64,000 bases of DNA from Oikopleura dioica (Eukaryota > Animalia > Chordata), in contig OU015569.1 in the NCBI GenBank assembly GCA_907165135.1, positions 9,424,001 to 9,488,000 on the forward strand, in the 5' to 3' direction. The position numbers and the translations under genes are program-made. Under the pieces are notes generated by a model. That model did no database searches and was not told where the DNA came from. It saw nothing but the letters and a program-made list of their open reading frames with translations. Positions within the stretch are counted from its first letter, which is position 1, and the number at the start of each line of letters is the position of its first letter. Below, piece by piece: positions 1 through 64,000 of this stretch.

Positions 1-348
1 GCTGAGCTGACCTGCGAAAAAATTTCTCTGAGCTGAGCTGAGCTGAGCTGGCCTACTTCGGAGGTTTCTGAGCTGAGCTGAGCAGACCTTTTGTTTAAGA
101 GAGTTGAGCTGAGCTGAGCTGAGCGGACCCTAATTAGAGCTGAGCTGAGCTGTTTTTTACTGTTTTTCGGTAGTAAAATTGTATTCAAATCATTGAGCTG
201 AGCTTAGCTAAGTGATAATCGTCTGAGCTGAGCTGAGCTGAGCTGAGTGAAAATTGTCTGAGCTGAGCTGAGCAGATCAGATCATTTTCCAAAATCACTG
301 AGCTGAGCGACTGCTCAGCTCACTCAGCTCAGCAAATTTGCAACTCTG
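1..348. mobile_element. Right-hand part of a hAT-like MITE with GCTGA subterminal repeat array (truncated by window start)
   Basis: Dozens of GCTGA/TCAGC units in 1-333 end in TTTGCAACTCTG (337-348), whose reverse complement CAGAGTTGCAAA matches the CAGAGTT TIR start of the two complete elements at 32982 and 49332. The left TIR and TSD lie outside the window. Confidence 0.7.
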
Positions 349-609
349 GAACCAGTGTCAACATGAAGATTCGACTATTTTGAGAATAAATGTACATATA
401 AAGTCAAACTATCAAGTTTACGGCATAATACCGCGTTGCTACAAGATACAAAAATTTAACTGGACGCTTAAAAAAGAGGAAATGAAGTTTAGTTACTGTC
501 AAAATATTCATGAAAATGAAAATTTAGTTCCCTATGAAAAGCTTGAGTCGAAAGTTCAGTAAGAGCTGTAAGAGCGACCCAAGCCGAGCTAGGCTTTGGC
601 GGTCTCGCG

Positions 610-783
610 GCGAACAAGGGATAAATGGGTGAGGAGGAGCGAACAAGGGCGCGCGAGGTAAAAAGAAGGATGGCGACTAATGGAGCGCGCTGAAACAAGA
701 ATGAGAGCGAGCAAGGGGACTTTGATCAAATTTAACTAAGCGAGCAAGGGAAAAATGCTCACAAAATGTGAGCGAGCTAGGGG
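610..783. repeat. Dispersed GCGA(A/G)CAAGGG motif cluster, possible MITE remnant
   Basis: Near-identical copies at about 610, 639, 707 and 740, a variant at about 773, then a poly-G run. No TIR/TSD pair found. Confidence 0.4.
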
Positions 784-2081
784 GGGGGGGTACGTTAGAC
801 AAAGCGATTAACAACAAGAAAAGGGCTTACTTTGTAGATACCGTCGTTAGGATCGAGATACCAGTGAGAGTGCGCCGACGAGAAAGTGACTGTAGCCCAG
901 TGCCAGAAAAGGACCGCCAAAATGCCTTGTGTCATCGTTGATTTTCTTCTCTTTTTTACGCGCTCCTAGTGTAACGGCAGTCTTCTCGCATCTCTCTTGA
1001 GGGGATGTTTTTAGGGATTCTAGATTCTTTTCTAGCCAGGTAGTAAAAGTAGTGTCCGGGAGAGAGCCGCCGACTGGCCACCCGAGCTGCCCGCCCATTT
1101 TCGAAGGAACCAATCAAATAGACATTTTTCCAAGGCTTGCTCTTCTCTTAAAATATCGCCGTCAGTGCTCCTTTTATGGCAACTCTTCAACAATCTTGTA
1201 GTATTTTGGAGTGTATTGCTTGTAAATTTTTGATACATATTGCTGGATTATCGATTTTGAATTGAAATATTTTTTATTTGTTTTAGGGATGATCCCGAAC
1301 TTCTGATATTCGAAGTTATGCCCTTCAAAAGACATAATTATACATAATTGAGAAATGGATGCAAATATAAAAAGGGGCGTCCCCAATTTAATCATTAAAT
1401 TTTATATAGAAGCTTCAAAATGCATTTAGTTGTATTTAGCATGTTTTGACCAGAAGACCTGTGATAAGAGGCTTTAATTTCCTTAATTTCTTATTAAAAC
1501 ATGAAAATTTAAGGCTTTTAAAACTTTAAATTTAACAACTTGTTTGTCCATGTTTCACAAATTATGTTTTAGCCGGCAAAAGGCATTATTTCTGCGGTCC
1601 ATGTTACCTTGATAATTTTAATTGAGAAGAGTTGCTAATAACATGCATTGCGATAAAAGGAAAAGAAGTTGATCGAATGTATTTTATTCGGTTTTATAAA
1701 TACAAAGAAGGATATAAACAGTCATAAACTGAACGTTTATCGGTTCAAAATCGCCCTTAGAGGATTTCTAGAGGCGTGTTTTAAAGATTTTTGTCCGCTT
1801 CGAACCGCTGCGAATATTCCGTAGTTGACCAACGTTGAAATAGAAAATGATAAAATTAAACTGCGGAATATTGTCAGCCAACTTTTAGACGACGAAAGGC
1901 GCCCAAAAGTTAAGTTATTGTAGCCAAGCGGAGCTCGAAATCTTAGGTCCGTTTGTTGCATGAGAAAAATATATAACGAGAAAAGAGCTCCAGAGAGAGA
2001 TTGGTAGGTGGAAAGTGCGTGCATTTGTACAAGGTGGAAAAGCGTAGTTGCGAGGGCTAGTTACTCGTAGCGTCTAACGAG

Positions 2082-3048
2082 TTAGATGCACTGATCGGAA
2101 CCGATCTCGTAGATTTTGGCGGTGGAGCTGTCGCAACACTGACTCGAAATTCGGTAGGGTCGGTTCAGAGGGAACGTATCTTTGTTACCGCAGCACTGCT
2201 TCTCTTGACCGCCTGGGCCTCGGATGCACTGGCTCCTGTCGAAGTTCTTGTTCTCGGCGGCGTAACTGCTTGCGTAGACTTCAGACACTCTCTGCGCAAA
2301 CTGAGTGTCGCACTTGCACAGATTCTGCTTGCAGCTTCCTTCCTTTGCTCGACAGGTGGCACTTCCGTCATCGGTGTTCAGTCGCAATTTGTAGCGCAAT
2401 TGTGGGCTACAATCTTCGTCCCCGTGTGACTCGCTCAAACACTATTGAGGGTCATTATCAGTGCCATTCTTGACTAAATCTTCGAAAGCAAACTAGCAAG
2501 ACCCTTTCCTTGAGACAGTTGGAGTATTCTTTGCAAGCTTCATCGAGAGCGTCGACAGGTTGTCCCTTGCCTCTCCCGTAGAAGTCATACTTTCCGTCCT
2601 TACCAAGGGCACCGCATTGGCACCCGTACATAGCTAAGTGTTTGTAACTGAAGCTGTCATTCTCTCGATTGAAGAACTTGAGAAGAACTTTCCACTTCTT
2701 GAAGTTTCGTTCTTCGATTCCACCTCCACTTCTGACAAGCCCGTTTCCAAGCTCTTCTTCATCAAAAGGCTGCTCAATTTCTAAAATTATTGATTATCAT
2801 AAATCAGCAGCAAGTAAGTAAGTTTTACCTGCTGATTCGAATTTTTCTGCTACCGAGCGAACAGTGTCAGTTTCATCAATATCGATAGTTGTTCTAAAAG
2901 ATATTAATGAAATACTTAAAATGGCTGTGGAATCAAAATCCTTGTATTTAAGAATTTCAAAAACTTTATGAATCTAGTTGATTATCTCTTGATCTCTGCA
3001 TGATATTTACCCAAATACGGCGGTTGCGAAAAGTAATCCGAGTTTCAT
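2082..3048 (-). CDS. Secreted phospholipase A2-like protein (4 exons), catalytic His-Asp replaced
   Basis: Signal peptide MKLGLLFATAVFG. Spliced translation gives YGCQCG...GRGKGQPVDALDEACKEYSNCLKC...CKQNLCKCD, the sPLA2 Ca-loop and helix pattern. The Cys-rich last exon is ORF 2082-2438. Confidence 0.85.
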
Positions 3049-5708
3049 TTTTGGCTGTTTTCTTCTTTTCGAATATTTCGAATTTTGTAAATATTATATT
3101 TTTCTTTGCTGAGGTACTAAGGACCTGGAAAGAGCATTTATAGGACTGCCGAGTAGGCGCTAGAGCGCATATTCGCGTATGCTCAGGCCACTGCGGAGTA
3201 TGCCACCTAGCACAAAGTCTAAACCGCCGAACTTTTTGAAAAAATCAGTGAGTAGTAAAATTTTTCTTTTATGGAAAAACAACGTCGAGTGTCGACTATC
3301 ATCCACAGTTAAAAATGATTAAAGCGTCGCTGGTTAGAGTTTATCGCCAGATAACGAAATTTTTGAGTGTTGGCTTTCGACCGGTCAGTTGATCCTTCAA
3401 GTGATCTCCTTTTTCTCGATTTAGATAGCAAATAACCTCTACGAAATTAATCATCATATAAGTTTACTCGCTTCTAAAGAAAGATTTCCTCTACACATGA
3501 TGCGCGCAAGAGTTCGTTATCTTCGACTCGTAATTACTAGTCCAAGCCCTTCCACAAATCCTGCGTTTGCAGTTGTGAAATTTCATGATTAAATGCATTT
3601 ATCAAATCAAGTTTAAGTAGTCAGCCTAGCTAACAGATCCCGGTTATTTGTGTTCATCTATTAAATTCATTAAATCTTTATTAATATTTATATTATGCAG
3701 CAAGAGTTATTCAAGTAAATATTTTCGTATTTCTGTTTGTTTTAAATTTGAGTTCTTATTATTTTGTTTTTCAATTTTGAGAGGATATCCTTGCAAAAAG
3801 ATCTTTGAATAATAGTTTGTTTGTATACGCCTAAAAAGTTGCAAGGCAGTGCGAGGTGAGCCCACGTGCGATAGACGATTAGGGGTAAGAGATTACCGAC
3901 TAAGTCTGTTAAAGGTTGCACACAAAGTGAACTAAGCAAAGTCAGAGCATGTCATTTTGAAAGTGAACGCCAACAATGTCGAGCTAACCACAACGTTGCA
4001 GAGCTCATTCGAGCAAGAAATAGATAACTATCGTGTAAGTATTGCTTATTGCTTCATTTTTTCTTGTATATGTAGTTTTTGAACTTTATTAATCTTATAC
4101 AATCCGTGATATAGATGGTTCTATTTATAATCCTATCGATCTTTAGTAAAAATATTCACGTTTTAATTGGGGTAGTTACTTCCACATATTTCGAATATAC
4201 AATGTAACTATTAAAGGGATCAGAAATTCAAGTTTAAGACTTGTAATTGACTCTGGAATGATGGAATATGTTCGATAAGTGGCGATCCCGGAACTGGGCT
4301 ATGGTTTCCAGACGTCGATTAAAGCTATTAACGTAGCAAGAGAAAATCGTGAGTGTGTGGATAGTGTTGAGATATCAGTCTCGGAAAAGCGGGAAATCGC
4401 CGTCGGAGTCAGGTTAAAGGACGCGCGAGGGCCACGTTGGCCGTAGAACGGGGCCGAGCTTTGACGCTCGACGGAATCACGTAATTCGAGCACACTCCCG
4501 CCCCGACGTTCTGGAAGACACCCCGACGTCCATAAATATTCTTTGCCGTGCGTCCTCACGCAAGACGACCTCGGAAAACTTCATCCGCGCAAATGATCAC
4601 ACGCACTTTCTCAAGCCCTTTTACTTGGTCATTCTCAAGCTCAACGTGAGCGAAAATAAAATTCTGAAAATATTACTGCAAACAAACTAGCCTGTCTTTA
4701 TCCTAAACAATCGAGGTACACTCACTGATGTCAACGAACAGCCAAATTAAGCTACTAAATATAAATTGACCACGTAAAAGCGATTCATATGCTGATTCAC
4801 CCCATCAATTCTTACATTCATCTTTCCTTACTCCAAACATCCACGTTTAATTAGTCCGTTGAACCCGTGATTAGTACACTATTAGTTAAACGGGTTAACT
4901 TGTGGATCTCTTTCGCTCAAATACGGTCGATTCATCATTCCGTCTTTTGGGTTTTTGCTAAATTCACTTTGCCAAAAGTTAAATCGCCGCAGTGGTTAAA
5001 TCGTTCCTTGGTAAAAACCACCTGGATCCTAGCTGGAGAAGGCGATAAGCATCGAGATTTAATGCTGTCTATTCATGCAGAGAGAAAGAAAATCTTAATC
5101 CGCTCTGTTGGTACTTTTTACAAGCGATGGTTGATAGATAAAAGCGGCAATCGCATTGCATCGTTTACGTAAACTAAATGCAAGAAACACGCGCAGCCAA
5201 TTATTGTCAATCCACGATAACTCTCGATTTTAACGTTATTATCTGAGCCCTTGCAATGCTGTTTTCGTTAATAGTAATCAGCGTGTTTGTTCAAAGCAAA
5301 GGCAAAAGATTACTCGGCCACAAGAACTTCTCCCTCGGTGAGCCAGTCGGTCAACCAAATGCCCACTTCAAGAAGCTAAAAACCAAAACAGGAAGTCCAA
5401 AATTATTTGCGAAAAAATTTCGCCCCTACCGCGAATCTCGCTCGAGACGCTTCAATTCATAATCCAAAAAAGGCTGTTTGTTGGCCACACTGCATTCAAT
5501 GCTTTCAGTTCTAGGCGCTTGTCTAAGAGACCTCCCGTTTTTGATAGTAGATACCGCCCCTTACGTCCACTACGGAACATTTAATTATATTTTGGGGCGC
5601 CGAGTATATAACCCACCTTCGCTATCTTTCAAATCAAATCAACACGAACTTCACCAAAAGAAGTAACTCAAGAGTAACTCGCGCAGATCTCCATCAAAAG
5701 AAGAAAAA

Positions 5709-5993
5709 ATGAACTTTCTAGCTCTTTTTGTGACCTTAATTTGCGCAGTCGAAGCTGGTATCAACAGGGAAATCCTCACCAAAGCGAAGATCGAGGGACG
5801 AAAGTTCACATGCCCCAATGGCATGGAAAAACTCGACCACTTCGAGCATATCTGCGTCCCAGAATGCCCCAAAGTCTTCGGAGGAAAGACCATTCGCCAT
5901 TGCAACAGAAAGGAAAAGAAAATTCACCAGAGACGTTTTCTCTACTACCACCTTAGCATGAATTGGAGCAATGACGAATTAATGCGAAAATAA
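5709..5993 (+). CDS. Small secreted Cys-containing orphan protein
   Basis: ATG-started 94-aa ORF with a clear signal peptide (MNFLALFVTLICAVEA) and 4 further Cys. No family recognised. Confidence 0.55.
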   Translation: MNFLALFVTLICAVEAGINREILTKAKIEGRKFTCPNGMEKLDHFEHICVPECPKVFGGKTIRHCNRKEKKIHQRRFLYYHLSMNWSNDELMRK

Positions 5994-6981
5994 GAAATTG
6001 TTTTCCAAGACTATTGCGAATTTAATTTATTTCTATTCTCTCTCTCTCTCTTTTTGCTAAAAATGATCATCAGTTCTACCAGCTATTACCGTCGCTATCC
6101 ACGTTGCTGCCTATCTGCGAACATCTTTTTTTTATATTCTCCCGTATGCTACATTAACATTTCAATTCTTTTAATTTATTTTTTACTGAAAAAAATCTGT
6201 AAATAATTATTTCACTTTGCGCGAAAATAAATGCGGAATAAAACCTTGCGAAAAATGTACTTTGAAAATGTTTCTTGTCTAAGTGCAAGTGCGGGAGTAA
6301 TTTTTGATTGAGGCGCGAAGAAATGTAAAAGATTTCGCAAGCGATCCCCGCTCGAGCAGATTTTCACCGGTCACGTGAAGATCAAAGCCTGATGGTCGAG
6401 TAAAACAAGCTTGCGAACATCTTGAGGTTCAAGCCCAACGTTAGAAGTTTTCGGCGAGATCGGCATTTTTGGTAAGGTGGATCTCCCTTCTTTGATTTTA
6501 AAAGTGGAAAGCTCTAAAGAGGAGTTTATTGAATTCCTCATGCACGTTCGTTGCTAAGCAAGTTCTAATTGACACTATTCGATCGCGCTATTTGGCGCCC
6601 TTTTCACGATTATTTCATTAATCTACCCCAAAAGGGTAGAAGCGCATTAATTTCCCGCATACAAGCTACGATTAATTCTGCGTCTCCGGCTTTACCTTTA
6701 ATAAAATCTCAAATTGAACCTAAAAAGAAACCAATTTAAGATTAGTCGACCGAGCCTTCCTTGCGCTAGCCATTTTTATTAGTACAGAAACTCATACAGA
6801 AACTAACTGCCGATTTTCGGGTTATTGTGGAGAGGGGGGAAGCTGACCTATTCTAAATAGGCTAATGGCTTGAAAACGGCTGCGTTTTCAAACTGCTGGC
6901 CGGAGAGCACGGAAGTGCCTCAATTTTCGAGAAAAGTCAGAAAACTTTATTTGCTAAAAATGTCAGCCCAAGCTAGAGTAA

Positions 6982-7976
6982 ATGAGCTCAAAGAAACGGC
7001 AGCGCGGCGATCTTTCCGGAGGAAACAACTTTAGACGAAAGCGTATACTCAAATCGCCGCTTTCATTAGCATCTAGCTGGGTTATAAGAGTGCAAATACG
7101 ACCGTGCCAAAACTGTGAGACGTGGAATTCTTTTTTTTTTTGAACGGGAAACTGAAGACCAAACTATACAGGTAAAATGCGCGCGGCCAAAACAGCAGCT
7201 CATCCGTCTCTCGATATAACAAATGACAAATTTTCTCTGAAACAAATGTGACCACTGGAATTCAGCATCAACAAATGAAGGATTTAAGCCCACTATAGAC
7301 TAGTGAAAATTTTGAGGAAAGAACGGAAATCGCAAGTGGAATCAAATAGCCACGGGAAGTATTCTCGCGGGCTCAATCACGCTCATCAAACTCACCAAAC
7401 GACGTAAATCCTTACATAAGAGAATACTCATCTACGCGCTCACTTTTTTCCTTTTTGAAAATTCTTGTCTTTTAGCAGGAAAACGTGTTGAATATATTCG
7501 TCGAACATCGGAAGGGGATCGAAAAGGCAGCGATAGCAGAGCTCAAGAACCGCCAGACTCACTCGCGAGATCAGCCTATTCAAATCTAGTTAGCGCAATT
7601 TTACATAAGATTAATTGGAGAGAGAGTTCGAGTCGCGGAGGAACATCAGTTTGGAATGAAATTTAAAGACGCGGCCAGATTTCGAGTTTTAGAGTCCATT
7701 CCAAAGCTGGAGCCACGTATGTCTAATTGAATCCTTTTCTAAATAGTACGGTAACACGAAGATTGTACCAAATTAGCGCGTGTTGACAGATTGGTGAAGC
7801 TAGTCACCTTTGAGGACCTCATTCGTCAAGTCGGCGCATTCGAAATTCACTTCGATACAAAACGTGTCAACGCTCTCACTTTCGAGCGAACTCCGGTCTA
7901 CTTGGAAATTCGCTTATGCAAAATGCAGAAAAACTTTGACGTCCGAGCAATGATTCGATTACCTTGCGGAATATAA
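6982..7976 (+). CDS. Hypothetical multi-exon protein
   Basis: Open segments bounded by GT/AG-like sites (e.g. QENVLNIFVEHRKGIEKAAIAELK; RVDRLVKLVTFEDLIRQVGAFEIHFD...LPCGI*). No homology recognised and the 5' structure is uncertain. Confidence 0.35.
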
Positions 7977-8305
7977 TAAAAATCTCTAAATTCTCTCTTA
8001 GAAGAGAACATCTAGTAAAAAAACAAGCCAGCAGGTTGCGTATTTCGTAGAAGAGAGTTTTTTTCTGGCAAGACAAGTCCATCCGAGACATATTTTAAGA
8101 ACTTCCGCAAGTTACGTACTATTTTTTGAACGCGAAAGATCTTGTAAATACCTCTTCCCGGGATAGTATTAACCGCTTTATCTACAGATTTCATGATTGT
8201 AAAAGCGGAAATTAATGCTTTCAGCTGTAAGCAATTAATAAAATGGATATAAAAGTATGTAAGGGGGAAATTGATCACTCTGAAATACAGCATTAAAATG
8301 AAGCT

Positions 8306-8700
8306 TTTTCTAGTTTATTTGTGAGCTACCGGTTTCGGATATTAATCCTTCATCAGGCTAACAAGTAAAATAAACATATATTCCGTTGAAAAGTAAGTTA
8401 CCGTGAGGCGGACAAAATCACGACTGAGGTGAAAGCGAGAAAACAACAAAGATCTAATCGTAACAGAAATGGCAAAAGGGCGCCAAGAATGGATTGATGT
8501 ATGCCCCTTTTGCCATTTCTGTTACGATTAGATCTTTGTTGTTTTCTCGCTTTCACCTCAGTCGTGATTTTGTCCGCCTCACGGTAACTTACTTTTCAAC
8601 GGAATATATGTTTATTGTACTTTCTAGCCTGATGAAGGATTAATATCTGAAACCGGAAGCTCACAAATAAACCAGAAAATGCCAACGGTCAACTAGAGAA
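8306..8700. repeat. Long fold-back palindrome (about 175-bp arms, about 21-nt loop) flanked by a 12-bp direct repeat
   Basis: 8306-8481 is the reverse complement of 8503-8679 with about 6 mismatches and 1 indel. TAAAATGAAGCT occurs at 8294-8305 and 8701-8712. Confidence 0.9.
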
Positions 8701-8738
8701 TAAAATGAAGCTGCTAAACAGAAGAAGAAGCGGGCAAC

Positions 8739-9235
8739 CGGGAGAATAATTCTGTGCACAGAACTATTCTGTGAAAAACAGAATTATTCTCACGATAACA
8801 CCCCCCCTTTCCGGGAGAATAATTCTGTGAAAAAATAATTTTTTTTAGCGAAAACAACTATTATTCTGCGAATGCAGAAGTTGTTTGCTGCCAAAAATGA
8901 GTCCCAGCGGTAGAAAAAGACTGCCCCTGCCAACCCAATGAGTTCTCTATCAGAAAATGCGCGCAAGGGCCGTAGGCCCGTAGCGTGCTTCATAGCCTCT
9001 TCGGTTCAGCTTCTACTAACAGACTATCATTGTTATAGATTGTATTTGGCTGCTAGATTCAAAGACCGACTGAAGTCAATCCTTTTCCACTCTTAGACAT
9101 GAGTTCCAGAGTATTATAGGCTATCTACGACATAATCAAAGTGAATTTTGCTAAGCTCGACACAGAATAGTTCTGTTTTTTCACAGAATAGTTCTGTTTC
9201 CACAGAATAGTTCTGTACACAGAATTATTCTCCCG
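8739..9235. mobile_element. MITE-like element with inverted ends built from CACAGAA(T/C)A(G/A)TTCTG units
   Basis: CGGGAGAATAATTCTGTGCACAGAACTATTCT at 8739 is the near-perfect inverse of AGAATAGTTCTGTACACAGAATTATTCTCCCG ending at 9235. Units are repeated subterminally. No clear TSD. Confidence 0.7.
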
Positions 9236-10800
9236 CCCAGCCAGAAGAAGCAATATTTTGCGATGAATTTCGAAGTACTGTTTCGTTTTTTGTTTTTTTT
9301 TAAGCCAAAAAAAAAATAAAATAAAATAAAAAAATTGATAATCGGTCATTTACTTGTCAAAGTTTATTGGCAAAAGTAATTTCCTACCACAAGAAGTCGC
9401 GGAATATTCTTTCCTCAAAAGTACTTTTAGGTTGGTTGAACCTCTAATTAAATTATAGAAATGGATGCTCAGAGCAGAGTGGTGGATTAGCTAAATCACA
9501 TCACACAAGTACTCTTCGACTGGAGCGGAGGCCTGGTTTCTATGGAAGTAAGAAATCTGCCTTCTAAGATATTTTTCTTGTCATATTGTCGCTGATATTT
9601 CATTAACTGACCGCTAAGACGGAAAATAAAGCCAGGAAAGACCGTTTGTTTCTCCCGTAGCTTTTCTTACATCACCAACTTCTAAAAGATTTAAATTCTA
9701 TACTTCCACGAGAGTCCCACTTGTTTTTTAGGTAGATAAAGTCTATCATTATCACACGTTTCATCGTCTTCGCAGATAAGTTTTGACGGCGAGGTTTTGA
9801 GGGCGTCTTTATTGTTTCAGTCAGCAATTAGCTCGAGCCGCAACTGAAAGCACTTTTCTCGAGTTATTATTTCAATTTTGGCAAAATACATAAAACAACA
9901 CATTATAGCTGCTTTGATGCATTAGCGAGCGCATAGAATTTTATAATCCTGCTCATAAACTAATTATATTTGTCCTTTTTTCTTTTATGTTTTATGCTTA
10001 CATGCAGTTGTGCGTGTTTGCATTCTGCAAATTATAATTTACAATCTTTCTTTTATCTTTTAACCGCTCCTTAATTGCGACAACGGTTGTTTCTCACAAC
10101 TTTGCATTGAGAAAAAGTTTTTCTAGCTTTGCAATTTACAGCAATTTATTTTCTTTGTGGCAAATAGGGTGCTAAATTTTCAAACAAAGTGTCTTTTTTT
10201 CATTTTCTTTTTTCGAACTTGTTGTTAGATTACTTAATCGGCCGGCAACAAATCTTAAATTGTTGTCTTGAAAGAGAAGCAATAAGTAAAGCTGCCCAAT
10301 TATTAGTAAACCAAGCGATAAACTTCATAAAATTATTGATGATCTTTGTACAATTCACGCTCTAGTAGAAATCACTGATGCTGCCAGTCAATGATCAGAT
10401 TTATATTACTTAATGGCCAGTAACAATGGGTTCGTGAAACTGCTGAAACCTGCTTATATCAATTTTAGCACAATCATTTTGAATTTTTTAAATTCCGATT
10501 TTTGTGAAGTCCTTGTTGATTTCAATGTTTTCCTTTGGATGTAGATGGACAATTCAAAATGACACTTATAGTGAAAAGAGCTTTATTTTGCTTGAAGAAA
10601 ACATGAAATGCAGGTTACATCATAAAATTGCCAGTTGATGGCGCTGCACACTGATACTGCTGCAATTAAATGCCTATTTTCGTCTTCCCGCGCGGTCCTC
10701 TCTACTGCTTCAGATGCTTGCTGATGCGGATCATTGTATTTAAATAGAAATTCTCTCTTCCTTGGACAGCAAATCTTATAAACAAGAAAAGAATAAAACG

Positions 10801-11686
10801 ATGAGTTCGAACTTGATCCTTACATTCCTCCTCGGGCACTGCATTGCCGAGCCTGCACTACAGAAGATGCTACAAGACGCATTACAACGGGCGACCCAGG
10901 AAGCCCAACAAATGGCTCGCTACCAGATGGAAGTCGACGTTGAAGACGAAATACTCTCGCGTAGTTCCCGCTTTTCGAGATCAGATCTTTGTGTTGCCCA
11001 GAAACATAGGTAATTGTTTTTATATCTACGTAGCGCGTCGTTAAATAATGTTATCAAACAAGGTGTAATACGCTAGTTAAGAATATCGTACCCATTGTTC
11101 GTTCACAAGTACGTTTGCCCGCTGCTGAGAACATATATGAGCGACTTCTGCCAGGGACGCGGAGACGAATGCTTCAAGTGCTCGACTACAGACATCACGA
11201 CTAGACAGCATTGGCATGTGCTCAAATGCAGACCATCGACAACAGCTCCTCATGACATTTGTTCTCAAGGTATGAGGCTGCAGCTAGAATCTTCTCTGAC
11301 GTTTAACTGCTTAGCCGCGATTGACTCCGCGTTTTGCTCCGGTTCCTCACCTCAGTGTCCGCTTACTTTCTACGACACGGGCGACGTTCAACCCGAATTC
11401 CGCAAAACTTGTTGTATCCAGCAGCTTAATCTTGGACAAACTCTTTCTTGCAACGCAGCATCTACGACTTTTCAGAAAGAGACTCTTGAATTGTGAGTCG
11501 ACTTTAATTTAGTTTAATTAGGTCGCCGATCAAAAATAACCAAATGATTATTTCAGCAAACTTTCTTTCAACCAGTGCAGACAACGAAAAGACTGCAACC
11601 ACGAAATCAACCCGACAAACGAAGTTTCAATGAAGCTTGCCGTTTATCAGCCAGACTCTTGTTGTGCGTCCATATCTTGGTCCTAA
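10801..11686 (+). CDS. Secreted cysteine-rich orphan protein (about 4 exons)
   Basis: Signal-like N-terminus MSSNLILTFLLGHCIA, phase-compatible GT-AG introns, many Cys including CC pairs, ending DSCCASISWS*. Confidence 0.65.
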
Positions 11687-11963
11687 TTTTTACTTCACTT
11701 ATGTAAAAAGAGCTTTTTTATCTCTTCGCAGCAAACTAAAAAATAGCAAAAATTAGTTTGAAACTAAGGACCCTTTTATCAAAAAAATATATAATCCATC
11801 TTCATAATAATAAAATATATCGCGTTTATAGAACCCTTGTTGCAGTCTATCTTTTTGAAGCATACTCAATCTTTATTGCATCTAATAAATCTAATCTGGT
11901 AGTGTATGAAAGCTGAGGTGATCTTGATCAAGCTCTGCAGGGAAGATTCTCAAGGTTTTATTT

Positions 11964-13708
11964 TCAATTTTTCTCAGGCGGAACAGCTACAGGGACATTT
12001 TGTTCAAATTCATTCCTTATATTGCCTGGAGGATAATAATTACAAACAATTATCGCTTTTCCGTTTTGGTTCCTTGCGATTGCTACACCAATTTCATTCG
12101 TATCTCGCCAGAGCATCTAAAAATTATCGAGTTAAACATCAGACGTCATTAGGAAAAGCATACTTGCGTGAATGCACCAGCACTCGGAACGAACTCGTGA
12201 CTCGAGGTATTGTAATGTATTCTCGATTGAAACCACTTGTCGACGATTTTTTCCCCTGGAAAATTTATTAGAAGCAAAAAATAGTTTCCTACCATCGATG
12301 GGCATATGGGAAAGCAATTGCTCAGCCACTATTGTCTCGCCTACTTTGAGTCGTTGGCATTCTGGATTCCCGATGATATGTGTAGTCGCTCCTGGATTAT
12401 TTTCCATCAGACGACTAAAGTTATCACTCTTAAATGCGAACACTTACTTTGGCAAACCTTGCCCAATAAGAAGCCAGAAGATCAAGTTCTGGAGATCTTT
12501 TCAAAGGATTAACGTCGAATACTGCTCGGTAGTCATTCTGCTTCTTTACAATAATGTCTGCCTCTGAAATTTAACGATTATACCACGAGTACGCAGCTCT
12601 GTTACCTTCCATATCTTTTTGAGAGGACTCCGTTGAAGGTAGACTGAAATAAAGTTGTTATTAATAAAGTGTTATTTAAACTGCTTTGCCTTGGAAGTTC
12701 ATAATTTAGTGTTTCGAGTTGTGATAAAAATTCGTCAGCCAAATTAGCCTTCGTCAAATAGGTAATTCTAGTTCGCTTTATTGTTCGAGTCATTTCTCCG
12801 TTTCGTACAGGGATGAGAAATTGCTTCGTCGTTATTACGCGCTTTCAAGTGAATAAAAACAAAGTTTATTTCTTAACGCTGTAACTTTCATCACTGCCTT
12901 AAAACGAGTTCCATCATTTTCGGCACCAAAGTCTTCTGAGACGTTTGTGTTGATCAGATTCCCGTATTCCTCCTCTTCTTCGACTTCAGTCTCTGATGCA
13001 GTGTCCGAATCATCACTATTACATTTTCGGATATATTAAATTAGTGACTAATTTACCTGTAGAATGCAGCTTCGGAGATTAGAATTGGTTTAGAAACGTT
13101 TTGATGAAATGCGCCAGCAACATTCCCTGCTGGCTTATAATTTACAACAATGACGACCTTGCCGAGCGTATTCCAGGCAATGCCGATGCCGATGTATTTG
13201 GTTCCTTTCCAGACCATTTGGCTGAATTTACCCGCACCTGTGCAATACTGCTCTGCGTCATAGTCAAACTTATTTACTCCACTGTTAAATGGAATGATTC
13301 AAATTCTTCCGAAAAAGAGCAAGTTTGTCGGCTTATCTTTTAATTTCAGATTGTAATCATCCCTTCCTGTACCAGAGCTCACTTATCTCGCTTCCTCGAG
13401 GGAGGTTCTTCTTCACATCTCGGATAAATTTGTACTCTAAAATTAGTTTTCATTTTAGTAATACTCAGAGTAAGGACCTATGTTTTCCCCGACATTCGGA
13501 ATATTAGACGGTTCGTATTTTCCCTCGAGAAGAAGTTTATCGGCCCATCGTTGAGCCGCTTCCGAGAGTGATCTTGACTGAAGATCACTTTTAGATTTTT
13601 GAAAAGTTAAGAAAAGGAAACCTTTCTCAGTCTTCTCGCGCTGTGTTCTTTTCGCCGCTGGTTGTGGGTACGCAGGAGGTCTCTTTTGAATTCTAGGGCC
13701 TGGTCCAT
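11964..13708 (-). CDS. Tandem two-domain CAP/SCP (GAPR-1/GLIPR2-like) protein
   Basis: Domain 1: LLRTHNQRRKEH...LSEAAQRWA...GENI...AGKFSQMVWKGTKYIGIG...VNYKPAGNV. Acidic linker. Domain 2: QNDYRAVF...AGAFTQMLWRDTNEIGVA...VCNYYPPGNI. The start may lie further upstream. Confidence 0.85.
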
Positions 13709-14492
13709 ATTCAATATATGAAATCCGATATGGGTGATAATGGCATTTGTAAATCAGGCGGACAGAATCAGAAGGGCTCGCTAGGTGAATGAGTAAAGCA
13801 AACAAGAGCTTCAAATATTTGTCCTTTTCTATAATAAATTGCAGTACCAGAGCAAGGGCCGTGTCATCAGATCAAATATGAGTGCCGTTCGTAAAGCCGC
13901 TAGCTGACAGAAAATCGAGTTTTATATGATTTACCTTGCCAAATTCAACAATCTCATCTCAAAAAACGCCTCCTTTACATTCCGTTATTTTGAAATTTAA
14001 AATCCAAAAATTTATTGAAAAATCACGGTTGAAAAGGAATGCGTACTTATTTATATGATAAAATGTTATTAATTTAAACAACATTGTTCAAGAATAAGAT
14101 ATTTGTTCATGTTGGGAGCAGGGGCTTGTTCTATGTCGAGTACATTTCTCGAATCAAAAAGTACATTGATGTGTTCAATTTATTTCATTTTTACAGTTGT
14201 CGTCATTATGACTTATTAAGTTAAGGATAAGGATAGGGATAAAACAGATTCAGAATTTATTTTAACTCAAAAAATAACGGCGATTTGAGAATGTTACGTT
14301 GAGAACGAGGCGTTCAGACTATTTGCTCAAGGTCGTAACTTGGAATTTGTTACTTCAATCGCGTTTTTTTTTTTTTGAAAAAAAACGTGAAGGAGCACTC
14401 GAATCGGACTTCGCCCACACCCACTGTATGAGTCATTAATTTTTTTTTCGTGAAAAGTACTTATTCGAAGTTGAGAGTGTTTGTCACAGAAA

Positions 14493-16541
14493 ATGCCAAG
14501 AAAGAGTTGGTTGCTGATTCTACCGATTGTGATTGTTTTGTTTGTCAATACGACCACGAAGAATCATGTGTGCGACCACGAGGTAAATATTCCATTTCGG
14601 CTGAACGTATTTGTTTCGTAAAGTAATAATATAATTGGCAAGGCGCCGATATCAGACGAAGAACGAGTAAAGCTGTCTCCTGATATCCGCGACAGAATGG
14701 TCAAAGCGCTAGAATTCAAAACAATCTCTGTGGAAGATGGAATGGAGGATATATACTCGAACGAGTTTGTCAAATTTTGGCATTATATTTATGAGCAGTA
14801 TCCGCGGATATTTTCTTCTGAAGATCCTGACGTACAAGTTGATCGTATCGAATTTGAAAACGGCAAAGAAACCATTGTGGTAAGTGGCTGTTTTTCAAAG
14901 TCGAATTTTCTCAAAAAAATCAGGTGATTATCGAAGGCACGGATCGAACTCTCAAGCCTGGACTCTTTATTAGCCATGCGGATGTTGTTCCGGCTATTCG
15001 CAAAGAATGGACACACGACCCTTTCAAACCATTTGTGACCGAGGACTTCGTCCAAGCGCGAGGAGCATACGACTGCAAATCAATCTTGATGGCACAGTTG
15101 GAAGCACTCCATGCACTCTTGCTCAACGGCGAAAAACCACCTAGGTCAGCCTTGGTTTCTATTTTCTATTCGTATCTTACAAAAATTGATTTCGGAACCA
15201 GGTAAAGAAAAACTTATTTCCTCTTCCCTCATGATGAAGAAGTTGGTGGCTTCGGAGCGCAGGAAGCAGCGAAGATTTTCCGAGAAAGATACAATATTCA
15301 ATCAGATGGCTTTGCGTTTATTATAGACGAAGGAATGCCTCCCATCCGAAACGGATTGCCCGGAGTTACAAAGGAAATTAGTGAATATATATTTATTCCA
15401 GCTGAATCTTATTTGGGAAATCAGTGATTTCAAATCACAGTTAGAAATATTGATTTATACAATTTTTTCACTAGCAAACGAGCCTTTGCTTACTATTGGG
15501 TACACCGCAAAAGGATATCTGACAGTGGAACTGACAGTGAATTATGCGAAAGTCGGACATGCATCGATCCCTGAAAAAGAGAGCTCGATAACGATTCTAT
15601 CGGACGCATTGAGTCGCATAAACGCGAATCCGCAGCCAAATCAATTCGGCAAGTCTATCGAGGTTGAAATGATGGAAGGTCTGGTTCCTTATCTCCCTTG
15701 GACGATCAAGCCAGTCATAGCCAATTTGTGGCTCTTCAGGCCGCTTGTAGCTCTCGCAGCTAACTTCGACAAGCAAATGAATGCATTCTTCAGAACAACT
15801 AGTGCCATTACTATTTTCAACGCTGGGCTAGGGTTGATGTCTATTTTTTCTGAATCAGCTTGTAAGTCATGAACCCGAAAAGATACAAGTCGAACGTGAT
15901 CCCGATTCAAGCACGCGCCGTTGTTAATCATCGAATCCATCCTGGGCAAACAATATCGCAAGTACTAGAACATTTGGAACGCGTTATAGGCTAGGCAATA
16001 AAATGAGAGCCCCTTTTAATGCGCAGCGCTCATGCGTAAAAGAACATATGTTGAAAGTTATTTTTGTCCACGATGAGCGATAAAACTTTCAAAAAAACTA
16101 CTAGCATAACATGATATAATTTTTATCTCCAGCCAAATTAAAGATGATGATCGGGTGCTCATAACGCAAGAAGAAGGGGCACTTGAAGCTGACAAAGTCA
16201 CACCCAGAGACTCGCTGTATGGACGTAAAATCGTGCACTCTCTCAATAGGTTAGGCTTTTCATAAATTGAAGTAATTCTGAGCCCTGCTAGGACAATCAA
16301 AGACATCATTGCTATTCCTGGCATTTTCCTGGCTGCGTGCGATGCTCGTTGGTTGCAGGATTTCTCGGATCATATTTTCCGCTTCTATCCATTTGTGATG
16401 GAGAAGGAAGACCTACCAGGAATACATGGTCGAGAAGAAAAGCTTCGATGGCAGAGCTACGAAGACGGCATTAACTTTTATCTTGACTTTTTTCGTCACA
16501 TGGATGAAAACGACTTACCTCCAGGTCACACTGAACTCTAG
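14493..16541 (+). CDS. PM20D1: Peptidase M20 family, PM20D1-like N-fatty-acyl-amino acid synthase/hydrolase
   Basis: N-terminal hydrophobic anchor. Motifs SHADVVP, ARGAYDCK, HDEEVGG, FIIDEG, GHASIP, FRTTSAIT, NVIP, HRIHPGQT, IFRFYP and IHGREE appear across spliced exons. Confidence 0.9.
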
Positions 16542-18371
16542 AGCTGTCCAACATCGAAATAAAATGCTTTGGCTTCTTTAGTATACCTTTGACAGTAATA
16601 CGCGCAAAATTGCGGCTGTTAGATATTATGCTGCTCGTGCCATATGTGGGAAAAGTCGGCGGTGTAGTTATCCTAAGGGTATCGCTGGATCAAAGCCATT
16701 CGTTTTTGATGAAAAAATTGAAAATCCCTCGTAACCCGAGCAGGCGCTGGAATAATAAAATAATGCTTCCCGAATATCCCGTTACGAAATGAGGACTTTT
16801 GCGAAGTTGGAAAGCGAGTCAACAGAAACTCAAATTACAAAACCATTAATCTAGATAAAGATTATGAGGCACACATTTAAAGCGAGTATTCATCGAAACA
16901 TCCTGTATTGATTGTTATTGTCATTCCTCGAGCTGACTTATATTTTCTCGCTAATCTCGCAGCACCTGCAAAACTGTCGATTTTGAAATTCAAATTTAAT
17001 TAAAATTTGACATTTTGATCGTCGAAAATTTTTGGCTTCGAGAGCCGGAGAGAGCGAAATTGTATTTCGCAGCTTTAATAGTCTCTCAAGTACTTTCTAC
17101 CTCAACTTTCAAAGGATTGAAAATGTTGTCTTTCGGCTGCATGAAACGTGCCATTTTAGCCCATTTCTTCGCTCTGTTATTCCAGGGCGCTTAATTAAAC
17201 ACTTTCGCCCTAAATAGCCCAAGAAGAGGATTTTCCACGCTCCAAAAATCTCAACAGCTCGGTTTTCACGCATTTCGCTCAGACAAAACCGGAAACCAAA
17301 ACATGTAATAACCTAATTGTTACTAATTTGGGCGAGGCAGGGCTGAAAAAACGGACGATAAAATTTTCGAAAATTTCCTTTTGTTCCAAAAAATTATCGA
17401 AATAACAAGAAATTATTTGACATCAGCATATGCTCACTACTCACTGTATCCGGAGAACAGTGTGAGATCAAATATGTGACAGATAAATCGGATTATGTTG
17501 TTGCTTGTCAAATTTAACACTTCCGTTTCTTCATCAAAAGCTTTTAGAGCAGATCGATGCCTTCTTTTTCCCACATTTTTGATCGATGAATTTTCGCTTT
17601 GGTAAATCGCTGAAGTTAGTTTTTCTTGAGAGAAATAATTATTGGCTCAAGTTTTCTCATAATCGGCTCTGGCCTATTTGTCGTGGAGTTTTTAGTACTT
17701 GAAAGTAAATTCGATTTCGGATTGCAAAGACTAGGTTACACCAGAAAAACAATCCGCCATTGAAAGAACAACCCCGTAAGCGAATACTTTTGCAATAAAA
17801 AAATAAGCATTTTGTAAACACGACAACCTTCATGGCTAAAATAAGGTTCCACGTCTAATTGATTTGAAATCAGTAATTGCAACGGGTTTTAATTGAACAA
17901 AGTAATGAGGCGCAGTGATGAAAGAATAAAATAGCCTTTCTGTTATTTTTTGAATTGTGAACAGGCGCAAGTATAAAGAACGAGAAATCCCTAAATCTGG
18001 GTTCACTTATAATTTTGCACGCGCTATCAGGTTTCCCATTGTAAAGTCAGATGTTTCGACTGTTGCATGTATCGGATGACGGCTATTTGGCTTTTGTATT
18101 TTTGTTGGCGGCGCTGTTTGATTTTGTTGCGTTGAATCGAAAAGTATCACTTCATGCCCCTGCGCGCGCCCAATACCGAGCTGGAAACTCTGGCCACTAA
18201 ATACTTGGCGCCCCCTTGTGGCGCTCCTGTGCGCGTCCGACAACGACGAAACTGTAAAGTCGACTTGCTCAAAGATAACAGATCTAGCAAGAGAACGCAA
18301 CAACAAACCTTCCCCAGACAAGAAACACTTCTTTCTTTTCTTTCTGGAACAGCTGATAGTAACTCAAAGCA

Positions 18372-20913
18372 ATGCAGAGCTCGAACACAGGCTTCGGAAT
18401 CGGAGCGAACGCGCTTCAAAGTCAGCTTCAACTGCTTCGCCAGGGTGGTGCGGGCACTTTAGGTACGCAAGGTAAATTGATTTTTAAGAAAGCATTCTAA
18501 CGCATCCTTTCCTAGGAATGCCACTAGATAGATCTCCGAGGACACCGAAATGCGCACGATGCCGCAATCACGGAGTAGTATCAGCCCTCAAAGGACACAA
18601 ACGCTTCTGTAGATGGAAGGTAACACATTTGGATTGTTATAAGAAAGCATAAATTAGCTTCAAATTGAGCATGAATGTTTAGGACTGCCAATGTGCGAAG
18701 TGTTCATTGATCGCGGAACGTCAACGAGTTATGGCGGCACAGGTAATTCTTCGATCTTCACTTGGCATAACAAGAGTGTTCGCATTTTGTGAGCTTCTCT
18801 CAAGTGGATATCAGTTCCAATGAGAGTGTACACAACGTTAATAGAATTTGCTCAGCTTGTTAGAAACCTTGTTGAAAGACAATTGTTGTCACCTCTTCAG
18901 AGCAATTTGACTCAAGAAATACTAGCCCTACTTTCGTATAGAATATTTACAATAGATTTTTAGTTAGAGTATAGCATCATCGTTTAAGTTGAGATTATAA
19001 AATTATATGAATTAGTTTTACTTTATGTTAAATCATTTAATTTCAACAGAAGGTCTATTTATTCAAGGGATTACCGAAACGGCAATTTGAAGCCAAGAAA
19101 TCGGCCCAGATCAAACGTATATTCTCTCCAGTTCCCAAGAGCAGAAATTGTGACAAAGGGAATTAAGTTTTTGTGGAAACGGACTCAATAAAAACAACTT
19201 TTACTTTCCTCGAGCAGCCAACAAAAGTTCCATCAAGCAACTATCGAAACTAACGTTTGTTTTGCCAAGCTGAGCACACTATTTTCTTCAATATGATAAT
19301 GAAAAGACGCTTAACTATTACGCTCAAAGCGATTCTCGAGGCAAGCCAAGTATCGTATATCAGCCACTGAAACTCACTCTGCGCCTTTCTTCTGAAATTG
19401 AGCAGTCCTTGAATTTCAGTGTAAAATTTTCGATTCCACAAAAAATATTGGCAGTCCTAATGTCGCGATGATTTTAGGTAGCTCTTCGAAGACAACAAGC
19501 GCAAGAAGAGAATGAAGCGAGACAGCTGCAAATTTTGATGGCATCGGCAAGTCAAGCTCAACCAGTTCCGACCGCTTCTCAGAGACTGAACTTGTCTCCA
19601 CCGGCACTTCCAGCTATTGAAATGAATCTCGATCAAAGCCAAGCCAATGAGTCCACCAAAAAGAGGAAGCGATCAGCTGAGAACGACAGCTCTCCTGAGA
19701 TTGGTAAGTCTAGAAATGTTTGGGATGATCCCCGTAGTGCTAGGGGTGAATTGAAGATCATCCGCCCGGATGACTCGATTAGAATAAGAATTGAAGAAAA
19801 GTGTTGAGTGAGCTGTCGCTTCTGTCCTTCGCGAACTGATTTCGCGGGCGAGCGAGCTTTCAGTAGTCTTCGGCGGCAATTGTCGTGTAAATTTAACGGA
19901 TTAACATACTTATTGGGCGCGTATAATAATTCACAGCTATTTTTAATCCACCCCCGTGGTGTGATTCAATTAGAAGTAGTGTAAGAACACAGCTCTGAAA
20001 GGTAATCGATTTCGAAAAAGAAATTCAAATTTGAAATTTCAATGAGCCGATTAGCAAGAGAGCTAGAGACACTTCCTGAAGCTAATCAAAACTTTCTGAA
20101 TAATAAACAACGCTCAGATTCGAATCATTCGATGCCCTGTTACAGTGGACTTGAACTTTAGTTTCTTTCATTGATTGACTTTTTCTAGCGCTCAAACGTC
20201 CCTACGAAGAGCAAGCGAATCATCAAGCAGAACCAAATCCAAACGAAACTGAAGCGACCAAGCAACCGTCTGAGTTTCAGTTGCAGCTTATAACGCTTCA
20301 AAAATGTTTCCCACAGAAACCAAAAGCGCTGCTTCTAAAAGCACTTCAAGGTTTCCCCAAAAAGCCCTATTCATCTAACTGTAGCTAATACTAGATCATA
20401 ACGGAAACATCGTCAACGTGCTAAATTCTCTGGCAGAAACTTCTCCGCCATCGTCGACCAGTTCCTCGAATGCGCCACTGTCAGCTCCACTCGATATTCA
20501 AGTACCAGAAGAGCGGGTCAATTCTATTGTGCAAAACGTCGTCTCTTCGTCCGCTGTGGCGCTGCCCCCACGAACGGTGCCCTCGCTTTTCCCGAGATTC
20601 GATCAACTGCCAATGCTGCCAGGTTTCCCACAATTGCGTGGATTTAAGTATGTTTTCTCTCGCTGTCCATGTATAAACTTTTCTTCCAGTCCTCTGTTCC
20701 GAGCCGGTGTGCCGCCCTTATCAATGTATCCTGCGCGACATTTTTTCCATTCTTTTATGCCACCAAAGTAAGAAAAAAACATTATTATCCGACACTCCTA
20801 TTTTTAGTCTCCCTCATGGTTCTCCAGTTTCTGAAGACTACGCTCAAATCGAAGAGCAGCCGGATTCTCCAGAGAAAGACATCAAATCGTCTCCAAACAG
20901 CAACGAAGAATAA
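18372..20913 (+). CDS. dmrt: Doublesex/mab-3 related transcription factor, DMRTA-type
   Basis: Spliced DM domain [30 protein letters not shown]|[20 protein letters not shown]|[17 protein letters not shown], with a downstream DMA-like segment [18 protein letters not shown]. Confidence 0.95.
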
Positions 20914-21056
20914 ACTCACTAATCACCTCTTTATTTTACTGACCAGCGAAATTGTATTGAATGTCTCGCTCAATTTGACCCTTGAATTCAACCTTGTAAA
21001 TAGAATTCGTAATAAATATTTCCGTGCCATTTTTCATTTGAATCAAAATTTGTCAG

Positions 21057-24000
21057 ATGAATCCTCATTTCCGCTCTTTGTTCAACGTCGTTTTCTCCTT
21101 GATAGTTTTCTCTGGTTATAAAATCCATGACACTTCCAACTTTTGGAAAGGTTGATCCTAGAGAGGATGACGCGAACGAAGAGGAGTCTGTTGAAGATGA
21201 GACAAATTCTCAAGAAATCGAGGATGGTGATCGAAGAGAAGACGGTGCTTTTAGCTATGTAACACCATTGGAGCTGAAGGGAGTACCGTCGATGGCGACA
21301 GCTCCATTTAGTTCGGACATAGCGGCCTTGACACCAGACTCAATAGCAAATGAAACGGAAAGCAATCAATTCGATTTCAAGCCCATTCCACCAAAAAGAC
21401 TTTCAAAAGTGCTAGGCGATTACGATGTGGAACTCTCAACAGGATACAGTAGCGGTCAGAGAATCATATTTCAAAAGCAAACTTTCTATCAATTAAATCA
21501 TCTCTGACCTCGACAAAAGAGAAAAAGATGCGGCTGATGAGTCGTATCTCGAAGAACCTGAAACGCCACCGCCATCACATCTACCTCCAGTGCTCGCGGC
21601 TCAGGACAGCTTCAGTAGATCAATAAAAAAGTTACCTTCGCAGGAGTGGGAAGGACCGTTGCTCTCAAATACGAAAATATTTGGAATAGTTATTAGTTGT
21701 TTGGTTGTGATTCTTGCACTGTTATTTGTGATTCTCTGCGGGAGGAACTATGAAGGCATCATCAATTCATTGCTGCAGCCGTTGTCGGAACTACGGCCTT
21801 ACATAATCCTACTCACGGACACCGCGACGACGATATCCACAAAGCAGATATCAGATATTATCTTCAAAATGAACCCAAAATTTATTGTATTCATTGTATT
21901 CATCACTTTCCTGGCAGTCTGTGTGCCACTGGCTGGGATATCTCTTTGTATTTGCAAAACTTGCGACAAATTTGACAATCTTCATTTTCCTTCAAGGAGC
22001 GTTCTTGGCTGGAAAGTTTTCTACAGTACGATCCTCATTATTTTTATTGGAATCGTTGCTGAAAGAATAGTCACGTGCTCAATTGCGACGACGCTTCTTC
22101 AGTCATCGTTCAAAGGAATACTCCCTCAAGCTGAAACTCTTGTGCATGAATCAACTGAGTACATTGAAAACCTTAATTATACCATGCAAAACCTTCCATC
22201 AAAGCTTGCATCGAACTTGACCGAGTATGAGGAAGAAATGAACAAACTCAAGGAAGACTTCGATCTGGAAACGCAGTCAATAACAAACAAAACGACTTCT
22301 AACCTGCTTATTTTCAAAGGCGATTTTAGTGAAGTGCTTGTGAATGGATCGGCGAAAGTTCTCGTCATGGAAAGTGAGATCCAGAATACAGTGTCTAATA
22401 TCTTTAGGAATGGTTGAATGTGAATGAAATTACGTTTTGTTTTCAACAATCAAACCTCTCCTAGTGGAAATGACGCAGCAATCAAAACACTCAAAGATAA
22501 TAGTTGTGAGGATGATATTCATTGCGAAGAAATTCTCCTTGCGATCGAGGGATTGATTCCATACAACGAAGCTGTTAGTTTTCTTGGGCTCTCGGATATA
22601 TTTGTTTCATCGCTTGAACTTTTACAAAATTCTTCCTTGGGGATCAAAGCAAAAAACATATCGGATACCTTGCACGCCATACAGCAAGCATCAGAAAATC
22701 AGTCAAGGCAAATTTTTGAATTTCAAAGCAATTATATTCACAATTTCGGAAAGGGATGATTATTATTATTTCTGTAATAAAGTCTATTAAATAGACTATA
22801 ATGCTCTTTGTAATGATCAGCTGAGAATCAGAGCTAGTTATCTCCTACAGAGAAAGAGTCAACAAGCCAGATTGCTTCTGCCACTGAAGTTGTTGTGTTG
22901 TTCAAGAAAAAGATTTTAACATTGAATTGAGGGGGATTCTCTACTGAATAGAGACTCTGAAGTTGAGTAAACCGAGACGTTTACAAAAAAAAACATTTAA
23001 CATAAAATCGATGAGAAATCTTTTTGAGGAAAAAGTTTTCAGTAAGGGCGAGGAGATAGTAGCCGGGATAACCAATATCGCTTCGCATTTCGAAAAGTGG
23101 TCAGCATATTTATTTATCGCGTCCGTTGTGATAATAACACTTGTTTCCATCATTCTCATCTTTTATTTGGTTGCAGTTATTGCTGGTCTTGTCGGTTTGA
23201 AGCTTGAGGCAAACTCAGGAAGCTTTTTACGATTCTTTATTTACAAATAGAATAACCTTGTGATCATAAAAAGGAAAAAGTCTGATGTGTGCTGGTCTCA
23301 GTCTTAGTTTCCTCTTTAGTTGGATCTTTCTGCTGGTTTCATTGACTGCATTCTTATTCGGCTCACATACTGAACGTTATGTCTGTCAAGGACTTGAAAG
23401 AAATGCAAATGGAACTATCGAGCTTTTGGAAGTTATCGACGAGGTTCTGACAATTCGCTATCCTGATTTAATGCAAATTGATAATACTACGATTAGCTTG
23501 GAAAATATCGTGACTCAGTGCGAGAGTGATAAATCGTTTCTCTTTCAAACCGATAAGAGTTTTCATATTTGACGAAACGCAAGAATTATATTAGCCATAA
23601 GCGAAATCGAAAACTCCAGTAAAGACAGATTTACTCTGCCAGACGTGCCCAATTTTGAGCTAGATGATGAGAATAGATCCTCTGCTTCTAATGCACTTTC
23701 ATTTAGCCAAAATGATCTTAACACACTGGTGGCAATTAATGAAACGTTGTCAACAATTCATGGAAATCTGAACATCCAATCACTCTACCCTGATCTTTAT
23801 AGACTCAGCGTCAAATGCGAGATTTTAGCTGGCCAGCTCAATTTGACTGTCTTCAACCTGCGCGAAAACAACGATGAAAGCAACGAGATGGTTTTGAACC
23901 AGATTCAGGCATTGCAGTCATACAGTTATCAGCTTACGCAAAATTATCTTCGGCAATCTTTTGAGCGCCATTTTAATATCATCAGAAGGTTCGTTGGTAA

Positions 24001-24423
24001 TCATAGGCATTCGAAAGATTTTTCTATTCAGTGACATTGAAGACATAAAGGCGCTTATTTCCGATACTCTTGCTAATTTTAACGTTACTGCGGGGTCCCT
24101 TGATGATTATGACGGTAAAATCACGACGGCGATTCAACAAGTTTTATCGAATGCAACAGATAAATCTTTCCAGTTATCTCGTCATTACGCCTCCTATATA
24201 ACATCACTTGGGAGTTGCTCGGTGACTTTACAGTCATGAAAATAGAAAACTAATTTAATTTAAGGATATCTACGGGGAATACCAAGAGAGTGTAGACTTT
24301 CTTTGCTCAAAAGTATCGCATGCTGTGAATCTTTTCTGGATTTCTCTCGGCTGGGCGTCAATTATCATTATCATCATGATTATTTTTGGACATAAGTTTC
24401 AAAAAGCGGACGTATTCTGGTAG
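21057..24423 (+). CDS. prom: Prominin-like pentaspan membrane glycoprotein
   Basis: Five hydrophobic segments, VPLAGISLCICKTC Cys-rich loop, SFLFSW...FLFGSHTERYVC motif, two long extracellular loops and C-terminal NLFWISLGW. The first exon is approximate. Confidence 0.8.
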
Positions 24424-25092
24424 ATTAAACGTGACTGCAACTCTTTCAAATAAATAAAACATAAACAGTTGTGAAAAAATTGAAATCTTTGATTTTAGAC
24501 ACCTTATCAGAGTCATTAAAAGGAGTCACTGTGGATCTTAACACTTGATCATATTGTGTGACAATCGAAAAGCGCACTTTTTGAGGAGCAAGAGAAAAGA
24601 AGCTCAAAAGGTAAGACGGTTTCGAGAGTAGCTCATATCGATCGATCGTCAGTCTTTCTTTATCCTGATCGTAGCGAAATTTTGAAGATTTTTCGGAAAT
24701 CTGAAAAGTTTTCATGGAGGATATCGCTGACTTCTGACCACTGATACCCTATCACAGAATAGGTCTATCAAGTTTGAATATCCACACGCTATTATCCATC
24801 TCTTTAAGATTCTGTCATGAAGGTAAAAACACGCAAGCACAACAATTGTTGAAAATTCGTTGCAATTTTCACTTACTTTGGCTGAAAAATTGGCTCCTCA
24901 ATTTCTCGAGCGCTACTACTTTAAAAAAGCTCTTTCAAAAACGCATTCAACTCAATACAAATTATATCATTTCGCCTATTTTTAATAACTGCATGAGGAT
25001 CTCTACATTTTCAAATTATGACGTCAACATCTTCAAATGTATTTTCAAATTATTTTATGATTTTAATTTAGGAAAAAAGCAAAAGAGAAAGT

Positions 25093-25684
25093 ATGCGATT
25101 CCGATCGAAGCTCTCAAAGGCCCAGTTGATGGAGAAGTATGACATTCTCAATCAAATTGAGCAAGACAAGAAGGTTGAAGTCGTCAAGGAAAAAGAGAAG
25201 AGCAACATTGACCTTTTCATCGACGATTGTCAATGTATCTTTCGGGAAACTTATTTGAGGTGATGCGTTTTAGGTATTTTGAAATCCGGAGAGCGACTCC
25301 AACGAAACGCGCGAAAGCTGCGAGAGATCGACCAAACTCATCTTGCGACCAAGAAATGGTACCAGAAGCAAGTCTCTCGTCGAGAGTGTTCATTCATCGG
25401 AACCTCCATGCACGAGATCCCTGAAGGTTAGTTAAATTTCCAGCTCACTTGTGGACAAAAGAACTCTAGAACAACAAAGCCTCCGAACGTTTGCACCTGC
25501 ACCACAGGGAGTCGACCCAGATCAATGGAGGAAATTCCAGCTCTTCAACAAATGGCAGGGAACCATCAAGAAGTCAACCGTTTTTTAAGTAATTTTTGTG
25601 AATAAACAACGTCTGATTGATTTTTTTCTTGCTCTTATATTTTCAAGTTCTTCAAGGAAGTGATAAGTGGAATGACGAAATAGG
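25093..25684 (+). CDS. Small hypothetical multi-exon protein
   Basis: MRFRSKLSKAQLMEKYDILNQIEQDKK... continues across phase-compatible short GT-AG introns. No family recognised and the 3' end is approximate. Confidence 0.4.
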
Positions 25685-26198
25685 TGTGTTACAATAAAAT
25701 AGTACATGAGATTGATTCAGAAAGGAAGATGGAAAACGCTGTCTCAGGAAATCTTCGAAAGCTTCCCTCTTTATTAGCATTTTTCTCTGGCTTGCTTTCT
25801 TTTTCGGCTTATCGCTCTTTCCTTGGCATTCTTCCTGCCAACGACGTGCTTGTAGGTCGTCTTTCTCGCTGGTCGAGAACCTAAATCATTTATTTCTTTA
25901 CCCATAGAAATCTAAGTACCTTCGCAGTACTTTTTCCAGCTCTTTGCTTCGTGAACGAAGAACTAACCCAAGAAACCTGTACCTCCCGGCAGGTCTCCGG
26001 GATTAGTTTCGACGAGGCTAGTCCGGTGAATCTATCAAAGCCCCAGGGACTACCGTTTGAAGCATACTCAAATAATCTGAAATAAAAAACTGTTAGTAAC
26101 TGATAGTATAATTAAGAGTGGTCTTAATTATGCACAGGCAATGAAGGCATATGCGAGGGTCAGAAACATGTATGTCTCAGATGAATGAATGAGGAAGC

Positions 26199-28141
<1,943 letters not shown>

Positions 28142-28425
28142 GTCGAAGTTTTTTAGTGATCGGTGGGTGAAAAAGAGTTCTTTTGGTGGGGAAGAGGGGC
28201 CTTCCTTCTCGAAAAGAGTCTGAGTGGATGTCCACGGCGCGTTTCACTTTTTGAGCGCAGTAGGCGCGGCTCTGCAGCGCTACACCGTACGATTGTTTCA
28301 GTTAGATCCACGGGCGCTCCCGTTCTTTCGCTCCTCGACCTGCTTCCCTTCTCTCGCAAAGGCGACTTCGACCGTTTGAAACCCCGGCAGTATAAAATCG
28401 GAATTGACAGTGAAAATCAGAATGT

Positions 28426-31400
28426 TTAAAATAGGCAAGAGTCGCGTAGGCGGCCGAGGCACGAATCGACGCCGACTTCTTGGGCCTCGTGCCGTCGATG
28501 ACGCATTTGGATGCAGGAACGATCCATTGGCAGTAGATCGACTGGTCTTCTGCCTAAATGACAGTACTCTAAAAAGCGCCTACAAATCACTATAGATGAA
28601 AAATAATTTCTTAGTTTACCACAAAAGGTTCTATGCTCACTAATTCATCGCGAAATTGGATTCTCGTTGTCTACAGAATTATCCATAGAAAGGAATAATC
28701 GCTTCGTTGAATAATTTACCGGCAGTAGACGTAGAAAGGAAAAACAGCTGGACGTAAAACTATCAGATTCATAAATTTCGAAGCGGTTTTCGATGGGAGC
28801 GATAAACGCGAGAAACGAGAGACGTTTTTTGTCCCCCCTCTTTTGTGACAGTTCCATGCAAAAGGGGCCCTTGCGTCAGGGATTTTATTGATCATGCGCT
28901 TCTGCATCTGCTCGTTGGCACGGAGTCGCACGGTGAAACAGAATACCGTGAACTTGGCGAGCTCGTTTGTGCAAAAATAGACACAATGGCACTTGGCTCC
29001 ACTGCTGGCCTCTTGAGAAACGAACACAAAAGTTTGACATTCTGTTACAGTTTATTCGCGGCTTTAGATTAGGTAGATGGAGTTTGCTTGCGAGTCCGCA
29101 CCAGTCAGCTGGTCGCAGCGTCCTTTCAGCTTCTTCAAAAGCTACACCATTCATGTCCATCAGAAGTTAGAAACTAACTTGTTACCTGTTTAGTGCTCAA
29201 TCGGAGTCGATCTAATGTATCCTGGGGTTTTTCATTATCCGGTGCCTCAAAGAGCTTTAGATTATAAAAATTCGAGATATCCACCTGTGCCATGTTTCTT
29301 TCTAAGTTCGTGAATCTTTGCCGTATCGCTATAAGTAAATAATGTGGTGTTAATTAACAGAATCATTCTTACACTGACTAGGCCTGGAAGAAAGTCTAAA
29401 GAAGCCAGCCCAGAGATTGAAGAGGACAAGAAAGCTTTCAGAGTGAAACTGCTGCAGCGACTCTAGAACAGTCAGAAGGTGCGCTACGATGATTGTATTA
29501 ATCTCAGAAGAGCTTCCCGGGGATTTCGTTCCCATAAGCGCAAGCATCCCAGGAGTGACTTTGATCCAGAATGCAATGATATTCGCCTCTTTGTCCATTG
29601 TTTGGCAAATAATCTCAACGTAAATGGTCTTTTTGGCGGATTTCTAATTGAGTTATTGTAAGTTAAAATTATAACCAAAACTAAAGATAAAATGCGCAAT
29701 CCTACCACCCATGCGATCATAAAGCTGAAAGAATAAAAGAGAATTGATGACTGGTTGAGTTCGTTCGTAGAGTTCACACTTGGATATGCGGAGAATAAAT
29801 GACACATTCGGTCGCCGAGGGAGTTCTTAGTTGAAATTGTCTTCCGACGGTGGAAAAAATAGACTACCTGTAAGTCAAATGATATCGGCTCCCATCGCGA
29901 TAGAAGTGAATCTCGTGGCAGTGTGCAAAAATTTGTAAGGGCGCCAAGAAGGATCCAGTACTGCTCTTGGAAATGTCTCATTAGTTGAAGAACTTGTTCG
30001 CTGGATGCATCCAAGGTTGACAAACTCGAATTTCCTTGTCCCAGGCTGTCAGCTTTGATGAAGTTTAAGACTTGTCCGATGGCGACTTTTAACTCTACAA
30101 CGGTGGAGTTTCGAAGCAAAGCGTCGCTCAGTACCGTCGACGTGCCTAAAATAGAAAGAGGAGTAGCAATAGTTGATCCAATCGTCTTTTCTTCTTTAAC
30201 GCGATCCGAATCGGCAACGACGCATATGTCTTTTTCGTAAAGTAACTCTGTCAAATCTGAAGCAAGAGATTGGAATGGCGAAGTCAAGGAGGTCTTTTGC
30301 CGCTTTTCGGTGATTCGTTTTTCGTCTGATCCGAAAATATACTGCTCCACGTGCTGCTCAATCAGCCAGGTTGCTTCGTAATCAAAGAGAAGTATTTCAA
30401 TAAGCTTTCGAAAGGTTTATTCTGAGCGCCTAATAGCCTAACAAGTTATAATTTCAGAAACCTAGCTTGAAAAGAGCGCAGAAAGAAACAGATCGTCGGT
30501 TAAAAAAAATCCCCGCAAATGGAACAAGAATGAGCTTCTGGAAATTATGGCGCTCTCGGTCCTTTGAGGAGTACTTGTGAATAAGCCGAATAAGTTGAAT
30601 TAGCTCGTTGCTTTCGTAGTTTCCAGATTTTAGAGCGACGTTTATCGATTTCAGCGTTAAATCAATCGTCGGCTTGGGAACTAGATTATAAGGAGCGATC
30701 ATCTTCCATAAGGCCACAACTGCACCAAGCAGACCAATGTTGATATCTTTGTTTTCCGAGCATAACTGAACAAGTTTCGAAGCTTCTTGGTAATCCTCAT
30801 CGTGGCTTTTATTTTCGATATTTTCGTCAGAAACTATCTTTATTTTCTAATAATAAGAGCTTTTCCTGTTGCTTTATATTTTGACGTTGCCCGAAGTGCA
30901 TTTCGAAGCTTTCTAAATAGGCTTTGAAATTTCGCGCAAAGTTTGGGGATTTCAACGAGTCGCCGTCCCCATCGAGAAGCGTCACAATAAGTTCAGCTGG
31001 GCTAATGCCACGGTGATCCTTGAGAAGGAGAGTGTAACAAAGATGCGGTCTTCAACAAGTAATTCAAAGACCGCGGGGAGTATTTTGTGTCCTTTGAGAT
31101 GGAAGAGCACAGAGACGAGCAGTTGCCTTGGAATAATGGGAACATCGTCTCGTTGAACGAGCGTCACGAGAACATACAGAAGAGGATTTATGAAGCTGGC
31201 AGCTCGTTTAGTTTGCCTTCTTACGAATTCTGCCAAGCACGTCATCGCTAAAATGTAGACTTGATCTTCGAAATATTCCTTGACATGTCCGCAGACAATG
31301 CAATAGCCACTTTCTTTATCAACTTCAAAGAAGTCGCTCGTATTCAACAACTGAGTGACATCGTCGGAGATGTTCCTCGCTAGAAGAGGGCGACCCGGCT

Positions 31401-34400
31401 GTTCGCAGGTTTTGGCCGGGTAGTGCTGTACGCAAATGTACGCGGTGGTGGATTGCGTTCATCCCGATGGTAGATTTTGCGCAGGACTTTCAATTTTGAG
31501 AATTTATGTTCGTGCCCACGAACAAGCCCTCGCCCGAGTTTTCCGCGAGCATAGCCCTGAAGACCAACAGTTCTCCGTAGTATGCATTCGTGGATCGAGT
31601 TATGCAATGTCAGTAAAGTTATATGAAGGATTTTAGTCTGGAGATTAGTGTCGGCCATCGTAGTGAGATCATGCTTGTACAACGTAACAAGCAAGGATTC
31701 TAGCCAAGCACATCGAAGCTCTGGCTGAAGATGAATTAACGAGTAGGTCGGCATGTTGTCTCCTGTTGGATCCGACTCAGACGCAGAATACAACAGCAAA
31801 TTGAGAATGAATGACATCAGATGTCCAGATAGTTCGATGTTTGAATCCAGTATCTTCGGTAAATGAAGCAGAAACGGTGGAAACACAACACATTCGCGCA
31901 AATTTGTGGGTGAGAAATTTGAAGCGAATTGGCTTATATTCGTAAAACCAAAAGCACAATAAAGTGCTTAGAAAAGATGCGAAACTGTTTCGTGTCGACG
32001 TCACTATTATCTCCAGCAATGATAAAGCGACAAACACACCCAACGAGTTCTGTAAGAGTTATTTGGTCATTTTCTTCGATCGTAGTGCCTTGGTTGATGT
32101 CCATTTTTCGGCAATAGAGTAGCAGCCCGTCGGAATCCCATTGGGAGACTGTCGGTTTTCCATCGAAGTAGCGTAGTGCTGATTTGAAAAAGACGTTACG
32201 GGATAAAGCAGTTTTAGAGGGATGCAGAAATTTAGTCCGAGATCTTTGCAGACTTGTGCTTCTAAAATTGAATCAGTAGATATAAACATGATTAAGAGCT
32301 GTCTCACCTACTGAAAACAGAATGAGGCTTTGGTTGAAAAACCCCCAGTTCAACAATTTTGCATCGGGGCGAAGCAAATGAAGCTGCTCGATTCTTTTAA
32401 AAATGATGCAGCGATCACGAAGAATATTCCGATACTGAAACTCGAAGCAGGAACAGATCGCCAGAAGACTCTTTTTCGAAAATGTATCACATAAAAACTT
32501 GACTCTTCTGTTCAGCGAGGGAACTGGGGATGACGAAAGGTCCAGAAGAGCAAAAACGCAGTAACTAACTGCATAGCAAACAACTGGGCATCTTATGATT
32601 GCTGAAGGTTCGACATGTTGAAGCAAGGAAGCAAGCTTGTTTGCCAGATCAAATTGCTTTTCCCACGGTTGATTGAGATAACTTTCATCCACGAGCTGGA
32701 TAAACTCTTCTGGTGCGCGAAAAATGTAAATGTAGGAGAGCATAATCTTCGCAGCATGCTTCGACTCCCCATCATTCGAGCCTAGTTCCGTCCACAGCGT
32801 TCTGATAATATCTCGGTGATGCGTTGACAGAATATGTGATTCCGGAAGAGCGCGCAAATTTTCCAAAATCGAGGTCTTTGTTGTTATCATTTCTAGTAAA
32901 TGCCCAAATTGTTCAGCAACTTCTCCATTTTGGGAGTTCACAGTTTGCAAGACTTCTTGCGCTTCAGCGAAAAGCTGGAACCAGAGTTCAAAAACCCCGC
33001 GATTTGCCCGGGCACAGGCGGGCGCGGGCTCGGAATGGAAAAATGGTCGGGGGCTCAGGCGGGCGCGGGCACAAAATTGATGATGCTCGGGGGCTCAGGT
33101 GGGCGCGGGCCCGAAACTGAAGGTGCCCGCGGGCTTACGCGGGCGCGGGCGAGAAATTGAAGGTGCCCGCGGGCTCACGCGGGCGCGGGCCCTTGCCCTC
33201 CTGCTCGCGCCCGGCCGCGCCCGCGAGTAGAAAGTGACCAAATTTCAATCGGTATTTTCAGCTTCAATTCGATGACTTGAATAAGTTAACCGTCAAAAAA
33301 TATGCAAAAATGGTATAAAAAGTTCGAAAATTTGCGAAAATCTTGATTTAGACCAAATTTTGAGCCAATTTTAGGGGTTATTTTAAAAGAGAACTCTTTC
33401 ACGGGTTTCCGACAAAAGTCTCAATTTTTATTTAAAATTTCAAAGTTTTCGGCGAAAATTTCTTCTTCTCTTACGAAAACTGGCCGCGGCCTCTGACGGG
33501 CTCGGGCGCTTGAGCCCGCGAGGCCCGGGGGAGCAGGCGGGCAGCGTGCCCGCGCCCGGCCGGCCGCCGCTCCCCTGCCCGGGAGCCGAAAATTTTTGAA
33601 CTCTGGCTGGAACACGATTGTAGATGCTTCCGTATCGCCGCAGATATCTGTCTTTTTCTTGAAGAAAATGTCCCAAATAAGTTCGTTGATTAGTGCTAGC
33701 GTTGATGAGTGCCGATCCGAAATCGTGATTTCTGTTTTTAGCTGTTTTAGTGTTCGCAAGCAAATCTTGAGCAACACAACTGGCGGGAGACTTGACGAGG
33801 TGATTTTGATTTGATTATTCATAACAGAAAACATTGTATGAATCTGTGATTCTGTTGTTTCTGCGCTGTCCAATGCTTTTTCGAAGATCTTCTGTATGAT
33901 AGGAAGAGGGATGAAAACTGAGAGCCTGTTTACCGCAACTAAGTACTTTAGCGCCGTTGCAATGTTTGTGGACTGGAGAAATGACCAAATCTCGGCAAGG
34001 GAAAATGGCATGCTTACCAAGTCAGTGTCGAATAATTTCCATAGCGATTCTTCAAGAAGGCGTATTTTGAATTCCTTTGGGTATGTTATATCTATAAGAT
34101 CCTCGCAATAGAGAGGGATAGTTTTGTTCCAATCGTCGTGAGTAAGAAGTCCAAACGATCCTATCATTAGCAAGCTCTCTAGTCGGTTACAAAGCTTCGT
34201 GGGAGTGTCTTCATCTGACTCCCAATATCCAAGCCTCTGCATCTCGGGCGGAGGCGAAGGATGCAGTGACAGAAGAAATGATTTGGCGAAATGCTTCTTG
34301 TATTCCTTAACCCACGGTAAAAGAGTCTGATTTTTCAAGTTGTCGACGACTAAATCGTTTCCCGTTGCATCAGACGAGACTGTCCGAGTTGTGTAGAGAA

Positions 34401-36000
34401 AGTTACAAATAACTGAGAATATATTGGAAAGATGAGCGTGAGGCGCCGAAGGATGAACAGGAGCTAGTTGTGCTAATAACGACGTTCCATACACGGCAAA
34501 GAGTGTGTCTAAGGGTTCTAGAGCATGTTCAAACGTTTTTACAATGACCTCTACAATGAGGCTCGCATCGTCTTCGTTGAGGTCCCACGCAATTTTCGGC
34601 GGACATTGGAAATGTAAATCTTCGACTTTCCTAAGGTTGAAGCATTCTTTGCAGTATCTCACAGCGCGTGGGTACTGATAAATCGTGTACGAGCTTTGGG
34701 TTTCTTCATTAAAATTGGAGAGATTAGAATGTTGAGTACTAGAGCATTCTCGATTCTCACAATAGCGCGCTAAGTTTTTCATTGGACGGAATAAAAATAT
34801 AGTCGGCTCAAATTCTTCTTCTCCGTCTTGATAGCAAGTCTCACAGATATACAGCGGTGCTGGGATTTGTCCATAAGTAGACTCTGCTGCTGCCTTCCCG
34901 CTCAAGCAGATTCGAGTAGCCTTTTCACTGTGAGATGTGCAAAGACTGCTTTGACAAGGTATCTGGTTCCAAAATGGAAACTGAGTTTCCAGGTTAAACC
35001 CAGGGTAAAAGCCATAAAAGAGCGACGGAAAATAGTGAAAAACCATGGGCAAGACCTCCGATCGAACGTTCGGCCAACCATAAGCAATCAATTGGAATAG
35101 ATCTCGCCATATGTAGTCGCGCTGCTGCATGAGTATTTCGACGGCTTTGTAGAGGGAACTGGGTAAATTGAGATAAACTATCGTCGTCAATAGTTTCGGA
35201 ATTACGGCGTCGATAACGTGGTTACAAGTTTCTTCGGATTTCAGGCGAAGTAGGAGCACCGGGAGAACCAGATCCAGCGTGTGGCTTAAAACGAACTCCA
35301 CCTTATAGTTTTGGTTGAGCATGGCATCAAGAAAGAGGAGAAGTTCTGTCAGTTGAGCTGGACGCAAGAATAGAAGAGCAGAATGAACACATTCGAAGAG
35401 ACTCTCGTGTAGGGCTTCGAAACTTTTTTCATCTTCGTCTGGTGAATATGATCATCTGCTGAGCAGCACTTTTCAGCTTTTGGCAGCTGGCTAATCAGAC
35501 CGCGAAGTACTTCTACAACAAAGTCTATATTGTATCCTTTCATTTCCACTTCTCCTTGGTTATTTATCATAATACGATTTTATATAAAATCTATTGTTTT
35601 AAGAAAACCAAAGCCTTCAGGAACATGAGATAAACCGACAAGGGCTTTGCTTAGGAATTTAATCTTGTGAGTGAGCGAACTTTTGTGATTATCATTATCC
35701 AAGGAGAACTCTTCTCTGATATTTTTTTCACAAAAAGTTATGCAATTGAATCAAATGATATGTAAATTAGCTGAATTCATGAAAAAAACGGCCCTGAATT
35801 CATCCAAATTGACTTCTGCTCTTTGGTAGAAATGAACAAGGCCATCTAGCTTTTCTCTAAATAACTCTAGCTTACTCATATGAAAATAAGAAATTGTTCT
35901 TTCCCTCAGCCATGTGTGCCTAAATCCGAAAGCCGTCGGTGTTAATTGGGTTTCGCATCCAGGATCGATTCCCCTGATCTTTGCACCAACATATTGAGCT
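28426..36000 (-). CDS. UNC79: UNC79, NALCN channel complex subunit
   Basis: IWRDLFQLIAYG...MVFHYFPSL...CQSSLC...PAPLYICETC...RAVRYCKEC matches the UNC79 N-terminal region as recalled. An upstream exon AQYVGAKIRGI resembles the UNC79 start. Many downstream helical exons follow. Both ends are approximate. Confidence 0.85.
32982..33605. mobile_element. Non-autonomous hAT-like MITE (624 bp) inserted in a UNC79 coding exon
   Basis: Perfect 13-bp TIR CAGAGTTCAAAAA/TTTTTGAACTCTG, 8-bp TSD GCTGGAAC at 32974-32981 and 33606-33613, GCGGGCGCGGGC subterminal repeats and an AT-rich core. Confidence 0.95.
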
Positions 36001-36257
36001 ATCTAATTGCTCTTTTAATGAACCCGCATAGCGATTTGATAATTTGAAAGAAGAACTATATTAAAGCTCGCTCTTTCTCTCCAAAATACGCTCACTGCAA
36101 ACTGCAAGTCCAAGTTTTTCGCCGTTGGAATAATCAATTCAAGAGCAGGTGAAGCTGCTTGTGTCGTCATCAATTTTGCATTGTAAAGCGCTCAATGGAA
36201 CCCATATCGCTTTCAAGCTTATTTTTGAATTCAGTCCCAAGTATTTCTTTACCTTCG

Positions 36258-38578
36258 ATGAGAAAAGTACTAAAACAGCTTTTTATATCAACAATAATCG
36301 GTTTTTTAATCGGCCACTTCATCAGAGAAAAAACTAGTAGGAAATTCATTCGCTGCCCGAGAAGGAGAAATATTGGGATTATTTTTGTGCTAACAACAAC
36401 GAAGTACATACAGAGGGAAAAAGCAATAAGAAATACTTGGGGAATCGCCGCGAAGTCGCGAGGGTTTCAAGTGGCTTTTGTACGGCATCAGACAAGTCGA
36501 AAATTTAATGACGTTATCGAATTTCCAAATGTTCCGGATGAAGTTTACCCACCGCAGAAGAAATCTTTTGCTTTATTCCGATATGCCTGGAGACACCTTA
36601 TTCACCAATACGATTGGTTTGTAAGAATAGACGACGATGCCTTTTTGAATAGCGATGAATTGGAGAAGTTTCTACGAAAGTTGAACTCGACGAGAGTTCA
36701 TTATATAGGAGCACCTGGCTATGGGCGGCACTCCGCTGATTTTGTAGAAGGAAACAAAACTTATTGTATGGGCGGAACCAGCATCATGAAAGGGTTGACA
36801 ATAATATGAATATTATTTATAATATATACATATATAATATATTATGATATAATATTTATATATATATACGTATAATATTATAGCCTATAATTTATAGGAT
36901 ATTATTAATATCAATGATCATATCATCGAGAAGGATATTAGCCCTAATCTGATCTTTTCAAAACTCTTAAAAAGACTGAGCAATGAAGCAATTCGACAAA
37001 TCGGTCCACATTTACTCACTTGTGCAAGACAACTCTACTCAGAACACGAAGATGTCGAAATCGGACGGTGCTTTTGGAATCATCTCAATGTTTCTTGCAC
37101 GACGGCGAAAGATGCTTCGAAGTTATTTTTTAACAATTTCAAAAAAGATTACGGCTACTATGATAATCTTGGCTACATTTCGGCACGAACAGTTTCACAT
37201 GCAATCACTTTGCATGCAAATAAAGACCCCAAATATCAAAGTCTCACGAATGCAATAATTCTACGTCAAAAGTTGAAAACATTAAGGATGGTTTCAAACA
37301 GTAATAAAACCAATCAAGTCATTTTATTTTTGAAACCTTTCAAAGAAAGAATATAAAGCTTCTTGAGTTTCGCGAAAGATCAATGGCAAGCAATATGAGC
37401 GCGATATATCTGAGCGAATTTAGGAATAACTGTAACCAGAAGAGTGTATTCAGCGCTATGTCAGAATGGCGCCTTTACACAAGCTCAGAAGATCGAGTCA
37501 ATCAGGCTGTTGCGAATCCTTGGCGAGGTTTTTCACGACCCTCTTTCAAGAAAGTTCAAATCGTCTATTTGATGGTGAAGAAATTGGTCAAATTGAGATT
37601 CCAGTGTTCTATTACAGCGAAAACCAGGCAATCGCACGCCTTCAAACAATCGACCCGAGCACGAACAAGTCTTCAGTCAGTCTTTTTCATTCAAAGATGG
37701 AATACGGCCCGCCGGAAACCAATTTAAAATCTGTTGACAGCATCGAAGTTCTATTTGTCATACCGATTAGCGGAAAGTCGACAGCATTAGCAACATTTTT
37801 CGACTGGTGGAAGTCAACGCTAAGGATGGAAGTTTCTCTACTCTTCGCAATAATGGGAGACAGCCAAACTATAAACGAAACTATCTCAAACATCAAGCCC
37901 TGGAAAGAAAAATATCCAAACACAGTCAATTATTTACGGGTTTTAATTTCTAAGCATCAAGCTACGTAGTTTCAAAAATAAACCTCGCTCAGAACATCGT
38001 CAAAGGGACTTTCTCTAGAGGAATAGCTCTCCAAAGGGCGCTGATGAGAATGAAGAAAGAACGCATCATTTTCGTGTCAGACGTGGATCTGCAGATATCA
38101 ATGGACACAGTCAGGAGGATCAGACTTTTGACGGAGCCCGGACGAGCTTATTTTCCTGTTTTCTTTAGTGAATATGAAGACCGCAAAAATGGCTTTTGGC
38201 GTAGATTCTCATATGGGATGTTTTCAATGTTTCTAAGGTATGTTGTGGAGAGATTACCATAATAACTGTGTGAGTTGCAGCGATTTCCAAAAGAGCGGCG
38301 GATTTCGAATGTCTCGATCTGGCTGGGGAGGTGAAGACGTAGAGGTAGATAGAAGGTGCGTGTTTGATTTGATAACTGTTCAGTTTTACTCAAAAGTACT
38401 CCAGAAATTTGAAACCGTTCGCGCTATCGACCCCGGAATTCGTCACATCTTTCACAAAAAGAAATGCCATCTTAGTCTGCTTCCCAAAACGTTGACTGAC
38501 TGCAGAAAATCAAAAATGTCCCACAAAGCGGACCAATTCCAGCTGTACAAACTTGCACTTGAGAAATTAATAAAGTGA
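36258..38578 (+). CDS. CHSY1: Chondroitin sulfate synthase
   Basis: TM anchor. Motifs YPPQKKSF, WFVRIDDD, YCMGG, HEDVEIGRC, C-terminal FVSDVDL, YFPVFFSEY, GGF...GWGGEDV and HIFH. Confidence 0.92.
36805..36915. repeat. AT-rich low-complexity tract inside a CHSY intron
   Basis: Almost pure TA/ATA/TATT sequence. Confidence 0.8.
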
Positions 38579-38900
38579 TAAAATTTGATAAATGCCTGAA
38601 TAAATCCGCTTGAAGACAGTATTCGGTGATTTGAGTTTTCATAAAAAAGGATGGCAACAGAAAGAGAGAGGAAAGTAATATGTTGGGTCGGGGCTGTCAA
38701 AGTCAAAAAGACGAGCCGAAAATAGTCATCTATGATTTCAACGCGCCCGGCCCGCGCTAGTGCAATGGACGATTCCTTCGACTCAAAACTTTGCAGGAGC
38801 CTGATTGGCTTCGTTTCTCTCTAACCACGTGTTTCGAGGCATATTTAAACGGTCGTGACTCGTCCAAAACTGTCATTTTTTCTTAAAAAAAAAAGAGAAA

Positions 38901-39864
38901 ATGCCAAAACGACGAGCTGAAGAAGAAACGACTCAGTCTCTTGATCTTACATCTGGAGATGGCCCCTCGACTTTACAGATGATTCGCCCCTTCAAAAAGG
39001 GTAATTCACTCAAGAGAATTCCACATTATAAAAAGTAAACTTCAGAAACAGCGACGGAGTTTCTCTATCAAAAGCCACCAATATCCGTCTTTTCGTCGAG
39101 ACGATTCTCAAAGAGGTTGCTTTTGATCGGAATTTCCGAAATCTGCAGGAAACGACTAGGCGTACCAAAAGACGAATTCATACTGAAGATAGCGGGAGAT
39201 GTGAAAGTTCAGGTACATCGAGCAAATTATTATTTCAGCGATTATTATTATTCTCAGGTTCTCAATCCATATGATTTGAGCGGAAGTAGCGAAGCTATTT
39301 TCTTGAAGAAATTGATCCAAAAAATTTTCATGATGGCAGAAAACGGATGGCTCTCGAAAGTCATCATGAAGATTGGAACCGACGTAAGTAACTATCGTTA
39401 AGTTAGTTTCTTATAAATACAATTGCAGGATGGAAAACAGCTGGAACTGTACGCTTTCAGTCTAAAAGAAAGGCCTATTTGCAATGAGATGGACGAACAC
39501 GCGGTGGTCGACTTGACTCAAGACGAGAACGCTCAGCTAAGAACCGAAGTGGAGGATCTCATCCAAGCTCTCCACAAAAAGCTCCCGACAACTCCCCTCG
39601 GCGACGTGAAATTCTCCTGCGTAAGACAGTTAGATTGTAAAAGTGGAATTGATCTCATTCTTTTAGCAAGTGGCAGTCAATCATCTTGCGCCAAAAAAGA
39701 TCGACTTGGAGGGGTTCAATACTGCAGACGCTGCGACCATGGAGAGACCAAGAGTGCTCTTCAAGCGTCATTGCAAGACAAAATTCCACGAAATTGACGG
39801 CGTTGGAGTTCAGGCCCTCGAAAGTGATGAAGAATATGAAGTAGAGTCCGCCTTTGGCTGGTAG
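38901..39864 (+). CDS. HORMA-domain protein (HORMAD/Hop1-like or MAD2L2-like)
   Basis: Spliced RLGVPKDEFILKIAGDVKVQVL...AENGWLSKVIMKIGTDDGKQLELYAFSL...LEGF...TKFHEI aligns by eye with the HORMA fold pattern. The 5' exon phase is unresolved. Confidence 0.65.
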
Positions 39865-40769
39865 ATCTACCCGCTCTCTCTCTTACTGTTCACTCTTCCT
39901 AATAAAGAAGTCTGATTGATAAATTCTGCAGTAATTTTGGTTCGGAAAGGAGTGTCGATTTCGACGATAAATAATGCGCATATTATTATAGAAACGGTTT
40001 GAAGCTGGGTAACAGTTGCTGCGTACTCAACTTATCAGTTGCAGTTGCCGTGTGTCCCAGGGAGTGACTGTGCTCACAGAAAGGGATTTCCTTTTGTTGG
40101 ATTTTGGTGTGATTTGGCGCCCCCTGGTTAGGCGCCGCGTAGGCTGAGCCACAATCACTCTCGTCCGCGCCGCCGCCTTTTTTGACCCCTAACGAAACCA
40201 AAAATTCAAATTTCTGACCATGAAGCCTATCTTTTGAGAAATCAAGAGAACGCCCAGCTCCCCGAAAAAAGATTTACGAAGCGCTCTTTGAAGATCGAAA
40301 AAAGATGGATAGCGAAAAAGAGACTGCCGAGGAAGAGAGCAACTTGTCGTCCTTCAATATGAGGTAAAATTGTATTTTGGCTCGTCTATTTTTCTTTGAA
40401 GATCATATGAATGATATTTTACGGCGTTTAGAAAACGAAATCTTGAAATATTTTTTCCTGGTTGATGCTAGAATAGCTTGTCTTCTCGTCGCTAGAATTT
40501 TTTTCTTAATTCGAATTGAAAAGAAAGCCGCGTGTGCCTAAGGCGGGGATATAAAGTAATTACTGTCGTCGGCAATCCGAACAAACAGGTGACGGCGGTC
40601 AGTCTCGACTTGATTATTTTCACATTTTTGTGTAACTTTTTCCGAATTGGCACCTTTAATCCTTTCATGGCGCCGCGTAGGGTTTCTTGTTCGTTTGAGT
40701 TGACTGACGCTCTGCAGACATTACTGTAAGGTAGTCAAGGGCTTCCTCATTGCTCGATGAAAAGATTTT

Positions 40770-41210
40770 TCCTCGTCGTTGATTTCACAAGTTTAGCCTT
40801 CGCAAATTTCCGTACTGACGCGGTTTGTAGATGAGAGTGATTTCTGCCTTGAAACAGAATGCTCTGGCCTTTGTTTTGTTTCCTTCTGATTTTTTCTTGC
40901 GCCTGAAATATTGAAATATTCATTCAAAGCATGCCCTTTATCATTTCTCTTTTTGATCTTCCTAAGTCGTTACCCAGCAAGAATCGGCAATTTGCCTTTG
41001 AGCTGCTTCTCAGAGTTGGAAAGAATATTTTTATTTTGTCGCTTGATTCTTTGCGTGTCAGAGGCGACAGCTGAGGCTTTGGCCAGGAGCAGCTCATTTT
41101 TGAAAGCTCGTGCGAAGCCAAAAAGCTGCTCTAGTAGACCCAAAACTGCACCCTCTTTAGTCTCGCGCTTCGCATTTTTTTTGATTGTAGAAATTGTAAA
41201 TATGCTTTTT
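40770..41210 (-). CDS. Hypothetical basic protein exon(s)
   Basis: An open frame of about 80 codons (KRETKEGAVLGLLEQLFGFARAF...KLPILAG) ends at a GTAAC donor, followed by a TTTCAG acceptor and a further open exon. The start was not found. Confidence 0.3.
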
Positions 41211-41583
41211 GCTTAGGTGTAGCTTGTAAAATAGAGAGAAGGAGAAATAGAGAGTACAAGAAAATGTCAGATAGTTCAGAATTCTCACCCTGTGAAAGGT
41301 AATAAATAGAAACTTGTGAATGCATTGCGTAGACAAATCGGATTTGATAAAATTAGAAAAGGATTACATTTTTCTTCCGAATCGATATTTTTACTTCGCC
41401 GTTGAATCAATAGAAGAACAATGTCGGCAGGTGTTATTACACAAAAACACACTCACGTCAAAATATGTCGCGGAAATTTTAAAAATATCAGAAGATTATT
41501 GACAACGCCAGTCTGAGTCTCCGAAAAGTCATTCAAAAAATTCAGCATGAAAAGCTAGTATTCCTCTAATGCAGTAATTCAGG

Positions 41584-44500
41584 ATGGAGGCTTCAAGTCC
41601 GAGTTATGGGTCGGATGGAGAGACCAAGAACCACCGCGATGTCGCTGAACACATCTCCTCTATCGAGAAGGAAAACTTCAACTTAAAACTACGAATTTAT
41701 CACATGGAGGAGCACCTGAACTCCAAAGGCGGTCAAGATTTCCAATCGATTCTGCACCAAAAGGTCGAGGTGAGTTTCCGTTGGTTTTGCTCACATTTTA
41801 CATTTTGTCTTTGAGAACGAAGAACTCAAAACCGAGCTTGACGAAAACCAAAAACTTCTTCAAGCTGCTAATAAAGGAATTTCCTGCCTCAAGAAGGAAG
41901 TAGACGAGGAAAAAAAGCTACGTGGAAAGGCAGAAAATGGTAAGAATGCATTCCCGAGCAGAAGTACTCATCTGTCTCTCTTCAGAGCTGTCAAAGCTAC
42001 AGACTGAGCTCCGACAGGCGAACGAAGAGAAGCAGCGGATGAAGAAGCAAATTGAAAGACTGCGCGACGACGCTCGACGAGCTCGGGAAAAAGCAGCCCA
42101 TTCTTACGAATCAACCGAAATTCAACTCAACGATTCTCTCAACGAAAATCGAGAGCTCCAAGGCCCAGTTCAAAACATATTAAAAATAATTCTCTTCCGC
42201 CTTCTCATAATTCTCTAAAAAGTTCTGGCTTTTTTGTCGCCAGGATTTAGATGACAAAAGGAAGACAGAAGAGTGTGTGTAACTTTTCTGAACTTAACAA
42301 AAAGACAAAATTGAAGACTTGGAGAACAATAATATAACGCTAGAAGACGAGCTTTCCGCAAAGGAAAGCGAACTTGCACGTGTGCAGGACGAGAACGACG
42401 ACCTAGTCGACGAAGTAGAAAGACTCAGAGCTGAAAATGTGCGTCTGGCGAGCCAAGCCAGTCGTGTACCCAGAAAGCCCCGCTCTTACGATATGGGGAT
42501 CCAGTGTGAAAGTAGAATGTGCGAGAAGGCGTGCCAAACGCGAAATTTGGACTATGCGCCGCGTTCCCGACTGCCACGACCAGAAACGAACTCAAGACGG
42601 ATGCAACGGACCACTTCCGTCGGAAACCTATCGGACAGAACAAGCAGTCCTGTCCGATCTTATGGCTCGAGGTATTCTTCATCGTTTTAACTAGTCTTGA
42701 GTGTATTCTAGCCGTGACCTCCGAATTCCAGTTGGAACGCCTTCGCGATACAACGAATCATCGTCAAGGTATAGAAACGTCCCTGCACATCACCAGTCGA
42801 CCCCGTTTGGACTCGAGCGTACCGAAAGTGATCATCGCTTTGATTACCAAAGGGACGGGAGTGGGCGTTTATCGCGCAACGTTCACTTCGAGAGTCCCGC
42901 GCGCGGCAAATCCATGATGGACCTGCGCCTCATTGAGGAGAACATCCACGATATCGGCAGTAATCTGCGCGATATCAAGTACCTTTCCGAGTCCATTCGA
43001 GATCAAAACCCTAGAAATAGAACAACGGAAGAACATGTAGCACTGTAAGACGGTAAATTTGGTGGCTCGTGTATTCGAGATTTGGATCAGAGCCTTACCG
43101 GTGTCATCGATAAATTTGGTGAAAAATGTGCCTTTTCTGCCGATCCGTGCATCCTCGTAAGAGGCATCCCTCTACTGAGAACTCAGCAGACGCGTGAATT
43201 GCCGAGGTCACGGAACGGCTCTGAATTTGGCTTACATAGTTCTTAAATTGGTGAAAAGCTCGCTGCGGGTTGACCTTTACTTTCGCAAACTCTTATCACT
43301 TGCTCAGCTTTATCGCTAGGCGATTTCTGGCTCAGCTCCAGTGTGTCACGTACAGTGATAAACACATTACACAGTTAGTTTTCATTTCAAGATCAATTCG
43401 ACTAACGAGCCTAGAAGTTAGAGCACGCTAGAATCACTTGAGCTTTTTCAAGTCAGAGAGAGATCAAAGAAAAAAGCGATGAACCTTGATCTTTTTGAAC
43501 GAGCAGGTTATAGCTGCCACAGTGAGCTCGAAGAAGATCAGTCTTTGGATCTTGATCGCTTCTTTTTCCATCCTCTTCCGCCGAAAAGGCCTCGGCTCGC
43601 AGCAAGAAAGCGTAGAGAGTAATTCATTTTTTACGACGCTTTATCAAATTCTAGCATGTCCAGTCTAATTAGTAAAAACTTGCCAGAATCTGCTAAAGCG
43701 GTATTTCCTAATTATCGTTTCTAATAAATTTCCGTTTTGTTAAAACTTCTTTTACAGGTATCAATCTCTTGTGCAGGGCCAAAACAAGGAGCTGAGCTCG
43801 TTGAGAAGGCAGCTCGATCAGGCGCGCCTCTCATGCACGCGTCTGCGTACGACGCTCGATGATCTTCAGCGTGCTGATTACCTCGAACAACGGCGGCTCA
43901 TTTCCACGGCGCGACGAACCCTTCGCAAGCTTGAAGGCGAACTCGAAAATCGCGATGAGTCGGCAACGTCCGACTGCGCCTCCGAGTCCGATTACGACTA
44001 CGACTCGAACAATCGCTCTTCAATTCTTCCACTGACTTCAATGTTGACCGAGATCAAGTCAATGATTGCCGGACTGCACAACTCGCCCAAAGCTGAGCTT
44101 GACGTGCGCCGACTCCGATCAGAATTAGAAGCGATGGACTCGGGCCACCCAACATCGCCGAACGACTTGAGCGACGCGCAGCTTCTTCCGGGCATCGTTC
44201 AGGATCTACAAAACTTGCGTCTCAAATTGGACCAAACCGTATCTTCCGCGAAGCCTGAACGCAAACGACCTCTGTCCTTTGATTCAGGCTGTCAAACGGA
44301 GGTTTCGGTGAGTAGAGCCTCTTCTCGAATATTCCGCACCTGTGTATTCTAATGATGAACGACCGCATTCTTTGTCGAAATTTGAGCATTTTTCTCTTAA
44401 CAATTTTTTCTCTGTTAAAGCCTTACTTCAGGGAACCACTATTTCATTGTACAACGACGAATTGAGTGCTCTCAGGGACGCCCTTTCTCAAAAAGACTGC

Positions 44501-45482
44501 GAAATCGACAAGTTGAGAGCGGAAGCGATTCAACGCGAGATGCACCCCGCTGTAAACTCGTCACCGATCAAACACTCCAACAAACGCAAATCATGTGAGT
44601 AATAATTACAGTTATATTTTTTTTAACCTCTTGGTAGTCTTTGATACGGAGGGTCCCCTCACCCCGCCCCTTTCGAGTGGAGCAGAGGACAACTTCATGC
44701 CCTCTGGAAGCGATCTGCGGACTCTCAGAGAAGGTCTCAATCAAGGCCGGCTCCTATCGAAATCCATTTACCACAAAGTGGAGCTTGGTGTCGAAGATGT
44801 AAGTCACTTAGACAAGTTATTTTCCGTTAAAGTTTTCTTTAGACAGAGGAGATGGTTGAAGAAGTGCATGATCTGGTGCAGTTGTTGGACGAGATGAGCA
44901 GGATGCTTCAGAAAATGCAGTATAAAGCCTGCTCCCAGGAGGTAAGCGTTCTCTTCCGAATTCCCTTCTCTAAACACTTCTCTTCAGAGCGACAACGCCG
45001 AAAATATCCGACTGCGAAACAAGGTGCACGCGTTGGAAAAGATGCTCGCTACGACGGTCTCGCGCATGCAAAAGAATTCTTTGCTGAAACAAGGAATCGA
45101 CCACCAGATCTCGTCCAAGTCATTGGGTTTGACATCACATTTTTCATTCGCTTCTTTTTGCCAAATTAGATCAGTCTAGCTAGTATACGAACCAAATCAA
45201 CAATGTTTTAGCGGTAGTTAGATAGATCTCTACGAGTCGTAGACGATTTAGGGTTGCTAGTTACTTTTTTGCTTGCTTGAAACGTAAATTACGCAAACGA
45301 TAAGGATCATCTACTGAAATGTTGACGTCAGATCAGCTTAACTATACTGCCGGCATTCTTGGACGTGCAAGGATCAATCTTGGTAGGCTCAAATTTCCTT
45401 CGACTTCGGTTAAACTGCTTCTTTAGGAAACTCTACGCCTTCGACTTCCAGAGCAACTTCCCTCAATGGAGACTCTCTCTAA
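41584..45482 (+). CDS. Centrosomin / CDK5RAP2 / myomegalin family coiled-coil protein
   Basis: N-terminal CM1 motif IEKENFNLKLRIYHMEE, coiled-coil exons and a C-terminal CM2-like segment QLNYTAGILGRARINL. Confidence 0.85.
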
Positions 45483-46250
45483 AGTTCAACTTTATCTCTC
45501 AACTCTGACTCTTGTTTCAGCTCCCCTTCATTTCTCATCTTTACCTTTTATTAGCGCCTGAATCTACCTGAATAAGTTGCGTATGAAACTACCACAGCAT
45601 TAAATCAAACCATAAAGAGTGGTGCGAGCAAGTATTTAACTTTTCAAATTAATCACGCGCTTTTATCAACAGAAATCGTTTTCAAAAATGCTTTTCTGAA
45701 TTGCGCGAAATTTCTCTTTTGCTGTTAAAATTTTAAAGTAGTAAATAATGCCGGATCTATAAAAGTCAACGGACACTGTTTGTTTTCGTCAGAGCACTTT
45801 TTACGATAATCAAAAGAGACTTTTCGCGGGATTTGACTGACATTTTTAATTTTTGGATTTTTATTCACTTTCGTCCAAAGAAACCTTTTTTTTCTTGCAC
45901 GGCTAAGACCATCCTCAAAGAACCCAATTATTGGATCATTTCCCTTTATTTTTAAATAACTGGAATTTATTTAAAAGTTTTGGCGAATCTTAATATTTCT
46001 TCAGCGAGTTCAAGATTTTGCCTCAAATTACAGTACGACCCACACTAGCGTGCGAACCAATTTTTGCCCATTTTTACCTAAAACTACTCTTCCAAGGTCT
46101 GGACCTTAAAACTATTATTTTCTGAAAATCTACTCATCTCAAGCTTTCTAGCCTGTTCTGCAAAGTAGCTTCTTATTTTCGAATGTACATAAATTAGTAA
46201 ATAAAAATAACAAAAGCAACCGATTCCGATGTTGTGTGGATATTCGTCGT

Positions 46251-46298
46251 AGAATAGAGAAAGGTCATTTGAAGAGAATAGAGAAAGGTCATTTGAAG
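46251..46298. repeat. Perfect 24-bp tandem duplication
   Basis: AGAATAGAGAAAGGTCATTTGAAG occurs twice, ending 17 nt before the exonuclease ATG. Confidence 0.95.
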
Positions 46299-46314
46299 TT
46301 GTGCTTTTCAGAAA

Positions 46315-47044
46315 ATGGCAAAATACATGGCCATCGATTGCGAAATGGTAGAGACGTTTTGGATAAAAAACGCTCTTGCACGAGTGAGCATAGTTGATGA
46401 AAATTCCCGAGTTGTCCTTGACGAGTATGTCATACCGCCGGGCGGATGCATAATCGACTATCGAACACGATGGTCGGGCATCACCAAGGAACTTATTGGG
46501 AACAAAGGAAAAGGTAGCGCTTTAGATTAAATGCACAATATTGAATTGTGTTTATTGAACAATTTAGAGATGAGCGAAGTGCAGAGCCAAGTTCGAGAAA
46601 TACTTAAAGACGCGGTAATAATCGGACACACAGTAAACACGGATTTGAAAAGTCTTATGAGATGCCCGTGCAAGGCGATCGTGGACATATCTGAATTGCC
46701 GCAGTTGAAACTGCGTTTCTGGCGAACTGCAAATCCAGAGGACCCTGATTCGGATGAGGAGCTGATCAAACGCCAAAGAATCTCGCTCAAAAGGTTGTCC
46801 ACTGCCCTATTGGACAGGCAGATACAGACGGGAAATAAAGGGCATTCTTCCGTGGAAGATGCAACGGCGACGATGGATTTGTTTAGATTGGTATAACAAA
46901 GCGCAAAAATTGGTTTAAAAAATGTTTTAGATTCAGAAAGAATGGGAGCTGAAAAATCCAGACCTTGCTGGGGAAGATTTGTTTGACGACAAATTTTGGG
47001 AGGACGAAGAAAGTCTGAGTGAATGGTCCGAAGAAGAAGATTGA
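46315..47044 (+). CDS. DEDDh 3'-5' exonuclease, ISG20L2/AEN/REXO4-like
   Basis: [31 protein letters not shown] and HSSVEDA motifs, across 3 exons. Confidence 0.92.
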
Positions 47045-47332
47045 CTTTTTTTAGAAGCTTACAATTAGAATATTCAAGCTTGAAACGGATATCTACTTCT
47101 TTCTCTTTTTTACCGCGTTTTGACCAATCGACTTGTTACAAGTTTGGACGGTTAAGTTTTCGATCACCAGATTATTTTTTCGCTCCTCATCGATAATCTG
47201 TGAAAAGGTGACCCTTTTGACCTCTTCTCGTCTGCGGGGCGCCGTTTATATTTTTCTGATTTTAAGCTGCGATTTTCAGAGTTGCCTTTCGAGAGAGAGA
47301 GAAAACACACACTTTCTACACGTAGACGAAAA

Positions 47333-50300
47333 ATGTCGTTTTCGAAGTTGCCACGAGTTTTGATATCCGAGGAAGCTTCCAAAGCAAAGAACCCTGGCCC
47401 AGGCGACTATGATCCAAAAGAAATCGACCGCTCAATCGCAGGTACCCTTGGTCTACTAGGATTTCTATAAAGCTTTTCTAGTGAGGATCGCGCCGAAGGG
47501 TACCCAGCAAGCAAAGAGATCGTTGGCTACTAAACCCAACTATCTCAGCAAGAAAGACGTATCCGGTGTAAGGAAGAAGCTGGATAGCAATGTCATGATT
47601 TCTAAAGTCCGACTCCAGCAGCTTACTGTGCAAGCTCAGCAATTCAAGGAAGGAGGAAAAATAATTCAAATTTATTATGTTCTTCGATTACTGTAGTAAG
47701 AATATCTTCTTTCAACCTCTTGAAAGGATGACAACGATATTCTGAAGAAGACTCTGGATAGCGTCGAAAAGGAGCGAAACCAAAGCTGGACACAGCTCAA
47801 AGAAAAAAAGGCCTCTCTAAAAGAGATGGAAGCCAGGCTCGAATTCTACGAGCAGCAAAAAGTTGAGCTTGAGAACGAGCTTGCATCGAAAACCGAATTA
47901 TTGGATAAAGAAAAAGAACGAGCGAACTCTGTTGGCGACACCCTAGCTGAAATGAAGAGCAAGTTCTCGGCGCTAACACTCGATTCCGAGTCACAGGAAG
48001 AAGAAAAAAGTAGACTCACTGCGGACTTATCCATCAAAATAGCTTCGTTGGAAAAAGCACAAAGCGAGATTGAGCACCTGAAGCAGGTTATTACAGAGCT
48101 GCGTTCAAGGATTGACTTCAACGAGAAAGAGCAAAGGGAAACGACGCAAAGATGTCTAGGAATGGAGTTAAAGCTGGCTAACTTTCTTATTTGTATTAAA
48201 TATGGAAGCAAAAATGTTGCGGTAGAACGGAAACAATTTAACTCTTGATAGACCTTGAGCTCGAAATCACGGAATGCAAGATTGACCTCCAGAATGCTCG
48301 ACAATCCTTCGCCGAGTTGGAAACTGACTACTCAATCAAAGATCAAAAGCATACCGCCACCATCGAATCTTTGAAACGCGAACTTGAGACTGAAAAATGC
48401 AAATACGAAACTCAAGTAGCAAAATTAGAGAGCGACCGCGTACGCGATGCTGAACAACACCAGTGCGAAGTTGTGGCACTCCAGACTCAGTTAGACAACT
48501 GGGAAGACATCTCGAGAAATTACGAGACTGAACAGAAAAAAAATCTTGCGGATATCGTCGCGCTTCAGGAGGAACTAGGCGTTCTGACAAAGGATTTCGA
48601 GAATTGCAAAGCTGACCGCGCAATTCTAATGAAACAAGTTGAAGTCGGCAACGAATTCGAGCTAAAGTGCGAGGCACTGCTAGAAGAGAATGCCGAACTG
48701 CAATTGAATCTGCACGATACAAGAGAACAAATGAAAGAGCTCGTCGAGCAGCAAGTAACATACGAGGACGAACTGGAGGAGCATTTCGAAGCTCTCATGC
48801 GAAATGTGGAAGGTTAATTCCATGAATCATTTAAATACATCTATTCAAAGCGTTTTTAGATCTGGACGAAGCCAAGTCAAAACTATCGGAACTAGAGAAC
48901 GAGCGAGACGTAATTGTCCGCGAATTGCAAATGTCCAAAGAAGCAAACGAATCTGTTGAGGCAGAACTGCAGAAGAGAATCAGCCAGGTCAACGACTCAG
49001 TTGTCGGTGGACTGATCAAAAAAGATGCTAGCGATGAGAAATACAACCGGTTGAAATCATCCGCGATGAAACAAGAAAAGGTCTTCTACGAGAAGATGGA
49101 AGGATTGACCAAAAAAATGAAAGAAGAAGAACGTCGTTTCAAGCAAATTATCGCTGATAGAGATGCCTTGCTCAAGTACAAAGACGACGAAAACACTCGT
49201 TTGCGGGTAATAATTGCATTCTTTTGCTTTTGTTTATTCACGAGTTGTAGAAAGCTGAATTTGAGAAGAAACAGTTGCACGAGATGGAGGTCAAAGAGCT
49301 CAAGCTTGCCCTTGAGAATGCCAGGGCAGAACAGAGTTTGAAATTTTCGAGACTCGCGAGCGGCTCACTTGAGAGCGGGCGAGCACGAGCATGATGCTCT
49401 TTGTGCTCCCGAGCGCATATATTTCAGCGTTCGCGCTCTTTGTGCTCGCGAGCACATTTCATTACGCGCTCTCGCTCTCCTGGCTCCCGAGCACTGGTCA
49501 AATTTTGCTCTCGCTCGATTGGCTCCCGAGCTGAAAAATCTGACTCGCGAGCAGCTTTCAAGAGCCTAAAATGATTCGACGACCCCGTAACTACTTCCAA
49601 ATGAGTCCCTCTCACAGGAGTTAGCACTTGGCGGTGGGCATCTTTTATCTGTTTACTCTCGGCTTTTCGCGTTCCGCTGCCGAGATTACGGACCTAATGA
49701 AGCTTGCACAAATCGGAAACACGAAAAATTGATCCACGAGAGAAATTTATCCATGAAAATGAATAATAACGCAAAAAATTGTTCCTTTAATTTTGCTCGC
49801 GAGCCGCTCGTGAGTCAATTCCATGGCGAGCACGAGAGCAGCCGCTCCCGCTCGTCTAGCTCCCGAGCATTGCCGACATATGCGCTCGTGCTCTCCGCGC
49901 TCGCGAGCGGTTTCAAATTTGGGCTCGCGCTCTTTTGGCTCTCGAGCAACTTTATTTTCATGCTCCCGCTCCCCTGCTCTCAGAGCAATGATAAATTTTT
50001 GCTCTCGCTCTTTGCGCTCGCGAGCATTTGCGAGCATTTCAAACTCTGGGGCAGAACTCGATCTTCAAACTCAACGAAACAATAATTTTGCAGCGCGCGA
50101 TGAACTAGCAACTAAAGTGGACGACGCAATTATAGAAGAGTTCAACGCCGAGAAAAATGTACTTGTTGAGCAAAACCAAAACTTACAAAAGGAGCTTGGG
50201 TCTTGATAAAAAAACATTTGTAATTTCTCATCATCGTCATCGCCTAATTAATTGATTTGTGTGTTCATATTTTGAGTGTTGTAGTGACCCGTCTAACAGA

Positions 50301-50476
50301 GTCTGAATGAAACTGAGCGCAAGTTGTCGTCCACGATGGGCCACACTAATCACTTGCAAAAAATCAAGTACACGGAGCGCTTACGCCAGGAAAACACCAA
50401 TTTCCGGGAGAAGAATGCTGAACTCGAGCGCCAAGTCAAGAAATTGAATGCGCGCATCAAGGTTCTAACAAACTAA
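47333..50476 (+). CDS. HMMR: Hyaluronan-mediated motility receptor (RHAMM), spindle coiled-coil protein
   Basis: N-terminus MSFSKLP...PGPGDYDPK, a long coiled coil and C-terminal MGHTNHLQKIKYTERLRQEN matching the HMMR C-terminal motif. Confidence 0.88.
49332..50048. mobile_element. Non-autonomous hAT-like MITE (717 bp) inserted in an HMMR coding exon
   Basis: Perfect 13-bp TIR CAGAGTTTGAAAT/ATTTCAAACTCTG, 8-bp TSD GGGCAGAA at 49324-49331 and 50049-50056, and CTCGCG/GAGC subterminal repeats. Confidence 0.95.
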
Positions 50477-51934
50477 CCAATTTATTTGATTATCTATAAG
50501 TCTTTTCTTCTTGGCAATTTGAGTTACTTCTCAAACTCTGCTAAGTAGAAGATTATTAGATACTAACACTAACCTGGATATTTCTTAGGCGCTAGATACA
50601 TCTATTATTGCTGGATCTGAGCACTTCTTCCCTCAATCATCGAAAAACTAACCTATCTCAGGGTCTTCACTTGCACCACATTCCATTTATTTCTACTGCC
50701 CATTAGACAACATTCTTTTGCTTCACTAACCAACCTTCCCTTAAAGGTTCCAAAGAATAAAACCCATGTTCACACAATGAATCTGAATGTAAGACCTTAA
50801 CTCTAAGGGTTTACGTCAACTTTCTTCTATCAAATTTATTTCGACAAGCAGGATTTGTTTTCATCGCAGGAGCAATTTCAATTCAAACGCTTTTCTATGA
50901 TTGTGGCGAAGCTCTATTTTGTCATTTGTATTAAAAAAACATTCAAAAAGCCGTAACAATCTCCATCTGGACAAGAGCAGCTTTTCATTCGCCCTTATAG
51001 AGAGTTTGTCGACGCAAGTCTGCAGATCATTGCAATCAGGCATGTTTAAAAATCGAAGATAAAGATTCAACTAACTCTCTCCTTCGTCGAGGAATCCAGT
51101 TCTCTTGCAAGTCTTTCGAAGGATAGATGTTTCGTATTTTCTGCGTTTTTGAATGTCGATGTTCAACCTAAGGAGAAACTAAAAATGTATAATTTCCGCA
51201 AAGCAGGATAAGTACAATAAGAATAGAGAAAATAAACAATCCAACGACGAAGCCCATAATTATTCTCTGCCATTTAGGAAATTGAAGTAAGAAGTCGGAC
51301 ATCGCCTAAATCGACGAGTAAAACGAGACAAGTTTCAACTACTTCTCGATAGAGAGTACTTGTCTTGTTAGAATACACGTTTACCCATCCTCAGCGAATA
51401 AATAATTGAAAACAGGGATTTTTTTCACTTCTTATCTTCATACATAATAATTAACTACCAATAATCTCATGCGATAATTTTAAAATAACTAGAAAATATG
51501 AAAAATATAAATACTGCTCCACAGGTTAAAGAATTCCGAAATTTTTTGACAGAATATTCATGTATGTAAAGAACAAAACGACGATGGAATATGCTCGACA
51601 AGTGGAGACTGCTCGGGCAGGAGAACAAATCCTCATTATCTCCGGTATCAAAATCTTCTGACATGTTCGGAGTTTATCTGCGGCAGTGATCGTCGCACGG
51701 CGGGAAGATAATTATCTTCCTAACGCCCGAGCCATCGCTAAAAGGAATATTCGAAGCTCAGAAACCGACTCGCGAGATCAGAAGTCGCCATGCGGAGTCC
51801 TTTCAGGCCGAGATTTTATATTTTTGACATATTTTACAATTTACAATTAGAGAAATCATAGATGATTAGTTTCAGAAAAAACGTTTGAATAGAGAGAGTG
51901 CGACTTTAAAAGAGATAACAAAAATAGAAACAGT

Positions 51935-54900
51935 TTGAACCTCGCTTACAGTAGGACTTTCAAATGGTTTCTCCTGTGGATAGGGATTGAGACGATAGGT
52001 AGATATGTCGACCCGAACGAGCTTCTTAACCAACGACCGATTCTGGCTATTGAAAAAACAGTTGTACCAGGTATGTACCATCGCAGTCTTAAAATGACTT
52101 CTTACTTCGCATGGTTAAGGTGATAGGCCATGGACAAACGAAGACCTGGCTTACTATTTGTACGATAATGCACCCGCCGATTACAACGTGAAAGTCCTTG
52201 GGTTTACAGACATCTCTGGATACTCGGATTCTAGCGGAGGACGTGTGCGTCGTGGATCGGAGAGCAAGAAAAAAGCAGCAAAGAAAGCTGCCAAACTTGC
52301 TAAAGAAGAAGACGGCGGCTCTAAAAAGAAGAAGAAGAAAAAGTCTGAAGCAACTTCTACCTCAGCGGCAGCAACTGAAACATCAACCACCACTTCCACA
52401 TCCACTACCAGTACTACCAAAACAAGTACTACAACAACAAGTACTACAACAACAACCACAACAACTACCACAACAACTACCACAACAACCACCACAACAA
52501 CCACCACAACAACCACCACAACAACCACAACAACAACCACAACAACTACAACCACAACTACTACAACCACAACTACTACAACCACAACTACTACAACTAC
52601 TACTACTACAACAACCACAACAACGACTTCTACAACATCTACAACTACGACCAGTACAAATACTACCACCACAACAACTTCTACCTCTACGACAACACCA
52701 GCTACTACACCTAAGAAAAAGAAATGGAAGAAAGAGCAAAAGAAAAAGAAAAAAGCTGATCGTGGCAAGAAAAAGAAAAACAAGATCACTTTCGACGCTC
52801 TCGACATTGCTTCTCGGCGATCACTTTGGGCCCAAAAGAAGCAAGAACAGACTCCAGTCAATGCCGATTACTACAGTTACGCTATTATCCTGGAGATCAG
52901 CGTCAATAGAGATTATAGCAGCTTTGCTTACGCTACCCTCGAAAAATTCATGGATTTCATTGGCACGCGTTCTGCTTCCCCTGAAATTGCTTTCGAAGGT
53001 GAAAACGAGTTTCTTGAATACGCAGACAGCTGTGGAATTAATGTCGATGATTACGTTGATGACACTGAATACTTTATCGAAGTTCTGGAAATCGACTCTA
53101 CTGTCGTTGATGTTGATGATCTTATCGCAGTTCGTGATGCTTTGTACAGTGATCTTCCAGAAAGCTTTATGGTGGAAGTTATTCAGCTTGCTGAGGTCAT
53201 TGACCAAGAGACAATGTGGATGAGTGGAAACGAAACAGAGTCCTCTTACGTCGTTGTTGCTGCTGTCACCTTCCCAGAAGTCAGCTTTGCTCGACACGAT
53301 GCTGACTTGCTTGCGTTCCGAACATACATGTACATGAGTGGACGTGGTGTTCTTACAAAATTTGACGCTGCTTTCTTCGACACTGTGGAAGAGCTTGACC
53401 TTGCAGATGCTATTCCAGATTATGAAAATCCTTGCGATAGTCATATCTGCTCCGGTGATTTGGTTTGCAAACTCACTGATTCTACAGAAAGCATGACTCC
53501 TGTCCCATACTGTGGTTGCCCAGATTACACTGTGTCTATCAATGCCGCCAGTGATCAATGTGTGACTGCAGGCCAATTTGTGGAAACTTTGGTTGTCGAA
53601 AGTTTGACTGCTTTGACTCCAGATGCAATTTTCGACGAGTTTTACAGTCAATTCACAGCTTATGGTATTCGAATCAAAGCTTTCGACTATAAGGAGGGCA
53701 ACTCTACTACGTGGTCTATGGACGGTATGGACTCCATTTGCGTGTTGGCAGAGATATCAGATCTAAGCGAAACTGATGGCTCTTTTGGAGGATTTGTAGA
53801 TGCTCTCTCAGCAGAAGGACGAGACGTTTATTTGGACACTGATGCTCAATTTTATCTTGACATAAGTCTTTGTGGTCTTGACTGGACCCAAGAGGAATGC
53901 CCAGTTAATCAAGAACCAAGCAAGTGTCCTCAGTGTGATGACACCTGTGAGGATATTTCCATGGGTGGCGGACATGACATGTGCGGTGAGCAATGCGAAG
54001 GAGGCTGTGCATGCAAGCCTGGCTATGCTCGATACCAGGTGACTGACGATGGCGAAAAGACTGACGCTATGTGCATCCCAATCAATCAGTGTCCTCTCGA
54101 GTGTGGTGCTAACTCTAAGTACTCCGCATGCGAATACGGCTGTGAAGCTACTTGCGCAGATCCATTCAAAATTTCTTGCCGTGAACAAGCATCTTCTGTC
54201 TTTGGCAAAAACAACGGATGCGAAGCTCGGTGCGTCTGTGACGATGGTTTCATCAAGAACGAATCCGGTGAATGCGTTCCGATGACTGACTGTCTTACAT
54301 GTCCATCGAACTCTGTCGATGCAGAGTGCTTTGACGAATGTGCCGCTACCTGTGACGAGCCTGATTTTACATGCACTGAGTATCCCACTTCTTGTACAGC
54401 TGGATGTGACTGTAGCGATGGATACGTTAAGGATTTTTTCCATCCTTTCGCCCCATGTGTCCCCGTTGATGAATGTGATACTACCTTCGAGTGTCCAGAA
54501 TTTATGATTCCTGATAGTTGCGCGAACAATGCTTGCTATGATACCTGCGAGTCGTGGAGTCTTGACAACGTTAACGTTTGCCCCGCTCAACGATATGCCG
54601 AGTGTGAGATGGGCTGTGTCTGCGCCCCCGGTTACGTTCGACACTCCGAAAAAGATGACAAATGTATCCCTACTTATGAATGTAATGCTGTGACAAAATC
54701 TCTTGACTCAATTGATTTCGTCTATGTCGGCGAATCCTCCACTATTGACGCCGCTGATCTTGAAGCACTCAACGCGATCGCGGATGAGTTTACGGAAGAT
54801 GTTGTTCTCAAAATTTCATCTTTCGGAGTTGAGACAAGCGAACAAGTTAGATACGGAGATTCGGAATATTTCTTCGCTGCACGATATGTCTTCCCATCCA

Positions 54901-57900
54901 GTTCTCCTCATATTTATGATGATATCTATGGCAGCCTTGAAGTTATTATGGATTTTTCTAGTGCATACATTAAAATCGAAGGAACATCTGAGTTCCAACA
55001 GTGCGTCACTGGTTATGAGCTTCTGTTTGAGTGTATTTACGACGACTGTCGAGGTGAGCTTTGTCTTCAACCAAGCACCTCTTGTCCCGACGGAACATAT
55101 TGCCGAGAGACGTCTGAATTCGATCTTGCTGGTGAACCACTCGGTGAAGTCAGCTATGAGTGTGAGTGTGATATTGAAGGTGAAACACTCACCGCTGCTG
55201 ACACTTGTGTCGCTGGTAAATTAAACCGATTCACTGTGCTTGAACTGGTCCAACAAAATTTCTGCGCTTTCAGGCATTACCCACAATCTGAACTCATTGC
55301 GATGGCTGAAGATGTTCTTTACGGCGATCTTCCAGAAGGTCTCAAGTTCAATGTTCTTAACGTAGCGATCAATTTTAAACGATGCGCGCAACTTGATGCT
55401 GCTCGACGAAACTTTGCCAGAACCATCCATTTCGCTCCTTTTGAAGCCGTCATTGTTTCGAAACGTAAAAATATCCCAGGCAGTCAACTGGTCTTGAATG
55501 AATGGATCGAGAATACCGGAAGACGAGTCTATGATTCTAAAGATGCTGAATCTATGGTCATTGTTGAAAATAACGACTTGTGGGAGGTTATTCCGCTCAC
55601 TCCAGACGTTGAATGTCCTAGGGGAGAAGTTTTCAATGTTTGTGCTTCCGACGCTTGTCAGTCAACTTGTGAAAATCACGCCAATGAGGATGCGTGTTCC
55701 GACCCCGACACTGACTGCGCGGGGCCGGGTGTCTGTGCTTGTCCTGATGGCATGGCTCGAATAATCGATGATGGACCGTGTGTTTTCATTGACAGTTGTC
55801 CACACGTTAAGTGTAATGAAGACCCTGGACTCGAGTTCAGCTACGATACCTTGTCTTGTGAAGATATTGACGAATGTGCTGACGGTACAGTCTGTGGTGA
55901 TGCTGAGTGTGTCAATACTTTTGGATCTTTCTACTGCGAGTGTGATGAGGGTTATCAATTCAACGAGCAGGACGACACTTGTGAGGATATCAACGAATGC
56001 GCTATGCGTGAGGTACTCTGTGGTGATTTTACCGAGTGTGAAAACACTGATGGTAGCTACATCTGCACTTGTGGCGACGGATTCAACTGGGATGAGAGCG
56101 GAGCTTGTTCGAATGTTAACGAATGCCGATTGAACACCGACGATTGCGACGAAACACAATTCTGCGTCGACATTCCTGGTGGATATTTGTGCCCCTGCTT
56201 GCCAGGTTACGAAGAAAGCGGTTCTTCTTGCGCTGATATTGACGAGTGTCTTTTCGACTATGTCTGTGATAGTGATGACAATATGAATTGTGAGAACACT
56301 GACGGCTCCTACGAATGCGTCTGCGAAGACGGTTACATATACAATGGCGAGTCATGTCAAAACATTGATGAATGCGCAATCGGAAAGAGCGAGTGCGATC
56401 ATCGGGCTGGCGAAGACTGTGTTGATAATGAAGGAAGTTATGATTGTGTCTGTGCTCAAGGTTTCAGCCGAAACGAAACCTCTGATGATTGCGATGACAT
56501 CAATGAGTGCGAAAATGATGATTTCGATGTTTGCGGACAAGGAACTGTCTGTGTTAATCTACCTGGCTCATACGAGTGCCGATGTAACGATGGATACGCT
56601 CTCGTTAACAACCGATTCCTCCAAGATGTTTGCGTCGACATCGATGAATGCAACTTGAACCTGGATAACTGCAACCGAGAGAGCTATTGCCTCAATACTG
56701 ATGGATCCTTTGAGTGTCATTGCCGAGAAGGCTATGTTGGCAAGGATAATATCTGTCGAGACATTGACGAATGTAACACTGCTGCTAATGACTGCGATTG
56801 GCCAGATGTGTGCTTAAATACAGTCGGCAGTTTCGAGTGCGTCTGTGCCTTCGGATTCGAAGATGTAGGCGGTGAGTGCGTTGATATTAACGAGTGCGAA
56901 GTTGGAACAACGAACTGCGACTATGCATCTGGTGCACAGTGCAATAACGTCGACGGAGGTTTTACTTGTTACTGCTCGAGCGGTCTTACAGGTCTCGGTG
57001 TCATTGGATCTCCATGCGAGCCCTCACCATGCGAAGAAAATGAAGTCGAAAATGATTGTGCAAACAGAGAGTGCGTCATTGACTGTCTTTCGGAGCTCAA
57101 TAACAAACCACCAACATGTCCTGACGATACCGTTGAATGCCAAACCGGGTGCTTATGTGCGGGCGGTTTTGTTCGTAAATTCCCTGGAGGTCCCTGCGTT
57201 GAACTCGCTACTTGCGAATGTCCGCCATCTTACGAACTTACAGCTAATGGATGTGAAGACATTGATGAATGTGACGCTGGTACCCACGGTTGTGTTGAAG
57301 AGAACCAGTATTGTTACAATACTATCGGTAGCTACATGTGCAAATGTGAGGACGGTTACAGATTCAACATGGGAAGCTGCACTGATGTCAATGAGTGTCA
57401 GACTGGTGAACCTTGTGGTCCACATGGAATTTGCACGAATACAGATGGCGACTTTTCATGTGCTTGCAAAGATGGTTACGAGCTTGATACTACCACTGGA
57501 ATCGATTGTTATGATATTGATGAATGTGACGACGGTGTTTGTGGAGATGATAAATGCACAAATACTGATGGAGGTTTCCAGTGCAGTTGTGCAGCTGGAT
57601 ATGCGATGTCTGATGACGGCTGTGTAGATGTCGACGAATGTACTATTATCAACGACTGTAATCGAAATTCTGAATGTGTCAACACAGAAGGAAGCTACGA
57701 GTGCATCTGTTTTGACGGATATGAATTGAGAGAAAACAAGGAGGGTAATATGAAGTGTCTTAACGCAGACGAGTGCGAGCTTGGCACTTCTGACTGTGAT
57801 GAGATCACTGAGTTCTGTAAAGATACTCTTGGCTCATACGAATGTCTTTGCCAAGTCGGTTTCGAACATGACTCATCCGATGAATGCGTTGACGTTGACG

Positions 57901-60726
57901 AATGTGGTTTCGACGATAATCTCTGTCCATCGAACACAGTTTGTGAAAACACTGTCGGAAGTTTCATGTGTCTATGTAACAATGAAGGTTTAATGTGGGA
58001 TGACAAAAGAAACGATGCGTTGATCGCGATGAGTGCAAAGAAGGCAGTCATATGTGTGATCTTGACAACGACGCTGCTTGCGTCAACTACTGGGGCGGAT
58101 ACGAGTGCGCCTGTCCAGGTGATCTTATCGGTGTCGGTACCGTTGATGATCCTTGCCGATTCCCTTGTGATTCGGAAACATCTGAGTACCTTGCTTGCGA
58201 GGACTTTGACGAGGGAACCCTTACATGCTTCCACACTTGCGAGACATACAAGTGGGAGACTGAAGAAATATGTCTCGACGTTTGCATTGATGGATGCAAC
58301 TGCCTTGATGGATTTGTCAAGACAAACGGAACTTTTGAATCTGCTTGTGTACCCGAAGAAGAGTGCCCAGATCCAGAATGTCCAGAAAATATGATTTTCT
58401 CGACCTGCATGTGTTCTCCAAGTTGTGACAATGAGGATGCCTTCTGTTTTGACGATGACGATGAAGATTGCGTCCCCGGCTGTGTCTGTGAAGAAGGATA
58501 CATTTTGGCTGACGAATCCGAAAATGCTCTTTGCATTCCCAAAGAAGATTGCTCCATTCCTATTGTTGAATGTGGTGCTAACGAAATCTATGTTGAGCAG
58601 CTGGACGTTTGTTTCGCAACTTGTGAAACCTTCAAGCTTTTCACAGATCCGGATTACTGTGATGGAACAGAGACTCTGTATGAAGGATGTGTTTGTGCAG
58701 AAGGCTACGTCCGTTTAACACCTGATCCAAACTCACCGTGTATCCCTGAAGAATCCTGTTCAAATGACCACGATGGCGAATCATGTCGACACTTTAACTT
58801 TATTGAAATTATTGAAGAAACAGACCTCCCTCTTCGAGTGGATATCGACAACCGATACACCTGGAACTACCTCGTCTCTCTTCGTTTCGATAAGTTTGAT
58901 TCTCTTGTCGATAATATTTACGTCGTCGATATTAAAGAGATTGAGCCAGATCTTGAATTTGGTGACAGCGATGGGGATGTTGTAGAGTACGCTATTTCTT
59001 ATCAGATTGTTGATTGTCCACGTCTCGATATGGACGAAATTGAGTTCATGATTCGTTACATGAGAAGCCGGGAAGATCTTGATCTCTACCCAGAATGGAA
59101 ACGAATGTTCCACAAAATCAAGGATACTATGGACCTTTACTTCCCTTGCTACACTGACGAATGCGCTAACGACAGATTCTCGTGCGATGTCTGGACCGAA
59201 ATGGTTGCTTGTCCAACTCAAGAACAGCCAACTTGCCAAGAACAGATGGACTCGCTCGTTGAATGGCAAAACGAAGAACTCTTTAACATTATTTTCGGAC
59301 GAATGGAAGAGAACTGCAAAAAGCAATGTGTATGCAGACCGGGTTACTTCCGGGAAGATAATTCCACAACTGCCGAATGCGTTCCATACCATAAATGTTT
59401 CGGTGGATGTCCAAAGTTCTCCAAGTTCCAAGAGCAGACAAAACTCTGCGTTCCTTACTGCGACGATGCAATTGCACTCAATTGCACCTTAATGACTGCC
59501 GACATCGATAATTTCTCCGAAGTTGAAGACGCCCTTGCCATCCCTGGTTGCAAATGCAGAAAAGGATACATCCGAGAATTCGACTCTCCATTCTCTCCTT
59601 GTGTTCCCGAGGAAGAATGTGTGAAGCCTGATCTTCCTTGCGAAGATGAGAACTCTCACTGGGAATGGGAAGCACCAGCTTGCCCAGCTTCCTGCAGATA
59701 TCCAGATGGTCACGAAGGCGCATCATGTCACGAAAAGAAGAAGGGTTATTGCGTTTGCAATGAGGGTTTTGTCAAGGAGAAGAACAAAAGAGACAGTAAG
59801 TGCGTTACCCTTGGAACTTGTTACGCTGATCAATGCAGAAAAGGAGAACAATATGCTTCCCCAGTCCCCAGGTAAAGACTTTATCTGAGATAAATTGTAT
59901 AAATTTCGTAAATTGCAGATGTTTCGACGATTGTCGATCATGGGCGTACGAAAGCGAAGAGCTCCAATACTGCCACGACGAGGACAAAGATCTCACTCAC
60001 GGTTGCGTATGCGAGGAAGGATACGTCCGTAAAAATGGCAACGATTACCTTCTTGGCTTCAAGGGAGGCAAATGCGTACCAACTGACCGATGTAAAAAGC
60101 CCGATACTGATACGGTTGAAGCGCTTGCTCAGTTGAGCACTCTTCCAGGCAGGGGTTTCGCTAGATTCTTGAGTTGAACGCAAAAGAATTGATTTAGCAT
60201 GTTCGTTTTATGAGGAAATATATTGACCCTTCGATAAGCTGATGTTAGCCTGAGCGATCCAAGCACATGGGACTTAATTATTGAGCTTCTTGGACTGGAC
60301 AAGAAATCGATAAAGATTCTTGGTCTCGATCAAAAATCACGAACTATCCGCCGTCGATGGTCTGCTACATATCAGCGCGTCATGCAAGAAGGGCTATTTG
60401 ACGTTGTCATGCAGGGTGTTGTCGAAACTACTGATAGTGAAACAACTCCAACTGCATCTCTACAAGAACAGATGGAAGCTCAGATCACGGCGGCCGTCGA
60501 ATCGGCCGGAGGTACCGCCACTACTGACGAGGCCGCTGTCGAAGCTGCTGCTACTGATCTCGGTGTCACTATCCCAGAAGCTCCAGCGCCAACTAAGCGT
60601 GAGTTTTTAAGCGTTGATTGTTTTTGTTTTTTTTTTTTGTCGCATTTTCCAGAAAAAGAGCACAAATTTGTAAGAATAGCATTGTGGGTATTAATTCATA
60701 GAAAAATATATTTCAATAAAGTATAA
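51935..60726 (+). CDS. Giant secreted mucin-like / TIL / calcium-binding EGF protein (candidate house or ECM protein), one frameshift at about 58005
   Basis: Hydrophobic N-terminal segment, a Thr tract of about 100 residues, about 13 TIL-like Cys modules, 16 D(I/V)(D/N)EC-type cbEGF repeats and low-Cys acidic spacer domains. Start and final exon are approximate. Confidence 0.85.
52381..52710 (+). repeat. Imperfect ACN codon array encoding poly-Thr
   Basis: ACA/ACC/ACT runs with sub-blocks such as ACAACCACC and ACTACTACAACCACA. Confidence 0.95.
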
Positions 60727-60980
60727 AAAGCAAATTTGTCAAAAGCCCAAACAAAAAGTCACTTCAAACACCGTCCTTGGATAAGATGAAATTTTATTTG
60801 TGAATAAATTGCCTGCAAATAAATTTCGGATTTTGCAGTTCAGTGATTCTATTGGAGTAATTAAGAGTGTAAATTCGAGTAATTGACAATAATTTATATC
60901 TATATGGAGGCACGCGAGGGAGGAAAAATATTTCTGAACATAAATGATGAATAAGATAGGAGAACAAAGAACAACATTTT

Positions 60981-62368
60981 CTAAGAAGATTCCGTAAAAG
61001 GTAGGAAACAACAAGCGCAAATGTAGTCCTCGTGCTCGCCTTTGTTATCTTTGCAGAGAGAACAAGAATTCGATTTCGACGATGGGAGTTGATGAGGGTA
61101 ATTTGTCCGATTGATATGGCCAGTTCCAGGATAGGCCTTGAAGCATTCTTTACAGACCCAGTCTTCGGAATCGTGTTTCCCATTTTTTGTGTACACACAT
61201 TTATCCTTGCTGACTCTTGAATTTGATTTATTTTTTATTATTCCAACGCCTTACTTTGGTGGTGAGCTTCTAGTTAGCGGATTTTCTTCTTTTTTCTCGT
61301 TTATGTTTTCGACAGAGCTTTTTGAATATGGTTTTCCTCTGGATTGAGTTTGATAGGGCAGTGACTGAGAAACTACGAGAGAAGAAAGGTGACAGTGGTT
61401 AGAGCTGGGTTTGATGGCTGGTGTTTCCTGCAAGTGGCGGTGGACTGTTGCGACCCCTCTGTAAAGATGTTTCGCAGCTGATGGCACACAGCGCAATACT
61501 TAGTTTTCTTTAATTTGGAAAAAGCAAATTTTGAATTTCGTAGAGTGAGTAAAATTATCCACCTGTGTAGCCCGCCCTGGTCAACGCGGCGGATGTATCG
61601 AGTAGTTCATCGCACAGTGCTGGAGCAACTTTTATCTTCGCTTTGAATGAAGCTTTTTTTCTTTCTTCGGGAGTATCGTCTGTGAATGATGATCTTCGTG
61701 TAACAAGAGGCCCTTGAATATTGCCGCTGCGAAACCTTTCCTGAGTTTCATTGACCTCTTCATAATTTTCATGACTTCTTTGATTATGTTGTCGCTCGAA
61801 TCTCTCGTTGGAGTTTCTTAAATATAATAAATATATCGATTTTTTATTTTAGTTACGGTTGGTGCGGAAAACGACCAGTTGCTTCCAATATTTTTAGTTC
61901 TCTTTCAAGTCTTCTATCTTGATTCTCATGGTGAATTTTTAAGCGTTTATCTTCGTCTTCTCTTCTTGTTTCAGTTCGCCTCTATGCATTTTATCAATTA
62001 TATGAAATAACAGAGTATTCCCTACATTTTTGCAGTACTCTAAAACACAGAGGACAGCGCCAATCACAATAAGAAGAATAAAAGCGCCAGCAATAAGCAA
62101 AACTGGTGGCCCGAATGAAGTAGCTTAAAAAATAATAGAACTAAAGTGAAGGAAAACAAAACATACCCATAAATAGAGTGTACTTGCACGAAAAGTCATC
62201 TCCACAAGTTTCAGCTAATGCATTGAGAGTCTCTAAAAATTCTTTTTCTCTTTCTTGATCTCAAAAAATATCCCAAACTCATATTTACTTACTCGTAGTT
62301 GTTGTTGCTATAGTACTACTAGGATCTTTCATCTCTAGTTCCCCTTTAACAAACATCGGAAATGTCAT
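60981..62368 (-). CDS. Hypothetical single-pass membrane protein with Cys-rich cytoplasmic end
   Basis: Exons include a TM segment VLLIAGAFILLIVIGAVLCVL, charged cytoplasmic exons and a final exon KCVYTKNGKHDSEDWVCKECF...CSLCKDNKGEHEDYICACCF. The 5' end is uncertain. Confidence 0.5.
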
Positions 62369-62824
62369 TTTTTCTATTTTTCTGCTTTGCTACCTTCTCT
62401 AAATTAATAAAAACACAAATGAGTTCGCGGGCCTATCGAGAAGGAAAACATCACTGAAAATCGAAATCGTTCCTGTTTTATCGCAGAAGCGGAAACAATT
62501 CAGGTAAAAAGGAAATTCCCCCCCCAGTATCAAAATTTTTCATACATGATAAGGCTGGTAACTCGCAACTGCACTCCTGGTAAATATCTAATTCACTGAT
62601 ACTCGTTATCGAATTTTATGCCAAGCAAGTATCTTCCTTGATTTCAATGAAAAATTGTTGTTTGTGTTTGAATTTATTGAGGCGTTTTGAGGTAATGGAG
62701 CTACAGTAACTGTTACAGAATGTTTATAAAAAGACACTTCATTCTTGTTTTTTTTTACATTAGGGTCAAAAAACGAAGTGCTCTCGATGGTGAACAGAAG
62801 TTTTAGTTTTTACAAGTAAATGGC

Positions 62825-63977
62825 TCAGACCCAATGCTGCGTCTTTGCCTGCAGCGTGTCTGTCGTGAAGTGGCTCATTCGGTCAACTTGGTCCATATGA
62901 TCAAGAAGAGACGACTCTTCCATCGAGTTTGAGTTAGTATCTGGGCGACTCTCTTCGTAATTGGACATGGAAAGAACACCGAAGTAGTTTGAACCAGCAT
63001 AAGCAGTATGGCCTAAGAGTTGTTCATAAACAGTGAAATGAGCAAAGTTAAAATAAGCGGATCAAAATTACCTCCGTCATCTGAGACAGATCCTTCATAA
63101 ATTGACTCATCGGGTGCAAGCGGACGTACAACAATTGATGGCATCAGAGAGTCGTAGCGATTTTGTGGGACAGTAACCTTTAAGTTTATTTAAGCTTAAA
63201 CCATCGAGAGCGACAGCGTTTACCTTTACGGAGGAGTCGTGCGCAGCAGGATAGGAATAGACAGTTGCGCCTTCGATCTCTTCTTTCTTGATAGTTGTAG
63301 GTGGCGAATACTTTGTCAAGAATTTCTTCTTTTCCTAATCAGTTTTTATACATTTTAAACAATTTAAAGTACCTCATTCGAGTCTCTTCTAGCTTTTTGT
63401 TTTCTTGAAAAAATGACGGCACCAATAATTATAACAAGTACAACAAGGAGTACTGCAGCAGGAATCACGTATAGCAATGAGCCTAGCTCTAGAGGAACCG
63501 CGGGTGTGTCCTCTTCATCGCTAGCACGAGTGTCTTGAATCGGCGGGGTGACAAATTCTTTCTTAGTCTGAGGCGACTTTGGCCTCAGATCATCGTCTGG
63601 CAGTGTGGTCGGTTTATGCACAAAAGCGCCTTGATGCTCTTGCTCGCCTTCGTCTTTGTGAGAGTACAGTTCATCAGAAGAAATTCCGAAGTGCGGCAGA
63701 AGCGCTGCGTTCACGTCGTCAGCCATTTCAACGGGTGTTGCGAATTCCACTGGTGGTATCATTGACGCCGACACTAGCAACTTTAATTCAGTGGCAACGT
63801 CGTTTGCGCTCGATTCAATAAAAATAACACCCGAATTCATCTCGTTCAGGGTGAACTTTATCGGCGAACACAAAGAGAAGCCATTGAACTCCGTGCAGTT
63901 TACGCTTTCAGAGTTGTTTTTATGTTCAGTCTCCGAAACAGAGCCTTCCAATCGTCGAATCTCCAAACCGTTTGTCT
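62825..63977 (-). CDS. Single-pass membrane protein, 3' part (5' end beyond window)
   Basis: ORF 63364-63966 has a Pro/acidic stalk and TM LLYVIPAAVLLVVLVIIIGAVIF. Spliced cytoplasmic exons end TLQAKTQHWV*. Confidence 0.65.
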
Positions 63978-64000
63978 AAATATTTTGTCAGATAGCGAAG

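Follow-up and report, generated by a model that had tools for sequence, protein, structure and literature searches.

What becomes of a gene when a transposable element lands in one of its coding exons and the animal carries no second copy of that gene? In Oikopleura the question bears on more than a single locus, the genus being marked by very fast intron turnover and many non-canonical introns, with the origin of new introns argued from indirect evidence. The locus described here amounts to a natural experiment: the same exon occurs with and without an inserted element in one lineage, the carrier is hemizygous and the candidate splice donors would give distinguishable products. The original prediction, made from the letters of this DNA, placed a miniature inverted-repeat transposable element (MITE) inside an exon of UNC79 and held that it could be spliced out in frame only through a GA donor in its terminal inverted repeat (TIR) or through a GT in the exon just upstream. 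The element is there, with limits that we have refined and with perfect TIRs and a perfect target site duplication (TSD). The facts at the DNA level are firm: a hAT element inserted here recently, the insertion is polymorphic, and the reference male was hemizygous for it. Its fate in the message is a matter of weighing several readings against one another.

The window, by which we mean the whole 64-kb stretch of DNA that was analysed, comes from the O. dioica assembly OKI2018_I69 (GCA_907165135.1, OU015569.1) and lies in the X-specific region (XSR). The public record of the locus (OU015569.1) matches window positions 40890-24059 with 0 mismatches, and a protein search found the exon downstream of the element to be 100% identical to the protein Oidioi.mRNA.OKI2018_I69.XSR.g16074.t1. 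On the upstream side, the open reading frame at 33607-35367 contains the UNC-79 domain (Pfam PF14776, E = 8.6e-40), while HEAT_UNC79_C (PF26723) is found on the downstream public model at 30901-29064; UNC79-sized full-length relatives were recovered in a representative search. With its N-terminal domain and C-terminal HEAT region collinear, the gene is, on sequence grounds, UNC79, a subunit of the NALCN channel complex. The public annotation contains no model that bridges the element. Model g16074 begins inside the downstream part of the exon, at about 32890, that is, after the element, and ends at a break in the reading frame near position 32103, and the N-terminal third of UNC79, at 32891-38900, carries no annotation. 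A 216-aa open reading frame on the plus strand (36159-36809) falls within this publicly unannotated stretch.

Two sequences served for comparison. One, X26, is a DNA run with the same species label from another study, about 1.8% different from the window, whose contigs were compared over 30400-36000; the other, L001, is a contig from a related lineage, syntenic with the window and 67-80% identical to it in nucleotides. Exons on both sides of the element had been described as long and intact, but the assembled coding sequence of UNC79 is one base short at five homopolymer sites (35424, 32103, 31949, 31409 and 31026), at each of which both X26 and L001 carry the extra base. Because the assembly is Nanopore-based and the region has half coverage, the one-base contractions are most likely assembly errors, and they account for the splitting of the public UNC79 annotation into pieces. 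Were these deletions real, the allele would be dead regardless of the element.

Read along the minus strand, on which the gene lies, the insertion site runs ...ATCGT, GTTCCAGC, CAGAGTTCAAAAA ... TTTTTGAACTCTG, GTTCCAGC, TTTTCGCTG, and excising the element together with one copy of the TSD restores ...EASTIVFQLFAEAQEV... in the frame of the exon (Table 1). A blind scan for 8-bp duplications bordering inverted ends 11 nt or longer returned two elements in the window, this one included, and 0 hits in five shuffles of the window. Besides the GC-rich array near one of its ends, the element has a shorter GC-rich block at the other and an AT-rich core, and the RNA fold computed for it (z = -6.9) has the two TIRs paired in a closing stem. 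The open reading frames listed inside it are either read-through or repeat-derived, and none is long. Terminal inverted repeats of hAT transposons begin YARNG; the TIR here starts CAGAG. Because of the 8-bp duplication, the CAGAG ends, the small size and the lack of a long internal reading frame, we assign the element to the non-autonomous hAT type, and all of the features considered (duplication, ends, size without a transposase gene, copies and mobility) agree with this assignment.

Table 1. Features of the interrupted UNC79 exon, the inserted element and the candidate splice pairs, in window coordinates.
Feature	Positions	Strand	Remarks
Upstream part of interrupted UNC79 exon	33614..35367	-	About 584 open codons; unannotated publicly
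Exonic GT (ATC/GTGTTC), candidate donor	33614..33615	-	-9 nt (TILFAE), from splice arithmetic
TSD copy 1, 8 bp, GTTCCAGC	33606..33613	-	At the X26 joint, 8 letters fit both sides
Non-autonomous hAT-like element (MITE), 624 nt	32982..33605	-	TSD/TIR scan; with one TSD copy, equals the stretch absent from X26
5' TIR (gene strand), CAGAGTTCAAAAA, 13 nt	33593..33605	-	Contains GA 33603-33602 and GT 33601-33600
Stop codon on retention of the element	33421..33423	-	After 61 element-encoded residues, by translation
4.5-copy array of a 40-nt GC-rich unit	33009..33190		Near one element end; repeat scan
3' TIR (gene strand), TTTTTGAACTCTG	32982..32994	-	Pyrimidine-rich tract directly before the TSD acceptor
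TSD copy 2, GTTCCAGC	32974..32981	-	AG 32976-32975 is the candidate acceptor
Downstream part of interrupted UNC79 exon	32308..32973	-	Ends at the GTGAGA donor 32307
Candidate pair, GT (TIR) to AG (TSD), 627 nt	33601 to 32975		+5 nt, frameshift, stop after 12 codons
Candidate pair, GA (TIR) to AG (TSD), 629 nt	33603 to 32975		+3 nt, +1 aa, VFQPLFAE
Candidate pair, GT (exon) to AG (TSD), 641 nt	33615 to 32975		-9 nt, -3 aa, TILFAE
A slash between sequence letters, here and in the text, marks the boundary between exon and intron.

The family is not confined to this site. Summed over the element, X26 contig depth reaches 370-920, against 66-71 on the flanks, a ratio that is not an exact copy number, and some of the X26 pieces differ by one mismatch per ~100 nt; the high depth and the near-identical pieces point to several young copies. 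The second element returned by the scan, hAT-like and related, occupies 49332-50048 (717 nt) within a coiled-coil coding exon of a gene on the plus strand, with ends CAGAGTTTGAAAT and TSD GGGCAGAA. It shares the CAGAGTT ends and the 8-bp duplication with the UNC79 element, and its empty site reads ...LENARAELDLQ.... There, the GT of the element's end paired with the AG of the duplication would leave +6 nt, in frame, from a weak donor (GTTTGA). For this geometry, subtracting from 12 the place that the G of the AG holds within the duplication gives the net change in length, so that one insertion in three is in frame by chance and the pair shows no design. A third element, sharing this end core (…TTTGCAACTCTG), is truncated by the start of the window, so that its right end remains, at window positions 1-348; it is rich in GAGCT repeats and has the flank GAACCAGT, and no clear coding context on either strand.

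The original prediction had proposed a survey of populations for the insertion, and an allele without it exists. One X26 contig of 1077 nt, at depth 69.7 (flanks 66-71), joins position 32973 to 33606 and leaves out exactly 632 nt, 8 letters at the joint being ambiguous. Since 632 nt is the length of the element plus one TSD copy, X26 carries the exact empty site, and the insertion is therefore polymorphic within the Okinawa lineage. The L001 exon is also uninterrupted at the site (ASTIVSQLFGEAL in the relative P0061), and exact scans of JGI metagenome contigs gave no match to the flank plus TSD and none to the element's end. What we have before us is thus a recent insertion of a hAT-type element into a UNC79 coding exon and, we infer, not an established intron; with the insertion missing from X26, any long-term tolerance is putative.

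The source of OKI2018_I69 was one fully mature male from a laboratory culture at generation 47, and males are haploid for the XSR (PMC8008620). Given an XSR locus and a single-male assembly, the element-bearing allele is hemizygous and was the animal's only copy of UNC79, so that no wild-type copy masked it. The listed differences between the window and X26 that fall within recognised coding frames are nearly all synonymous, which places UNC79 under purifying selection in the lineage and indicates that the haplotype with the element has not long been decaying. Two explanations were rejected on these grounds: a long-decayed pseudogene, because the X26 differences are almost all synonymous, and tolerance through heterozygosity, because the record is the X-specific region of a single male.

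Recomputation leaves the splice arithmetic of the original prediction standing: the positions of the acceptor AG, of the GA and of both GTs are correct, as are the two intron lengths of 629 and 641 nt with their peptides, and the GT in the TIR does shift the frame when paired with the AG of the TSD. The two donors that were said to be the only in-frame routes both keep the frame, but GC 33627, GA 33630 (ACG/GAAGCA), GA 33636 and others also work with the same acceptor, in frame and free of stops. The acceptor itself is reasonable, the T-rich inverted end being followed by TTCCAG. For the donors, a reference set of six was taken from UNC79, the neighbour gene and L001, each defined by two-lineage comparison or by a public model (GTAACA, GTAAGT, GTAAAT, GTAAAA, GTGAGA and GTAATA). 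All six have GTRA; none of the candidates (GTTCAA, GTGTTC and GAGTTC) does, and the exonic GTGTTC in particular is without the A at +4 found in the whole set. A donor weight matrix built on window introns deduced from the continuity of open reading frames was mostly noise and was dropped.

The GA donor has to be seen against what is known of the species, in which 11-12% of introns are non-canonical, GA-AG being common, and the median intron length is ~49 nt, so that an intron of 627-641 nt would be far above it. The published context of O. dioica GA donors is AG/GAA, with AG upstream and A downstream (PMC7072748), and the candidate, at CA/GAG, does not fit it. UNC79 itself contains a 70-nt GA-AG intron (30865-30796, minus strand; CAG/GAAAAG...GATGAG/GAT) that is absent from L001 and is likely a lineage-specific non-canonical intron; intron turnover within the gene is very high, to judge from the comparison of lineages. 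Three bulk RNA runs (X4-X6) yielded 2, 5 and 3 partial reads over 5.6 kb, at 90-95% likeness and none covering the site, and these probably derive from another cryptic lineage. No run in the RNA-run index was listed as containing the stretch, protein word-index searches with the upstream exon, the junction-spanning P0061 and the downstream exon recovered no same-lineage fragment across the site, and exact look-up of the window's open reading frames returned no record.

Taking these observations together, we give a probability of roughly 45% to a leaky allele, in which the polymorphic hAT insertion leads to mixed splice products, the make-up of that mixture being a guess. This ranks as the most likely explanation, followed by a plain null, a clean in-frame intron and an artefact. 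The pre-mRNA would most likely be spliced to the AG of the second TSD, behind the T-rich inverted end, with three weak donors lying within 15 nt of one another (GT 33601, GA 33603 and GT 33615) in competition for it, and only part of the message would stay in frame. Such a partially in-frame message would make the allele hypomorphic, neither wild type nor fully null. Some removal of the element from RNA is favoured by the hemizygous state, by purifying selection on the gene, by a permissive spliceosome and by the behaviour of exonic Ds1. Against an efficient, established intron stand the weak competing donors, the frameshift from the canonical pair, the absence from X26 and the survival of unc-79 nulls in worms and flies.

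The behaviour in question is that of the maize hAT elements Ds and Ds1 which, when exonic, are spliced from pre-mRNA via sites near their ends (Wessler 1991, to the extent that this work is relayed in PMC5432752); the donors and acceptors that exonic Ds1 provides lie no further than 35 bp from its ends (PMC5432752). As far as that account extends, the UNC79 insertion resembles them in being a non-autonomous hAT element with an 8-bp TSD in a coding exon, in having candidate donors a few bases from the 5' end and competing sites in different frames, and in the leaky allele to be expected. On the same footing, it differs in its animal host, with a permissive spliceosome, in an acceptor that comes from the TSD and not from inside the element, and in being described here at the DNA level only.

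A plain loss of function is the next candidate and a real, if lesser, possibility: the message would keep the element or lose it with a frameshift, leaving the animal without useful UNC79, and hemizygous males would still mature in culture. The most canonical of the available pairs (GT 33601 with AG 32975) adds 5 nt and meets an early stop, retention runs into a stop after 61 codons, and no public model extends across the element or onto the N-terminal exon. An X-linked null would be exposed in every male, yet the gene is under strong purifying selection in the lineage; on the other side of this argument, the insertion is not fixed, being missing from X26, the culture that gave the animal had reached its 47th generation, a setting in which behavioural selection may be relaxed, and C. 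elegans and Drosophila both survive the complete loss of unc-79. Neighbouring transposons can be read both ways. A second presence/absence difference within 1 kb (at 32295/32299) favours the null by showing a high rate of young insertions, whereas the hAT element that L001 carries in the same UNC79 exon and the second exonic element of the window would make better sense if RNA as a rule loses such elements. Should the element be unspliced, the sequenced male would have been a hemizygous knockout for UNC79 that matured sexually in culture, a result of relevance to NALCN function.

At the other extreme from a null stands the birth of an intron in a chordate, in which splicing would excise a polymorphic hAT element in frame from a constrained, X-linked neuronal gene by way of a GA-AG pair or a very weak GT donor. 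We consider this doubtful. The spliceosome would have to prefer that donor over the adjacent canonical GT, which frameshifts; in-frame removal, if true, would explain the viability of hemizygous males. That such removal is also efficient, giving a clean new intron of 629 nt (GA-AG, +1 aa) or 641 nt (GT-AG, -3 aa) along the lines that the original prediction favoured, strikes us as improbable, even with the arithmetic confirmed. Its acceptor is good (T-rich TIR, then TTCCAG), the TIR stem would bring the two ends together, the sequenced animal was a hemizygous male and GA-AG introns are frequent in O. dioica, with one in UNC79 itself; but the CA/GAG of the candidate fits neither the published AG/GAA nor the CAG/GAAAAG of that resident intron, the canonical GT two bases downstream of the GA competes and shifts the frame, the exonic GTGTTC departs from every reference donor at +4, and the insertion is polymorphic rather than fixed. 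Set beside the O. dioica GA-AG class (PMC7072748), the putative intron agrees in its first two bases (GA) and its last two (AG), and differs in context (CA/GAG versus AG/GAA) and in length (629 nt versus a median of ~49 nt).

Two further systems invite comparison with an intron born from a transposon. Introners are transposon families that create introns on insertion, in Micromonas, Aureococcus and others (PMC9860276, PMC11282704). The UNC79 insertion is like them in being an element with TIRs and a TSD in a coding exon, with one splice site in the element and the other recruited from the TSD, and in the small in-frame scars that are possible, the Aureococcus introner adding 4 bp of element plus an 8-bp TSD. 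It is unlike them in that the canonical pair drawn from element and TSD (GT 33601/AG 32975) is out of frame (+5), so that the introner property of a frame-keeping element-plus-TSD pair fails here and only a GA or an exonic donor keeps the frame; moreover, only two related exonic elements are visible, the element is long (624 nt) and its splicing is putative. The introner full texts that were consulted hold no mention of Oikopleura as an introner host, and in the 2025 survey O. dioica figures only through its genome paper, in the reference list. In Fritillaria borealis, another larvacean tunicate with miniature transposons inserted in its genes, the U2 spliceosome excises non-canonical introns derived from MITEs (Henriet et al. 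2019, as relayed in PMC11282704 and PMC13326754). By these secondary accounts its introns differ from the present case in that most have AG as their first two bases and AC or AT as their last two. Splicing of this AG-AC or AG-AT type was rejected here, because the lineage-specific introns that emerge from comparison of the window and L001 are GT-AG, GA-AG or GC-AG.

That the element was placed by misassembly or by a join of haplotypes is very improbable, even in a Nanopore-based assembly with five probable one-base homopolymer errors in the UNC79 coding sequence, since a perfect 8-bp exon duplication around perfect inverted ends is the signature of transposition and unlike a join, the sequenced male had a single copy of the region, which leaves no two haplotypes to join, and X26 diverges alike on both flanks (1.8% and 1.4%).

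Several smaller observations were made on UNC79 outside the insertion site. The L001 element in the same exon (L001 3122-3284) is 163 nt long and lies 152 nt downstream of the orthologous site, with duplication CTCTCAAC and with ends CAGGGATGTAAATT that are close to the ends of maize Ac; element plus duplication come to 171 nt, in frame, but with a stop inside. At L001 5122-5283 (alignment gap placed at 5119-5280) there is a 162-nt, element-like GC-AG insertion, AAG/GCGGGG...CGAAG/TTA. The window, for its part, has a 61-nt insertion relative to L001 in coding sequence (30468-30408, minus strand), flanked by the direct repeat AAGCT and with small inverted ends AGGTTTCTGA / TCAGAATAAACCT, within which no frame-keeping GT-AG, GC-AG or GA-AG pair was found. 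Four GT-AG introns of 42-47 nt are present in L001 (1741-1785, 2389-2430, 2757-2798 and 3545-3591) where the window exon is continuous. Finally, two X26 contigs break at 32295/32299, within an intron of 46 nt (32307-32262), and over ~24 nt the loose end of one is the inverted repeat of the other (GGCTGCCGTCGCTTTTGCCTGAGC), from which it follows that X26 carries another inverted-repeat element absent from the window.

Follow-up and report, generated by a model that had tools for sequence, protein, structure and literature searches.

A very young hAT-like MITE in a coding exon of an HMMR-like gene of Oikopleura dioica, possibly removed as a newborn intron

In the Oikopleura dioica haplotype behind the assembly, a hAT-like MITE has very recently inserted into exon 6 of an HMMR-like gene, duplicating the target sequence GGGCAGAA. 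The insertion allele is polymorphic, and the exon is intact in other animals of the lineage. Judging from the 64,000-nucleotide stretch of DNA that was analysed (hereafter, the window), it is quite possible, if short of probable, that the element is lost from some of the transcripts as a newborn intron, spliced from a donor in its terminal inverted repeat (TIR) to the first AG beyond the element. Splicing at the particular junction 49335/50055, taken on its own, appears rather doubtful on the same grounds.

The insertion and its empty sites

The element and its target-site duplication (TSD) comprise the following features, given in window coordinates.

49324–49331, no strand, TSD copy 1, GGGCAGAA
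49332–50048, no strand, hAT-like MITE of 717 bp and 51% GC, its subterminal repeat arrays GC-rich and its centre AT-richer
49332–49349, plus strand, left TIR, CAGAGTTTGAAATTTTCG
49429–49539, no strand, left subterminal array, three units of ~39 nt with palindromes of the GCTCGCGAGC type
49844–50033, no strand, right subterminal array, five units of ~39 nt with palindromes of the GCTCGCGAGC type
50031–50048, minus strand, right TIR
50049–50056, no strand, TSD copy 2, GGGCAGAA, containing the candidate acceptor AG at 50053–50054

An earlier reading of the sequence alone had placed the MITE and its duplication at 49324–50056, and these coordinates proved correct to the base. The two duplication copies are identical at 8/8 positions, and the termini are CAGAGTTTGAAAT on both strands, with a TIR that is perfect over 13/13 nt and matches at 16/18 over 18 nt. 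This transposon signature is far above chance level. The MITE is a non-autonomous hAT-type DNA transposon belonging to a high-copy family. With hAT MITEs whose ends are of the hobo, Ac, Hermes and Tol2 type, it shares the 8-bp TSD, the CAGAG termini (typical of hobo, Hermes and Tol2), the small size, the lack of a long ORF (those within the element reach at most 118 amino acids) and the presence of multiple copies; with the hAT target preference nTnnnnAn, the GGGCAGAA duplication agrees at position 7 only. Four more family copies, 88%–94% identical, were found on marine-metagenome contigs retrieved by means of an ORF inside the MITE, and its terminal repeat was shared by every observable end of further copies (L121–L123). 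In the contigs of two DNA runs, word depth over the MITE was 27–369 times the depth of the flanks, a ratio that serves as a rough indicator only. A scan of metagenomes with the TIR pattern returned 120 loci, all of them chance matches, blastn with the element returned none, and an Rfam scan of the MITE was uninformative. Separately, TCTCAAACTCTG at 50529–50540, in the 3′ untranslated region of the gene, looks like a solo right end of the MITE apart from one mismatch; the number of such near-matches (6, against 3.5 expected) does not exceed what chance allows.

Excising the MITE and one duplication copy yields the open frame ...ENARAELDLQTQ..., from which the sequence-only reading had concluded that the element landed in coding sequence. 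This conclusion was borne out by empty-site alleles and by relatives in which the exon is unbroken. The empty-site alleles, which that reading had asked for, are present in five DNA data sets, namely two runs and three metagenome contigs. Contigs of the DNA runs X29, filed under the same species label, and X28, filed under a different one, join 49323 to 50049, skipping 725 nt. The metagenome contigs L127–L129 have just one GGGCAGAA, with CTCGATC immediately after it, and flanks that are 96%–99% identical to the window. In two more distantly related contigs, L125 and L126, whose exon 6 proteins are 91% and 78% identical, respectively, exon 6 is continuous and introns 5 and 6 are kept; the older intron at the insertion position that the earlier reading had allowed for is thus absent from these relatives, which lack the MITE. 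Since empty sites occur in the same lineage and the exon is uninterrupted in distant relatives, the insertion is young and polymorphic and does not represent an old intron.

The filled site was found in none of the five other data sets, and an exact look-up in public assemblies returned no record of the ORF that fuses element and exon in the filled allele. An assembly artefact, with the element not truly at this locus, would fit the lack of a filled site in any other data set examined, but the exact empty-site sequence is duplicated perfectly over 8 bp around intact terminal repeats, which is the signature of transposition and not of misassembly, and we consider an artefact extremely improbable. 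Absence of the allele from the five data sets is expected for a deleterious insertion as well. As a candidate proof that other animals carry the insertion, the word shares of 0.63–0.74 in runs X25–X27 were rejected, given that words from other family copies can account for them.

None of the RNA runs searched contained the locus. Two oligo-dT bulk RNA runs from 2026 (X4 and X5), bearing the same species label, gave 11–12 partial reads there with 90%–95% identity. The unaligned end of these reads matched the metagenome contig L126 exactly, and L126 is only 71%–73% identical to the window at the DNA level. Both RNA runs therefore derive from another cryptic lineage, 71%–73% identical to the one studied here, and species labels hide cryptic species among the O. 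dioica runs.

The window also holds other elements and repeats. A second hAT-like MITE lies at 32982–33605 (624 bp; 32974–33613 with its TSDs), with TSD GCTGGAAC and ends CAGAGTTCAAAAA. It belongs to a different family from the MITE at 49332–50048, though the two share CAGAGTT ends and are built alike. This second MITE breaks a long, putatively UNC79-like open frame on the minus strand, and its removal restores the frame; pairing its GT donor with the AG of its TSD would add 5 nt and shift the frame, and a GA donor alone would keep it. Elsewhere, at L123:5–298 (minus strand), a 98-codon open frame without a Pfam hit reaches the end of a copy of the same family as the exon 6 MITE, and this copy may be another exonic insertion. 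A near-perfect hairpin at 8303–8682 in the window (arms of 178 nt that are 96% complementary, separated by 24 nt) and the adjoining 39-nt inverted repeats at 8739–9235 are probably other foldback or MITE-like elements, and a perfect 14-nt inverted pair, TTAGGACTGCCAAT, with its copies 754 nt apart at 18679–19460, may mark another MITE. Positions 52158–58394 hold a single open frame of 2078 codons, in which many EGF-like cysteine repeats come after a long poly-threonine tract, an arrangement resembling mucin or fibrillin.

The interrupted gene

The gene model is as follows. Intron ends were predicted from the continuity of the frame and from their conservation in L125–L127, and no RNA was used.

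47333–50476, plus strand, HMMR-like coiled-coil gene, seven predicted exons
47442–47481, 47628–47726, 48193–48251, 48813–48859, 49207–49250 and 50200–50301, plus strand, predicted introns of the gene
49251–49331, plus strand, left part of exon 6, 27 codons, C-terminal end ...ENARAE
50057–50199, plus strand, right part of exon 6, LDLQTQRNNN...QKELG

When the predicted exons 3–7 were joined without the element, they gave a stop-free frame of 543 codons, and no further lesion was found in this part of the gene. Comparison with the wild allele L127, a Tara Oceans contig, revealed 29 synonymous and 16 non-synonymous codon differences (dN/dS = 0.14), and the protein encoded by exons 6 and 7 is identical between the two alleles. 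These comparisons indicate that the HMMR-like gene is under purifying selection. The top Pfam family for the last exon, which contains a GH-N-LQKIK motif, was HMMR_C (PF15908; E = 1.2e-4, 22.8 bits); because this score lies under the cut-off of 28.6, the gene is referred to as HMMR-like. A Pfam scan of exon 6 alone gave zero hits, a HMMER search of exon 4 against 1.8 billion representatives gave a single unspecific coiled-coil match, and an ESM Atlas search with the last exon and Pfam scans of exon 6 from the relatives were uninformative.

The insertion point itself appears to accommodate changes in length. At L125:214–234, in the nearest of the diverged relatives, four extra codons lie exactly where the MITE inserted in the window (ELTSLNQAQTQ vs. 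ELDLQTQ, at 49331/50057), so a length change is tolerated there. The particular Gln-Lys insertion that splicing would create, for which the sequence-only reading had suggested aligning orthologues, was not recovered: no relative has QK, and exon 6 of both L125 and L126 lacks it.

Candidate splice sites and the fate of the transcript

Three sites are relevant to how the interrupted exon would be read, in addition to the acceptor AG in the second duplication copy.

49336–49337, plus strand, candidate splice donor GT at TIR position 5, AGA/GTTTGA
49392–49394, plus strand, TGA, first in-frame stop when the element is not removed
50092–50093, plus strand, alternative in-frame acceptor AG, TTTTGCAG/CG; with donor 49336, 13 residues would be replaced by Q-T

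Under the newborn-intron reading, the MITE would be transcribed within the pre-mRNA, and the spliceosome would remove it as an intron of ~0.7 kb in at least some transcripts. The donor would be the GT at TIR position 5, and since the terminal repeat is symmetrical, a GT donor is available whichever way the element is oriented. The acceptor would be the first AG past the element, which lies inside the second duplication copy by chance. The predicted product is the protein with two additional residues (Gln-Lys) at an indel-tolerant spot. Transcripts left unspliced would reach a stop after 20 element-encoded codons and lose the conserved C-terminal motif.

The sites proposed for this removal hold up on paper. 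The GT at 49336 and the AG at 50053–50054, put forward earlier as a canonical pair, do delimit a 719-nt interval whose removal is in frame and adds Gln-Lys, the join of 49335 to 50055 giving ...ENARAEQKLDLQTQ..., and the retained element does stop the frame, as had also been stated, at TGA 49392–49394. A GA donor at 49334 gives +4 nt, and the GT-AG pair is the sole minimal in-frame solution. In-frame removability as such does not exceed chance, which would yield it in about one case in four to one in three: 131 of the 546 pairs of the form G[T/C/A]..AG around the MITE (24%) are in frame and stop-free, as are 8 of the 13 AGs between 49980 and 50190 when paired with donor 49336. Of the TIR donor and the TSD acceptor from which the earlier reading assembled the intron, the donor alone recurs in other copies. 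The donor GT at TIR position 5 is conserved in the family, at each observed end and in either orientation, whereas the TSDs of the other copies have no consistent AG; in the three that could be compared (CTTCTGT(G/C), TCCAAACT and CCCTCAAG), a small sample, AG occurs at no constant position. The acceptor is therefore an accident of the target, and the donor alone is a property of the element.

The strength of the candidate signals was judged against the six predicted introns of the HMMR-like gene. The donor AGA/GTTTGA matches the general donor consensus at 4/9 positions, compared with 3–7/9 in these introns, and 10/18 positions upstream of the acceptor at 50053–50054 are pyrimidines, compared with 9–13/18. 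Both sites thus appear no weaker than those of the gene's own introns, which argues for a newborn intron, as do the purifying selection on the gene, the indel-tolerant spot and the absence from the MITE of both AATAAA and ATTAAA. Splice-site matrices trained on ORF-junction candidates from the window gave no sensible consensus in two attempts.

Other properties of the insert argue against a newborn intron, namely its length, its GC content, a donor buried in a stem and internal GT and AG dinucleotides that could act as cryptic sites (17 GT and 39 AG in the interior of the MITE). The would-be intron is 719 nt long with 51% GC, whereas the native introns of the gene are 40–102 nt long with 26%–38% GC, so that it would be 7–18 times longer than these. 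The RNA of the MITE is predicted to fold into a single extended hairpin (−269.5 kcal/mol, z = −6.8), with the candidate donor 4 bp into a perfect 13-bp stem of this very stable structure.

These properties would also fit the view that the insertion produced a loss-of-function or strongly hypomorphic allele, the element not being productively spliced. Transcripts would then retain the element, or splice at cryptic sites within it, and run into the stop at 49392; they would be degraded or yield a protein without the C-terminal HMMR motif, and the allele would persist only because it is young and heterozygous in a cultured line. A long, GC-rich and strongly structured insert unlike the native introns, a premature stop upon retention, numerous internal GT and AG and the lack of the insertion in all five other data sets are consistent with such an allele. 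The same is true of the gene-dense genome, where young random insertions often fall in exons and where a second exonic MITE lies in the same 64-kb window. Still, the edges of the element carry signals equal to those of native introns and allow a minimal in-frame change, and the constraint on the gene would make a homozygous null costly. In addition, larvaceans are documented to intronise MITEs, and 11%–12% of O. dioica introns are non-GT-AG (PMC8008620), which points to a permissive spliceosome in this species. On balance, a loss-of-function or strongly hypomorphic allele seems to us a realistic possibility that leans towards doubtful. Skipping of the whole of exon 6 was considered as a rescue and rejected, as it shifts the frame.

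Productive removal might also proceed through sites other than 49335/50055. For example, the TIR donor might be joined to TTTTGCAG at 50092–50093, which looks the stronger acceptor, or splicing might use an upstream exonic donor at 49290 or an internal acceptor at 49985 or 50024. In favour of this are the number of AGs between 49980 and 50190 with which donor 49336 is compatible and a T-run immediately before the CAG at the acceptor ending at 50093. However, the protein would then lose conserved residues or gain ones encoded by the element; NNNxxxRDEL...VDDAII is a conserved block in the relatives, and the first AG after the element is the acceptor that ends at 50054. We regard removal through these other sites as quite unlikely.

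Comparison with known transposon-derived introns

Intron gain is seldom caught in the act in animals. Here, one lineage holds both an intact exon and a freshly interrupted one, in a constrained cell-division gene and with a generation time of 4 days. Because both alleles occur in a culturable chordate, the value of the case is that of a test case: whether a freshly inserted exonic MITE is spliced out from the start or creates a null allele bears on the many lineage-specific, non-canonical introns of Oikopleura. More broadly, the CAGAGTT-ended hAT MITEs of Okinawa O. dioica might constitute an active animal introner-like system, in which a good share of fresh exonic insertions, including the one in the window, would be spliced out at once. 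We consider this generalisation unlikely, if far from negligible. The symmetrical ends of such elements would offer GA and GT donors in either orientation and, if the system is real, brand-new introns would be segregating as presence/absence alleles in essential genes, in a chordate amenable to culture and crossing.

The underlying mechanism is already known from introners and from larvacean MITE introns, and the present case alone is a further example of a known idea. That transposons make introns to which element and duplication contribute one splice site each is established (reviewed in PMC11282704). For Oikopleura itself, indirect evidence of transposon-derived introns is among the material cited in PMC3443670, and tunicates do not feature in the introner survey PMC9860276.

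Among the introners of Micromonas pusilla and Aureococcus, as that review describes them, copies that are spliced as introns number in the thousands (Huff, Zilberman and Roy 2016, via PMC11282704). The O. dioica element shares with them the nature of a short, non-autonomous transposon with TIRs and TSDs that sits in coding sequence, with splice sites split between element and target, the arrangement proposed in the earlier reading. A conserved splice site at the end of the element, as in introners, is present here as the GT at TIR position 5. In introners, however, the TSD is 3 bp long and supplies a splice site systematically, according to the same review, whereas here it is 8 bp long, carries no consistent AG among the four copies, which form a small sample, and splicing is a candidate only.

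A parallel from the same animal class is Fritillaria borealis, in which lineage-specific, non-canonical introns with TIRs and TSDs are described as MITE-derived (Henriet et al. 2019, via PMC11282704 and PMC13326754). According to these sources, exon insertions in F. borealis are tolerated through an altered spliceosome, and the resulting introns have AG-AC or AG-AT ends and are fixed. The exon 6 MITE does not have non-GT-AG ends of this type: its candidate intron is canonical GT-AG, polymorphic and far longer, and represents a candidate only.
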